Shown here: positions 1 to 32,000 of the stretch, piece by piece
How the letters are laid out: the number at the start of each line of letters is the position of its first letter
How positions within the stretch are numbered: position 1 is the first letter of the stretch
NCBI GenBank assembly: GCA_001552015.1
Contig: CP010514.1
Span: 573,888 to 605,887 of the forward strand
Length of the DNA: 32,000 bases
Direction of reading: 5' to 3'
DNA from: Candidatus Nanopusillus acidilobi
GTDB taxonomy: Archaea; Nanobdellota; Nanobdellia; Nanobdellales; Nanobdellaceae
The notes under the pieces: generated by a model
What the model saw: only the letters and a program-made list of their open reading frames with translations
Database searches by the model: none
What the model was told of the DNA's origin: nothing
Made by a program: the position numbers and the translations under genes

Positions 1-1
1 A

Positions 2-322
2 GTAAAATTAGAAAATTTATTAAATGAATTAGATAGATTAATTATTGAATATGACAAAGAATTGAAAGAAAGAGCAAGAAAATATTTTGAGAATAAAATA
101 TTAAAATTAGATAATTTAAAAGATCTAGAAAATAATTTAGATAAAAATGTAGCATTTAAAGTTCCTTTCTGTATGAGAGAAGAATGCGCAAAAAATATTA
201 AAGAAAAATATTCATTAGAAGTAAGAGGAACTGATATTATACCAGAAGATTCGAAAAATAAAAAATGTATATTTTGTAATAATGATGCAAAATATTATGT
301 ATATATAGGAAAAAGCTATTAG
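2..322 (+). CDS. proS: Prolyl-tRNA synthetase, C-terminal end (partial, runs off the left edge)
   Basis: The frame is open from base 2. The tail ...VPFCMREECAKNIKEKYSLEVRGTDIIPEDSKNKKCIFCNNDAKYYVYIGKSY has the Cys-rich C-terminal Zn domain and the terminal Tyr typical of archaeal/eukaryotic-type ProRS. Confidence 0.85.
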   Translation, partial: VKLENLLNELDRLIIEYDKELKERARKYFENKILKLDNLKDLENNLDKNVAFKVPFCMREECAKNIKEKYSLEVRGTDIIPEDSKNKKCIFCNNDAKYYVYIGKSY

Positions 323-323
323 T

Positions 324-554
324 GTGGCCGTAGGCTGCTTTTAGTATATATTCTTCTAAGCGGACAAGCCTTGTACCGCCAGGACATACTTCTCAAGGTG
401 CATATACCCTCTCCAAGTTTACCCGGAGTTGCCTCCAGGTATTAACCATTCATCTTCATCGGATATATGTCCGTGATTTCTAGTTATGTAGCCAGGGGTT
501 TCCCCCTCCAATTCCTCGGTGGCTTTATCGGTAAGCAGACCTTCCTACGGCCAC
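324..554 (-). ncRNA. 231-nt G+C-rich structured RNA; candidate strongly reduced RNase P RNA (class uncertain)
   Basis: An 11-bp terminal helix (GUGGCCGUAGG / CCUACGGCCAC) is extended by CUGCUU/AAGCAG. Two GNRA-tetraloop hairpins exist only on the minus strand: GGGG-GAAA-CCCC (loop at 499-502) and CCUGGAG-GCAA-CUCCGGG (loop at 429-432). Minus-strand motifs are GAGGAA (517-512), AGAUGAAUG (455-447) and AA-CUCCGG. G+C is far above the flanking sequence, and T-tracts flank the element. Confidence 0.7.
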
Positions 555-737
555 TTTTCTTTTTTATATATTTCTTATAACTATATAAATTATGCCTGAC
601 CAAATGCCTCTATTTACATACCTTGGATTATATAAGTTTGGAAAGGAAAAATCAAAAATAAAATTAAATAGAAATAAAATAATAATATTTATAATTATTT
701 TCGCGGCTCTAGTATATATTGCAAATATTTATATATC

Positions 738-1190
738 ATGTCTAATTTAGAAGAAGATTTAGAATATAATAGAAGATATAAGGAAGTCTTACATATATTT
801 AATGTTTCATTAAAAAATAATAAAGGATTAGAGACTGTTAGAAGTTTTATAAAAGCAGTTATTGAATATTATGATTATGCAATTGAATTATATTTTAAGA
901 AATTATATGAAAATAAAATGATTGATGAAATTCCAGACAGTCCAATTAAAAGATATAGAAAAATAATTGAAATTACAAAGGATAAAGAACTTGAAGAATC
1001 ATTAAAATATTATAAACTATTAAAAATTGCTTTAAATTCTGATGCAAGGATAATGAATGAATATAGAAAAAGTATGGTTATAAAATTTAGGACATTGAGC
1101 GGGGAAGAATTTGAAATAAATATAAAAACATTAAAAGATATTGCAGAATCTGTTAAAAAATTTTCTACAATTATTAGTAAATATATATAA
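738..1190 (+). CDS. Hypothetical helical protein, translationally coupled to the downstream MinD/ParA-like ATPase
   Basis: 150-aa ORF with host-like codon usage. Its stop overlaps the next ATG (TAATG at 1188-1192). I recognise no family motif. Confidence 0.6.
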   Translation: MSNLEEDLEYNRRYKEVLHIFNVSLKNNKGLETVRSFIKAVIEYYDYAIELYFKKLYENKMIDEIPDSPIKRYRKIIEITKDKELEESLKYYKLLKIALNSDARIMNEYRKSMVIKFRTLSGEEFEINIKTLKDIAESVKKFSTIISKYI

Positions 1191-1945
1191 TGGCAAAGGT
1201 ATATACAATATCTTCTGGAAAAGGAGGTGTGGGAAAAACTTTCTTTTCTATAAACTTATCAAGAGCTCTCTCATTATTAAATTTTAAAACATTGTTAATT
1301 GATTTTAACTTAAGTACACCAAATGTATCAATAAATCTTGGATTAGGTAATGAAAATAACAATATACATAAATTTTTAAGAGGAGAAATTGATATAAAAG
1401 ACTGTATAAAGGAATATAAAGAAAATTTTTATATAATTCCTGGAAGTTTAGATATAAAAGATCTAATATATATTTCTACAGAAAAATTACATAATGGAAT
1501 AATGGAAATATATGATGATTTTGATTATATTATTATAGATTCTGCTGCTGGAATTGGTAAAGAAGCAGTAGAAGCATTAAAGGCTTCTGAAGAGGCAATA
1601 GTAATAACAAATGTTGAAAAATCATCATTAATAGATGCATATAGAGTTACAAAAGTATTAGATAGCTTGGATATAAAAACTTTTGGAATTGTTTTAAATA
1701 AAGTTAGAAGAAGAATAAATTATGTAAGAATTGAAAGATTTTTTAAAAAGCAAATAATCGGTATAATTCATTATGATGAAAATGTACAAATTTCAATGGA
1801 CAATGGTATACCTTTAATAGATTATGATATAAATTCTATAGCTTCTAAAGATATAATAGAAATTGTAGAAAAAATGACTGGAAAAGAATTAAAAGTTAAA
1901 AATAGATTTATAGACAATATATTAAAAATATTCGGATGGAAATAG
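1190..1945 (+). CDS. MinD/ParA-family P-loop ATPase (archaeal MinD-like)
   Basis: Deviant Walker A SGKGGVGKT near the N-terminus and a Walker B-like IIIDSAAG. The length of about 250 aa is typical of the family. Confidence 0.85.
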   Translation: MAKVYTISSGKGGVGKTFFSINLSRALSLLNFKTLLIDFNLSTPNVSINLGLGNENNNIHKFLRGEIDIKDCIKEYKENFYIIPGSLDIKDLIYISTEKLHNGIMEIYDDFDYIIIDSAAGIGKEAVEALKASEEAIVITNVEKSSLIDAYRVTKVLDSLDIKTFGIVLNKVRRRINYVRIERFFKKQIIGIIHYDENVQISMDNGIPLIDYDINSIASKDIIEIVEKMTGKELKVKNRFIDNILKIFGWK

Positions 1946-2208
1946 ATTTTGAATTAGATAAAATATTTGAAACATTGGATAGAAAAAAATATAAAAAAAT
2001 ATTATTGCAATTTCCTGATGGATTAAAACCATATTCTAAAGAAATATACGATAAAATAAAGGAAAAATATAAAGATATAGAAATATATATTTGGTTTGGA
2101 TCTGATTTCGGTGGATGTGATATACCAATATATTTAGATAAATATGGATTTGATTTAATAATTCATTTTGGCCATTCAAAATTTTATAAATTAAAATTGG
2201 ATGAATAA
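1936..2208 (+). CDS. dph2: Diphthamide synthase Dph2, N-terminal fragment only (90 aa)
   Basis: ILLQFPDGLK...GSDFGGCDIP...DLIIHFGHS aligns with the first ~85 residues of archaeal Dph2 (VLIQSPEGL...YGACD...ALIHLGHS). The ORF then stops, and there is no room downstream for the remaining ~240 aa. Confidence 0.75.
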   Translation: MEIDFELDKIFETLDRKKYKKILLQFPDGLKPYSKEIYDKIKEKYKDIEIYIWFGSDFGGCDIPIYLDKYGFDLIIHFGHSKFYKLKLDE

Positions 2209-2437
2209 TAACTTACTTTTAATTTTATCAATTATTTTTCTATTTATTTCAATAATTTTATTACTTATTTTCTCATTATCCAATTCTTCTAATACAAAAT
2301 TTGCTGGATTAATATTAATAGGTCCAATACCAATATTAATATCAAATTCTTATCAACTATCAATTATATTATTAATTATTTTATTGATTATTATTTTGAT
2401 TATTCTTATTATCTTCTTCTACAAGATAATCATATAA
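2201..2437 (+). CDS. Small two-TM membrane protein, DUF131/TIGR00304-like
   Basis: Two hydrophobic segments flank AGLILIGPIPIL, which resembles the IGPIPI signature I recall for the archaeal DUF131 family. The 3' end overlaps the convergent HAD gene by 57 nt and is low complexity. Confidence 0.45.
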   Translation: MNNNLLLILSIIFLFISIILLLIFSLSNSSNTKFAGLILIGPIPILISNSYQLSIILLIILLIIILIILIIFFYKIII

Positions 2438-3070
2438 TTCCTTTAAATTTCTAAATACCATTGTAGCACCAGCAGAAATCAATTCTCTCTTTTTATTTAC
2501 ACCACTAGCAACACCTATTACATTTATTCCAGCTCTCTTTGCAGCAATAATACCATATATAGAATCTTCTATTGCTAATATTTCATTTGGTAATAGAGAA
2601 AATCCTTTTACTATTTTAATATAACCCTCTGGGTCTGGTTTTGGTTGTTTTACATCATCAGAAGTTATTATAACATCAAATAAATTATCTACATGTAAAT
2701 GCTTTAATACCTCCATTGTTAATCTTCTAGTATTTGAAGTAAAAATTGCTATTTTATATTTTTTATCCTTAAAATAATTTAATATTTGTTTTGCCCCGGG
2801 ATTAAATTTTATTTTTTCTATATATTCATTTAACAACATATTTTCAAATTCTTTCCTTATATCTTCAATTGATATATTTAAATTATATTTCCTTATTATA
2901 TTATATATTATATCTTCTATAGGCATTCCAGAATTATCTAAAGAACCTTCTATCTTTACATTATATCTTTCTAATATCTTTTTATGGACCTCATCATAAA
3001 CTTTTAAGCTATTTATAAGTGTCCCATCCAGATCAAGTATTACTCCCTTTAAATTGTAAAATATGACCAT
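2381..3070 (-). CDS. HAD-superfamily hydrolase (phosphatase / beta-phosphoglucomutase-like subfamily IA)
   Basis: Motif I is ILDLDGTLINS, motif II is FTSN, and the C-terminal acidic motif is EDSIYGIIAAKRAG. Confidence 0.85.
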   Translation of the reverse strand: MVIFYNLKGVILDLDGTLINSLKVYDEVHKKILERYNVKIEGSLDNSGMPIEDIIYNIIRKYNLNISIEDIRKEFENMLLNEYIEKIKFNPGAKQILNYFKDKKYKIAIFTSNTRRLTMEVLKHLHVDNLFDVIITSDDVKQPKPDPEGYIKIVKGFSLLPNEILAIEDSIYGIIAAKRAGINVIGVASGVNKKRELISAGATMVFRNLKELYDYLVEEDNKNNQNNNQ

Positions 3071-3108
3071 AATTATAATATTTTAAAGAAAGATATAAAA
3101 TAATTAAT

Positions 3109-4149
3109 ATGATCAAAATAAGAGAACAGATAAAGGATATAATAATTAATAATTATATTAAAGAAGGTAAAGATCCATTTGATTCTATAATTGGACAAGA
3201 AAATGCAAAGAGACAAATATTATCTTCATTAATTTCTGGAAGAAATATATTAATAATAGGGCCTCCAGGTACTGGAAAAACAACTTTAGCAAAAAATATA
3301 GCAAAATTACTACCAGAAATTGATTTTCCAGATGGAATTCCATTATGGGCTTATGAAGAATTTCCTTTTGTATCTGAAGAATATAGAAAAAAATGGAAAG
3401 AAGGTCCTTTTATAAAAATAAAGGGAGAAGATAGATTTATTAGAATACAGGGTTCTTATGATCTATCTGTAGAAGATCTGATTGGAGATATTGATCCTTC
3501 AAAAGCATTAAAATATGGTATACATTCTTTAGAATCTTTTATACCTGGAAAAATATTTAGAGCACACCATGGTGTATTATTTTTTGATGAAATAAATAGA
3601 GCACCTCCAAAGGTTCAAAATAGTTTATTAGAATTATTAGAAGAAAAGAAAATAACAATTGGGACATATGAATTTCAAATACCATTAGATATAATATTTA
3701 TTGCTACAATGAATCCTGAAAGTTATTACGGAACTGAAAAAATATCAGATGTATTATTAGATAGATTTGATATAATAAATTTAGATTATCCAAAAGATAT
3801 TGAAGAAGAAAAGAAGATTATATTAAAATATGGAAAAAATTTGAATGTTAATTTTCCTGAAAAATTATTGGAATTAACAATTGAATTTATACAAAAATTG
3901 AGAAAAGATGATAAATTAGAAAAGAAACCATCGGTTAGGTCTTCAATTGGTATTTATGAAAAAGCTCAGGCTTTGGCAATAATAGATAAAAAAGAAAATG
4001 TTGAAATTCAACATATATTTGAGGCTTTACTATCAATATTACCACATAGGATAAGATTAAAACCATCATATAAAATGGAAATAAATGAAGAAGAATATAT
4101 AAAAAAGGAGTGGAATTCTTTTATAATAGGGAAAGACTTTCGGAGTTGA
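3109..4149 (+). CDS. AAA+ ATPase, Mg-chelatase ChlI / MoxR-like
   Basis: Walker A is GPPGTGKTT and Walker B is VLFFDEINRA. The sensor region is IFIATMNPE...LLDRFD. It is paired with a downstream VWA protein. Confidence 0.8.
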   Translation: MIKIREQIKDIIINNYIKEGKDPFDSIIGQENAKRQILSSLISGRNILIIGPPGTGKTTLAKNIAKLLPEIDFPDGIPLWAYEEFPFVSEEYRKKWKEGPFIKIKGEDRFIRIQGSYDLSVEDLIGDIDPSKALKYGIHSLESFIPGKIFRAHHGVLFFDEINRAPPKVQNSLLELLEEKKITIGTYEFQIPLDIIFIATMNPESYYGTEKISDVLLDRFDIINLDYPKDIEEEKKIILKYGKNLNVNFPEKLLELTIEFIQKLRKDDKLEKKPSVRSSIGIYEKAQALAIIDKKENVEIQHIFEALLSILPHRIRLKPSYKMEINEEEYIKKEWNSFIIGKDFRS

Positions 4150-4237
4150 TTCAGAAAATTTAATAAGAAGACCTGGAGAATCATTTAAATATAGTTCAAA
4201 GGAAATTAAGAAAAATATAAATGAATTAATTGAAAAA

Positions 4238-5221
4238 ATGATAAAAGAAGGATATCCAATATTTGATATAGATAAAATTATGGAAAATAAAAAAGAATAT
4301 TCTGAGATATTATCAAAGCTAACTGAATATGATGAAAAAAGAATAAGAGAGGATAAGGATTATAGATTTAATAAAGAATTTAAGAAATCATTGAATAAAT
4401 TAAAGGAAATATTAACTAGTGAAGGATATATAGATGAAAATGGAGAATTAACTGAGAAATCTTTAATTGAATATTCTAAATATTTAATAGGAAATATAGA
4501 AAAGGAAATCGAAGGGATATTTGAATATGGAAAATATTTATCAAATTATATTGGAAATGATGAGGAATTTTATAATAAATATTTTAGTATAGGAGATAAA
4601 TATAATAAAATTGATATAAAAGAAACAATAAGAAATTATATAAAGAATAAAGAAGTTACAAGATTTGTTGTTAATGTTAAAAGAGAAAATAAAGGTGGTA
4701 AATATATAATTCTATTAGATGTATCTGGAAGTATGATTGGGGAAAAAATATTTGAAGCAAAAAAAGCTTTAATATTATTAATATCAAAGATATTAGAAGA
4801 TAATAATCTTTTAGATATAATATTATTTAATGATAAGATTGTTAAAGAATATGATAATGTTAGAGGATTAAAGGATATAATAGATATATTAAAAATTATA
4901 CCAAATGGAAGCACAGATATTGCCTTAGCATTTAATTATTTATTAAATAAAGAAGAAAATGGACATATAATATTAATAACCGATGCATTACCAACAAAGG
5001 GAAAAAATCCTGTAGAAAGAACTTTAAAGTTAGCTAAAGAATTAAGCCAATATTATTATATATCAATAATTGGAATACAATTAAATGATGAAGGAGAAAA
5101 AATTGCAAAGGAAATAGTAAAATATGGAAGAGGAAGATTATTTATTTCTAAAGATATAAAAGATTTGAAAAAACTATTATTATTAGAATACGAAATATCT
5201 AGACAACAGATGATAAAATAA
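4238..5221 (+). CDS. von Willebrand factor A (VWA) domain protein, partner of the AAA+ ATPase
   Basis: MIDAS motif ILLDVSGSM plus downstream GSTDI and ILITDALP. The frame is already open from 4130 without an ATG. Confidence 0.8.
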   Translation: MIKEGYPIFDIDKIMENKKEYSEILSKLTEYDEKRIREDKDYRFNKEFKKSLNKLKEILTSEGYIDENGELTEKSLIEYSKYLIGNIEKEIEGIFEYGKYLSNYIGNDEEFYNKYFSIGDKYNKIDIKETIRNYIKNKEVTRFVVNVKRENKGGKYIILLDVSGSMIGEKIFEAKKALILLISKILEDNNLLDIILFNDKIVKEYDNVRGLKDIIDILKIIPNGSTDIALAFNYLLNKEENGHIILITDALPTKGKNPVERTLKLAKELSQYYYISIIGIQLNDEGEKIAKEIVKYGRGRLFISKDIKDLKKLLLLEYEISRQQMIK

Positions 5222-5756
5222 TTTCTTCAGGTTTATTTTCCCCTATATATTTCTTATATTTTCCTGATAATTTCTTTCTTGCAATATCTAGATAGAAACT
5301 TATTCTGTTTGTAAATTCTGGTTTATTGTAATATATTGATAAAATAATATCTTTATAGAATACTTGAGCAGCTCTTGTATATGGTTTTCCAAATGCATGT
5401 CTCATTCCTTGTGAAATTCTATCTGCACCTGCACCATATACCAATGCATGTTCTCTTACAACATGATGAGGGTATTTTCTTACAATAAATAAAAATTCTT
5501 TTACTTCATTTTCTAAATATTTTAATATATTGGTTCTTACAGCTTCTAAGGAATAATCAGATACCTGAACATTATGTAATGCAATTAAATGAGCAGCATA
5601 TTTCCATTGATCCTTTGGTATGTTTATCATTCCCATAATCTGCATCCTTAATTTTGGTACTGGAGCACCTGGAATTTTATTATATGATTTACTATATGAA
5701 AATCTTGTATATGGTCTTTCTATTTCCTTAAATATTCTCCAGGGTCTCTTTGCCAT
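5199..5756 (-). CDS. rpl10e: Ribosomal protein uL16 (L10e)
   Basis: MAKRPWRIFKEIERPYTR... and GAGADRISQGMRHAFGKPYTRAAQV match archaeal L10e. Confidence 0.93.
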   Translation of the reverse strand: MAKRPWRIFKEIERPYTRFSYSKSYNKIPGAPVPKLRMQIMGMINIPKDQWKYAAHLIALHNVQVSDYSLEAVRTNILKYLENEVKEFLFIVRKYPHHVVREHALVYGAGADRISQGMRHAFGKPYTRAAQVFYKDIILSIYYNKPEFTNRISFYLDIARKKLSGKYKKYIGENKPEEIILSSVV

Positions 5757-5757
5757 T

Positions 5758-6237
5758 TTATATCATTTTCTTTAATAATATATTTATATCTTTTCCATAG
5801 TACCCATATGCACCACCCTGACTATATGGAACTTTTATACCTCTTCTTGGATAACCCTTTGATGGAGTTTTTAGTCTAAATATATTTTTTATTTTTGGTA
5901 TTGAATCTAAATCTATTTCATTATTTAATAATTTTTCAACAAATGTATCAATATCCATATTTAATGTTTGCTTAATATAATCTTCAGTTAATCTTTTATT
6001 TCCTTCCAATCTTCCTCTCTTTAATAATAATTCCTTTAATGTTTCCTTATCTATTTCCCCCCATGCAACCCATGGTTCTACTTTTTTTATCATTCCTCTT
6101 ATATCTTTTGTATCCTTCATTATTACTGCATAATTATTTCTTCTTAATCTTAACAAATATAATGTATCTTTTATTTCTTTATTTGCCTTAACAGTTCCTT
6201 TTATCCTTACAATTGCTAATAATCCCATTTTATACAA
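5758..6237 (-). CDS. rpl30p: Ribosomal protein uL30
   Basis: LAIVRIKGTVKANKEIKDTLYLLRLRRNNYAVIM is the L30/L7 signature. It lies directly downstream of uS5. Confidence 0.9.
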   Translation of the reverse strand: MYKMGLLAIVRIKGTVKANKEIKDTLYLLRLRRNNYAVIMKDTKDIRGMIKKVEPWVAWGEIDKETLKELLLKRGRLEGNKRLTEDYIKQTLNMDIDTFVEKLLNNEIDLDSIPKIKNIFRLKTPSKGYPRRGIKVPYSQGGAYGYYGKDINILLKKMI

Positions 6238-6988
6238 ATCCTATCTTTAATCCTGAATATTTGGCATATTCCTCTTTAATTCTATATCCTACTGTTTTTC
6301 TTAATGCATTATAAACTGCCATTGCAAAATTATATCTTTTTCTAGTTTGTCCAAAAGATTTCATCCATAGATCTTTTATACCAGCTAATCTAAATATCTT
6401 TTTCATTTCTTCAGGTGCTACCAATCCAACTCCTCTTGGAGCTGGTAATAATACAACTCTTACAGAACCAAAAGATCCTTCAACTTTAAATGGTAAAGAA
6501 TGGGGAGTTTTAAATGCACATTCCCATGATCCACAACCTCTTGCAATCGGTATAATATTCAATTTTGCATTTCTTAACGCTTTTTCCATACATAAAGCAA
6601 TATCAGAAGACTTTCCAATCCCTACTCCAACATATCCATTTTCATTTCCAACAACAGCAACAGAAACCCATGATGTTTTATTACCTTCAGCAGTTTTTCT
6701 TTGAACCATTTTTACAAATTTTGGCCTTCTATATTTACCTTTAGACAATGATAATCTAATATATTCATATTTTAAATCTGGTATTAATGCATCTACAATT
6801 TCTGGTTCTAATATTTTATATCCATTTTTAAATACTTGCTCAATTGAATTTATTTTTCCTTCCTTTACCAATTTACCAAGATTTGTTTTTGGATTCCAAG
6901 ATTCTATATTAAACTTTTGCGATCCTATTTTTTCTAAAGCCTCCTGTTCCTTTTTTACTTCTTCAGCTTCTTTTTGTTCTTCTACCAT
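6230..6988 (-). CDS. rps5p: Ribosomal protein uS5
   Basis: The dsRBD and S5 C-terminal domain are present: VAVVGNENGYVGVGIGKS...ALRNAKLNIIPI. Confidence 0.95.
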   Translation of the reverse strand: MVEEQKEAEEVKKEQEALEKIGSQKFNIESWNPKTNLGKLVKEGKINSIEQVFKNGYKILEPEIVDALIPDLKYEYIRLSLSKGKYRRPKFVKMVQRKTAEGNKTSWVSVAVVGNENGYVGVGIGKSSDIALCMEKALRNAKLNIIPIARGCGSWECAFKTPHSLPFKVEGSFGSVRVVLLPAPRGVGLVAPEEMKKIFRLAGIKDLWMKSFGQTRKRYNFAMAVYNALRKTVGYRIKEEYAKYSGLKIGFV

Positions 6989-7146
6989 TTTCTTTTAAAT
7001 TTATATGACCATACATAGGCCCTTATTTTACTACTTCTTCCAAATCCACAATGTGAGCAATATCCCTTATCAGGATTATATGTTTTTCTACCACATCTTC
7101 TGCATATAACATGATTTACTTTGTTTGTACCACCCAATCTTGTCAT
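6982..7146 (-). CDS. rpl37e: Ribosomal protein eL37 (L37e), 54 aa, absent from the supplied ORF track
   Basis: My translation of the minus strand is MTRLGGTNKVNHVICRRCGRKTYNPDKGYCSHCGFGRSSKIRAYVWSYKFKRKW. The CxxC...CxxC zinc ribbon and ...K.R.Y.W match eL37. The stop overlaps the uS5 start (AAATGGTAG). Confidence 0.85.
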   Translation of the reverse strand: MTRLGGTNKVNHVICRRCGRKTYNPDKGYCSHCGFGRSSKIRAYVWSYKFKRKW

Positions 7147-7201
7147 TTAATGATAATATAAAGAAATATTTTTAAAGTAAATAAGGAAGTTAGAATAATC
7201 A

Positions 7202-8260
7202 ATGAATATAGATATATCAATAATAATACCAACATTAAATGAAAAAGAAAATATTAATGAATTAGTAAAAAGAATAAGAGAAAGCTTAAATGATATAAAT
7301 TATGAAATAATTTTTGTAGATGATGGATCAAAAGATGGAACAATTGAAGAAATAGAAAAATTAAAAAAGGAATATAAAAATATAAAACTTGTTGAAAGAG
7401 GATATAAAAAAGGTTTATCATCTGCTTTTTTAGATGGAGTAAAATATTCTAATGGAAAATATGTTGTATTAATGGATGCTGATCTACAACATCCTCCAGA
7501 ATTATTAAAAACAATGTATGAAAAGGCTTTGGAGAGTTATGATTTAGTTATTGCATCTAGATATATTAAAGGAGGAAAAATAGAGAATTGGAATATTTTA
7601 AGAGAATTTATATCAAAAACAGCAATATTTATTGCATATATTTTTCTACCAGAAACATTAAAAGTAAAGGATCCATTAAGTGGATATTTTTTAATAAAGA
7701 AAGATCTGTTAAATAATTTTAATGTTTCTGATCCATTTAGTTATAAGGTTCTATTAGATATATTAGTAAAAGTAAATTATAATAAATTAATAGAAATTCC
7801 ATATACATTTGAAGAAAGAAAACATGGAAAATCTAAATTGGGCAAAAAAGTAATTTTTTCATATTTAAAGCAGGTTTTCTTATTATTTAATATTTCTCAA
7901 TTTATAAAGTTCTATTTAGTAGGATTATCTGGAATTTTTATTAACCTATTAACTTTATACTTATTGATCTCTTATCTTCCATTTTATATTTCTTCTTTTT
8001 TAGCAATTTTAGTTTCAATTATATGGAATTTCATCCTAAATGATTTGTTTGTATTTAAAATTAAGAAGAAAAAACTTTGGAAAAGATTTTTATTATTTGT
8101 TGGAGGAAGAGGCTTATTATCAAAACCTGTTCAATATTTATCGGCCTTATTATTTTATTATGTATTTGAAATAAACTACTTGATATCACAACTTCTTGCA
8201 ATATTTATTGCTTCTATAATTAATTGGGTCTTTACAAAAGGTATTGTTTATGAAAAGTAA
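7202..8260 (+). CDS. Family-2 glycosyltransferase (dolichol/polyprenol-phosphate mannosyltransferase-like) fused to a GtrA-like membrane domain
   Basis: SIIIPTLNEKENI, VDDGSKDGT and DADLQHPP form the GT2/DPM1 core. The C-terminal ~120 aa has four hydrophobic helices of the GtrA type. Confidence 0.85.
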   Translation: MNIDISIIIPTLNEKENINELVKRIRESLNDINYEIIFVDDGSKDGTIEEIEKLKKEYKNIKLVERGYKKGLSSAFLDGVKYSNGKYVVLMDADLQHPPELLKTMYEKALESYDLVIASRYIKGGKIENWNILREFISKTAIFIAYIFLPETLKVKDPLSGYFLIKKDLLNNFNVSDPFSYKVLLDILVKVNYNKLIEIPYTFEERKHGKSKLGKKVIFSYLKQVFLLFNISQFIKFYLVGLSGIFINLLTLYLLISYLPFYISSFLAILVSIIWNFILNDLFVFKIKKKKLWKRFLLFVGGRGLLSKPVQYLSALLFYYVFEINYLISQLLAIFIASIINWVFTKGIVYEK

Positions 8261-8426
8261 ATTTATAAATTCCAGAGAGTAATATATAGGTTACTTTTAT
8301 GGAAAGATAAAAAGAGATTATAATACGCCTTTGAAAAATATAAACTTTACTTTAATTAAATTTTATAAATGGATTTTTAAGATTTATTTTATCATAATAA
8401 AAAATATTTATAATATTGATAACCTG

Positions 8427-9716
8427 TCAATAACTATTTTTTATCTTATTTTTTACTATTCTGTAGATATCTTCCAAATTATTGATTGATATTTTAATTC
8501 TTTCTTTTGTATACCTATCCTGTAATAAAACACTTTTCTCTGATAGTTCCTTTTTTCCAATAATTAATAAGAACCTTATATCCTTATCAACTGCATATTT
8601 TATTTGCTTATCAAAATCTCTTTTCATCAAATCAATATAACAATTTAATCCGATTTCCCTTAATTTATTACATATATTCCATGCATCTTTAAATGTATCT
8701 TCAAAATATATTACACATATTTCTGTATAAGTTTTTTTATCAATCTTAAATATTCCTAATTCTATTCCAGCATCAATCAGTCTTTCTACTCCAATACTTC
8801 CACCTACAGCAGGTATTTCTTCATTTGTAAATAATTTTAACAAATTATCATATCTTCCTCCTCCAGATAGTGATCCAATTTTTGGTTTTTCAACAATTGC
8901 TTCATATATCATTCCAGTGTAATAATCCAAACCCCTTACTAAAGATAAATTTATTTCTATTTTACTTTTATCATCTAATAGATCTAAAATGTTATTAAAA
9001 TAATTTATCTCTTTTGATATTTCTTCATATTTTGATAAATAATCAATTACTTCTTGATTCCTTAATGATATTATTTCAACAATTTTATCAGATAAATCTC
9101 CAACAACATTATTTAATTCTTTTCTTATATTTTCTATTCCAATTTTATCTAACTTATCAATTATTGTATATACCTTTTTTATTTTTTCTTCACTTATATT
9201 TAAATTTTTCTCAAAAATAAATCTTAAGAATTCTCTATTATTTATTATAATTTTATAATTCGAAAAATTAAATTCTTTAAATATAAAATTTACAATATTT
9301 AATATCTCTGCATCAGATTCTGGTTTTCTTGATCCAATTATATCAAAATCTGCCTGATAAAATTCTCTATACCTTCCTTTTTGTGGATTCTCATATCTAT
9401 AAGATTTATCTATTACATATCTCTTAAATGGTAAATTTGGTCTATGATTTGAAAAAAACCTTGCCAAAGGTACTGTTTGATCATATCTTAATGCATATTC
9501 TTTTTCAGAATATGGTAATTTAAATCTCCATATTAATTTATTTTCAGCTTCTTCTCCATATTTTCCTTTCAATGTATCCCAATATTCTATTGTTGGAGTC
9601 TCTATAGGATCAAATCCAAATCTTTGAAATATCTCTTCTATTTTGCTAAATATTTTATTTCTTAATATTTTTATTTCAGTAGGAAAATCCCTTAATCCTG
9701 ATGGCAAATTATACAT
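8427..9716 (-). CDS. hisS: Histidyl-tRNA synthetase
   Basis: GLRDFPT...FGFDPIETPTIEY and YRYENPQKGRYREFYQADFDIIG (class II motif 2) are present, together with GGGRYDNL. Confidence 0.93.
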   Translation of the reverse strand: MYNLPSGLRDFPTEIKILRNKIFSKIEEIFQRFGFDPIETPTIEYWDTLKGKYGEEAENKLIWRFKLPYSEKEYALRYDQTVPLARFFSNHRPNLPFKRYVIDKSYRYENPQKGRYREFYQADFDIIGSRKPESDAEILNIVNFIFKEFNFSNYKIIINNREFLRFIFEKNLNISEEKIKKVYTIIDKLDKIGIENIRKELNNVVGDLSDKIVEIISLRNQEVIDYLSKYEEISKEINYFNNILDLLDDKSKIEINLSLVRGLDYYTGMIYEAIVEKPKIGSLSGGGRYDNLLKLFTNEEIPAVGGSIGVERLIDAGIELGIFKIDKKTYTEICVIYFEDTFKDAWNICNKLREIGLNCYIDLMKRDFDKQIKYAVDKDIRFLLIIGKKELSEKSVLLQDRYTKERIKISINNLEDIYRIVKNKIKNSY

Positions 9717-9759
9717 TATATTAAATTTAAAAATTGTTTAATAAAATATTTGGTTATCT

Positions 9760-10206
9760 ATGGTCGCTCATAGAAAGAAAAAATATAGGAAATATCTTGG
9801 ACAAAGATATGCTAGAAGGGGATATAATGATAGAAATAGAGGTAGAGGAAATAAGGGTGGTGCAGGTTTCTCTGGATGGAGATTTAAGAAACAAAAATAC
9901 ATTAAATTAATTAAGGAATATCCGGAAAAATTTGAAGATAAAAAAGGATTTACAAGTATTAAATATAATGTTGAAAAATCTATAATTAATTTGGGAGATA
10001 TAGAAGAATATTTTGATTATTTATTATCAGAAGGAATAATAAAAAATGAGGGAGAATATTATACAATAGATTTAGATGAAATAGGCGTTGATAAATTATT
10101 AGGAGCTGGAAGAATTAGCAAAAAAATGAAAATATATGTAAGAGAAGCTTCAGAAGGAGCAATAGAAAAGGTTAAAAACATCGGTGGGGAGGTTATAATT
10201 AAATAA
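9760..10206 (+). CDS. rpl15p: Ribosomal protein uL15
   Basis: The basic N-terminus RGRGNKGGAGFSG and the C-terminal KLLGAGRISKKMKIYV match uL15. Confidence 0.9.
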   Translation: MVAHRKKKYRKYLGQRYARRGYNDRNRGRGNKGGAGFSGWRFKKQKYIKLIKEYPEKFEDKKGFTSIKYNVEKSIINLGDIEEYFDYLLSEGIIKNEGEYYTIDLDEIGVDKLLGAGRISKKMKIYVREASEGAIEKVKNIGGEVIIK

Positions 10207-10676
10207 TGGACCTATCATTACAAAAAAGATTAGCATCTGAAATCCTTGGTGTTGGAAAAGATAGAATATGGATAGATCCGAATAAAATACAGGATGTATC
10301 TAAAGCTTTAAGTAGATCTGATATTTTAGATTTAATTGATAAAGGAATAATAAGAGTAAAAAATGTTAAAGGTCAATCTAGAACATGGGCAAATTATATT
10401 AAGGAACAGAAGAAAAAGGGAAGAAGAAGAGGAGCAGGATCTAGAAAAGGAGGTAGAAAAGCTAGATTAGACAAAAAAGAAAATTGGATGAAAAGAATAA
10501 GAGCAATAAGAAAGTTATTAAGAGAATTGAAAGAGAAAAATATAATTGATAAAAAGTTATATAGGGAGTTATATAAAAAAGCTAAAAGTAATGAGTTTAA
10601 GAGCAAAAGAGCTATTTTAATTTATCTTAAGGATTTAGGAATATTAAAGAATGAAAAAGAAGTTTTAAATAAATAG
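10206..10676 (+). CDS. rpl19e: Ribosomal protein eL19
   Basis: LQKRLASEILGVGKDRIWIDPNK is the L19e signature. The start overlaps the uL15 stop (TAATG). Confidence 0.93.
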   Translation: MDLSLQKRLASEILGVGKDRIWIDPNKIQDVSKALSRSDILDLIDKGIIRVKNVKGQSRTWANYIKEQKKKGRRRGAGSRKGGRKARLDKKENWMKRIRAIRKLLRELKEKNIIDKKLYRELYKKAKSNEFKSKRAILIYLKDLGILKNEKEVLNK

Positions 10677-10728
10677 TTTATAAGATTTTTTATTTAAAGT
10701 TTATAATAATTTCACCTATATATTTTTT

Positions 10729-10932
10729 ATGGCAACACCATCCCAATTAAGAACAGAAATAGAATCTGCATTTAAAAAGGGTGTATCAAAGGAAGAAATA
10801 GATAAATTAGCACAACAAATAGCAAGTAAATTAGGAAAGAAACCAGCAGTTGTAAAAGCATTAATTACAAGATACATGAATAAAGGAATGATAAAGGAAC
10901 AAGGAGGAAAATATGTTTGGGCTGGTCAGTAA
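10729..10932 (+). CDS. Small (67 aa) hypothetical protein, possibly winged-helix-like
   Basis: The ORF has host-like codon usage and its own intergenic spacer. No family is recognised. Confidence 0.5.
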   Translation: MATPSQLRTEIESAFKKGVSKEEIDKLAQQIASKLGKKPAVVKALITRYMNKGMIKEQGGKYVWAGQ

Positions 10933-11038
10933 AGTTTTTTCTTCATTTATATTTTATAAAAAAGATAATAATTTTTAATTTAACAATATTTTAATGAAAA
11001 TTTATTATTTCAAAAAATAATTGAAAATATTCTTCAAG

Positions 11039-11113
11039 TGCCCCCACCGGGATTTGAACCCGGGTCTCGGGGATGAGGACCCCGTATCCTGGACCTGACT
11101 AGACGACGGGGGC
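11039..11113 (-). tRNA. tRNA-Glu (nominal anticodon CUC), no encoded CCA
   Basis: The minus strand GCCCCCG-UC-GUCU...GGAU-A-CGGGG-UCCUCAU-CCCCG-AGAC-CCGGG-UUCAAAU-CCCGG-UGGGGGC-A folds as a cloverleaf. The discriminator A fits Glu. Loop position 33 is C rather than U. Confidence 0.85.
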
Positions 11114-11397
11114 TATGGATTATTTAATATATATTCAGAATTTTGAGTTATAACTATTATATTTGTTCCATTATCATAACATATCATATTCTCTTCTAAA
11201 CAAATATTGTAATATGTTTGATTTATAGTAGAAGAATAATTTGGATATAATAATAATTTAACATAAAAATCTTCTGCAATATATTTACCAATATTTGGTT
11301 GATAATAGAAATTATTTTGTAAATTTGAAATAAAAAATAATGTAATAAATAATATTAAAACTAAATATAATAAAATAAATTGGGATTTCATTTCCAA
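11113..11397 (-). CDS. Small secreted/membrane protein with an N-terminal hydrophobic helix (pilin-like), third gene of a three-gene operon
   Basis: MEMKSQFILLYLVLILFITLFFI is followed by an Asn/Tyr-rich domain with NYS, NQT and NGT sequons. It overlaps the upstream ORF by 10 nt. Confidence 0.5.
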   Translation of the reverse strand: MEMKSQFILLYLVLILFITLFFISNLQNNFYYQPNIGKYIAEDFYVKLLLYPNYSSTINQTYYNICLEENMICYDNGTNIIVITQNSEYILNNP

Positions 11398-11732
11398 TAT
11401 ATATCTACATAATCTACTGAGCCATTAATAATATAAAAAGTTTCAATTCCCTGTTCAGATTCATTTAAATTCGTATTATTAAATGCAACTTGTCCATTTA
11501 TTTCAACATAATAATATGGTAAAATATTTGTAACAATTTGATATAAACTACTGTTTAGCTGTTGTGTATTATTTAGATACATATAATTTATTGATATTAA
11601 TGATGCATATAGATCTTCTTTATTATACCCTCTAATATAGAAATTACTATAATATGTTGAAGTTAAAATAAAATATAAAACAATTATTACAACTACTAAT
11701 TCAATAAATATTGATATACTAAAAGATTTCAT
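11388..11732 (-). CDS. Type-IV-pilin-like small protein (class III signal peptide candidate)
   Basis: MKSFSISIFIELVVVIIVLYFIL has a short basic leader, then a hydrophobic helix containing Glu, as in prepilins. Five N-x-S/T sequons are present. Confidence 0.55.
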   Translation of the reverse strand: MKSFSISIFIELVVVIIVLYFILTSTYYSNFYIRGYNKEDLYASLISINYMYLNNTQQLNSSLYQIVTNILPYYYVEINGQVAFNNTNLNESEQGIETFYIINGSVDYVDIYWK

Positions 11733-12124
11733 TGAACTAATACACTAACCAAATATAATGAGCCATTATAATAGCAAACTCTATTAAATTCTATATAATT
11801 ATTTTGCATATTTGTTATATTATCATTACTAAATATATATTCTTGACTAGTATTACTTAAATTTTCATATATTATTTCATATGGAAAACTTGCTAAATTA
11901 TCCATTATACTTGGATTAAAATTATTTGATGTTAAATTACAAATATTGTCAGTATACTGTTCTGTAATTTCTTTAATCAAAACTCTTCCATCCATAAATT
12001 GATTATATATAATTTGATATTTTTCATTAATATTATAAATATAAGAAACTTTCTCCATTAATAATAATGTAATAAAAAATATTACTAAAACAATTACAAA
12101 TAGCTCAAAAAACCTATCTAGCAT
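11729..12124 (-). CDS. Type-IV-pilin-like small protein, first gene of the operon
   Basis: MLDRFFELFVIVLVIFFITLLL (FxEL + hydrophobic helix). Five sequons are present (NLT, NLS, NTS, NIT, NGS). It overlaps the next ORF at an ATGA junction. Confidence 0.5.
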   Translation of the reverse strand: MLDRFFELFVIVLVIFFITLLLMEKVSYIYNINEKYQIIYNQFMDGRVLIKEITEQYTDNICNLTSNNFNPSIMDNLASFPYEIIYENLSNTSQEYIFSNDNITNMQNNYIEFNRVCYYNGSLYLVSVLVQ

Positions 12125-12166
12125 ATATTATATATTTTATAAACATTTTTATATATAGATGTCTAA

Positions 12167-12742
12167 ATGGATTCAAAACTGGTATCATTATTAAAAGAAA
12201 ATAAAAAAATTGTTACTGTATCGTCTAATAATTTACCAATATCTAGAAAAGATTCTGAAATGGTTGGTAGATTTATTAAATATTTAACAATACCATATGC
12301 AAAGAAATATTTAGAAATGGTTATTGAAAAGAAAGTTGCAGTTCCATATTATAGGTATCATAAAAAACAAGCGCATCATAAAAATGTAATGGGAAATGTT
12401 CCATATGGAAGATATCCAATTAAGGTTTCAAAATATTTTATTAAGCTATTAAATTCTTTAGAAAATAATGCAAAAAATATAGGATTAGATCCTAACAAGG
12501 TTGTAATTGTTTCTGTTAATGTTTCTAAGGGAAATAGGTTTCCTGGAAGGTTAAGGGTAGTAAAGATAAAAACAGGTCCTGGTGGAGTAAAGAGAACATT
12601 AATTGTTGCTCATAAGAAAACATCCCATATTAAAATATATGGATTATATTTAGAATCTCTAGATACATCTAAAAAATTGAAAAGAAAAAGCTTAAAACAA
12701 ATTGTTAAACAAATATTAGAAGAATGGCGTCAAAAAATATAG
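12167..12742 (+). CDS. rpl22p: Ribosomal protein uL22
   Basis: ISRKDSEMVGRFIKYLTIPYAKKYLEMVIEKKVAVPY matches archaeal L22 / eukaryotic L17. Confidence 0.9.
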   Translation: MDSKLVSLLKENKKIVTVSSNNLPISRKDSEMVGRFIKYLTIPYAKKYLEMVIEKKVAVPYYRYHKKQAHHKNVMGNVPYGRYPIKVSKYFIKLLNSLENNAKNIGLDPNKVVIVSVNVSKGNRFPGRLRVVKIKTGPGGVKRTLIVAHKKTSHIKIYGLYLESLDTSKKLKRKSLKQIVKQILEEWRQKI

Positions 12743-13401
12743 AAGAACTTATAAAAGAACAAAAAATACAGGCAATATTAGATAAAACTTTAAAAAATAG
12801 ATTTAAAGGTAAATTAATTAGTAAAGTTGAATATTTCAAGGTTTCAATGGGTACAAAGGTTATTATATATTGCGCAAGACCCAGATTAGTTCTGGGAAGA
12901 GCAAATGAAAATTTAGATGAAATTAAGAGAATTGTAGAAAATATTGCAAATGTTAAAGATCCAAATATAGAAGTTGTAGGAGTTGAAAATCCATTATTAG
13001 ATTCTGAAATTGTTGCAGATTTAATTGCATCTCAAATTGAAAGATATGGAAACAGAGCAATAAGAAGAATTATGCAAAGAGTAATGGAACAGGTAATGCA
13101 AGCTGGAGCTTTAGGTATTGAAGTAAGAGTTACTGGAAAAATAATTGGAGATAGAACATCTACAATAAGAGAACAAAAGGGATATATTAAAAAATCTGGA
13201 GAAGTAAACAAAATAATTGGAAAAAGTATAAGACATGCAAAATTACCTTCCGGAGTAATTGGAGTACAGGTTAGAATATTAAGACCAACAGACAAGTTAC
13301 CTGATAGAATAAAAATAAAAGATTTATCAGAAATAAAACCTGATGAATTAGAAAAGATAGACCCTTCTTTATTAGAAAAATTAACTAAACAAGGTCAATA
13401 A
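12724..13401 (+). CDS. rps3p: Ribosomal protein uS3
   Basis: KH domain and S3 C-terminal domain are present (GALGIEVRVTGKIIGDRTSTIREQKGYI). It follows uL22 as in the canonical operon. Confidence 0.93.
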   Translation: MASKNIEELIKEQKIQAILDKTLKNRFKGKLISKVEYFKVSMGTKVIIYCARPRLVLGRANENLDEIKRIVENIANVKDPNIEVVGVENPLLDSEIVADLIASQIERYGNRAIRRIMQRVMEQVMQAGALGIEVRVTGKIIGDRTSTIREQKGYIKKSGEVNKIIGKSIRHAKLPSGVIGVQVRILRPTDKLPDRIKIKDLSEIKPDELEKIDPSLLEKLTKQGQ

Positions 13402-14346
13402 TTATTTTAATCTATCAATAAATATTTTTATAATATCTTTTGAATTCAATATTCCCAAAGTTCCTTTTATACATTTTCTTTCAGAGAAATTTTTTACAAA
13501 TCCATATCTTGAATATTTTGAATATATCATAACTGGTACAGGATCTGAAATATGTCTTCCTTTAATTGATGATGTAGAATGATCTCCAGTAATTAATATT
13601 GCATCAAAGTATTCTTTTATTCTTTTTACTAAATATTCATCAATTTCTTCAATTACCTTTTTCTTTTTAAATGGTTCTTTTAAGTGAGATAAAATATCTG
13701 GAGTCCTTATATGAATAAATATTATATCATATTTATTTCTATTTGCTATTGCATATTCTGAAAATGAAAATAAATTTTCATCAATCTTTCCAGTAGTTCC
13801 TAAAGGTTTTTCATAATCAATTTTCAAATATTTTGCAATTGATAAATAAATAGGACTTGAAGATAAATATAATGCCTTTATTTTATATTTATTTTCAAAA
13901 AAATTCTTTTTATTTAAATCTTTATATATTGTTTTATTTTTTATCTTATATTTCTTTAATTTTTCAATTATTTCCTTATCATAATTATCAAAAATTAATA
14001 TATAATCATTATCTTTATATTTTATTATATCATATTCTTCTTTTATTTTTGGATCTTCTTTTGATTCTATTTCAATTAAAAACTGATTTTCTTTTAATTC
14101 TTTATATATTAATGCTTTAAATATTAATTCATTATATTTAAAATCATAACCTAGTAATGATAGATTTGATTCAATACATTTTGGAACATGCCCTCTTTCT
14201 TTTGTATATAATAATCCGCATTCAGAATATCTTACCAACTTATCAATATTTTGTTTTTTAGCATCTTCCAATGGTGTTTTATATCTTAATTCTTTAATTA
14301 AATTATCACCTAATCCATCTAATATAATAAATACCCCCTTATCCAT
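13402..14346 (-). CDS. ApgM-family (alkaline-phosphatase superfamily) cofactor-independent phosphoglycerate mutase-like protein, short and divergent
   Basis: The N-terminus VFIILDGLGDN...KTPLEDAKKQNIDKL and the C-terminus ILITGDHSTS...DPVPVMIY match ApgM. It is 314 aa, whereas I recall about 400 aa for the family. The usual PGSD-type motif reads PKCIES. Confidence 0.6.
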   Translation of the reverse strand: MDKGVFIILDGLGDNLIKELRYKTPLEDAKKQNIDKLVRYSECGLLYTKERGHVPKCIESNLSLLGYDFKYNELIFKALIYKELKENQFLIEIESKEDPKIKEEYDIIKYKDNDYILIFDNYDKEIIEKLKKYKIKNKTIYKDLNKKNFFENKYKIKALYLSSSPIYLSIAKYLKIDYEKPLGTTGKIDENLFSFSEYAIANRNKYDIIFIHIRTPDILSHLKEPFKKKKVIEEIDEYLVKRIKEYFDAILITGDHSTSSIKGRHISDPVPVMIYSKYSRYGFVKNFSERKCIKGTLGILNSKDIIKIFIDRLK

Positions 14347-14385
14347 ATTATTTAAATTATTAAAATTTCTAAATATAATTATTAA

Positions 14386-14469
14386 GCGGCGGTGCCCGAG
14401 CGGACAAAGGGGCTGGGCTCAAGACCCAGTGGAGTAGATCCGTCAGGGGTTCAAATCCCCTCCGCCGCA
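14386..14469 (+). tRNA. tRNA-Leu (CAA), class II with long variable arm
   Basis: Acceptor GCGGCGG/CCGCCGC plus A73. The anticodon stem CUGGG/CCCAG carries loop CUCAAGA. The variable arm is UGGAGUAGAUCCGUC and the T arm is AGGGG-UUCAAAU-CCCCU. Confidence 0.95.
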
Positions 14470-14562
14470 TAGATTGTTTTTATAATTTTAGATAATGTTA
14501 TTAAAACGATATTCCCCACTTCTTTCTTCTACCATGATATTTTATCATAACCCTGAAACAAA

Positions 14563-14580
14563 TTTATATATATAAATATA
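14563..14580 (+). promoter_or_regulatory. TATA-box run upstream of tRNA-Ala
   Basis: TTTATATATATAAATATA ends 15 nt before the tRNA 5' end, with its first TTTATATA at -33 to -26. This spacing would start transcription at or very near the mature 5' end. The AT-rich background limits specificity. Confidence 0.3.
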
Positions 14581-14595
14581 AGAAATTTAATAATC

Positions 14596-14667
14596 GGGCC
14601 CGTAGTCTAGTCGTAGGATGTCGGCCTTGCAAGCCGGAGATCCCGGGTTCAAATCCCGGCGGGTCCA
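14596..14667 (+). tRNA. tRNA-Ala (UGC)
   Basis: Acceptor GGGCCCG/CGGGUCC contains the G3:U70 Ala identity pair. The anticodon loop is CUUGCAA and the T arm is CCGGG-UUCAAAU-CCCGG, with A73. The D-loop is short (AGUCGUA), with U where G19 is expected. Confidence 0.9.
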
Positions 14668-14689
14668 CTTTTATAAAAATTATAAAAAA

Positions 14690-17497
14690 TTAAGCAATTA
14701 TACATTCCGACCATCCACAATCCATACATACAACACAACCAGCTTCATGTTTTAATCTTGTAGATCCACATACAGGACATTTTTCAACTTTATTATTTCC
14801 ATTTTCTTCAACTTTTAATGTATTATCTTCAGCTCTTAATGTATTATTGATGTTTGCATTTAATTTTACTTTTGGTACTTCAACATTAGTAGTTAATTCA
14901 TAATACCAATTTGGTAACTTTATTCCATATTGCTTTAATATTTCAATCGTTCTATTATTTATTTTACCTTCTTTAATTAATCTAAAGTAATCCATAAATC
15001 TTGCTTTACTCGCCTCTGCAGGAGCTACATATACTTGTACAGATTTTGATCCATCTCTATATATTGTAATTCCTTTGCATCCCATCTTATATGCCAATAA
15101 ATATGAATAATATACATCATCTGGTTGAACCCAATTTGGCATATTTATTGTCTTTGATATTGATGTAGTTATCCATATTTGAGCAACTGCCTGTGCTCTT
15201 ATATGATCCCACCATGGTATATCTAATGCTGTTAAGAATATTGCTTTCAAATCATCTGGTATTTCTTTTATTCCCAATAAACTTCCCCCATTATCGGATA
15301 TTTTCTTTAATATATCATTATTATATAATCCTCTTTCCCTTAATTGTCTTTCCAATTCCTGATCTACATAATAATATACGCCAGCAGTTACTCTTTTTTC
15401 ATATACTAAAGAATATTGTGGTTCAATACCTGAAGATGTATCTGCTAACATGGATATAGAACCTGTTGGAGCAATTGATGTTACTTCAACATTTCTTATT
15501 CCATATTTTATTATTTGTTCTTTCAAATATTCCCAATCTAATGTCCATAATTCTTTATGATAATATCCTTCTACAGGTAATTCTCCATCTTTATATGTTG
15601 TTTGATCATATCTATCAAATTTACCCCTTGTTTTTGCTCTTTCAACAGATTCTAACATTGAATAATATGTTAAATATTCTGTTATTTTCATTAATAATTT
15701 ATATCCTTCTTCAGATGTATATGGAATTCCCAATGCATAGAATAAATCTGCTAATCCCATAAATCCAAGACCAACTCTTCTTACCAATTTTGAAGCTTCT
15801 TCAATTTCCTTTATTGGATATTTATTTACGTCTATTACATTATCTAAGAATCTATATGCCCATTTTATTGTTTCAATATATTTATTCCAATTAAATTCTG
15901 CTTTTCCATCTTTAAATTCAACCAAAGCATATAGATTAATTGATCCCAAATTACATGATTCATAAGGATATAGAGGCTGTTCTCCGCAAGGGTTACTGGC
16001 CCTAATTGGTCCTCTATATTTATATTGAACATTTCTTCTATTTATATTATCCATAAATAAACATCCTGGATCTCCTTTTTCCCATGCAACATATGAAGCT
16101 TCCTGTAATATTCTTTCGGGATTTACATATCCTGTAATTGTTTCTTTTGGTATTTTATTTATATCAAAATTTAGATCCCCTGGCAAAGGCAAATTATATT
16201 TCCTTAATAATCTTGGATTAATTAATGGATATTCTTTTTTATTTTCGAAATATTCCCAAAAAGATGGCTCGAACATTATAGATATATTGAAGTTTTCTAA
16301 TACACCTTCTTTTTCCTTTAAATGAATAAATTTAAATATTTCTGGATGCCAGGATTCCAAAATTCCCATGTTTGCCCCTCTTCTCTTTCCTCCTTGTTTT
16401 ACTACATCTGTAACTGTATCTATAATTTTCATAAATGAAACTGGACCTGAAGCAACACCCCCAGTAGATGCAACAACATCACCTTCAGGTCTTAGTTTTG
16501 AATAATTTATTCCAATTCCACCTCCAGATTTAAATATTAAAGCTGCTTCTGTTGCAGATTTCATTATAGATTCCATACTATCATCAATATCTAATACAAA
16601 ACATGCAGATAATTGTCCTAAAACAGCACCAGCATTAAATAATGTAGGAGAATTTGGCATAAATCTTTTACTTGCCATTAGATCATAATATTGATAGAAA
16701 TCTTCGTAATATTTGTCAAATTCGCCATTTTCTAGCATTTTTATAAATTCTGACCATGAAACCTTCATATGACCTCTTTCATTTAAATAATCATACAAAT
16801 ATTTCATTCTTTCTAAATGATATCTATTCCATCTAAATTTAGGATCTTTTATTGGTAATCCATATTTATTTTCGTTTTTTACAAAATCAAATTCTTCTTT
16901 TGTATGTACTTTTTGTTTTCCATCTTTATCATATATTCTTTCATCATATAATAAATCTGGTATTACAATTAATGCAGCAACCCTTTCAAACATTTGCTTT
17001 GGACCTTCTATTAGTTCCTTATATTCATTTCTTAATAAATATCTATTTACCATTAATCTAATTGAATTAACAGAAAATCTTTTTGCAACTTCTTCCTCAT
17101 AGAATTTTCCCAATAAATTTTTCTTTTCTTCTCTTATTTTTTCTTTTTCCTTTCTATAGGAAATATATGCCTTAGCAACATCATATAAATCAAATTTCAA
17201 TAAGGATAATTCGACAATATCTTGAATCTCTTCAACAGTTGGATATTTTATATCATCATATTTTTCTTCTAATACTTTTATTATATAGCCAACAACTTTT
17301 TCTAATTTTTCTTTATCATAAGCTCCAACAGCTTTCATTGCCCTTTCTATAGCATATTTTATTCTTTCTGGATCAAAGTCAACAATTCTTCCATCTCTTT
17401 TAATAACTTTTTTTATTTTATAATTATTTTGTCCCAAAACAACTTCTTTTTCTTTTTTTTCATGAGAATAGCTATTTATAAACTCTTCATCACCCAT
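14690..17497 (-). CDS. nrdJ: Class II (adenosylcobalamin-dependent) ribonucleotide reductase with N-terminal ATP-cone and C-terminal zinc ribbon
   Basis: The ATP-cone is VIKRDGRIVDFDPERIKYAIERA. The catalytic core is SNPCGEQPLYPYESCNLGSINL. The C-terminus is CPVCGS...CVVCMDCGWSEC. Confidence 0.95.
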   Translation of the reverse strand: MGDEEFINSYSHEKKEKEVVLGQNNYKIKKVIKRDGRIVDFDPERIKYAIERAMKAVGAYDKEKLEKVVGYIIKVLEEKYDDIKYPTVEEIQDIVELSLLKFDLYDVAKAYISYRKEKEKIREEKKNLLGKFYEEEVAKRFSVNSIRLMVNRYLLRNEYKELIEGPKQMFERVAALIVIPDLLYDERIYDKDGKQKVHTKEEFDFVKNENKYGLPIKDPKFRWNRYHLERMKYLYDYLNERGHMKVSWSEFIKMLENGEFDKYYEDFYQYYDLMASKRFMPNSPTLFNAGAVLGQLSACFVLDIDDSMESIMKSATEAALIFKSGGGIGINYSKLRPEGDVVASTGGVASGPVSFMKIIDTVTDVVKQGGKRRGANMGILESWHPEIFKFIHLKEKEGVLENFNISIMFEPSFWEYFENKKEYPLINPRLLRKYNLPLPGDLNFDINKIPKETITGYVNPERILQEASYVAWEKGDPGCLFMDNINRRNVQYKYRGPIRASNPCGEQPLYPYESCNLGSINLYALVEFKDGKAEFNWNKYIETIKWAYRFLDNVIDVNKYPIKEIEEASKLVRRVGLGFMGLADLFYALGIPYTSEEGYKLLMKITEYLTYYSMLESVERAKTRGKFDRYDQTTYKDGELPVEGYYHKELWTLDWEYLKEQIIKYGIRNVEVTSIAPTGSISMLADTSSGIEPQYSLVYEKRVTAGVYYYVDQELERQLRERGLYNNDILKKISDNGGSLLGIKEIPDDLKAIFLTALDIPWWDHIRAQAVAQIWITTSISKTINMPNWVQPDDVYYSYLLAYKMGCKGITIYRDGSKSVQVYVAPAEASKARFMDYFRLIKEGKINNRTIEILKQYGIKLPNWYYELTTNVEVPKVKLNANINNTLRAEDNTLKVEENGNNKVEKCPVCGSTRLKHEAGCVVCMDCGWSECIIA

Positions 17498-17660
17498 TTA
17501 AATTTTTTATAAAAAATTTTAAAATCTTTTTCTATGAGATGTTTAAAAATATTGGTTATAAATATTTATTTCATCGATAATCAATAACATATCTTTATAA
17601 ATATAATATCATTGTGTCCTTTCTTTTATTTTCTCTTCTTAATAATTAATTACTTATTTT

Positions 17661-18284
17661 TCACTTTATTTTTGCCTTTTTATCATATATTTCAATTAAT
17701 TTTACTTCTCTTGCAACATTTAGAACTTTTGCTTTATTTATTATATCCTCTAAACCTCCGGCTTCATGTATATGTCCATGTATATTTAAAATAACTCTAT
17801 CATTATTTTCAATGAATTTTCTTAATTCATAACTACCAGAAATACCTAAAGATGACATAGAATCTTTTGGAGGAATATGGGTGAATAAAATAATATATTT
17901 ATCATTGAATTTCTCTTTTAATTCATTTAAAAAGCTTTCAAATTCTTTTTCATCAATTATATTAAACAATACATCGGATCCTCCAAATCCGACTAATACA
18001 AAATTATCCTTTATTATATATTTTTTATCTAAATTTCTTATTTTATATATTTTTTCTAATAATTTTATATCTTCAGATGTTTCATGGTTTCCTGGTATTA
18101 TTAAAATTTTGTTTGGATCTATATATTCTGTTAACTTTTTTATTAGTCCTCTTTCTATTTCTCCTAATTCTGCTATATCTCCCAAAATTACTATATAATC
18201 TGGTCTTTCCTTTTTATATAATTCTATTATTTTATATACCATTTCGAAATCATTATGTATATCAGATGAAACTATTAGCTTCAT
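17661..18284 (-). CDS. Calcineurin-like metallophosphoesterase (YfcE/MJ0936-type)
   Basis: The motifs SSDIHND, ILGDIAE, GNHE and GHIHEAGG appear in the canonical order. Confidence 0.8.
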   Translation of the reverse strand: MKLIVSSDIHNDFEMVYKIIELYKKERPDYIVILGDIAELGEIERGLIKKLTEYIDPNKILIIPGNHETSEDIKLLEKIYKIRNLDKKYIIKDNFVLVGFGGSDVLFNIIDEKEFESFLNELKEKFNDKYIILFTHIPPKDSMSSLGISGSYELRKFIENNDRVILNIHGHIHEAGGLEDIINKAKVLNVAREVKLIEIYDKKAKIK

Positions 18285-18291
18285 AATATAT

Positions 18292-19251
18292 TTATATATA
18301 CCATTCTTTTTTATTTTTTATATAGGATATCAAAAATTCTTTTAATTTATTATAATCATAAAAAATATTCATATTATTATAATTATAATTTTTAATAAAT
18401 TCATTAAGTATTTTTTCTTCTCTTTCTGTAAAAAGATCTTTTTTAGAGAAATATAATATTATTTCTTTATTAAATATCTTTTTTATCATATTTAATAGAT
18501 TTACCTGTTCTTCAATACTATATCCACATGTTTCAGTCAAATCAAAAATATATATAATCAAATTTGCAAGATAATTTAATGCCAATATTGATTTTTTCTC
18601 TATTTCATTCATTTCTTCTATTGGTCTATCTAAAATTCCTGGTGTATCAATTACCTGTATATCAAAATATGGTGTTTTAATATATCCTATCATTAAATCT
18701 TTTGTTGTAAATGGATATGGCTCAATTTTAACATTTGATCCTGTCAAATTTTTTAATAATGTACTTTTTCCAACATTTGGTAAACCTGAAATAACAACTG
18801 TAGGCAAATTTTTAATATTCGGAATTTTTCTTCTTCTATTTAAATAAATATTATAATATTTAAATATTATCCAATTTCTTCTTAATATACTAGATATTCT
18901 TCCATAAAATTCCCTTCTATATTTTTCTATTAATTTTTTATCTTTTGTTAACTTTATATCATCTTTATACTTTAAATAAACTTGTTTTATTATTTTTCTT
19001 ATATATTTTATCCTTTCTCTTAATTTCTTTATATTTATATCTGCAAATAACAATTTATATAATTCTTTATAGAATTTGTTTTCAGGTAAAAATATATCAT
19101 TATATATTTTTTCTAATTTATCATCAATATATTGATATATTGTTTGTAATTTTACAATATTTCTTTCTTTTATATCATAAAATTGATTACCATTATTCTT
19201 TGCTCTTTTAAATGCAGATGATAATAATTCTTCTACAAATTTATATTTCAT
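18292..19251 (-). CDS. NOG1-family GTPase (archaeal nucleolar GTP-binding protein 1 homologue)
   Basis: G1 is GLPNVGKST, G2 is PFTT and G3 is DTPGILDRP. An N-terminal helical NOG1-like domain is present. Confidence 0.85.
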   Translation of the reverse strand: MKYKFVEELLSSAFKRAKNNGNQFYDIKERNIVKLQTIYQYIDDKLEKIYNDIFLPENKFYKELYKLLFADINIKKLRERIKYIRKIIKQVYLKYKDDIKLTKDKKLIEKYRREFYGRISSILRRNWIIFKYYNIYLNRRRKIPNIKNLPTVVISGLPNVGKSTLLKNLTGSNVKIEPYPFTTKDLMIGYIKTPYFDIQVIDTPGILDRPIEEMNEIEKKSILALNYLANLIIYIFDLTETCGYSIEEQVNLLNMIKKIFNKEIILYFSKKDLFTEREEKILNEFIKNYNYNNMNIFYDYNKLKEFLISYIKNKKEWYI

Positions 19252-19280
19252 AAAAATTTATATTATAAAAAATTAAAAAA

Positions 19281-19724
19281 CTATTCTAAATTAATTTTCT
19301 TTCCTTCATGGCCTGGTTTTTTCCCTATTTCAATCCTTAATACTCCATTTTCATATTTTGCCTTTATAGAATTCTCATCTGCATCTTCTGGTAATGGAAT
19401 TATCCTTCTATATCCTGAAAATACTCTTTCCGACATTATATAGTTCTCATCTTTTTCTTCCTTTTCAATTTTTCTTGATGCTACAATTTTTAGATGATGA
19501 TCTACTAAGGTAACATCTATATCCTTCTTATCAACTCCAGGTAAATCAATTTCTACTAAATATTTATCTCCTTTATCTACTACATCTACTGCAGGTACTT
19601 CATATTCAAAGTTAAATCTTAATCCCTTTCTTGCTCTATTGAATATTTTTCTCCATAATCTCATCTGTCTAGCAAATTCTCTCCTAATTTCGTCATATAT
19701 GTCATTAAAGTCATCTGTGTCCAT
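19281..19724 (-). CDS. Small heat-shock protein, Hsp20/alpha-crystallin family
   Basis: PAVDVVDKGDKYLVEIDLPGVDKKDIDVTL...YENGVLRIEI is a canonical ACD. Confidence 0.93.
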   Translation of the reverse strand: MDTDDFNDIYDEIRREFARQMRLWRKIFNRARKGLRFNFEYEVPAVDVVDKGDKYLVEIDLPGVDKKDIDVTLVDHHLKIVASRKIEKEEKDENYIMSERVFSGYRRIIPLPEDADENSIKAKYENGVLRIEIGKKPGHEGKKINLE

Positions 19725-19728
19725 AATA

Positions 19729-20610
19729 TTATTTTTTCTTTAATGGTTTATAAGATAATAAAGACGCATAATCAACAACATTCTTTTCATCATTATTTAT
19801 TTCAGATGATAAAATATGATTTATTAGATCTATCTTTCCTTTATATAATTTTGTATATTCTATAAAGAATAAAAATGGATATTTTCCGCAAAATATTTTA
19901 CTATCTACTTCCAATTTATATAATTTTTCAGAATCTAAATTTAATGTATATTTTATTATTTTTTCAGATTCTTTTTTTACATTTTTAGATATATTCTCTT
20001 TATATATAATATTTCCATAAAATTCTCCATGATGATATAAATTTCCAGTGGATATTAATATTATTTTTCTATCTAATTCTTTTGATAATTCTTTTAATAA
20101 TTTAACAAAATCTTTTATCATTTCTAATTCAATATCTTTTACAATTATTGGAACAATCTTTACTTTATCTTTAAATAAATATCTTAATATGGGTAATTGA
20201 ACTTCAATTGAATATTCATATCTAGATAATATTGGATTTTCATATGAATCATAATTATTTAATATTTTTCTAGCAAATTCTACATCTGTTCTAATTATAC
20301 CAAAAGGAGTATACCAATCGTCAATTATCAAATTTATTTTTTGACCAATATTATAATGATTTGGACCAATAATTATTATTGTATCAAAATCAAAATTCTC
20401 ATATAATTCTTTATATAATTTTATAGAAACTGGTAAAAAGTATTCATAACTTGCATGTGGAACAATACCAGAAATTATATTTTTTTCCTTTTTTATATTT
20501 TTTGGAATATACCCAGGTCCATATCTTTTATCCATAAAGTATTGTTCGATTTGAGAAAGTAAATCAGAAGAATCAAATGAATAAAATCCCTTTGCTTTCA
20601 TAAATTGCAT
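19729..20610 (-). CDS. MEMO1 / AmmeMemoRadiSam system protein B family
   Basis: GIVPHASYEY and IIIIGPNH match the Memo-like (DUF52) metal-site motifs. Confidence 0.8.
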   Translation of the reverse strand: MQFMKAKGFYSFDSSDLLSQIEQYFMDKRYGPGYIPKNIKKEKNIISGIVPHASYEYFLPVSIKLYKELYENFDFDTIIIIGPNHYNIGQKINLIIDDWYTPFGIIRTDVEFARKILNNYDSYENPILSRYEYSIEVQLPILRYLFKDKVKIVPIIVKDIELEMIKDFVKLLKELSKELDRKIILISTGNLYHHGEFYGNIIYKENISKNVKKESEKIIKYTLNLDSEKLYKLEVDSKIFCGKYPFLFFIEYTKLYKGKIDLINHILSSEINNDEKNVVDYASLLSYKPLKKK

Positions 20611-20661
20611 AATTTTATTTTGAAATTATAATTTATTAATTTTTTTAGCATTTTTATTGTT

Positions 20662-21477
20662 ATGATTGCTGGATTAGAGATACATCAACAAATTGATACA
20701 AAAGAAAAACTATTTTGTAATTGTCCTACGAACTTAAGTGATAAATATGATTATAGAATTGAAAGAAAATTGAGAGCAACATTGAGTGAAATTGGGAAAA
20801 AGGATATTGCTGCAGAATATGAGACTATGAAGGATAAAAAATATATATATGAATATTCTAAAGATTATTCTTGTTTAGTTGAACTTGATGAAGAACCTCC
20901 ACATTTAATTAATATTGAAGCACTAAAATTTGGAATATTAATTTCAACTTTTTTTAATATGTATATTCCAAAGGTTTTACAGGTTATGAGAAAAATTGTT
21001 GTAGATGGATCAAATACATCTGGTTTTCAAAGAACATTATTATTATCATTAAATGGAGAATTAAAATATAAAGATAAAAAAATAAGTATTGGAACAATTT
21101 GTATTGAAGAAGATGCTGCAAGAAAAAATGAAGAAGGAGAAGATTACATAATTTATAGATTGGATAGATTGGGAATACCATTAATAGAAATATCTACAGG
21201 TCCTGATTTAAAAGATCCAAAAGAAGTAAAGGAAGTAGCTGAATATATTGGATTAATATTAAGATTAACTGAAAAAGTAAAAAGAGGATTGGGAACTATT
21301 AGACAGGATGTAAATATATCAATAGAAGGAGGAGAAAAAATTGAAATAAAGGGCGTACAGAATTTAAAAATAATAGATAAAGTTTGCGAACTTGAAGTAA
21401 AAAGACAAGAAAGAATGATAGAATGGAAAAAAATTATGAATGAAAGAGGTATTGAAGGATACGAATTAATAGAATAG
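20662..21477 (+). CDS. gatE: Glu-tRNA(Gln) amidotransferase subunit E, N-terminal half only (271 aa)
   Basis: GLEIHQQIDTKEKLFCNCPT, LVELDEEPP, MRKIVVDGSNTSGFQRT, LDRLGIPLIEIST and KRGLGTIRQDVNISI are collinear with the first ~285 aa of GatE. From memory GatE is ~620 aa. The ORF stops where the AspRS-like insertion domain would begin. Confidence 0.85.
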   Translation: MIAGLEIHQQIDTKEKLFCNCPTNLSDKYDYRIERKLRATLSEIGKKDIAAEYETMKDKKYIYEYSKDYSCLVELDEEPPHLINIEALKFGILISTFFNMYIPKVLQVMRKIVVDGSNTSGFQRTLLLSLNGELKYKDKKISIGTICIEEDAARKNEEGEDYIIYRLDRLGIPLIEISTGPDLKDPKEVKEVAEYIGLILRLTEKVKRGLGTIRQDVNISIEGGEKIEIKGVQNLKIIDKVCELEVKRQERMIEWKKIMNERGIEGYELIE

Positions 21478-21508
21478 ATTTATATTTTTTAATAGATCAT
21501 AATTCTTA

Positions 21509-21990
21509 ATGAAAACTCAATTTGGAACAATTCTTGTAGAAATTATATTATTTATAGTTGCTGGTATTGCTGCTTATATATTTGTTTCTACTGCATATAA
21601 TAATTTAAATGGAATAAGCAATGCTGCAGTTGCAAATTCTAAATCATTACAAAATCAATTAAATACATATATTACATTAGATTCATGTGCATATAATAGT
21701 ACTACAAATTTATTATATTTCTATGTAACAAATAGAGGAAGTGTTTGTATTAAATCAAAATCTAACATTATTATTTATTAATGGAGAACTAATAAATAAT
21801 ACTCAAAATATATATTGCAAATAGTTATACTGGTACTTCTGCTTGGGGTCCATATGATACAATTGCAATTGTTACAAATATTTCTATAGTAACAAACTTT
21901 TATCAAGTAAGAATTGTAGCATCTACTGGGGCATATACAGAGAATACAATATATATTAATACAACTGCAAGTACATGTACAATAGAATGA
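21509..21990 (+). pseudogene. Archaellum FlaG/FlaF-like (archaellin-fold) protein interrupted by two +1 frameshifts
   Basis: Frame 2 gives MKTQFGTILVEIILFIVAGIAAYIF...YVTNRGSV. Frame 3 gives LNQNLTLLFINGELINNTQNIY. Frame 1 gives IANSYTGTSAWGPYDTIAIVTNISIVTNFYQVRIVASTGAYTENTIYINTTASTCTIE. Joined, they make a ~160-aa TM-helix plus beta-domain protein with the ...N.G...L....(F/V).(I/V)NG pattern. Confidence 0.45.
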
Positions 21991-22434
21991 GATCTGATTT
22001 AGGATCAATTATTGGAGCAATTATTGGATTCGTTATTTTTATTGTTTCTTCATCAGTTTTATATTTAATTTTAAATAATTATTATAAAAAACTTTTATTA
22101 TACGGCAAATTCAATAGATAATCAAATAAAAAATATTGTTGGAGAAAGTATAAAATTTTTAAATAATCAAACAAACTATTCAAATCCTTATTTAATTATA
22201 TATAATAATGGAAATAAGGCATTGGATTTATCATGTTTTCAATTATATGTTAATGGATATTTCTCTCCATTTAATTATTCTATAAATTATTTATATTCAT
22301 CAAATTTATTATTGCCTGGAGAAAATGCAACAATATATTTTAATAATAATTATTTAGTAAATAATTCATGGAATTATATAATATTGGTATCTTGTTATGG
22401 GGTTAAGTTTCAAACTTTAATATATGCTAATTAA
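21987..22434 (+). pseudogene. Archaellum FlaF/FlaG-like protein interrupted by one frameshift in an A6 run
   Basis: MRSDLGSIIGAIIGFVIFIVSSSVLYLILNNYYKK stops 10 codons after the A-run at 22086-22091. The next frame continues FYYTANSIDNQIKNIVGESIKFLNN...YNNGNKALDLSCFQLYVNGYF...IYAN. The start overlaps the preceding stop (ATGA). Confidence 0.5.
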
Positions 22435-22444
22435 TTAATATAAT

Positions 22445-24055
22445 ATGAGATTACAATCTGAAATGATTATAGCATTAATATTGTTAATAGTAGGAGCTCT
22501 TGCTACTGTAATAATATACAATATAATATCTCCAAATTTAAATATAATAAATCCTTCTGGACAGGAAATTTCAAGATCTTTAGAATTAAATTTCCAATTA
22601 TTAGATTATTTTATAGTAAATAATACATTATATGCATATGTAAAACCCTCAGAACCAGTTAATTATTCTCAAGTATTTGCAATTTTAAATGATAGATTAG
22701 TTAATGTTTATCCTTATAATTCAAATGGATCAATTGTAAATCCATATAATAATGGTTTATTAATTGTTGTTGCAAATTTATCTCAAATTCCTCCAGATCA
22801 AAATGGAAATTATAAATTAGAAGTTGGATTAGAAAATGATATAATTGGAGTATTTGATATAAAATATATTTCTAATTCATTAATTAATTATTTTCAACCT
22901 CCAATTGTTTTTAATATATCGGTCATATCAACCTCCCTTACATGTCAATTACCATATTTACCTTTAATATTATACAATAGTCAATCTATTCCAACTCCTT
23001 CTCCTTTTCAACAGGATATTGCAATATGTAATGGAACAATTAATATTGGTAATAGTTTTGCATATGTAAATAATGCAACATTATTTAATGAAATAAATAG
23101 AAATGGATCTAATGTATACTTTACAACAACCTGTAATAGTACCCCAAATATATATTCATGGTATGAAGGTCAATTAATTAATGGAAGTACATATTGTGAT
23201 GTTTGGTGGATAAATTTATCTAATGGAATTCCTGCTAATTCAAATATTACAATATATATGTATATAGGAAATAGTAGTGATAATTATTATTCCCAATATT
23301 ATCCATATGTTGGTACTTCTCCTCAAGTAATTTCAGGATATGATAATGGTCAAGATGTATTTATAGCATATGGATATTTTAACAATACATTTGATGGATG
23401 GAGTAGATATGTTTATTCAGGATCATTTTCTCCAACAGCAACTTCAAATGGTATTGAAATGATAAATAATAATGGTGGTGAAGGTACATATATTTTACCT
23501 CCAAATAATGAAAATATTCCAGAAATACCTTTAATTGTTGAAGAAGCCTGGTATCATACTCAAAGTGCAGATGCAAATACTATATCCTTATTTGGAAATA
23601 CAAATAGTCAGGTAGATGTAACTAATATAGGAGGTACAGACGGTGGTTCCACACCAGCATCTAGTTCATCTACATTTGTACAATTTGAATATTATGGTGG
23701 ACAACCATATGTTATGTTAAAATCTGCAGTAACAGATCAATATTTAAGTTATACATCTTTCCCAACATCTGGTGGAACTGTTTATTCATATTTAATAGTT
23801 AATTCTACATATGCACAAACAGGATATTATATTTATAATTCTAATCAAGTATGGGCTCCTTTAACATTATTAGATACATATAATATAAATTATAATGGAT
23901 ATACATATTATAATTTAAATTATAATCCTTTCCAATATGGTACATTAGAAATTGGTGCAGGAACTGGTGGAGCTGCTTCATACCAATATGAAGAATGGGT
24001 TGTTGCTAGAGCATATCCTCCAAATGGTGTAATGCCTTCAATTTATATTGGTTAA
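22445..24055 (+). CDS. Large pilin-anchored surface protein: N-terminal hydrophobic pilin/archaellin-like segment plus DUF2341-like plus ConA/LamG-like lectin domain
   Basis: The N-terminus is MRLQSEMIIALILLIVGALATVIIYN. The middle segment ...NVYFTT...YSWYEG...CDVWWINLSNGIPANSNITIYMYIGNSS resembles the DUF2341 signature (..YWIE...VWVKVP.IPA...IYMYYGN). The C-terminus ...FDGW...YEEWVVARAYPPNG resembles the lectin-fold tail of such proteins. N-x-S/T sequons are very dense. Confidence 0.6.
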   Translation: MRLQSEMIIALILLIVGALATVIIYNIISPNLNIINPSGQEISRSLELNFQLLDYFIVNNTLYAYVKPSEPVNYSQVFAILNDRLVNVYPYNSNGSIVNPYNNGLLIVVANLSQIPPDQNGNYKLEVGLENDIIGVFDIKYISNSLINYFQPPIVFNISVISTSLTCQLPYLPLILYNSQSIPTPSPFQQDIAICNGTINIGNSFAYVNNATLFNEINRNGSNVYFTTTCNSTPNIYSWYEGQLINGSTYCDVWWINLSNGIPANSNITIYMYIGNSSDNYYSQYYPYVGTSPQVISGYDNGQDVFIAYGYFNNTFDGWSRYVYSGSFSPTATSNGIEMINNNGGEGTYILPPNNENIPEIPLIVEEAWYHTQSADANTISLFGNTNSQVDVTNIGGTDGGSTPASSSSTFVQFEYYGGQPYVMLKSAVTDQYLSYTSFPTSGGTVYSYLIVNSTYAQTGYYIYNSNQVWAPLTLLDTYNINYNGYTYYNLNYNPFQYGTLEIGAGTGGAASYQYEEWVVARAYPPNGVMPSIYIG

Positions 24056-24081
24056 AAATATAAATGATAAATAATTTTTAT

Positions 24082-24154
24082 GGTCCGGGTAGCCTAGTGG
24101 TAAGGCGTCGGGCTGTGGACCCGAAGATCGCGGGTTCGAATCCCGCCCCGGACC
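24082..24154 (+). tRNA. tRNA-His (GUG) with genomically encoded G-1
   Basis: G-1 is followed by GUCCGGG, which pairs with CCCGGAC, and G-1 sits opposite C73. The anticodon loop is CUGUGGA and the T arm is GCGGG-UUCGAAU-CCCGC. Confidence 0.95.
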
Positions 24155-25087
24155 CTAATGAGTTTCCCAGCCAACAGTTTTTTCAAATCCTAAAATTTTC
24201 TTAATATAACTTTCTAACAATAATTTTTCTTTATTTGTTATTTTACATAAATTATGGGCCATTTTTAATCCTCTTGGATAAGATTTCTGATCATAAATAA
24301 CTTCTTTTATTATTTCTTTAAATTTTTCTTTTCCAATTTTTTCCATTCCTTCTAATCTATATATATGATCATTATATCTTGCCCTAAAGTATATTAAATA
24401 TAAATTTTTGTTACAAAATGGACAATTTGGAATTTTTGAACCTAAAAATTCTTTTATTTGTTTTTCTTTAATATCTGTATAAAATATTTCTGATGGAAAA
24501 ATTCTCATCAATGTTAGTAAATCTGATCTACCTGTTTTTATTATATCTAAATTTAATATTCTCTTTGCAACTGCCAATAAATTTCCATTATTTATTAAAT
24601 ATTCAAAGTTTTCTAAAAATTCTTTTCTTCTATTTTCAACATTCTCATCATAAAAATTATACAGAAATTTTGAATATAATATGGAATCTGATATTATTGA
24701 TCCATCTATAAATATATATCTATCAGAATATTTTCTTGCCAATCTATATTCTAAATTTTTTGATAATAATTCTGAAATATCTTGAATGTCGAAATTTTCA
24801 TTATTCATCGATCTTATAAAAGATGTTTCGAAAAATTCTATATCTTCTATACTTTCATATATATCATCAGAAACAATTACTGCTCTTGAATATACATAAC
24901 TATAAGGTCCGACAATACCATTTACAAGAGAAGAGTCTATAAATCCATATTTTTTCTTTTCTTTTATCTCAATATTATCCAAATCTAATTTTTCAATATT
25001 AATTTTTTCTTCCTTATTATTTTCTTCATCTTTTTTTATTTGATTGATTTTTTGATTTATCTTTTCTAATAAATTTTTTGTTAACAT
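24155..25087 (-). CDS. nurA: NurA-domain 5'-3' nuclease (DNA end-resection)
   Basis: YGFIDSS and IFIDGSI are the two Asp-containing NurA motifs, followed by LAVAKR and a C-terminal MAHN. The stop codon abuts the 3' end of tRNA-His. Confidence 0.6.
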   Translation of the reverse strand: MLTKNLLEKINQKINQIKKDEENNKEEKINIEKLDLDNIEIKEKKKYGFIDSSLVNGIVGPYSYVYSRAVIVSDDIYESIEDIEFFETSFIRSMNNENFDIQDISELLSKNLEYRLARKYSDRYIFIDGSIISDSILYSKFLYNFYDENVENRRKEFLENFEYLINNGNLLAVAKRILNLDIIKTGRSDLLTLMRIFPSEIFYTDIKEKQIKEFLGSKIPNCPFCNKNLYLIYFRARYNDHIYRLEGMEKIGKEKFKEIIKEVIYDQKSYPRGLKMAHNLCKITNKEKLLLESYIKKILGFEKTVGWETH

Positions 25088-25123
25088 AAAAATATTTTTA
25101 TATTAAATTATATTAAATATGTA

Positions 25124-25183
25124 TCCCCCGCTTAGACGAACCAATATGAAAAGATGAGTATTGGTAACGATGGGCGGGGGACA
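25124..25183 (+). ncRNA. H/ACA-box guide-RNA-like hairpin (single hairpin plus ACA)
   Basis: A 7-bp G:C-rich lower stem (25125-25131 / 25174-25180) encloses a symmetric 9+9-nt internal loop. A 6-bp upper stem CCAAUA/UAUUGG carries the 12-nt apical loop UGAAAAGAUGAG, whose GA motifs are K-loop-like. ACA at 25181-25183 lies 16 nt after the upper stem. Confidence 0.5.
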
Positions 25184-25188
25184 TTTAT

Positions 25189-25272
25189 GCCGCGGTGCCC
25201 GAGCGGACCAAGGGGTATGGCTGGAGACCATATCCCCGAAAGGGGACGTGGGTTCAAATCCCACCCGCGGCG
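25189..25272 (+). tRNA. tRNA-Ser (GGA), class II
   Basis: Acceptor GCCGCGG/CCGCGGC plus G73. The anticodon stem UAUGG/CCAUA carries loop CUGGAGA. The variable arm is UCCCCGAAAGGGGAC and the T arm is GUGGG-UUCAAAU-CCCAC. A T-tract follows. Confidence 0.95.
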
Positions 25273-25408
25273 GATTTTGCTTAAACTATTTTCATCTGTA
25301 AGTAAATTATTAATTACGTAAATCTTTAGTTAAAACCATACACTATAGGCAATCTATCTTAAAGGTGATAAAGTAAAATTTATAAATGTTTACTATTATT
25401 ATTATTAT

Positions 25409-26215
25409 ATGGTCATGACAACAATAAAAGATACATTTCAAAAGGCTACGAATCCATTTCGTAAAGCAATAGATGATAGATGGCAGTATCTTTCAGATGA
25501 CGATAGAAGAGAAATAGCAAGATATCTAGCAGATAAGAAAGATATAATAGAACGTTACTTTTATACTATCAATAAGAATAATAGTGATAAAGTACTAGAT
25601 TCTATTGAACAATTTGCACGTCTTAAAGGATCTTCTATAGATCTACCTACTATATCTCAGTATTTTGATATGCTAGAAAACCTTGATAAAATAATAGAAG
25701 AAATAGATAAAGGTTTCTTCAATTCTTTACCCAAATATAATAATGTAGTAAAACCAAACAACTATTATATGGAAATCGCATTTGACATAGATGGAAATCC
25801 AAAAGATCAAAAAGGAACTTTAGTTGATATATTAAAAAAGCTAATAGGAAACGTCGGAGCTAGAGGTTATCCTATATCTTATTATAACGGAACTGACAAC
25901 TTTCCAATACAATATTATATGGAATTCTATCCAGATCGAACTCACATAAGAATTTTCATTCATACATCCTATATACCCCCAGCTATAGTAGGTTATTTAC
26001 TTTATGAGCTAAACAATATTAAAGGAAAAGAATCAATAATACCTCCAAGCGGACAACAATATCATATTATTAATAATGTAGCAGGAATTATTAATAATCG
26101 CATAGGAATAGACATAGATCAACGTATAGCTTCTTATGCCGGCCAAGCTCTTTGGCAATATAGTTTCTTATATAGATTTTTTAGGGTAGAAGAAATTCCG
26201 TATTGGATTACTTAA
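25409..26215 (+). CDS. Orphan 268-aa protein with atypical (foreign-looking) codon usage
   Basis: A long ORF flanked by 136-nt and 181-nt noncoding spacers. Six in-frame CGN Arg codons occur (25460, 25553, 25619, 25937, 26099, 26123), whereas Arg elsewhere in the window is almost always AGA/AGG. Acidic motifs are IAFDIDGNP and IGIDIDQRI. Confidence 0.6.
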   Translation: MVMTTIKDTFQKATNPFRKAIDDRWQYLSDDDRREIARYLADKKDIIERYFYTINKNNSDKVLDSIEQFARLKGSSIDLPTISQYFDMLENLDKIIEEIDKGFFNSLPKYNNVVKPNNYYMEIAFDIDGNPKDQKGTLVDILKKLIGNVGARGYPISYYNGTDNFPIQYYMEFYPDRTHIRIFIHTSYIPPAIVGYLLYELNNIKGKESIIPPSGQQYHIINNVAGIINNRIGIDIDQRIASYAGQALWQYSFLYRFFRVEEIPYWIT

Positions 26216-26396
26216 AATATCATAAAGAATTTTAGAAATCAGAAACAACTTTTTCAGTATTTCAGATAAAAATTTTTTAATTTCTTAAAATATTGTCAGA
26301 ACTTATATCTTCTTCTTTAATTAAATCTAAATTGTTTTATTAAATACTTTGCTATAATTTTTATTTTTTAATAATTTTATAGATTATATATATTTT

Positions 26397-28388
26397 ATGA
26401 CAGATCATTTTAAAGCAATATTTAAAACAGATCTTAATAGAAATCTCAATTTTACTGAAGAAACTATTGAAATTTTAGATAATAAAATTTCCATATATGA
26501 TGATAATAAAAACAAAATATTAGAAATCGATAATGTAGAAGAACTAAATATAGAATATGGAATAAGTATATGTAAATTAATTGCAATAGACAAAGATGGA
26601 AAAATATTTGAAGTTGCATATTTTACAAAGAAAAAAGCGGATAATATACAAAAAATTGTAGATGAATTTAATTTAAAAGTAAAAACGGAAATAATTGAAA
26701 AAGAAGAAAAGAAAAGATCTAAAAAAGAAATATATGGATTTTTAATACAAATTATTAAAAAATATAAGAAAGAACTTATCTTAATTACTATTATCTTTAT
26801 TATAGGTACTATAATAAGTCTAATTCCTCCTTATTTAACAGCTTTATTAATAAACGAGGTTCTTATATCAAAAATACCATCACTGGAAGTATTTCTTACA
26901 ATAATTTTCTTAATGCTAATATCTTCTATTATTTCTAGATTTTCATATTTAATAGGTAATTCTTTATTAAATATTACACAGACAAAAATCAGAAAGGGAA
27001 TAAGAGAGTTATTATTAGAACATATAATTTTTAATGATGTTTCTTTTATAGAAAAATACTCTCCTTCTACATTAATAGCAAGATATCAAACGGATATAGA
27101 GGAAATAGATGGTTTTATTGCATTTGATCTGCCTTTTATAATTATAGATACTTTAATGCTTGTTGGGACCCTTATTATACTTTTTTTATTATTACCATTT
27201 TTAGCAATACCTATAATAATTGCAGCATTTGTTATTTTTGTTCTTTTCATAATTTATGAAAGAAAAATTAGAAGAATTGATAAAAAAGCAAGAATAAAGT
27301 CTGTAGATGCCGAAACTCAAGTAAATAATGTTCTAAGGAACTTTTATAGCATTAAGTTATTCTCAAAAGAAAAAGAAGAATATGAAAAAACAAAAAATAT
27401 AATAAACTCTTGGTATTCGACAGATACTCAGGTAGGAAAACTTATTACAATAAGAGGTGAACTATTATTTTTAATAATAGATTTGATTACTGTTTTTATA
27501 TGGTATATGGGTGGAATTTTTGTAATTAATAATCTAATTAAATTGGGTATATTGGTTGCTTTTGTAACTTATATTTTATATATTTATAGCCCACTCCAGA
27601 CATATGAAAGGTTTTTTGGGGATATTCCAAAAGCTTTAGTTTCTGCTGAAAGAATATTAGAATTATTAGAAGATAAGCCAAAAATATTAAATAAAGAAAA
27701 TGCTTTAAAACCAAATATGATTGATGAAATAAAATTTGTTAATGTTACTTTTGGATATGAACCAGGTTTTCCTGTATTAAAAAATATTTCTTTTACAATA
27801 AAACCTAAAGAAAAGGTTGCAATTGTTGGAAAAAATGGAGCTGGAAAGACAACAATTGCTAAATTATTATTAAGATTTTATGACATAAATGATGGAGAAA
27901 TATTAATTGGAAATACAAATATAAAAGATATAGATTTAAAATATCTTAGGGAAAAAATTTCATATTTATCACAAGAACCTGAAATTTTTAATAATACTAT
28001 TAGATACAATATATCTTATGGAAATCAAAATGCAAATGAAATAGAAATAATTAGAGTTTGCAAAATTGTAAATATACATGATGATATAATTAAATTACCT
28101 TTTGCATATGATACCCCAGCAGGAGAAGAGGGAACAAAACTATCTAGCGGCCAAAAACAAAAAATAACAATTGCAAGAAATATAATAAAAAATCCTGATA
28201 TATTTATATTTGATGAATTAACATCAAATATTGATTCAAAGAGCAGAGAACAAATTTTTTCTGCTATATTAAATATTTCAAAAGATAAAACTTTAATATA
28301 TATTTCACATAATTTATCGGAAGTATTAAATATGGATAGAGTTATTGTTATAGAAGACGGAAAAATTGTTGAAGAAGGAAAAACCTGA
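26397..28388 (+). CDS. ABC exporter, fused TMD-NBD (MsbA/MdlB type) with an extra ~110-aa N-terminal soluble domain; 3' end displaced by a frameshift
   Basis: Six TM segments are present. Walker A is GKNGAGKTT, the signature is LSSGQKQKITIARN, Walker B is IFIFDELTSNID and the H-loop is ISHN. The normal C-terminal ...DDLIKKKGKFYELFKNQ is encoded in the next frame. Confidence 0.9.
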   Translation: MTDHFKAIFKTDLNRNLNFTEETIEILDNKISIYDDNKNKILEIDNVEELNIEYGISICKLIAIDKDGKIFEVAYFTKKKADNIQKIVDEFNLKVKTEIIEKEEKKRSKKEIYGFLIQIIKKYKKELILITIIFIIGTIISLIPPYLTALLINEVLISKIPSLEVFLTIIFLMLISSIISRFSYLIGNSLLNITQTKIRKGIRELLLEHIIFNDVSFIEKYSPSTLIARYQTDIEEIDGFIAFDLPFIIIDTLMLVGTLIILFLLLPFLAIPIIIAAFVIFVLFIIYERKIRRIDKKARIKSVDAETQVNNVLRNFYSIKLFSKEKEEYEKTKNIINSWYSTDTQVGKLITIRGELLFLIIDLITVFIWYMGGIFVINNLIKLGILVAFVTYILYIYSPLQTYERFFGDIPKALVSAERILELLEDKPKILNKENALKPNMIDEIKFVNVTFGYEPGFPVLKNISFTIKPKEKVAIVGKNGAGKTTIAKLLLRFYDINDGEILIGNTNIKDIDLKYLREKISYLSQEPEIFNNTIRYNISYGNQNANEIEIIRVCKIVNIHDDIIKLPFAYDTPAGEEGTKLSSGQKQKITIARNIIKNPDIFIFDELTSNIDSKSREQIFSAILNISKDKTLIYISHNLSEVLNMDRVIVIEDGKIVEEGKT

Positions 28389-28962
28389 TGATTTAATTAA
28401 GAAAAAGGGAAAATTCTATGAATTATTTAAAAATCAAATAGAAAATTTAGAAAAAATAGAAAATGTTAATCAAAAATCAGAATTAGTCAATTTAAATATA
28501 ATAAAAGATAAAAATATAATAATAGAACCTTCTAATAGACCTAGCAGAGTAAATATTATATATAATGGTAAAAAACATGAAAACCTTATGCCAAAACTTT
28601 TATTCCCAATATCAAATCCAAAATTTGTAGGATTTTACGATGATAATTTCAATGAAATATTTTTATTAGAAGATTATACAATTTTAGACAAAGATTCTAA
28701 AAAAATATTAGAAAATGCAATAAAATATAATTCTATAATATATAAAATAGAAAAAATAAAGAAGATAGATATTGAAGGAGGATCTATATTATTAAATGCT
28801 CTTATAAATAATAAAGAATTGGAGATAAAAATAATTTCTCCAGAAAATCTTTTTATTTTTGAAGATAAGGTTTTATTTATTGATGAAAATGGTAACCTAT
28901 ATCAAATAATATTAAAAGATTTGGACAAGAGGAGCTTAAAGGAATTAAATAAAATAATATAA
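28366..28962 (+). CDS. DUF1854-like domain (ABC-associated), probably the continuation of the ABC exporter ORF
   Basis: The first ~25 residues are the missing ABC NBD tail. After that, LLFPISNPKFVGFYDDNFNEIFLLEDYTILDKDSKKILENAIKYN resembles the DUF1854 pattern (R.FP.S.P...I......E...I.DL..LD..S...LE). Confidence 0.6.
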   Translation: MLKKEKPDDLIKKKGKFYELFKNQIENLEKIENVNQKSELVNLNIIKDKNIIIEPSNRPSRVNIIYNGKKHENLMPKLLFPISNPKFVGFYDDNFNEIFLLEDYTILDKDSKKILENAIKYNSIIYKIEKIKKIDIEGGSILLNALINNKELEIKIISPENLFIFEDKVLFIDENGNLYQIILKDLDKRSLKELNKII

Positions 28963-29049
28963 TATCTTTATAATTTTAAATTTCAAAAAACAAATAGTTA
29001 AAATTTAAATCGAATTAAATTTAAAAAATTACTTATAAAAATATCTTTA

Positions 29050-29646
29050 ATGGCTACAGGTCCTACTTACGTAGTAAAATTTAGAAGGAGAAGGGAAAAT
29101 ATTACAGATTATAGAAGGAGACTAAAGTTATTAAAATCAAAGAAACCAAGATTTGTTGTTAGAAGATTTTTAAATAATATATTAGCACAAATAACATTAT
29201 ATAATGAAAATGGAGATAAAACATTACTAACAGTCCATTCAAAAATATTAGAAAAGAAATATGGATGGAAAGGACATAGAGGAAATTTACCAACAGCATA
29301 TTTAGTCGGTTTATTAGCAGGTCTAGAAGCAAAGAAAAGAGGAATTGAAGAAGCAATATTAGATATTGGAAGATATAGATCTACAAAAGGAAATTCATTA
29401 TATGCTGCACTAAAAGGTGCAATTGATGCTGGATTAAAGATTCCATATAATGAGGAAATTTTACCTTCTGAAGATAGAATAAAAGGTGAACATATAAAAA
29501 ATTATGCATTAATGTTAAAAGAAAAAAATCCTGAAAAATATAATAAGCAATTTTCAAGATATTTAAAAAATGGATTAGAACCTGAAAAAATAGTAGAGCA
29601 TTTTGAAGAGGTAAAAAATAAAATATTAAAAGAATATGGCATCTGA
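29050..29646 (+). CDS. rpl18p: Ribosomal protein uL18 (L5e)
   Basis: [39 protein letters not shown] is a canonical archaeal L18 N-terminus. Confidence 0.93.
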
Positions 29647-29887
29647 TTGGAAAGATAGCTTAGATCCCGTGTTTAGAGATTTTATAAAATCATTAATAGA
29701 AGAAACAAAAAAGTATAAGGATGTATATGAAAATTCTGATAATCCATCAAAAGTACAAATGTGGATTGCACTAGGTATATTATATAGAAAATTACTATCT
29801 ATAGAAGGAAAATTATCAGAAATAGAATCTATAATAAATAATAAGGAATTAAGAGAAAAATTAGAAGAATATTTGAGAAAACTTTAA
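29636..29887 (+). CDS. Small (83 aa) helical hypothetical protein
   Basis: The ORF overlaps the uL18 3' end by 11 nt and the uS8 3' end by 4 nt (convergent). No family is recognised. Confidence 0.45.
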
Positions 29888-30258
29888 TAAACAACAGCAA
29901 CCAAAACCCCTCCTATTTTTTCTCTTTTACATTCTTCATTTGTTTTAACTCCTTTATTAGTAGATACTAATAATATTCCAAAACCACTTGCAGGTAAATA
30001 TCTTTTTTCGTACCTTTCTAATTCTCTATATGATACAGGAAACCTGGGATGAATTGCTTTTCCAAAATTAAAATATTCGGAAAACCTGGCAATTATCTTT
30101 TTCCCTTCAGTCTTATATTCTTCAACAAATCTATATTCCTTTAATTTTTCTAAAATATTCAATAATAATTTATTATAATAATTAAATTCTACATCTCTTC
30201 TCCCAATATTTATACAATTTGTGGCATGAGAAAAGAAATCATTAATTATATCTACCAT
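29884..30258 (-). CDS. rps8p: Ribosomal protein uS8
   Basis: ...[33 protein letters not shown] is the S8 C-terminal signature. Confidence 0.93.
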   Translation of the reverse strand: MVDIINDFFSHATNCINIGRRDVEFNYYNKLLLNILEKLKEYRFVEEYKTEGKKIIARFSEYFNFGKAIHPRFPVSYRELERYEKRYLPASGFGILLVSTNKGVKTNEECKREKIGGVLVAVVY

Positions 30259-30621
30259 TATTCTCCTAGAACTTTAAATCCTAATTCTTTTGCCATTTCT
30301 CTAAAGCATCTTCCGCATATGTAATATATTATATCTCCTAATAACTCTATCATGAGAACCGCATATCATACATCTTATACTTCCTTTTCCAAATTTTCTT
30401 TCCTTATTTTTAATTCCATATTCTTCTAATACTTTTATTAAACTTTTATTTTCACTTACGGCTTTTTGTATTAATTCTTGTATATTCTTAATCTTACCTT
30501 CTTTAATTAGTCTTCTTACTTCTTCCTTTATATATTTTGGTGCATTATTTTTGAGTATCTTTGCTAAAGTACCTGATTTGTTTTTCTGTAATTCTACTAA
30601 ATATGACCAATCATTTGGCAT
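30258..30621 (-). CDS. rps14p: Ribosomal protein uS14 (zinc-ribbon type) with a ~70-aa N-terminal extension and an internal single-base frameshift
   Basis: RKFGKGSIRCMICGSHDRVIRRYNI is followed in the annotated frame by LHMRKML*. The adjacent frame reads ICGRCFREMAKELGFKVLGE*, supplying the second CxxC and the S14 tail. It ends in TAATG overlapping the uS8 start. Confidence 0.8.
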
Positions 30622-30693
30622 TTATTAATAATATATTAGTAAGATTTAAAAGAAATATAGATTTTTAAGGAAAAAATTAAAATAAATATAATA

Positions 30694-31710
30694 ATGTTAA
30701 AATCCCTAATTGTTGGGATAGACCCAGGTACAAATTTAGGATTAGCTGTTATAGATGATAATGGAAATATTATTGATAAATTAAGTGGAAAAAATATACA
30801 AAACGAGGATATAATCAAATATATAAGTGATTTAAAATATGTTGTACTTATTACTACAGATAAAAAGGAAATACCAAAGACAATATTAGATATAGCATCA
30901 AAATTAAATATTGGTGTATATAATCCAAAAGAAGATATTAGTTTAGAAATAAAAAATAAATATTATCAAGATGAAAATTTAAAGAATATATTTGAAAATA
31001 ATCATGAATTTGATGCATATATATCGGCAATAGAAGCATTAAAAAAATTAAAAGAAATTTTTGAAAAGGCAAAAAAAGTTTCTGAAAGCCAGGAAGAATA
31101 TATTAAAATATTAAGATATATATTAAAAAATAGAAAAGTAGAAGTTGTAGCAGCAAAAAATAATTTGAGAGAAAAGGAAAAAGAGATAAAGAATGAAAAG
31201 AAAAGAAAAAGAAGAAAGAAAGAGAAAAAAGATATAGAAATAGTAAAGGTTATTATAAAGAACAAAAAAGAACAGAAAGAAAAAGAAAAAGTAATAGAAG
31301 AATTAAATAAAAAATATATTGAATTATTAAATGATTATAATATCTTATCTAAGATTTTAACGGAAAGATTAAAAATTGATGATAATATTATACCAAAAAT
31401 TTCTTTTTTATATTTAAACAAACTTTATTATAATAAAATATTTATAGATGAGTTTAAAGAAGAATATATTATATATTACAAAAATAAAGATGTAAAATTT
31501 TTTGTAAAAAAAGAAGATTTAATGGAAGTTAAAAATATTCTTCCGAGATTTTATGCTATTGATGAATTTAAAGAATTAAAGAATTTTATTATTATCGAAA
31601 AGTTCCATGAAGAAAAATCTAATATAACAGAAAAAGATATTGATGAAGAAAGGCTGAAGAAAATTTTAAAAAATTATAGGGAACACCGCCTTCAAAATCT
31701 ACTACAATAA
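30694..31710 (+). CDS. DUF460 / COG2433-type predicted RNase H-fold (RuvC/YqgF-like) nuclease with a Lys/Glu-rich coiled-coil
   Basis: The N-terminus is IVGIDPGTNLGLAVIDDNGNII and HEFDAYISAIEA follows later. The central KEKEIKNEKKRKRRKKEKK stretch is low complexity. Confidence 0.7.
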   Translation: MLKSLIVGIDPGTNLGLAVIDDNGNIIDKLSGKNIQNEDIIKYISDLKYVVLITTDKKEIPKTILDIASKLNIGVYNPKEDISLEIKNKYYQDENLKNIFENNHEFDAYISAIEALKKLKEIFEKAKKVSESQEEYIKILRYILKNRKVEVVAAKNNLREKEKEIKNEKKRKRRKKEKKDIEIVKVIIKNKKEQKEKEKVIEELNKKYIELLNDYNILSKILTERLKIDDNIIPKISFLYLNKLYYNKIFIDEFKEEYIIYYKNKDVKFFVKKEDLMEVKNILPRFYAIDEFKELKNFIIIEKFHEEKSNITEKDIDEERLKKILKNYREHRLQNLLQ

Positions 31711-32000
31711 TTCCTAGACAAGTATACATAAAATAATTAATTACTAATTAGTAATATATTAAAATTTGGCAAATACAATAAAATAGACTTACATTTTGAT
31801 ACTGGTGTACCAAAAATTTTATAAATATCTTTTATAAGATTTTTGATAATCAATATTTTTAAACAGAAAGTCTATAGATATATTTAGAAGAAAAAATCAA
31901 TCATGGAAGAAATTTAGGGGCAATTTTTTAAAAACCGATGGAAAATTAACTATTTTAAATATAAAAATGGCATTTTAGCAATTTTTAAATAGATTGCAAA

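Follow-up and report, generated by a model that had tools for sequence, protein, structure and literature searches.

A G+C-rich island beside proS as a highly likely gene for a reduced RNase P RNA in a Nanopusillaceae archaeon

The locus and its conservation among relatives

The window, by which we mean the whole 32-kb stretch of DNA that was analysed, has a G+C content of 24%, and its longest G+C-rich stretch is an island at 320-567 with 46% G+C and a 50-nt maximum of 0.58. This composition scan agrees with the original prediction, which had placed a G+C island at 324-554. The minus strand of the island folds to -88.4 kcal/mol (z = -5.46), a value that 0 of 200 shuffles equalled or beat, and the plus strand folds to -71.4 kcal/mol (z = -2.9). 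The observation of a structured RNA of 231 nt at 554..324 on the minus strand is confirmed, and its ends are exactly the outermost base pairs of P1 (Table 1). The strings quoted in the original prediction were all found on the minus strand where it had located them: GUGGCCGUAGG (554-544) is complementary to CCUACGGCCAC (334-324) and CUGCUU to AAGCAG, GGGG-GAAA-CCCC lies at 506-495, CCUGGAG-GCAA-CUCCGGG at 439-422, GAGGAA at 517-512, and AGAUGAAUG at 455-447.

Table 1. Coordinates of the RNA, its structural elements and the adjacent features in the window
Feature	Position	Strand	Remarks
Probable RNase P RNA gene	324..554	-	231 nt, first to last P1 pair; full-length RF00373 match and homologues
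P1	554-548 with 330-324	-	5' strand GUGGCCG; 100% paired in 22 sequences; 3 of 7 pairs compensatory
Junction UAGGA (J3/4)	547-543	-	start of CR-I
CR-I	534..547	-	UAGGA, then P4 5' strand; aligned to consensus GAGGAAAgUCCcCC with high posterior
P4	542-534 with 339-332	-	AGG-U-CUGCU, bulged U at 539
P4 3' strand AGCAGCCU, part of CR-V	332..339	-	alignment columns 24:234 and 25:233 covary
P5	533-530 (UACC) with 377-374 (GGUA)	-	2 of 4 pairs compensatory; found de novo by RNAalifold
Specificity domain	378..523	-	P7, P8, P9, P10/11, CR-II, P12, CR-III
P7	523-520 with 381-378	-	
P8	519-508	-	GGAA loop
P9	506-495	-	GAAA loop
P10/11	493-485 with 388-382	-	
CR-II	484-473	-	
P12	472-397	-	long; GCAA loop
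GAUGAAGAUGAA, bulged strand of the double-K-turn-like motif in P12	449..460	-	partner GGAGA at 410-414
CR-III	396-389	-	
P15 stub hairpin	370-362	-	2 bp here, up to 6 bp in relatives
Single strand GCUUAGAAGAAUAUAUACUAAA	340..361	-	J15/2 fused to J2/4; nearly invariant
Putative TATA box UUUAUAUA	581..588	-	28-35 nt upstream of P1
Second TATA-like box	563-570	+	faces away, toward the 52-aa ORF
52-aa membrane ORF (MPDQMPLFTYLG...)	592-750	+	one hydrophobic segment; conserved, called in four relatives
150-aa ORF (ORF150)	738-1190	+	

The proS stop codon and the 3' end of P1 are 1 nt apart, a U5 run comes next at 317-313, and the spacer between the RNase P RNA and the 52-aa ORF is just 37 nt. The element GGCAUAAUUUAUAUA occurs 27-41 nt upstream of P1 in 9 of the 11 loci checked and is shifted in one. 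This spacing suits an archaeal TATA box, which suggests that the element may function as a promoter, and the two opposed TATA-like boxes could serve two divergent genes.

ORF150 has no sequence match in Pfam or the PDB. In its AlphaFold model (pLDDT 89) helices predominate beside a small sheet, and the only structural matches are weak and HEPN-toxin-like (TM ~0.5, E>0.1). We rejected ORF150 as a hidden Pop5, since it has no sequence match and its model is not Pop5-like. A search of 5.8 billion protein sequences returned 14 relatives, of which all the named ones come from Nanopusillaceae; identity is 96% to a fragment from a Candidatus Nanopusillus acidilobi MAG and 54% to Nanobdella aerobiophila MJ1_0739. 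Farther along the plus strand, a 90-aa ORF at 1936-2208 (88-92 aa in relatives) aligns with no more than the first 58 positions of the 302-position diphthamide synthase profile; it is apparently the split DPH2 gene listed for Nst1 by Podar et al. (2013). Ribosomal protein genes usually found together in a single long operon occur here as small clusters dispersed over both strands (5199-6988, 9760-10676, 12167-13401 and 29050-30621), and include L22, S3, L15, L19e, L18, S5, L30, S8, an S14-like gene and L10e.

The order proS, gap, ORF150 is conserved on the contigs of relatives, and the ORF150 gene adjoins the RNase P RNA gene wherever the flanks were examined. The gap holds a match to RF00373 on the strand opposite proS, with scores of 63.9 bits in Nanobdella, 85.6 bits in a Nanopusillaceae MAG, and 64.3 bits on a Logan contig where the match is cut at the contig end. 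All four loci with examined flanks keep the order of proS, the RNA and the same small gene. In the Nanobdella contig (L001, 1-794) and the Nanopusillaceae MAG (L003, 1-324), the 5' end of the 23S rRNA gene was observed just upstream of proS on the opposite strand, which puts the RNase P RNA ~2 kb from the rRNA locus in these two; the window stops before the corresponding position.

Homologues were sought with a degenerate DNA pattern made from CR-I and the P9 hairpin, in species-representative genomes and then in metagenomes. The representative genomes yielded nine Nanopusillaceae loci and one chance match in Streptomyces. Two of the nine are the Nanobdella genome and the Nanopusillaceae MAG that had already been found through their flanks, and the others include both Nanobsidianus stetteri genomes and strain YN1. 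The metagenome scan added 12 close relatives; beyond such relatives, a scan with a relaxed pattern gave just chance matches and two ordinary bacterial RNase P RNAs. Together with the window, the set comprises 25 distinct sequences, so that 24 further homologues are available from Nanopusillaceae, among them Nanobsidianus stetteri Nst1, Nanobdella aerobiophila and strain YN1, at 65-98% identity to the window. The Nst1 copy (APJZ01000002.1) is 96.1% identical over 230 nt, equal in length, and likewise without P2 and P3. The most divergent lineage, at 65-72% identity, is represented by Logan contigs L004 and L006, which stop before the 3' end of the RNA. These two independent contigs come from related samples, and both stop at the same base in the P4 3' strand (...AAAAGCGGC).

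Family identity and secondary structure

A cmscan of window positions 250-650 in E-value mode matched the minus strand at 558..320 to RF00373 over model positions 1-288, with 68.2 bits and E=5.4e-19. The archaeal type A/M model is the best match within the RNase P clan. The score falls below the curated gathering score of RF00373, which is 84 bits, because ~30 model positions corresponding to P2 and P3 are deleted and P15 is short. As a result, annotation at Rfam thresholds leaves the RNA unlabelled, and at gathering thresholds Rfam reports five tRNAs and nothing else in the whole window. The shortfall would be expected if some other structured RNA, such as SRP RNA or an sRNA, merely resembled RNase P RNA. 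However, RNase P is the sole meaningful match among 4227 Rfam families and spans the full model, the next-best match to 250-650 has E=0.28, and the homologue from the Nanopusillaceae MAG, at 85.6 bits, exceeds the gathering score. Archaeal SRP RNA gave no match at E<=10 in 250-650, nor at its gathering score across the window. The original prediction had named this Rfam comparison as a check, and archaeal RNase P was matched below its gathering score and SRP RNA was not matched. We therefore regard a look-alike RNA of another family as having a negligible chance of being correct.

Covariation was assessed by transferring the archaeal consensus helices onto the alignment of the 25 distinct sequences and counting pairs. 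Standard pairs occupy 99.3% of the 1537 pair cells, and compensatory changes on both sides are seen in 38 of the 63 pairs, values that 0 of 500 column shuffles reached. In a control in which the 3' partners were slid by 1-3 columns, pairing fell to 33-42%. RNAalifold independently recovered P5, P7, P8, P9, P10/11 and every part of P12, so that each helix of the specificity domain both covaries and is found de novo. In the terminal P1/P4 region RNAalifold went wrong, presumably because contig ends truncate three of the sequences, and that part of its output was not used.

The alignment to RF00373 has high posterior support at CR-I, P5/P7, P8, P9, P10/11, CR-II, P12, CR-III, the segment CAAG...CGCUUAG and CR-V. 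The covariance-model alignment identifies UAGGAAGGUCUGC at 547-535 as CR-I and the 5' strand of P4. The segment CAAG...CGCUUAG corresponds to CR-IV and the J5/15 region (consensus GCAAG and CGCuuAG), and varies in the family at one base alone, the fifth of CGCUUAG, which is either U or A. Across the alignment CR-I to CR-V show little or no variation; GGAARGUC is invariant in 25 of 25 sequences, and AGAAAU and UGAGAA in the specificity domain are likewise invariant. Within P12, GAUGAAGAUGAA and GGAGA align to the conserved AuGAuGAU and GA segments of the model. This layout matches the double K-turn that binds L7Ae in P12 of type A and type M RNAs (PMC5499556), and by analogy L7Ae may bind the P12 K-turns of the window RNA.

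Several elements of the archaeal consensus are missing. The alignment to RF00373 drops the P2 5' strand, the whole of P3 and the P2 3' strand, with the six 3' positions of P2 deleted by cmscan exactly at the segment 340..361. Helices P2 and P3, which belong to the universal RNase P RNA core (Chen & Pace), are truly absent, because zero nucleotides separate P1 from CR-I and J15/2 is joined straight to J2/4. L15, P16, P17 and P6 were likewise not found in the alignment to RF00373 or in the 25-sequence alignment. Since P6 is missing as well as P2 and P3, there is no pseudoknot and the fold is fully nested.

We consider it highly likely that the island encodes the catalytic RNase P RNA subunit of an archaeon in the Nanopusillus/Nanobsidianus group of Nanopusillaceae. 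The full-length match to RF00373 and the covariation agree with the original prediction of an RNase P RNA on the minus strand, and its placement of the RNA in the Nanoarchaeum lineage also holds. Against this explanation stand the score of 68.2 against 84, the loss of P2 and P3 from the universal consensus, and the A before the G-U of CR-I, which is G in most members, as do the absence of RNase P protein genes from the 32-kb window and the failure to find Pop5 in Nst1 (PMC4919917).

The internal anatomy first proposed for the RNA fared differently. It comprised a P4 formed by UUGGAG and CUCCGG, AGAUGAAUG as J18/2, UUACC/GGUUAA as P2, a rearranged core and no S-domain. These strings do lie at the positions given for them, and the proposed helices pair in 88% of alignment cells. 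The pairings, however, show no covariation: 470 of 500 shuffles reach at least the same paired percentage for P4 and P2, and 498 of 500 reach at least the same covariation score. Moreover, the same nucleotides are fully used by the covarying helices P8, P12 and P5. GAGGAA is the GA of the P8 5' arm followed by the GGAA loop, with UUGG as the P8 3' arm; CUCCGG belongs to the distal P12 hairpin as its 3' arm; AGAUGAAUG is part of the bulged K-turn strand of P12, so that its match to E. coli M1 RNA is coincidental; and the UACC assigned to P2 pairs with GGUA to form P5. The covariance-model alignment places CR-I at 547-535, and the supposedly missing S-domain is present with P7, P8, P9, P10/11, P12, CR-II and CR-III. 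The description of the RNA as unusually small and without P3 stands, whereas the core is not rearranged but collinear with the archaeal consensus, with clean deletions. With these results, we give the anatomy as first drawn almost no credence, and the homology model is used below.

Two pairing registers compete near the base of P4. The original prediction had described a terminal helix of 11 bp, and such pairing is possible, since UAGG (547-544) can pair with CCUA (334-331) in the window and lengthen P1 to 11 bp; this helix, however, takes in what is actually the CR-I/P4 5' strand (547-535), and competes with the AGG/CCU register of P4 for the same CCU. In Nanobdella (U.U) and L003 (C.U) one pair of the extended register is disrupted; that register otherwise fits the sequences as well as the P4 register does. 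The P4 register is unbroken in all sequences, yet its three AGG/CCU pairs do not covary. Elsewhere in P4 two pairs do covary, with column pair 24:234 read as UA in 19 sequences and CG in 5, and 25:233 as GC in 22 and AU in 2. Thus P4 with its bulged U, formed by CR-I and CR-V and a hallmark of RF00373, is present, and an extended P1 is also possible. The comparison of sequences favours the P4 register over the extended P1, and both forms appear compatible with the data.

Relation to known RNase P RNAs

A reduced RNase P RNA of this kind is real and already published. Using Infernal, Podar et al. (2013) identified the Nst1 RNA and described it as shorter than type T and resistant to conventional folding (PMC3655853). 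A 2026 PNAS paper reported the deletion of P3 and P2 "within Nanoarchaeales (Nanopusillaceae)" (PMC12974513), and redrew the secondary structure of the N. stetteri RNA alongside the yeast mitochondrial Rpm1r, which is also without P2 and P3 (PMC12974513, SI Fig. S12). Because these two papers describe the Nanopusillaceae form, the window RNA is a further copy of a published RNA: it has the same length, the same loss of P2 and P3 and the same organism family, with no substantive difference. What is added here to the published Nst1 RNA is the set of covariation counts, the element map, the promoter element and the ambiguity of the P1/P4 register.

Comparison with other reduced forms places the deletions in context. 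Type M RNAs (Methanococcales, M. jannaschii) share with the window RNA a P15 that is a simple hairpin, the absence of L15, P16, P17 and P6, and a double-K-turn-like motif in P12. In contrast, type M has P2 and P3, and hence the P2/P4 pseudoknot, whereas the window RNA has neither helix; conversely, type M is without P8, which the window RNA has. Type T is likewise a naturally shrunken archaeal RNase P RNA of ~200-230 nt that standard annotation missed, but its reduction runs the other way. In type T the catalytic domain is complete (P2, P3, P15-17/P6), and most of the S-domain has been lost along with Rpp21, so that the S-domain is one hairpin (RF02357). The window RNA combines a complete S-domain with a trimmed C-domain, which sets it apart from that type. 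The S. cerevisiae mitochondrial Rpm1r also has no P2 and no P3, though it is part of an active enzyme (PMC12974513). It differs from the window RNA in being organellar and dependent on an unrelated protein. Rpm1r also reportedly lacks S-domain helices that the window RNA retains, a point that Seif et al. are said to have made in 2003.

The RNA would provide a natural example of an RNase P that can do without the P2/P3 module and the P2/P4 pseudoknot as long as the S-domain and protein cofactors remain, a point already made in PMC12974513. If annotation misses the gene, the resulting gap could falsely imply that RNase P was lost in these nanoarchaea, as in N. equitans.

Holoenzyme, substrates and function

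Pfam found no gene for Rpp21, Rpp29, Rpp30, Pop5 or L7Ae in the 32-kb window, where no Rpp29 gene follows S3, and comparison of three small unannotated ORFs (11113-12124) with PDB sequences brought no match. Nst1 encodes p21, p29 and p30 alongside its RNase P RNA (PMC3655853); Pop5 was not found in Nst1 (PMC4919917), and L7Ae is reported present. In M. jannaschii, Pop5 is seated on the P2/P3 junction and Rpp30 touches P2-P3. Because the platform for Pop5 is gone from the window RNA, a joint loss of Pop5 and P2/P3 is plausible, although we only infer it.

The conservation of the core and S-domain points to a functional RNase P RNA. In the mechanism that we propose, the minus strand would be transcribed from the TATA box ~30 nt upstream, and the RNA adopts a nested fold, shown by covariation, in which P1 stacks directly on P4. 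The P2-P3 module is deleted with J3/4 (UAGGA), J15/2 and J2/4 kept, P15 left as a stub and the whole specificity domain retained. By analogy with other RNase P enzymes, the tRNA elbow would be bound by the T-loop modules CR-II and CR-III and the catalytic Mg2+ by P4, its bulged U and the adjoining junction strands, and the 5' leader of the pre-tRNA would be cleaved off. Rpp21, Rpp29, Rpp30 and L7Ae are presumed to assist, with L7Ae seated on the P12 K-turns. The two registers described above also allow a more speculative idea, which we regard as rather unlikely: that in the Nanopusillus/Nanobsidianus group the RNA toggles between an inactive conformer with extended P1 and an active one with the bulged-U P4, and that the enzyme works without Pop5. 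If true, this Pop5-less enzyme would be a natural archaeal RNase P that is poor in protein and has a catalytic domain free of pseudoknots.

The tRNA genes of the window bear on whether such an enzyme is needed. A G+C-rich hairpin precedes tRNA-Ser on the plus strand (~25124-25180; -29.3 kcal/mol, z = -5.2), followed by ACA at 25181-25183, and tRNA-Ser starts at 25188, 4 nt after the ACA. The segment 25124-25187 has a 7-bp lower stem, an internal loop, a 6-bp upper stem and a loop with GAUGA, and in a 121-nt search it weakly matches the archaeal H/ACA RNA HgcG/Pab40 (20.8 bits, E=2e-4). It is probably an H/ACA guide RNA that is co-transcribed with tRNA-Ser, in which case the joint transcript would be a substrate for RNase P. 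The 4-nt spacing leaves no room for a promoter of tRNA-Ser itself, so that 5' processing should be needed.

These observations also bear on the possibility that the RNA is a decaying relic, in which tRNA cleavage has been lost and which is en route to the total loss seen in Nanoarchaeum equitans, perhaps with a scaffold or other role. Such decay would account for the loss of the universal P2 and P3, the absence of L15 and the failure to detect Pop5 in Nst1; Podar et al. (2013) themselves wrote of "partial degradation" (PMC3655853), and the sister lineage N. equitans lives without RNase P (PMC3491384). However, the remaining helices are kept by compensatory changes across lineages that are just 65-82% identical, CR-I to CR-V are invariant or nearly so, tRNA-Ser appears to require removal of its leader, and yeast mitochondrial Rpm1r is active despite its lack of P2 and P3 (PMC12974513). 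We therefore judge a relic very unlikely and retain the interpretation as a working RNase P RNA. CCA is encoded in 0 of the 5 tRNA genes of the window, which fits an RNase P RNA without the CCA-binding loop L15. One of these genes, tRNA-His at 24082-24155 (+), encodes a G at position -1, opposite the discriminator C.

What the first reader, a model, noticed from the sequence alone, without database searches (positions are those of the whole stretch)
21509..24055. Candidate attachment module: pilin/archaellin-anchored DUF2341 plus ConA-like lectin protein downstream of FlaG/FlaF-like genes
**The 536-aa protein**
- It starts with a pilin/archaellin-type hydrophobic N-terminus (MRLQSEMIIALILLIVGALATVIIYN) and a ~150-aa beta-rich region.
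- It continues into a segment resembling DUF2341 (...CDVWWINLSNGIPANSNITIYMYIGNSS).
- It ends in a ConA/LamG-like C-terminal domain (...YEEWVVARAYPPNG).
- It is extremely rich in N-glycosylation sequons.
- It sits on the same strand, 10 nt after the FlaF-like gene.

**Interpretation.** In free-living archaea FlaF is reported to bind the S-layer. A carbohydrate-binding head on a type-IV-filament-type anchor, next to S-layer-interacting FlaF/FlaG homologues, would be one way for a tiny ectosymbiont to grip a host's glycosylated S-layer. I know of no described system with this gene combination. This is a hypothesis.
Basis: inference. Interest (0 to 1): 0.7.

Follow-up and report, generated by a model that had tools for sequence, protein, structure and literature searches.

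The report
Swappable lectin-headed surface protein beside arlF/arlG
In the tiny hot-spring symbiont Nanopusillus acidilobi, a surface protein with a sugar-binding-type (lectin-fold) head sits directly behind two archaellum-stator-like genes; it belongs to a multi-copy family whose heads are exchanged between copies, which makes it a good but untested candidate for gripping the host cell.

Summary
ORF 22445-24055 (536 aa; Nps_03430 of Ca. Nanopusillus acidilobi, annotated hypothetical) has four parts:
- an N-terminal helix;
- a beta-sandwich with weak archaellin/FlaF-like fold matches;
- a conserved DUF2341-type middle domain;
- a C-terminal beta-sandwich that matches L-type lectins by fold (ERGIC-53, E 6e-8).

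It starts 10 nt after two ArlF/ArlG-family genes. This A-B-C order is kept in every Nanopusillaceae genome examined.

Corrections:
- Both upstream genes carry +1 homopolymer insertions in this assembly. These are probably PacBio/MiSeq assembly errors.
- The N-terminus is not a canonical class III signal peptide.
- Sequon enrichment is mostly compositional.

New findings:
- The protein belongs to a family with 4-9 loci per genome.
- One middle+head module sits on several N-terminal anchors: this type, canonical archaeal pilin, Sec signal peptide, and TM.
- Heads are mosaic. Proteins with 92-97% identical N-domains carry heads only about 30% identical, while paralogues with unrelated anchors carry heads 88% identical. 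Head dS is about 3x N-domain dS.

Host-glycan adhesion is plausible but untested. Binding to the organism's own S-layer is the main rival.

Precedents are S. sanguinis PilC, DUF2341 proteins predicted as archaeal type IV pilus adhesins, and lectin-like proteins of Nanobdella. I rate it a new variant of a known kind.

The parts
21479..21484 (+). TTTATA, a possible archaeal TATA box 25-30 nt upstream of the gene A start codon. There is no comparable space before B or C.
   Evidence: Read directly from the sequence. This is weak evidence in a 23% GC genome and is an inference only.
21509..21990 (+). Gene A: ArlF/ArlG-family protein with an N-terminal TM helix and an archaellin-type beta domain. 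It is 159 aa when repaired. In this assembly it is broken by two +1 insertions (~21744 in a T run, ~21805 in an A run). The 90-aa fragment is annotated Nps_03420.
   Evidence: -: removing two bases restores a 159-aa reading frame that matches intact orthologues at 96%.
- Pfam Arch_flagellin E 3e-10.
- NCBIfam ArlF 2e-14 and ArlG 5e-9, both below cutoff.
- Annotated 'putative archaeal flagellar protein G', arCOG01822.
- dN/dS 0.13-0.22.
21987..22434 (+). Gene B: second ArlF/ArlG-like protein with a TM helix and a beta domain. It is 148 aa when repaired and overlaps A by 4 nt. It is broken by one +1 insertion in an A run (~22086).
   Evidence: -.
- NCBIfam ArlF E 5e-4 over the full profile length.
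- Intact in all relatives.
- dN/dS 0.06-0.13.
22445..24055 (+). Gene C (Nps_03430, AMD30064.1): intact 536-aa modular surface protein and the subject of the finding.
22448..22528 (+). C, aa 2-28: N-terminal hydrophobic helix after MRLQSE. It is either a membrane anchor or a type-IV-filament-type alpha-1 helix. It is not a canonical class III signal peptide.
   Evidence: - AF2 helix.
- N-terminus comparison across the family.
- hhalign against the A family gives P 6e-6, but the signal depends on the helix.
22592..22864 (+). C, aa 50-140: N-domain beta-sandwich specific to the copy at this locus. It is 85-97% identical in most proteins that carry this N-domain type (64-77% in the two most distant) and about 27% identical in paralogues.
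   Evidence: - AF2 pLDDT ~80-89.
- Weak Foldseek matches to archaellin 9eq7 (E 4e-3) and S. acidocaldarius FlaF 4p94 (E 2.5e-2, target TM 0.50), both with prob 1.0.
- Identity table.
22955..23278 (+). C, aa 171-278: conserved middle beta domain with the FQQDIAIC and CDVWW motifs. It overlaps the DUF2341 match and holds 8 of the 15 sequons.
   Evidence: -.
- 62-93% identical in all family members.
- Part of a module found in more than 1,200 representative proteins.
23279..23359 (+). C, aa 279-305: low-confidence junction carrying invariant motifs (YPYVG, YDNG). This is where identity to syntenic orthologues starts to fall, so it is a candidate recombination boundary.
23360..24013 (+). C, aa 306-523: ConA/L-type-lectin-fold head. 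Its hypervariable loops are at about aa 320-327, 339-346, 371-377, 390-403, 416-423 and 506-512.
   Evidence: - Foldseek.
- Entropy map.
- Mosaic identity.
- dS 0.36-0.53 against 0.12-0.30 in the N-domain.
24014..24052 (+). C, aa 524-536: invariant C-terminal tail (R)AYPPNGVMPSIYIG. It is shared with distant DUF2341-module proteins.
24083..24155 (+). tRNA-His, 28 nt after the stop codon of C. It marks the downstream boundary of the unit.

Best explanation
Gene C (Nps_03430) encodes an exported, probably N-glycosylated cell-surface protein built from three modules:
1. A type-IV-filament-family anchor: an N-terminal hydrophobic helix plus a small beta-sandwich with weak archaellin/ArlF-like fold matches.
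2. A conserved DUF2341-type stalk domain.
3. A ConA/L-type-lectin-fold head with hypervariable loops.

It is most likely co-transcribed with the ArlF/ArlG-like genes A and B. I propose that it assembles with them into a short envelope-spanning complex that presents the lectin head at or beyond the S-layer. There the head would bind glycans, most probably on the host archaeon's glycosylated S-layer, and so contribute to host recognition and attachment.

The head is one cassette of a family with 4-9 loci per genome. The heads are exchanged by recombination between copies that carry different anchors, which diversifies binding specificity.

Shown here: domain architecture, lectin fold, conserved synteny, multi-copy family, and mosaic ancestry of the head.
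Inferred only: export, glycosylation, complex formation with A and B, glycan binding, and the host as the target.
For: Architecture and fold:
- AF2 models with domain pLDDT 75-90.
- The head matches L-type lectins (ERGIC-53 E 6e-8, VIP36, legume lectins, M. jannaschii 7elv).
- DUF2341 is detected in 12 of 53 family members and in distant homologues.
- The N-part matches archaellin and FlaF weakly.

Extracellular character:
- K is 0.7% against 7-18% in the other window proteins.
- The protein is rich in N, S, T and Y, and its sequon density is 5x that of its neighbours.
- Seven of the 15 sequon Asn residues are at least 90% conserved.

Linkage:
- A and B overlap by 4 nt, and C starts 10 nt after B.
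- The A-B-C order is conserved in Nanopusillus, Nanobsidianus, YN1, Nanobdella and KM4331-16. These genomes otherwise scatter their archaellum genes.

Diversification:
- Neighbouring genes are 93-97% identical to L004, but C is only 75% identical.
- The same N-domain (92-97% identity) occurs with heads 29-36% identical (P0041, P0111 and others). Unrelated anchors carry heads 88% identical (P0021, P0028).
- Nucleotide identity drops from 90-97% to 41-62% inside the head.
- Against L004 and L008, head dS is 0.53 and 0.36, compared with N-domain dS of 0.16 and 0.12. Head dN/dS is 0.3-0.57 against 0.04-0.14 for flanking genes.
- Variation is concentrated in loops.

Context from papers:
- The host Acidilobus surface is labelled by ConA and DBA lectins, and N. 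acidilobi by WGA (PMC4935971).
- Nanoarchaeotal surface proteins carry excess non-synonymous SNPs (PMC6142677).
- S. sanguinis PilC has the same pilin + Ig-like + ConA-lectin layout and binds glycans (PMC9934059).
Against: - There is no experimental or sequence-level evidence of sugar binding. No PDB sequence homologue was found, so metal- or sugar-binding residues could not be mapped.
- The N-terminus lacks a canonical prepilin cleavage motif.
- Sequence similarity between the N-module of C and gene A collapses to P = 0.009 once the TM helices are removed.
- The protein was not detected in the published proteome. This is expected, because it has only 10 K+R residues. The authors gave the same reason for missing the S-layer protein.
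- Average dN/dS stays below 1.
- Each of the three paralogues whose surroundings were examined lies away from arlF/arlG. The head module therefore does not depend on A and B.
- In this assembly A and B are frameshifted. If that is real, C works without them in this strain.
Confidence: 0.45

Rival explanations
1. Self-anchoring stator accessory. A and B are the archaellum's ArlF/ArlG stator. C is a third member of the complex, and its lectin head binds the nanoarchaeon's own glycosylated S-layer. It would extend or replace the S-layer-binding cap role described for ArlF, and would have no direct role in host contact.
For: - A and B are the ArlF/ArlG-type pair of these genomes, apart from one divergent 'FlaG paralogue' (arCOG03871). 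Earlier studies counted them as the archaellum FlaF/FlaG.
- ArlF binds the S-layer, and ArlG is modelled as a pseudoperiplasm-spanning filament (PMC4425475; PMC8667602).
- A-B-C synteny is strictly conserved.
- N. acidilobi's own surface is glycosylated (WGA labelling).
Against: - A structural anchor to the cell's own S-layer should be conserved. Yet the head differs by up to 70% between strains whose neighbouring genes are 93-97% identical, and it shows mosaic ancestry.
- The same head occurs on canonical pilin, Sec-signal and TM anchors, in copies that lie apart from arlF/arlG where checked.
- Free Nanobdella cells with archaellum-like filaments were not motile, so a motility-only role is doubtful.
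Confidence: 0.2
2. Tip complex of a non-archaellar type IV pilus. A and B are minor pilins rather than stator proteins, and C is a modular minor pilin. Together they form a tip-located adhesive complex on one of the other type IV pilus systems of Nanopusillaceae, as PilA/PilB/PilC do in S. sanguinis.
For: - Nanoarchaeota encode several type IV pilus ATPase/TadC sets whose pilins were not identified (PMC4858521; PMC6142677).
- Desulfurococcus pilus loci carry two 'Pilin, FlaG/FlaF/PilA family' genes beside a DUF2341 surface protein.
- The commonest paralogues have canonical archaeal pilin N-termini (MKSISPIIASILIIV) and hit Pilin_N or Arch_flagellin.
- A pilin + Ig-like + lectin architecture with a small stabilising partner is established for PilC/PilA.
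- One Sec-type paralogue lies 2 kb from a T2SSE/T2SSF pair.
Against: - A and B score as ArlF/ArlG rather than Pilin_N, and earlier authors took them as the archaellum FlaF/FlaG.
- Neither A, B nor C has a canonical [KR][GAS] cleavage motif.
- No pilus machinery gene is in the 32-kb window.
Confidence: 0.2
3. C is not an adhesin. The ConA-like domain would be a glycan-degrading enzyme (the fold also houses glucanases and lyases), or C would be a purely structural S-layer-associated glycoprotein. In the enzyme case it would remodel the host envelope rather than grip it.
For: - The ConA-like fold is shared by lectins and glucanases.
- The middle+head module belongs to a large superfamily of archaeal surface proteins with PKD, Ig and Laminin_G_3 domains and C-terminal anchors.
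- In Nanobdella the same middle domain recurs in the next-but-one gene. By locus numbering this is probably one of the 'pectin lyase-like' proteins proposed to degrade the host wall.
- Conserved acidic motifs (IVEEAWY, ADAN) persist in distant homologues.
Against: - All of the top 50 fold matches listed are lectins or cargo receptors, not glycoside hydrolases.
- No GH16-type ExDxxE motif is present, from inspection of the sequence.
- Hypervariable loops on a conserved scaffold are more typical of binding specificity than of catalysis.
Confidence: 0.1
4. The A-B-C unit is decaying in this strain. The frameshifts in A and B are real pseudogenisation in the laboratory co-culture, so the 'module' is not functional here.
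For: - There are three frameshifts within 0.93 kb of A and B, while the 1.6-kb gene C has none.
- A, B and C are all absent from the proteome.
Against: - All four indels inspected are +1 insertions in A/T homopolymers.
- Frameshifts also split an ABC transporter and the essential r-protein S14 gene in the same window.
- The genome is a PacBio RS II/MiSeq hybrid assembly.
- Repaired A and B are 96% identical to the intact orthologues and have dN/dS of 0.06-0.22, so there is no sign of relaxed selection.
Confidence: 0.15

Closest known systems
Streptococcus sanguinis type IV pilus modular minor pilin PilC with its partner PilA (PMC9934059)
   Same: - The order of modules matches: an N-terminal filament-type helix and small pilin moiety, an Ig-like beta domain, then a ConA-like lectin module.
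- It is encoded beside small pilin-like partner genes.
- The lectin module binds host glycans, and the proteins are modelled as a tip-located complex.
   Different: - PilC is bacterial and has a canonical class III signal peptide processed by a prepilin peptidase. It sits in a complete pil locus.
- The PilC lectin module was compared by its authors with a galectin (human Gal-7), whereas this head matches L-type lectins best.
- Here the partners are ArlF/ArlG-like, the cleavage motif is non-canonical, no assembly genes are nearby, and the head is a recombining multi-copy cassette.
Archaeal DUF2341 surface proteins (arCOG03508) associated with type IV pilus loci, predicted as tip adhesins (Makarova, Koonin and Albers 2016, PMC4858521)
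   Same: - Both are DUF2341/ConA-clan extracellular modules in archaea.
- In Desulfurococcus they are encoded directly beside two 'Pilin, FlaG/FlaF/PilA family' genes.
- They were proposed as adhesins by analogy with PilY1.
- The profile search shows that C's middle+head module belongs to a superfamily of more than 1,200 representatives whose tested members hit DUF2341.
   Different: - Those proteins are larger (about 860-880 aa). They were described in that census as surface or S-layer-like proteins rather than pilins, and they sit in loci with ATPase/TadC genes.
- C fuses the module to a filament-type N-terminal anchor and lies beside the arlF/arlG-type pair.
- Membership of arCOG03508 itself was not tested.
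Lectin-like surface proteins of cultivated DPANN archaea: Nanobdella aerobiophila MJ1_0179 and Nanohalobium LC1Nh_0399-401 (Kato et al., bioRxiv 10.1101/2023.10.27.564410)
   Same: - They combine an N-terminal TM helix, an Ig-like fold and a legume/ConA-like lectin domain, with many N-glycosylation sites.
- The authors explicitly proposed them for specific host recognition.
- The same paper notes that MJ1_0772 and MJ1_0773 (orthologues of A and B) look archaellin-like.
   Different: - The paper does not link MJ1_0772/0773 to the downstream gene.
- It does not describe this family, its paralogy or the head shuffling.
- MJ1_0179 was not recovered among the family loci found here, so it may be a different lectin-like protein.
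ArlF/ArlG (FlaF/FlaG) archaellum stator complex (PMC4425475; PMC8667602)
   Same: - The N-terminal helix plus archaellin-type beta-sandwich layout of A and B matches, and weakly that of C's N-module.
- ArlF is an S-layer-binding cap on an ArlG filament. This is the precedent for an envelope-spanning, S-layer-contacting assembly.
   Different: - Canonical ArlF and ArlG are about 150 aa with no extra domains, and lie inside the arl operon.
- Here the pair is isolated from arlB/H/I/J and is followed by a 536-aa protein with a lectin head.
- A and B score below the NCBIfam equivalog cutoffs.
Sulfolobus bindosome: sugar-binding proteins with class III signal peptides assembled by BasABC/BasEF (PMC3047682)
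   Same: It is an archaeal precedent for carbohydrate-binding proteins carrying pilin-type N-termini, assembled at the envelope with the help of small pilin-like proteins.
   Different: - Bindosome proteins are ABC-transporter substrate-binding proteins for sugar uptake, not lectin-fold proteins.
- No ABC uptake partner or Bas ATPase is linked to C.

Membership tests
DUF2341 (PF10102, ConA-like clan) extracellular module | Match to the PF10102 profile above the gathering score | tested here: inconclusive
   - The window protein scores E 0.44 and 11.5 bits against a cutoff of 23.4.
- Close family members pass: P0074 at 31.8 bits, and 12 of 53 members hit at E <= 0.1.
- Distant homologues found with the family profile also pass: P0205 at 36.4 bits and P0193 at 28.4 bits.
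- Membership therefore rests on transitive homology, not on the protein's own score.
ConA-like / L-type (legume-type) lectin fold | Two-sheet beta-sandwich that superposes on solved L-type lectins | tested here: met
   Foldseek against PDB gives ERGIC-53 at E 6e-8, prob 1.0 and target TM 0.6-0.7 over ~250 columns. There are 107 matches with E <= 0.001, and all of the top 50 listed are L-type lectins. The head has pLDDT ~90.
ConA-like / L-type (legume-type) lectin fold | Conserved Ca2+/Mn2+ and sugar-binding residues (Asp, Asn, Gly, aromatic residue) in the binding loops | not testable with these tools
   There is no sequence-level match to any PDB chain.
ConA-like / L-type (legume-type) lectin fold | Demonstrated carbohydrate binding | not testable with these tools
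   This needs glycan arrays, ITC, or binding assays with host S-layer.
Archaeal type IV pilin / archaellin (class III signal peptide proteins) | Class III signal peptide: a short basic leader, G/A/S at -1, then a hydrophobic helix, recognised by Pilin_N or Arch_flagellin profiles | tested here: not met
   - The conserved N-terminus MRLQSEMIIALILL has Leu or Gln/Ser where G/A/S is expected.
- This protein gives no Pilin_N or Arch_flagellin hit.
- By contrast, paralogues starting MKSISPII... hit Pilin_N (11 of 53) or Arch_flagellin (6 of 53).
Archaeal type IV pilin / archaellin (class III signal peptide proteins) | N-terminal alpha-helix followed by an archaellin-type beta-sandwich | tested here: inconclusive
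   - AF2 predicts a helix at aa 2-32 and a beta-sandwich at aa 50-140.
- Foldseek gives H. salinarum archaellin 9eq7 at E 4e-3 and FlaF 4p94 at E 2.5e-2 (both prob 1.0, target TM 0.43-0.50). No match reaches E <= 0.001.
- hhalign against gene A gives P 6e-6, which falls to 0.009 without the helices.
Archaeal type IV pilin / archaellin (class III signal peptide proteins) | Processing by a prepilin peptidase and incorporation into a filament | not testable with these tools
   This needs N-terminal sequencing or MS of the mature protein, and analysis of filament preparations.
ArlF/ArlG archaellum stator proteins (for genes A and B) | Match to the NCBIfam ArlF (NF052590) or ArlG (NF052591) equivalog models above cutoff | tested here: not met
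   A scores 53.8 bits for ArlF and 36.2 bits for ArlG. B scores 20.4 bits for ArlF. The cutoff is 110 bits. The alignments span the full profiles. A passes the broader Pfam Arch_flagellin model (41 bits against 29.5). They are family-level relatives, not confirmed equivalogs.
ArlF/ArlG archaellum stator proteins (for genes A and B) | Location in the arl operon with arlB/H/I/J | tested here: not met
   No arl or type IV pilus machinery gene lies in the 32-kb window. In N. acidilobi the arl genes are scattered: Nps_00925-00940, Nps_01995/02010 and Nps_02340. This weakens the test, because scattering is the rule in these genomes.
Modular (lectin-bearing) type IV pilins, as S. sanguinis PilC | A pilin moiety with a grafted functional module, encoded with partner minor pilins | tested here: inconclusive
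   The grafted Ig-like and lectin modules and the adjacent small partner genes are present. The pilin moiety itself is not canonical (see the rows above).

The most novel reading that the evidence does not exclude
Nanopusillaceae have turned the archaellum's S-layer-anchoring ArlF/ArlG pair into a host-grabbing device. They added a third filament-type subunit whose lectin head projects through the envelope. A genomic pool of 4-9 head cassettes on different anchors (ArlF/G-linked, canonical pilin, secreted) is shuffled by recombination. Strains that are otherwise 93-97% identical therefore display different glycan specificities. This would be a cassette-based host-range or immune-evasion system in an archaeal ectosymbiont.
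Probability: 0.2. Interest if true: 0.8.

Novelty: new variant of a known kind. Interest (0 to 1): 0.55.

Why it matters
How nanoarchaeal and other DPANN ectosymbionts recognise and hold a specific host is an open question. Published work points only in general terms to 'hypothetical external proteins' with excess non-synonymous variation, and to lectin-like proteins.

This analysis names a concrete family in two cultivated systems: N. acidilobi with Acidilobus 7A, and Nanobdella aerobiophila with Metallosphaera sedula. It gives defined domain boundaries, a conserved genetic partner pair (the arlF/arlG-like genes), and a measurable signature, namely head swapping between paralogues.

Direct tests follow from this: glycan or S-layer binding by recombinant heads, localisation at the contact site, and correlation of head type with host.

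If the link to ArlF/ArlG is functional, it would also be an example of stator-type archaellum components being re-used for adhesion.

Tried and rejected
- **Sequence search against PDB.** Searching with the family profile found nothing beyond a low-complexity hit at E = 3. Genes A and B found no FlaF/FlaG chains either. Lectin binding residues could therefore not be mapped.
- **hhalign of C's N-module against gene A.** It first looked significant (P 6e-6). After removing the TM helices it fell to P 0.009, and A against B fell too. I do not claim sequence homology of the beta domains.
- **Positive selection.** Domain-wise Nei-Gojobori dN/dS stays below 1 (0.2-0.57). I therefore claim elevated rates plus mosaic ancestry (raised dS), not demonstrated positive selection.
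- **Pseudogene reading of A and B.** Rejected as the main reading. The same +1 homopolymer insertions hit an ABC transporter and r-protein S14, and the assembly is a PacBio hybrid.
- **Proteome absence as evidence against expression.** Rejected, because the protein has only 10 K+R residues and many sequons.
- **Other copies or machinery in the window.** No second family member lies in the window. No pilus or archaellum machinery gene does either.
- **Small minus-strand ORFs and the 268-aa ORF.** NCBIfam scans gave nothing.

Full report
**Origin of the window.** The window is about 23% GC. The 536-aa product of ORF 22445-24055 is identical to AMD30064.1, 'hypothetical protein Nps_03430' of Candidatus Nanopusillus acidilobi. 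The 90-aa ORF at 21509 is identical to Nps_03420. Both lie on the 605,887-bp closed genome. N. acidilobi is the cultivated ectosymbiont of Acidilobus sp. 7A (PMC4935971).

**The sequence as it stands.**
- Gene C is intact.
- Upstream, the reading frame breaks three times.
- Alignment with intact relatives shows three single-base insertions: TT to TTT near 21744, AAA to AAAA near 21805, and AAAAA to AAAAAA near 22086.
- Removing these three bases restores a 159-aa gene A (21509-21990) and a 148-aa gene B (21987-22434). The two genes overlap by 4 nt.
- C starts 10 nt after the stop codon of B. tRNA-His follows C by 28 nt.

**Are the frameshifts real?**
- An ABC-transporter/DUF1854 fusion and the r-protein S14 gene in the same window are also split by frameshifts relative to L004. 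The one inspected at base level, in the ABC gene, is again a +1 insertion in an A run.
- The genome is a MiSeq/PacBio RS II hybrid assembly.
- Repaired A and B show strong purifying selection against relatives, with dN/dS of 0.06-0.22.
- I therefore treat the frameshifts as probable assembly errors (about 85%).

**Genes A and B.**
- Repaired A passes Pfam Arch_flagellin (E 3e-10).
- The intact L004 orthologues were scanned with NCBIfam. A aligns end to end with ArlF (2e-14) and ArlG (5e-9). B aligns with ArlF (5e-4). All scores are below the equivalog cutoffs.
- The original authors annotated Nps_03420 as 'putative archaeal flagellar protein G' (arCOG01822). JGI calls its orthologues FlaF/FlaG family.
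- Earlier genome papers counted FlaF and FlaG among the archaellum genes of the relative Nst1, and the 2016 census lists a single copy of each.
- The other arl genes of N. acidilobi are scattered around the genome, and none lies in this window.
- Which of A and B is 'F' and which is 'G' remains ambiguous.

**Architecture of C.** Two AF2 models give:

| Region (aa) | Feature | pLDDT |
|---|---|---|
| 2-28/32 | helix | |
| 50-140 | beta-sandwich | 80-89 |
| 143-165 | disordered linker | |
| 171-278 | beta domain | 75-88 |
| 279-304 | low-confidence junction | |
| 306-523 | beta-sandwich | ~90 |

- *Head.* It matches L-type lectins in PDB: ERGIC-53 at E 6e-8, plus VIP36, many legume lectins and the M. 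jannaschii legume-lectin domain. Target TM-scores are 0.55-0.70.
- *N-terminal 305 aa.* The only matches are weak. The non-antibody ones are the H. salinarum archaellin (E 4e-3) and S. acidocaldarius FlaF (E 2.5e-2), both with probability 1.0.
- *DUF2341.* It is sub-threshold in this protein. It is significant in 12 of 53 family members and in distant homologues.
- *Wider superfamily.* A profile of the family finds 1,245 representative proteins (579 at E <= 1e-10), matching mainly positions 165-345 or 165-540. The members inspected are archaeal-looking surface proteins. They have Sec signals or, in one case, a pilin-type N-terminus, along with PKD/Ig repeats, Laminin_G_3 domains and C-terminal anchors. 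They share the motifs PFQQ, YDNG and R.YPPNG.MPS. The middle+head region is thus a widespread extracellular DUF2341/ConA-like module.
- *PDB by sequence.* No chain is similar at sequence level.

**Composition.**
- K is 0.7% and N+S+T+Y is 39%, unlike the lysine-rich proteins encoded around it.
- There are 15 sequons, five-fold above the neighbouring proteins. That is only marginally above what the protein's own composition predicts (p = 0.06).
- Seven of the 15 sequon Asn residues are at least 90% conserved.
- With only 10 K+R residues, the absence of C from the tryptic proteome says nothing. The authors made the same point for the S-layer protein.

**Conservation of the arrangement.** The order GatE | A B C | (tRNA-His) NurA recurs, with A and B intact, in:
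- Nanopusillus MAGs and metagenome contigs;
- Nanobsidianus stetteri Nst1;
- strain YN1, Nanobdella aerobiophila MJ1 and a deeper Nanopusillaceae MAG.

Across these, A is 68-96% identical and C's N-domain is 57-92% identical. In genomes that scatter even their archaellum genes, this conservation argues for co-expression and a functional link.

**A multi-copy, mosaic family.**
- *Copy number.* A genome scan found 79 loci, nearly all in Nanopusillaceae. There are 4-9 per genome, including 6 in each of the closed YN1 and MJ1 genomes. Many sit at contig ends.
- *Anchor types.* The N-termini fall into distinct types:
  - the MRLQSE type found at this locus;
  - a canonical archaeal pilin type (MKSISPIIASILIIV), which hits Pilin_N or Arch_flagellin;
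  - Sec-signal types that lack the N-domain;
  - a TM type.
- *Domain-wise identity*:
  - The N-domain is 85-97% identical in most proteins with this N-domain type and about 27% in paralogues.
  - The middle domain is 62-93% identical in all members.
  - The head is 90% identical in two close relatives and 62-76% in most orthologues.
  - The head is only 29-36% identical in seven proteins whose N-domains are 91-97% identical. These include Nst1_194 and an N. acidilobi MAG protein.
  - The head is 73-88% identical in paralogues that carry other anchors.
- *Head clusters.* The window-type head occurs with every anchor type. The MRLQSE anchor occurs with at least seven head clusters.
- *Nucleotide profile.* Identity to syntenic orthologues is 90-97% in the N-domain. 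It falls to 41-62% at aa ~326-425, and the whole head is unalignable in Nst1.
- *Substitution rates.* Against L004 and L008, head dS is 0.53 and 0.36, while N-domain dS in the same gene is 0.16 and 0.12. This is what recombination with diverged copies predicts, rather than faster point substitution alone. Head dN/dS (0.3-0.57) exceeds that of flanking genes (0.04-0.14) but stays below 1.
- *Loops.* Within the window-type head, variation concentrates in six loops between conserved strands.
- *Paralogue contexts.* The three paralogues whose surroundings were checked stand alone among housekeeping genes. One of them lies 2 kb from a T2SSE/T2SSF pair.

**Interpretation.**
- *Best-supported reading.* C is a surface-displayed modular protein. 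Its lectin-fold head binds glycans and is diversified by cassette exchange. It is anchored by a type-IV-filament-family N-module and works together with the ArlF/ArlG-like proteins A and B.
- *Host as target.* That the target is the host S-layer glycan is plausible. The host surface is labelled by ConA and DBA. Surface proteins diversify in natural populations. Host specificity is strict. None of this has been tested for C.
- *Rivals.* They are binding to the symbiont's own S-layer as part of the stator, a tip complex on a non-archaellar pilus, and an enzymatic or structural role.
- *Sequence homology of N-modules.* I could not show it for C's beta domain and gene A once the TM helices were removed.

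**Relation to what is known.**
- *S. sanguinis PilC with PilA.* This is the closest characterised analogue. PilC is a pilin + Ig-like + ConA-like lectin module that binds glycans, and it is modelled in a tip complex with its partner minor pilins.
- *Archaeal DUF2341 proteins.* These were predicted in 2016 to be pilus tip adhesins, beside 'FlaG/FlaF/PilA family' pilins.
- *The Sulfolobus bindosome.* It shows pilin-type anchoring of sugar-binding proteins.
- *Kato et al. 2023.* They proposed lectin-like proteins with an N-terminal TM helix for host recognition in Nanobdella. They also noted that MJ1_0772/0773, the orthologues of A and B, look archaellin-like. They did not connect them to the downstream gene or describe this family.
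- *What appears new.* Three points are new: the conserved coupling to the arlF/arlG-type pair, the multiple anchors, and the head shuffling.

**Verdict.**
- The finding is a new variant of a known kind.
- Interest is moderate (0.55).

Noticed in passing
window 28382 and 30323: An ABC-transporter/DUF1854 fusion is one 854-856-aa gene in relatives but is split here into 663 + 198 aa by a +1 insertion in an A run. The r-protein S14 gene is also frameshifted relative to L004. Together with the three insertions in genes A and B, this points to residual homopolymer errors in the published N. acidilobi assembly.
   Followed up: partly
window 14690-17497 (- strand): The ribonucleotide reductase is 935 aa here. 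Syntenic relatives encode 1,299-1,300 aa with Intein_splicing and LAGLIDADG domains, and blastn shows about 1.1 kb missing from the window. This looks like an intein-free allele, although the published gene table describes the gene as containing an intein.
   Followed up: partly
window 25409-26215 (+ strand): A 268-aa ORF with no family hit is only 45% identical to its syntenic orthologue in L004, while neighbouring genes are 93-97% identical. It is a second very fast-evolving gene, two genes downstream of C.
   Followed up: partly
window 11113-12124 (- strand): Three small overlapping ORFs (131, 114 and 94 aa) each start with a hydrophobic helix and are rich in N-X-S/T. They have no Pfam or NCBIfam match. 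They may be a further cluster of pilin-like or minor-subunit proteins.
   Followed up: partly
L047 4001-5968 and 7237-8220 (Nanobdella aerobiophila MJ1); L046 4001-5614 (YN1): In MJ1 and YN1 the orthologue of C has an insertion of about 210 aa inside the conserved middle domain. In MJ1 the middle domain recurs in the next-but-one gene. By locus numbering, that gene is probably MJ1_0776, one of the 'pectin lyase-like' surface proteins of Kato et al. The module therefore also carries non-lectin heads.
   Followed up: partly
window 1190-1945 and 3109-5221: A MinD/ParA-type ATPase and a MoxR-type AAA+/VWA pair are present in the window. Neither is adjacent to the A-B-C unit, and no link to it was found.
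   Followed up: no
L089 3421-6568: A Sec-signal paralogue of C (P0107) lies about 2 kb from a T2SSF/T2SSE (pilus platform and ATPase) pair with two small ORFs. This hints at a link between some family members and a non-archaellar type IV pilus system.
   Followed up: no

Follow-up and report, generated by a model that had tools for sequence, protein, structure and literature searches.

A candidate box H/ACA-type small RNA gene directly upstream of tRNA-Ser in Nanopusillaceae nanoarchaea

In the 32,000-nt stretch of DNA analysed here (hereafter the window; GC content 24%, from a tiny nanoarchaeon of Nanopusillaceae type that lives in hot springs), a 60-nt hairpin on the plus strand (25124-25183) ends five nucleotides before a gene for tRNA-Ser(GGA), raising the question of whether it is the gene of a small RNA in its own right, a leader of the tRNA or a chance inverted repeat. 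The hairpin lies in a 101-nt intergenic gap between two divergent genes, NurA and tRNA-Ser. We consider it likely that Nanopusillaceae nanoarchaea encode here a small RNA of box H/ACA type with a single hairpin, and infer a guide function for this RNA.

Read from the sequence and its fold, the element has the complete layout of an archaeal H/ACA motif. Its lower stem (H1) is formed by UCCCCCGC (25124-25131) folding onto GCGGGGGA (25174-25181, placed by fold and alignment) and comprises seven G:C or C:G pairs plus one U-A pair; the ACA box (25181-25183) stands directly 3′ of this stem and shares with it A25181, which also pairs with U25124. Above H1 lies a pocket of 9+9 nt, with UUAGACGAA (25132-25140) as its 5′ strand, or 5′ guide, and UAACGAUGG (25165-25173) as its 3′ strand, or 3′ guide, capped by a 6-bp upper stem (H2) that pairs CCAAUA (25141-25146) with UAUUGG (25159-25164; fold and alignment). 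The apical loop UGAAAAGAUGAG (25147-25158) reads U-GA-AAAGAU-GA-G, a tandem G.A/A.G on a U.G closing pair that makes it, at sequence level, a K-loop and predicted L7Ae site. From the end of H2 (G25164) to the ACA (A25181) the distance is 16 nt, or 15 nt if A25140 pairs with U25165 and H2 grows to 7 bp. Eukaryotic H/ACA guides allow a box spacing of 14-16 nt. In Pyrococcus, the published rules for H/ACA sRNAs require 7 bp or more in H1, 5-11 nt in each loop strand, 5-6 bp in H2, a K-turn or K-loop and an ANA flanking H1, with 14-15 nt from the ANA box to the target U at the base of H2, and activity depends above all on the 3′ guide (PMC2377435). Measured against the published archaeal rules, the stem with its 3′ ACA, both pocket strands, the upper stem and the loop all conform, and the H/ACA architecture claimed in a preliminary description of this DNA (stems, 9+9 pocket, K-loop and ACA) is borne out, as is its estimate of about 16 nt between ACA and upper stem, a spacing kept in nearly all of the variants described below.

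Could such an arrangement have arisen by chance? The hairpin has a fold energy of -29.3 kcal/mol (z = -5.3), and none of 200 shuffled sequences was as stable. Both strands of the window were scanned with a descriptor comprising an H1 of 7 bp plus ACA, loop strands of 5-11 nt, an H2 of 6 bp and tandem GA..GA at the base of the loop; the sole match was the hairpin at 25124-25183, where 60 Markov simulations gave an expectation of 0.017 per 32 kb. Without the GA..GA rule the descriptor was non-specific (8 matches versus 6.5 expected). Two points would suit an explanation without any function as RNA, in which the hairpin is a G+C-rich inverted repeat arisen by chance, or else stands between NurA and tRNA-Ser as an insulator or a bidirectional terminator: bare stem-plus-ACA arrangements are common in the A/T-rich DNA of the window, and the hairpin lies within a 101-nt gap between divergent genes. 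We disfavour this explanation as very improbable, given an expectation of only 0.017 per window for the full architecture, the strand specificity of the hairpin and its covarying stems with invariant loop motifs (both below); NurA, moreover, is transcribed away from the hairpin, which therefore cannot terminate it. The other G+C-rich stretches of the window, besides the tRNAs, the RNase P RNA and the hairpin, all fall within coding ORFs. Among Rfam families, HgcG (RF00064), the Pyrococcus H/ACA sRNA Pab40, gave a local match (21.6 bits, E 2.5e-4; gathering score 77) confined to its hairpin 3, whose lower stem, GAUGA and ACA line up with those of our element; membership of the family was rejected on the score and on differing pocket sequences, leaving a resemblance only. 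C/D box sRNAs were sought by regex in the window and in related loci, and none was found.

Comparison with relatives, which had been proposed as a check, strengthens the case for a structured RNA. The hairpin is present in 41 related loci, amounting to 19 distinct variants with the window included, and a covariance model finds a single copy per locus with clear strand specificity (97.5 bits sense versus 12.9 antisense). Across the alignment 91% of stem cells are paired, versus 39-53% when the partners are slid, and three stem pairs have changed on both sides, with several wobble intermediates besides. The covariation score was reached by 11 of 500 shuffles, a modest statistic because most variants are close relatives. 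Compensatory changes in H1 include C-G to U-A and to G-C, again with wobbles, and Nanobdella retains 7 bp with a different H1 sequence; in H2, where 97.7% of cells are paired, an A-U pair has become G-C in L002 and G.U in L171 and L175 (L numbers denote related loci). The K-loop residues G27, A28, G35 and A36 (numbered as in alignment A1) are invariant in the 19 variants, while the closing pair varies (U.G, U-A, C-G, U.U, A.A), as does the inner loop. ACA follows the stem in all 19, at 16 nt from H2 nearly throughout (15 in L197, 17 in L002).

The pocket is conserved in both size and sequence. Its dimensions are retained in relatives, with 9+8 nt in Nanobdella, and the 3′ guide UAACGAUGG is the same in all lineages except at position 3, where close relatives have either A or G, and in Nanobdella (UAUCGAAA). 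In the 5′ guide, UU..G..GAA is kept in 18 of the 19 variants, L197 having A in place of that G, and positions 3, 5 and 6 are altered in L126 (UUCGAAGAA) and L127 (UUGGUAGAA). Pairs that RNAalifold predicts within the pocket are broken in divergent lineages instead of covarying, which argues for an open pocket. Among the NurA lineages compared, the one furthest removed (L129/L130, 39% identity) has no copy of the hairpin close to NurA, and four matches in viral contigs were all at chance level.

What, then, ties the hairpin to the tRNA? The preliminary description had noted that only UUUAU separates the ACA from G1 of the tRNA, that the tRNA has no room for a promoter of its own and that a T-tract follows it, and the sequence agrees with these observations. 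The spacer UUUAU occupies 25184-25188, and tRNA-Ser(GGA) follows at 25189-25272 on the same strand (Rfam RF00005, 54.6 bits, and ARAGORN; CCA not encoded). A promoter-like A/T box, TATTTTTATATTAAA (25093-25107, +), precedes the hairpin by 17-31 nt, counted from the hairpin's first base, and is followed by a second copy of TTATATTAAAT; in L002, L003, L004, L126 and L127 similar boxes precede the hairpin by roughly this distance, although an A/T box alone is weak evidence because the background GC content is 24%. The 35 nt before tRNA-Ser fall inside the hairpin and contain no A/T box. Between positions -35 and -19 the A+T content is 100% for the hairpin, 76-100% for the other four tRNAs and 65%, within the hairpin, for tRNA-Ser. 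The A/T boxes of the other local tRNAs are near enough to their 5′ ends for nearly leaderless transcripts. Downstream of the tRNA, after an intervening G and A, TTTT (25275-25278, +) is a possible archaeal terminator of a hairpin-tRNA unit, and relatives carry TTTAATTT or TTATTTTT at the equivalent place. The locus thus presents a single putative promoter, with neither promoter nor terminator apparent between hairpin and tRNA.

The close spacing extends to relatives, with tRNA-Ser 1-5 nt 3′ of the ACA in 35 of the related loci and no promoter-like A/T box separating the two. In 30 further window-like loci, which carry tRNA-Ser(GGA), the spacer measures 5 nt; it is shorter in L002 (4 nt), L126 (3 nt) and YN1 (1 nt). 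The hairpin stands without the tRNA in six other loci, which belong to two lineages, Nanobdella and the L127 type (L127, L128 and L162), and in the L127 type UUUUAUUUAUU comes directly after the ACA. Because these six carry it alone, we regard the hairpin as a gene for an sRNA in its own right, as a rule transcribed together with tRNA-Ser. The co-transcription proposed earlier thus gains from the short spacers in four lineages and from the sole A/T box standing before the hairpin, but the fusion is not obligatory. Judged from this arrangement of signals, hairpin and tRNA-Ser are probably made as one transcript and separated by RNase P.

With the sRNA placed before the tRNA, the separating cut would indeed be one for RNase P, and the parts of this nuclease are to hand. 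A candidate RNase P RNA had been reported at 324-554; the candidate is real, but its position and strand required correction to 320-558 on the minus strand, where RF00373 matches a reduced RNA with 68.2 bits (E 5e-19), under the gathering score of 84. The relative Nst1 has a short RNase P RNA and RNase P protein subunits (PMC3655853), such that the RNA component is found in the window and the proteins are reported in a relative. That one RNase P cut makes both the 3′ end of the sRNA (ACA plus 1-5 nt) and the 5′ end of tRNA-Ser is a proposition to which we give even odds. We speculate that only a few substrates now keep the lineage's reduced RNase P indispensable, such units being among them.

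The same proximity admits an alternative in which the hairpin is no guide but a structured 5′ leader of pre-tRNA-Ser, its K-loop recruiting L7Ae so that the reduced RNase P can more easily locate or cleave this precursor, before the leader is degraded. That most lineages have the hairpin only 1-5 nt before tRNA-Ser and that the lineage's RNase P RNA is strongly reduced both fit such a leader, as does the status of L7Ae as a known subunit of archaeal RNase P. A leader, however, should not outlast its tRNA as the hairpins of Nanobdella and of L127, L128 and L162 do, the latter with a T-tract after the ACA, and it leaves the conserved ACA, its fixed spacing and the conserved 9-nt 3′ pocket strand unexplained. 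We therefore think a leader unlikely, and continue with the H/ACA-type small RNA gene as the preferred reading.

An H/ACA RNA would need its proteins, and the preliminary description had suggested checking for cbf5, nop10, gar1 and L7Ae. No gene for Cbf5, Nop10 or L7Ae lies in the 32,000-nt window. COG2260 (arCOG00906) we take to be Nop10, and KsgA is a protein that N. equitans is known to lack. The gene table of the relative Nst1 lists arCOG00987 (TruB/Cbf5), arCOG00906 (COG2260) and arCOG01751 (L7Ae); Gar1 (arCOG02466) is absent from that table and is entered beside KsgA in the gain/loss file of the Nst1 paper. In Nst1, then, the check turned out positive for three proteins and negative for the fourth, and Gar1 seems to be missing from Nanoarchaeota. 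Gar1 raises activity in vitro but is dispensable for it (PMC2377435), and in N. equitans, whose protein set is the same, an H/ACA sRNA is abundantly expressed (PMC3491384).

Which RNA would such a guide address? The bipartite target predicted from the 9+9 pocket, CCAUCGUUA-UN-UUCGUCUAA, is absent from the window, even when as many as 3 mismatches are allowed. Its inner 18 positions (YATCGTTATNTTCGTCTAA), searched against 185,579 species-representative genomes, gave 24 matches, all bacterial and at chance level; the nanoarchaeal genomes in this set of GTDB species representatives had none. No target site was present in the RNase P RNA or in the five tRNAs of the window, and when G.U pairs were allowed, scans of the window and of the related loci matched A/T-rich coding sequence only. 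As rRNA proxies for the lineage's own we used E. coli rrnH and an archaeal operon on the Halomicrobium plasmid pHmuk01, in which matches were at chance level (two of 8/9 to the 3′ guide, versus about 2.5 expected), as they were for an alternative 8+8 register, CCAUCGUU-UN-UCGUCUAA. The target predicted in the preliminary description thus failed to appear in the window or the nanoarchaeal GTDB representatives and rose no higher than chance in the proxies. These negatives are weak because the rRNAs were proxies, the genome-wide scan covered the 9+9 register only, and genuine guide duplexes can contain G.U pairs and need not be fully paired.

A site in 16S h3 was considered and rejected. Halomicrobium 16S reads CCAUUGCUA-UC at U33, and an N. 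equitans 16S fragment, ACCGCUAUCUCC, shares 8 of 11 positions with the predicted target. According to primer YNP 35F, designed on Yellowstone Nanoarchaeota, 16S positions 35-54 read UCCCUCCGACUAACC, which pairs with the 5′ guide at just 6 of 9 positions, scattered. A search for rRNA genes as G+C-rich islands of at least 300 nt found none in 292 kb of related loci, and the Nanoarchaeota 16S primer 7mcF had one chance match in viral contigs.

The missing target in the window, the GTDB representatives and the proxy rRNAs counts in favour of the leader discussed above, and it also bears on a further possibility, namely that the hairpin is a genuine H/ACA RNP RNA in another role: an orphan guide, a chaperone of pre-rRNA folding or processing in the manner of snR30/U17, or a guide to an A/U-rich spacer or some other RNA. 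Such a role would come with the same architecture and conservation as a pseudouridylation guide; at about 35% GC the predicted target is A/U-rich, unusual for the rRNA helices of a hyperthermophile, the conserved-core rRNA of the proxies has no matching site, and two lineages each have three substitutions in the 5′ guide, as though it kept pace with a rapidly changing partner. Direct support for it is nil, however, the rRNAs scanned were proxies and so say little against an ordinary rRNA target, and nearly all Pyrococcus H/ACA motifs are assigned to rRNA sites (PMC2377435). We give this other role a small share of the probability, and favour a pseudouridylation guide.

For that guide we propose the following course. 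Transcription would start at the foot of the hairpin or slightly upstream of it, directed by the A/T box about 25 nt upstream, and in most lineages, the window included, would read through the 1-5 nt spacer into tRNA-Ser and end at the T-tract. RNase P, with its RNA encoded at 320-558 (-), would cut at tRNA +1, in the window after 25188, leaving the sRNA with a 3′ tail of ACA plus 1-5 nt. L7Ae may then bind the K-loop, and Cbf5-Nop10 may assemble on the ACA, lower stem and pocket, whose strands, mainly the 3′ strand UAACGAUGG, would pair with the target RNA and present a U for pseudouridylation.

On this reading the locus encodes a new archaeal H/ACA-type sRNA in an unusual sRNA-then-tRNA arrangement, though as a system it is of a known kind. 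A lineage with a genome of about 0.6 Mb, for which the literature searched describes no such RNA, thereby gains an H/ACA-type sRNA shared across the family. If the co-transcript is real, it offers a compact natural case of a modification guide matured by RNase P and a concrete substrate for the unusually small RNase P of this lineage; if the shared cut is true as well, guide-RNA biogenesis would be hard-wired to tRNA processing. The comparative set supplies natural controls, with spacers of 1, 3, 4 and 5 nt and two lineages in which the fusion is broken.

Among known systems, the closest in form are the single-hairpin H/ACA sRNAs of Thermococcales (Pab91/Pf9, and hairpin 3 of Pab40), with which our hairpin has in common a G:C H1 of at least 7 bp, loop strands of 5-11 nt, a 6-bp H2, a tandem-G.A K-motif and the ACA. 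In the crystallised P. furiosus H/ACA RNA the K-loop reads UGA...UGAG, resembling the UGA...AUGAG of the hairpin. The nanoarchaeal element differs in its 16-nt ACA-H2 spacing, as opposed to 14-15 nt, and in its fusion to a tRNA, and its pocket is unrelated to those of Thermococcales; the two are therefore not orthologues.

Within the phylum, the sole known H/ACA sRNA is that of N. equitans, a 159-nt double hairpin between NEQ389 and NEQ392 (PMC3491384). It is the same kind of RNA, with k-turn-type bulges and ACA motifs, and with its own box A promoter and T-stretch it is abundant in a minimal-genome cell (PMC3491384), but it has two hairpins, another genomic context and no link to a tRNA. Orthology was rejected, its pockets being different (GAGAGUC/UGUUAGU and others), so that the hairpin described here is not a counterpart of the known nanoarchaeal RNA. 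N. equitans has no RNase P, and an sRNA upstream of a tRNA could therefore not be processed there in the same way; biogenesis through a shared cut would be possible only in nanoarchaea that retain the enzyme.

For the arrangement itself, the nearest parallels are the dicistronic tRNA-C/D units: tRNA-Val-sRNA8 and tRNA-Gly-sRNA3 of N. equitans, tRNA-Arg-sR44 of T. kodakarensis and tRNA-Gly-snoR43 of plants. The order of sRNA then tRNA has no described case for an archaeal H/ACA sRNA in the literature searched. In the C/D units, as proposed here, a guide and a tRNA lie under one promoter and are split by a tRNA-processing endonuclease. There, however, the tRNA comes first, the guide is of C/D type and the nuclease is RNase Z, whereas in the hairpin unit an H/ACA-type guide comes first and RNase P would make the cut, a putative mirror image of the tRNA-C/D sRNA units of N. 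equitans.

Between the start codon of NurA (24155-25087, minus strand; start codon at 25087) and the next gene, the window, which has an overall G+C content of 24%, carries a G+C-rich island made up of a hairpin read from the sequence (25124-25183, plus strand), the spacer UUUAU at the hairpin/tRNA junction (25184-25188, plus) and tRNA-Ser(GGA) (25189-25272, plus). The architecture proposed in the preliminary description was borne out by the sequence: a lower stem of 8 bp, seven of them G:C, a pocket with strands UUAGACGAA (5′) and UAACGAUGG (3′), a 6-bp upper stem (CCAAUA/UAUUGG), the apical loop UGAAAAGAUGAG, ACA immediately 3′ of the lower stem, and a short T-run 3′ of tRNA-Ser. The hairpin folds far above shuffled sequence (z = −5.3). 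A descriptor built on published archaeal H/ACA rules (lower stem of ≥7 bp followed by ACA, loop strands of 5–11 nt, upper stem of 5–6 bp, apical loop of 8–35 nt; PMC2377435) is worthless by itself in A/T-rich DNA, giving eight matches in the window where simulated sequence gives 6.5. Once a K-loop, as tandem GA..GA at the loop base, was also required, the two strands of the window together yielded a single match, the hairpin itself, where 0.017 were expected. In a permissive Rfam search of 251 nt around the hairpin, the one meaningful non-tRNA match was the Pyrococcus H/ACA sRNA Pab40 (HgcG), with the lower stem, GAUGA and ACA falling into alignment with its third hairpin; at 21.6 bits (E = 2.5e-4) against a family threshold of 77, this best match lies far under threshold, and the hairpin belongs to no Rfam family.

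The hairpin also lies between NurA and tRNA-Ser in the complete genome YN1, a JGI hot-spring contig (L002) and a Nanopusillaceae MAG (L126). In Nanobdella (L004, L005) and a further lineage (L127, L128, L162) it stands upstream of NurA and no tRNA follows; in the L127-type loci UUUUAUUUAUU comes directly after the ACA. Another 33 nanoarchaeal loci came from a pattern scan of metagenome contigs, bringing the distinct variants, including that of the window, to 19. All 19 have ACA 3′ of the lower stem, nearly always 16 nt from the upper stem, and share both K-loop GA dinucleotides, the pocket GAA next to the upper stem and the UA.CGA of the 3′ pocket strand. Variation in the stems is helix-like: upper-stem bases are mostly invariant, with changes from A-U to G-C and G.U, the lower stem is topped by C-G, U-A or G-C, its other pairs shift from C-G to U.G or U-A, and the Nanobdella lower stem has another sequence (CCCUGUC/GACAGGG) yet still forms 7 bp. 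The pair beneath the tandem G.A is U.G, U-A, C-G, U.U or A.A. Paired stem cells amount to 91%, compared with 39–53% when partners are slid by 1–3 columns, and three pairs are altered on both sides. The covariation score was reached by 11 of 500 shuffles, modest statistics that reflect the close relatedness of most variants. RNAalifold also pairs bases within the pocket, but these pairs break rather than covary in divergent lineages, which argues for the pocket as an open loop. A covariance model of the alignment found one copy per locus, scoring 97.5 bits in sense and 12.9 in antisense. Structure and conservation together make the H/ACA reading well supported. By its structure the hairpin qualifies as a box H/ACA sRNA of the single-hairpin archaeal type, and it would work like one. 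Two contigs of one GenBank WGS assembly (L160, WYEB01000051.1; L180, WYEB01000026.1) carry slightly different copies of the hairpin and tRNA-Ser, so that the assembly mixes at least two strains.

In all 30 further window-like loci tRNA-Ser(GGA) begins 5 nt after the ACA; the spacer is 1 nt in YN1 (ACA-U-G1), 4 nt in L002 and 3 nt in L126, whose tRNA has the anticodon GCU. An A/T box stands at −31 to −17 of the hairpin, with comparable boxes at about the same distance in other lineages. The window's other four tRNAs (5′ ends at 11113, 14386, 14596 and 24083) are preceded by 76–100% A+T over −35 to −19, whereas for tRNA-Ser this stretch lies inside the hairpin, has 65% A+T and contains no A/T box, which, judging from the sequence, leaves no room for a separate promoter. 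In the fused lineages tRNA-Ser would therefore be read from the promoter of the hairpin. The stand-alone copies, in turn, show the hairpin to be an independent gene, more than just the leader of a tRNA; its Nanobdella copy is separated from tRNA-Ser(GCU) by a 1320-codon ORF without a Pfam hit (L004, 1719-5968, minus).

Several features of the surroundings deserve mention. Directly upstream of the hairpin is a tandem duplication of TTATATTAAAT (25098-25118, plus), of which only the first copy is as far from the base of the hairpin as a promoter would be. A/T-rich boxes precede the mature 5′ ends of tRNA-Leu, -Ala and -His by ~19–35 nt, the stretch before tRNA-Glu being less A/T-rich; the former three transcripts may therefore, like those of N. 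equitans, begin with at most a very short leader, although such boxes are weak evidence in DNA of 24% G+C. The syntenic tRNA-Ser has the anticodon GCU in Nanobdella and L126 (2802-2886, minus) and GGA in the window, YN1 and L002; that of L126 is identical in acceptor stem and T arm and nearly so in D and variable arms, so that the anticodon may have been remoulded, or one isoacceptor replaced by another, in place. The 3′ end of tRNA-His (24083-24155, plus) overlaps the stop codon of the convergent NurA by one base, an abutment shared with YN1, L002, Nanobdella and L126. NurA itself is closest to homologues in Nanopusillaceae nanoarchaea (65% identity in YN1 and 57% in Nanobdella aerobiophila among complete genomes). 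A ~3.6-kb block (25409-28962, plus), holding a 268-aa protein without a Pfam match, a 663-aa ORF whose sequence resembles that of an ABC-type transporter and a DUF1854 protein, separates tRNA-Ser from ribosomal protein L18 (29050-29646); since L18 directly follows tRNA-Ser in YN1, L002 and L126, the block appears to have been inserted in the lineage of the window. A 536-aa Asn/Tyr/Ser-rich ORF (22445-24055, plus) without a Pfam match has an N-terminal hydrophobic segment resembling a class III (pilin/archaellin-type) signal, adjoins the region where YN1 and Nanobdella have a gene of the archaeal flagellin type, and may encode a surface or filament protein.

Archaeal proteins encoded in the window include NOG1, many ribosomal proteins, class II histidyl-tRNA synthetase and ribonucleotide reductase, and none of the H/ACA proteins. 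Of the machinery that the reading calls for, the gene table of the related nanoarchaeon Nst1 lists arCOG00987 (TruB/Cbf5), L7Ae and arCOG00906 (COG2260), which we take to be Nop10, but not Gar1. Together with the position of the Gar1 entry beside KsgA in the gain/loss file of the Nst1 paper, this makes it probable that Nanoarchaeota lack Gar1. Even so, N. equitans expresses a 159-nt H/ACA sRNA in abundance (PMC3491384), and Gar1 boosts archaeal H/ACA activity, which is possible without it in vitro (PMC2377435). The candidate RNase P RNA placed at 324-554 stood as an RNA but not in its implied orientation: a reduced form of ~239 nt lies on the minus strand (320-558), matching RF00373 at 68 bits (E = 5e-19), short of the gathering score (84), with large parts of the model unmatched. 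A short RNase P RNA with protein subunits is reported for Nst1, unlike N. equitans, which has none (PMC3655853). RNase P would be the enzyme separating the hairpin RNA from tRNA-Ser, and its cut at tRNA position +1 would leave an sRNA ending in ACA plus 1–5 nt. Co-transcription with tRNA-Ser followed by RNase P processing is, we consider, soundly inferred.

The bipartite target predicted from the pocket, CCAUCGUUA-UN-UUCGUCUAA (9 + 9 nt), found no support. It had no match in the window with up to three mismatches, and its inner 18 positions gave 24 matches, all bacterial and at chance level, across 185,579 species, each represented by one genome. Neither the window nor 292 kb of related loci contains rRNA. 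Proxy rRNAs from outside this lineage (rrnH of E. coli and, as an archaeal operon, that on a Halomicrobium plasmid) offered two sites pairing at 8 of 9 positions with the 3′ guide, ~2.5 being expected by chance, and no better site in the 9 + 9 or 8 + 8 register. A fragment of the N. equitans 16S 5′ end (h3) agrees with the prediction in 8 of 11 positions; it was dropped as a target because in a published Yellowstone Nanoarchaeota primer the following 20 nt read UCCCUCCGACUAACCCAUGG, a poor partner for the 5′ guide. Of the two pocket strands the 3′ strand is the better conserved, and close relatives have either A or G at its position 3, as a target U would allow (A-U or G.U). Both observations are compatible with a role as guide but are no proof of it; the 3′ guide weighs more than the 5′ guide in Pyrococcus (PMC2377435).

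In the literature searched we found no description of an archaeal H/ACA sRNA placed before a tRNA, nor any paper that connects H/ACA RNAs with Nanopusillus or Nanobdella. The pockets of the hairpin and of the H/ACA sRNA of N. equitans differ, so the two RNAs are not orthologues. In the known dicistronic tRNA-guide genes of N. equitans, T. kodakarensis and plants, the tRNA comes first, the guide is of the C/D box type and the nuclease is RNase Z; the unit described here has the reverse order, with an H/ACA-type guide first and RNase P as the probable nuclease, and would thus represent an H/ACA-type sRNA of a known sort in an unusual gene arrangement.

Follow-up and report, generated by a model that had tools for sequence, protein, structure and literature searches.

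X268, a gene directly 3′ of tRNA-Ser(GGA) in the genome of Candidatus Nanopusillus acidilobi, is intact and has a promoter of its own, and in hot-spring populations it acts as an allelic cassette at a fixed site. It is the tRNA-proximal member of a small integrase-less block, composed of X268, vapBC and an ABC exporter fused to DUF1854, that is located at the 3′ end of the tRNA. The same block is placed at the 3′ end of tRNA-Asn(GTT) in at least one related genome, based on one 12-kb contig, and the X268 family is restricted to one Nanopusillus subclade. As an explanation of the whole we consider it likely that X268 is an intact gene in a tRNA-linked block whose exchanged alleles are under selection, that its product has a binding or recognition role, and that its CGN arginine codons reflect membership in a flexible gene pool. 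Positions refer to the window, the entire stretch of 32,000 nucleotides that was analysed.

The X268 gene and its family

The first-pass annotation of this DNA described a 268-aa ORF of no recognised family immediately 3′ of a tRNA gene. The ORF is real (25409–26215, plus strand; ORF call and AF2 models), and the adjoining tRNA-Ser(GGA) at 25188–25273 (plus strand; ARAGORN, Rfam) forms the left boundary of both the accessory block and the hypervariable stretch. Since all copies are intact (45/45 loci, with open frames of 252–298 codons), X268 is not the relic that had been suspected. The spacers on either side of the gene had been listed among the longest in the window. At 135 nt (originally counted as 136) and 181 nt they are indeed long but not exceptional, as gaps of at least 135 nt and at least 181 nt make up ∼24% and ∼15% of non-coding gaps, respectively, in a crude ORF call.

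Alignment of the upstream spacer (25274–25408, plus strand) from 11 loci revealed at least two allelic forms, which track the N-terminal type of the gene. A TATA box, TTTATAAAT, is located at 25379–25387, 21 nt ahead of the X268 ATG, and is invariant across the 11 loci; this arrangement suggests a leaderless-type promoter. At the other end of the gene, the window carries a run of six T residues followed by AGG (26177–26185, plus strand), and four of four aligned close alleles carry T7 followed by AG, which creates a TAG stop codon. Loss of one T therefore made the protein longer by 10 residues in the window's strain. The extra T is carried by metagenome contigs, and contigs of run X5 agree with the window; in the AF2 model the extension has a pLDDT <50, with residues 261–268 low. 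The X268 product is thus ∼258 aa in length, or 268 aa in the window's strain, where the last 10 codons represent strain-specific read-through. As judged by eye, the product is probably cytoplasmic, since it has no long hydrophobic stretch, and the same inspection noticed no secretion signal. The gene is single-copy in the window's genome, and no second copy of any part of it was found within 5 kb.

The description of X268 as an orphan holds to the extent that no family could be assigned in Pfam, NCBIfam, PHROGs or PADLOC, with only chance-level matches in the last three, but the gene has at least 48 homologous loci in all. Homologues comprise 33 protein clusters, 45–46 hot-spring metagenome loci and three Nanopusillus/Nanobsidianus species genomes, and a profile search detected the family in 4 of the 21 genomes of the order, all from one genus. 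Beyond one Nanopusillus subclade, searches of 1.84 billion representative proteins and 185,579 species genomes returned no homologues, including in hosts or other nanoarchaeal genera, and none were present in viruses or plasmids (IMG/VR, phage and plasmid collections). These results argue against the proposal that the gene was acquired from the host.

The order of slots NurA, tRNA-Ser(GGA), X268 and ABC exporter is shared by 43 of 45 metagenome loci. Identity among loci, as measured by tblastn, is 89–95% for NurA, 96–99% for the tRNA and 81–93% for the ABC gene, as compared to 34–95% for X268. The tRNA-Ser(GGA) is 96–99% identical in 37 loci, and the trough in nucleotide identity is limited to positions 25301–26200. 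When presence or absence was checked in relatives, as had been recommended, X268 was missing from the close relatives G002 and G012, in which the slot holds only a PIN gene or is empty, and it is consequently dispensable. In G002, X268 is deleted and the remainder of the block is retained. As a separate observation, which carries no evidential weight, the summed contig depth from four DNA runs is far lower over 25337–26291 than over the flanks.

The accessory block and its tRNA sites

Downstream of X268, the spacer at 26216–26396 is the scar of a deleted vapBC cassette, as determined from gap ORFs, Pfam searches and blastn against relatives. Of 21 relatives' gaps examined, 18 are 530–940 nt long at this place and encode a PIN toxin on the minus strand, a CcdA-like antitoxin or both, frequently in decayed form (Pfam E-values of 8.9e-9 for PIN and 4.4e-10 for CcdA). 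Comparison of the spacer with relatives by blastn places the deletion breakpoint at ∼26328. The next member of the block is the ABC exporter fused to DUF1854 (26397–28962, plus strand; Pfam, tblastn), which in the window is broken by a frameshift near 28379 and in relatives is a single ORF of ∼854 aa. The right boundary of the block lies at 28963–29049 (alignment, pattern search), just before rpl18 (29050–29646; Pfam Ribosomal_L5e), and AAA_14/DUF4143 is an optional neighbour. X268, PIN, the CcdA-like antitoxin and ABC/DUF1854 are the genes of the block, and no integrase or other mobility gene is found among them.

In two relatives (G001 and G010), tRNA-Ser directly abuts rpl18 and the block is absent. 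A TTAAATTTAAA string within 28963–29049 resembles one that directly follows tRNA-Ser in these empty sites; no tRNA-like or att repeat was detected in the window, including 28963–29049, or at other tRNA-Ser loci. One short-sided contig joint, connecting 25272 to 29123, may stem from an empty-site relative and carries no evidential weight.

The second site is seen in L038, the 12-kb contig, which carries a 1,961-bp insertion located exactly after tRNA-Asn. The insertion contains X268, a vapB remnant and an internally deleted ABC/DUF1854 gene. The window's genome (G000) provides a precise empty tRNA-Asn site that matches L038 to the base. Homology between L038 and the tRNA-Ser loci begins within the tRNA 3′ end, and the last ∼30 nt of tRNA-Ser(GGA) resemble the 3′ end of tRNA-Asn(GTT). 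A degenerate tRNA-3′-like repeat, ACTTCAAATCCAACCAG, is positioned 5 nt from the right junction of the insertion and is nearer in sequence to tRNA-Ser than to tRNA-Asn. The X268 allele of L038 also occurs on a second contig (L039), which ends before both junctions. The idea of a tRNA-associated mobile element is therefore supported by the block at tRNA-Ser and by a second site, tRNA-Asn, with its empty counterpart, although no integrase accompanies it.

Probable allele exchange and selection, and codon usage

X268 sequences sort into 29 alleles at 90% identity, and these alleles, at least 29 in number, fall into three deep classes. Variation extends over the entire gene, and the N-terminal ∼52 residues recombine separately from the remainder of the protein. 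Relative to the window's X268, for example, the N-terminal, middle and C-terminal segments of the L020 allele are 41%, 79% and 90% identical, and the corresponding values for L041 are 81%, 31% and 42%. Divergence among X268 alleles is decoupled from that of the flanks. Across 91 pairs, dS of X268 and dS of the ABC gene are related with a Spearman rho of 0.34; X268 dS is more than 1.5 times ABC dS in 54 pairs and less than 0.5 times in 5. Over the same pairs X268 has a median dN/dS of 0.71, as compared with 0.24 in the ABC gene; gene-wide values for X268 span 0.30–1.01 and are never clearly above 1 (pairwise Nei-Gojobori).

Allelic divergence that exceeds that of the flanks, combined with recombination, is the pattern seen at loci under diversifying or balancing selection. 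On the basis of a dN/dS of ∼0.7, versus 0.24 in the neighbouring gene, and the many allele pairs with dS above that of the flanks, we infer that selection of this type maintains the X268 alleles. Alleles would be swapped between strains through homologous recombination, with the conserved tRNA as a likely anchor on the left and the conserved 3′ end of X268 and downstream genes as likely anchors on the right. A diversity-generating retroelement does not appear to be involved, as no RVT_1 domain was found in the genome. Jarett et al. 2018 (PMC6142677, supplement 3) tabulated SNPs gene by gene under the IMG ids of another reference.

The six CGN arginine codons noted in the first reading of the sequence (cgt ×4, cga and cgc) were confirmed and constitute 6 of the 14 arginine codons in X268. 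CGN accounts for 110 of 5,903 arginine codons (1.9%) in the window's genome, against which 6 of 14 has a binomial probability of ∼1e-7; X268 has the highest CGN count of any real gene in that genome, and the remaining 31 ORFs of the window contain four CGN codons altogether. A codon-adaptation index derived from the genome's own usage is 0.527 for X268, which corresponds to the 2.6th percentile and agrees with the impression of atypical codon usage. The accompanying claim that the gene is richer in G+C than its neighbours is partly correct: its GC content of 29.7% (89th percentile) and GC3 of 17.5% (92nd percentile) are high, yet still inside the range of a genome with 24% GC.

Use of CGN codons is a property of the family as a whole, in which they represent ∼30% of arginine codons. 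Five additional hypothetical genes that contain at least three CGN codons were compared, and each of them is only 25–70% identical among the five closest relatives and patchy in presence. Because the bias is common to the X268 family and to other hypervariable orphan genes, it appears to mark a flexible gene pool as opposed to genes newly imported from the host. Poorly adapted codon usage rich in CGN would thus be a signature of recombining flexible genes, a link that rests on six genes. We suggest that CGN arginine codons may offer a simple marker for the flexible, fast-evolving gene pool in AT-rich nanoarchaeal genomes.

Could X268 instead be a dispensable gene that drifts under relaxed constraint, with weak purifying selection, ordinary recombination and no role in conflict? 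A dN/dS of 0.3–1.0 that is never clearly above 1 is compatible with this and could explain the fast evolution of the protein; the loss of the gene from G002 and G012 also fits, as does its poor codon adaptation, which is in keeping with low expression. However, the reading frame is open in 45 of 45 copies although stop codons arise easily in a genome with 24% GC, the promoter is invariant, and the hydrophobic and aromatic core is conserved in a protein whose AF2 models are confident. Moreover, relaxed constraint on the protein does not explain why X268 dS is elevated above that of the adjacent gene in more than half of the pairs. Taken together, these data make drift an unlikely explanation, and we favour selection acting on exchanged alleles.

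Proposed function of the X268 product and comparison with known systems

AF2 models of X268 are confident (pLDDT 88, pTM 0.85; and pLDDT 88, pTM 0.76) and consist of a six-helix domain (residues 1–100), a ferredoxin-like alpha/beta domain (residues 117–240) and a C-terminal helix (residues 241–262). ESM Atlas gave no usable feature match, and its own model was poor (pTM 0.28). Foldseek searches of the PDB and BFVD returned nothing below an E-value of 0.04, and the top fold scores, with Z of 7.3–7.8, are at noise level (stated for the tool as Z <8), as generic ferredoxin-like designs reach Z 7.3. When the N-terminal domain was searched by itself, Z did not exceed 6.2, which is below the noise level for helical bundles; the matches were to DnaD, AAA+ lid domains and the N-terminal part of the pol-alpha B subunit. 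Two candidates from sequence searches were rejected: a histidine racemase (E 0.0024 over 100 residues in a PDB sequence-profile search), which had no other support, and P0039, a repetitive, low-complexity protein of 1,424 aa that matches residues 20–96.

Positions conserved in the family are occupied mainly by aromatic or aliphatic residues, glycine or proline, and few are polar. In an alignment of 35 sequences, Y158 and Y159 are invariant, K135 is present in 34, and Y243, D235 and D237 are each present in 33, with Asn or Glu elsewhere at the two Asp positions; no His is conserved. Neither net charge nor pI is conserved in either domain, and alleles range from acidic to basic, so that these properties lend no support to DNA binding or DNA mimicry. 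We infer that X268 most likely encodes a binding or recognition protein at a conflict interface, as opposed to an enzyme. Such a protein might exclude nanoarchaeal viruses or rival elements or confer immunity to them, or it might act as a partner-specific symbiosis factor. A more far-reaching proposal, which we consider unlikely, is that Nanoarchaeota harbour a new class of miniature integrase-less modules that target tRNA 3′ ends, in which X268 would act as variable payload or as mobility or exclusion protein, and that X268 alleles circulate as a distinct CGN-rich pool and decide the compatibility of strains with viruses, rival elements or hosts.

Integrases are usually encoded beside their attachment site, and at each of the two insertion sites X268 is the gene that adjoins the tRNA. 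It is also the sole gene without an assigned family in a block that contains no integrase, and its product combines a ferredoxin-like core with conserved D235-x-D237 and, where the C-terminal helix begins, conserved Y243. X268 might accordingly be viewed as a factor that serves the mobility or maintenance of the block itself, in which case it would be a recombination or integration-accessory protein of a new kind. We regard this as improbable, since the family has no conserved HUH motif or residue set of tyrosine or serine recombinases, no matching fold was found, a net charge that varies from acidic to basic between alleles is difficult to reconcile with a fixed DNA-binding surface, and G002 dropped X268 and kept the rest of the block. 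An HUH endonuclease was considered specifically and rejected; the ferredoxin-like core and Y243 are present, but a conserved His pair is not.

More doubtful still is an OspF/SpvC-like effector, with a phosphothreonine-lyase fold, that would act on host proteins and whose variability would reflect an arms race. In its favour, the widest structural matches are OspF (3i0u), over 127 residues at Z 7.8 and rmsd 3.4, and SpvC (2q8y), over 128 residues at Z 7.0; one chain of LxmKY, the lexapeptide dehydratase complex, reaches Z 5.8, and K135, Y158 and Y159 are conserved or invariant. These scores nevertheless lie within the tool's noise and are equalled by generic designs, comparison of the X268 family with SpvC by hhalign gave 0.13%, and neither a Pfam VRP3 signal, nor a conserved His, nor a secretion signal noticeable by eye accompanies them.

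Least credible is the original interpretation, in which X268 would be a relic archaeo-eukaryotic primase (AEP/PrimPol) gene that served plasmid or viral replication and came from the crenarchaeal host: although the tRNA-linked block was once mobile and the strings AFDIDG, THIRIFIH and IGIDID do occur in the window's allele ∼55 aa apart (first estimated as ∼50) on strands beta1, beta3 and beta4 of the alpha/beta domain, only the motif III Asp residues are kept, which alone is not diagnostic, and motifs I and II vary freely. Both motif I Asp residues are present in only about one third of 26 homologues, the substitutes for D126 and D128 being G, S, N, K, A or E (AFGINGD, AFDVAGN, AFSIEGK), and neither of the motif II residues H178 and H185 is conserved (variants include TSIRIFI, FFIRFFI and ITVELFI). 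A match to PF01896 in 1 of 26 family members (E 0.032) is at chance level, as it is one among 16 unrelated sub-threshold families, and alignment of the family with 23 nanoarchaeal PriS sequences by hhalign gave 2.4%, with the match outside the catalytic domain. The window's protein was negative by hmmscan, six-frame genome scans with PF01896 and PF09250 missed the X268 ORF, and the genome carries a separate PF01896 primase gene (G000 498463–498909). AEP is also absent from the listed Foldseek/VIA fold matches, an absence that does not exclude the fold, and the collections of hosts, viruses and plasmids searched contain no homologue.

The genomes of Nanoarchaeota are among the smallest of any cells, and genomes of this kind are frequently regarded as streamlined and static. 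The X268 locus is a small-scale opposite, as the gene is intact in every copy yet diversified and shuffled far beyond its neighbours, and its block has moved between two tRNA genes with no integrase in evidence. The locus is a concrete candidate for a role in strain-specific interactions, be they with a virus, a rival element or the host, and one that can be tested, as the organism grows in co-culture.

Several known systems resemble parts of this locus. Compared with AEP proteins (PriS, PrimPol), the window's allele has three short strings similar to motifs I–III on neighbouring alpha/beta strands, but in the family motifs I and II are unconserved and there is no profile similarity. Other fast-evolving orphan families in the same genome share with X268 the lack of a family assignment and the CGN-rich, poorly adapted codons, and they are only 25–51% identical among close relatives and patchy in presence; they form arrays of tandem or stacked paralogues, whereas X268 is single-copy and tied to a tRNA-linked block. 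Archaeal tRNA-targeting elements of Sulfolobales, of the SSV and pNOB8 types, likewise insert exactly at a tRNA 3′ end and leave a precise empty site in a relative. Toxin-antitoxin cargo is a further parallel, and the degenerate tRNA-3′-like repeat near the far junction in L038 may be another. In contrast to these elements, the X268 block is only 2–5 kb in size, lacks integrase, replication and structural genes, has no recognisable att repeat in the window and has no relative in viral or plasmid collections. Replacement-type flexible genomic islets, such as the minimal mobile elements of Neisseria, also combine conserved syntenic flanks with deep allele classes at one site, and they too have mosaic alleles, allele histories decoupled from those of the flanks, and metagenome contigs that often break at the conserved edge. 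X268 differs in that the variable unit is one soluble-looking orphan protein in place of surface-polysaccharide or restriction genes, and in that its site abuts a tRNA and the cassette resides in a block that has in turn relocated to a second tRNA.

Setting, composition and distribution of X268

X268, the gene under study, is confined to one genus, keeps an intact frame, is hypervariable and recombines; it belongs to a small accessory block linked to a tRNA gene. It occupies 25409-26215 on the plus strand, within the final 32 kb of a genome that consists of one contig (605,887 bp, GC 24.2%). The tRNA-Ser(GGA) gene at 25188-25273 lies 135 nt upstream of its start, and an ABC exporter gene begins 181 nt after its end. 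The window's protein is 10 residues longer than those of relatives, which are named Candidatus Nanopusillus and Nanobsidianus, because its gene is one T short of the T7 run found at their stop codon; the full run is present in metagenome contigs, and contigs of run X5 agree with the window.

What the first-pass annotation observed of X268 was sound. Its CGN-rich codon use proved stronger than could be told from the window, with 6 of 14 arginine codons in this class against 110 of 5,903 genome-wide, which places X268 above all real genes (binomial ~1e-7). The near-absence of CGN in neighbouring genes was confirmed as well, the window's 31 other ORFs having a total of 4. By an index derived from the genome's own usage, X268 ranks at the 2.6th percentile for codon adaptation. 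G+C, reported as high, reaches only the 89th percentile (29.7%) and GC3 the 92nd (17.5%), so that base composition by itself does not fall outside the normal range. Similarly, the spacers said to be among the longest in the window are long in a weaker sense, among the upper 24% and 15% of non-coding gaps by a crude ORF call.

Across 34 alleles, CGN makes up ~30% of arginine codons and GC is 25-31%, on backgrounds of 22-29%. Retention of the CGN bias through divergence down to 35% identity is a poor fit to recent import under amelioration. All five other hypothetical genes of this genome with at least 3 CGN codons (genome positions 146677-147417, 411740-412417, 412584-413180, 553300-554559 and 554822-556102) are also poorly codon-adapted; their identity in the five closest relatives is just 25-70% and their presence is patchy. 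The signature is thus common to the whole X268 family and to a class of genes, as seen in six genes rather than a genome-wide test, and counting CGN codons may offer an inexpensive way to spot the flexible gene pool.

The labels "orphan" and "foreign" were not borne out, as X268 has homologues within its own lineage. A word-indexed search returned 33 homologous protein clusters (39-95% identity). An exhaustive HMMER pass over 1.84 billion representatives gave only 9 matches, 7 of which (E 1e-10 or better) belong to the family, whole or as fragments; the remaining two were a repetitive protein, dismissed as a false lead, and a weak 84-aa match. Homologues occur in 3 of 185,579 species genomes, each Nanopusillus or Nanobsidianus, and a profile search of the order's 21 genomes detected the family in 4, all of a single genus. 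X268 is missing from two complete genomes of the genus and from two close relatives. No homologues were detected in IMG/VR, phage or plasmid collections.

A fixed slot with a variable occupant

A metagenome scan yielded 46 related loci, and in all except two the gene order is NurA, tRNA-Ser, X268, ABC/DUF1854, rpl18. Identity to the window is high in the flanks (NurA 89-95%, tRNA 96-99%, ABC gene 81-93%, rpl18 89-96%) and 34-95% in X268, with the sliding-window nucleotide trough limited to 25301-26200. Contigs often start at or just upstream of tRNA-Ser, as expected at assembly-graph forks. The X268 frame is uninterrupted (252-298 codons) in all 45 loci that cover the gene; at identity cut-offs of 90, 70 and 55%, these resolve into 29 alleles, 9 classes and 3 classes. 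In all alleles examined, TTTATAAAT is invariant 21 nt upstream of the ATG, while the rest of the upstream spacer takes differing forms that match the N-terminal type.

In 18 of the 21 gaps examined in relatives, X268 and the ABC gene stand 530-940 nt apart, and between them is a PIN toxin encoded on the minus strand and/or a CcdA-like antitoxin; a few loci keep these genes intact, while in most they have decayed. A vapBC-type pair is found at 1475-2117 (minus strand) of locus L046; the pair is also seen in L026, L057 and L060, with decayed copies in ~15 other loci. The window's 181-nt spacer consists of the two ends of this segment joined at ~26328, a clean deletion in its lineage. A second presence/absence polymorphism of the block is an AAA_14/DUF4143 ATPase gene of ~500 aa between DUF1854 and rpl18 (L009, 4930-6429, minus strand), found at the same place in L006, L008, L010, L022, L031, L032, L047, L051 and L055 and absent from the window. 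The window's ABC exporter/DUF1854 gene (26397-28962) is split by a frameshift in an A run near 28379-28383. It is a single ORF of about 854-867 aa in relatives, and some metagenome contigs have one A fewer at 28379, which would give back the single frame. Among control genomes, DUF1854 (PF08909) also matches Sulfolobus acidocaldarius, of a lineage related to known hosts, and the gene might be common to host-type archaea.

Several features of the surroundings were also recorded. The surface protein two genes upstream (22445-24055) shows 64-84% identity among loci, clearly below NurA and the tRNAs, so that the region holds two variable genes with conserved ones between. In a more distant species of the genus (L013, G005:C1:659000-668961), NurA is followed at 3179-7294 by a 1,320-aa paralogue of the lectin-headed surface protein and then by tRNA-Ser(GCT), not tRNA-Ser(GGA); ABC/DUF1854 lies elsewhere in that genome, at 331 kb. 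At 25064-25188, just upstream of the window's tRNA-Ser, Rfam reports a resemblance to the H/ACA-box RNA HgcG that stays below threshold (21.6 bits vs a gathering score of 77, E 0.0025).

Structure and the primase question

An AlphaFold2 model built with 26 homologues (pLDDT 88, pTM 0.85) predicts a six-helix domain (residues 1-100), a ferredoxin-like beta-alpha-beta-beta-alpha-beta domain (117-240) and a C-terminal helix; the N-terminal domain modelled alone also has a pLDDT of 88. No family was recognised in any library searched, and Foldseek found no match below E 0.04 in PDB or BFVD. VIA-align scores stayed at the stated noise level, with Z 7.3 against designed ferredoxin folds and ACT domains, 7.8 against OspF, 7.0 against SpvC and no more than 6.2 when the N-terminal domain was compared; hhalign of the family to SpvC gave 0.13%.

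The first-pass annotation had compared three motifs with those of archaeo-eukaryotic primases (AEP) and proposed a relic replication gene of a plasmid or virus acquired from the host. This reading is wrong as to both replication and host origin. AEP membership is rejected because D126/D128 and H178/H185 (motifs I and II) are not conserved among homologues, the family reaches 2.4% in hhalign against 23 aligned nanoarchaeal PriS sequences, in a stretch beyond the catalytic core, and genome scans with PF01896 and PF09250 leave the ORF untouched. The genome's own PF01896 primase gene is at genome positions 498463-498909. Of the three motifs, only D235-x-D237 is conserved, in 33 of 35 sequences. 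Where at least 85% of sequences agree, the residue is chiefly Tyr, Leu, Ile, Pro or Gly; the few polar positions of this kind are K135, R152, E122 and Y243.

Movement and recombination

Relatives carry reduced or empty sites: the slot holds only a PIN gene in genome G002 and is empty in G012, and in G001 and G010, where neither X268 nor DUF1854 was found, tRNA-Ser is 36 nt from rpl18. The key case is a single contig, L038, which carries the block elsewhere. Its flanks correspond to 323.6-329.3 kb of the present genome (84-96% protein identity), and between them is a 1,961-bp insertion with an X268 allele at 61% identity, what is left of vapB, and an ABC/DUF1854 ORF cut to 131 aa by an internal deletion. 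This insert falls exactly between the final base of tRNA-Asn(GTT) and CTAT(C/T)CATTATAAT, which are directly adjacent in the present genome. Since the two tRNAs resemble each other over their last ~30 nt, similarity to the tRNA-Ser loci already sets in within the tRNA; beyond tRNA-Asn, the L038 sequence opens with GATTTAATTTAAA, as it does after tRNA-Ser at other loci. Only 5 nt separate the right junction from ACTTCAAATCCAACCAG, a degenerate tRNA-3′-like string that resembles tRNA-Ser more than tRNA-Asn. Both junctions come from this one contig, but a chimeric assembly is improbable, since the left junction offers only ~7 identical bases common to both tRNA loci and, on the right, synteny picks up again at the exact base. 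The earlier suggestion of a mobile element holds in modified form, as a small tRNA-linked block with a second tRNA site in L038 and no integrase. Transfer could have relied on an integrase supplied in trans or on recombination at the tRNA end that the two sites have in common.

Relative to the window, X268 identity over residues 1-52, 53-110 and 111-258 is 41, 79 and 90% in locus L020 and 81, 31 and 42% in L041; the N-terminal module therefore recombines independently. Nei-Gojobori comparison of 91 pairs from 14 loci gave medians of dN 0.396, dS 0.561 and omega 0.71 for X268, and 0.082, 0.320 and 0.24 for the adjacent ABC gene; by comparison, the genome-wide pN/pS in a related population is 0.159 (Jarett et al. 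2018, PMC6142677). In 54 pairs dS was more than 1.5 times as high in X268 as in the ABC gene; in 5 pairs it was less than half as high, as between the window and L017 (0.020 vs 0.171). The two dS series were weakly correlated (rho 0.34). We read these results as old allele lineages shifted among backgrounds by recombination, under weak or partly positive protein constraint. It is possible that X268 is merely weakly constrained; we infer from the sequence comparisons that diversifying selection may act on it, and propose with modest confidence a role in recognition or conflict. A diversity-generating retroelement is excluded: the genome is without a reverse transcriptase, there is no template repeat, and variation extends over the whole gene.
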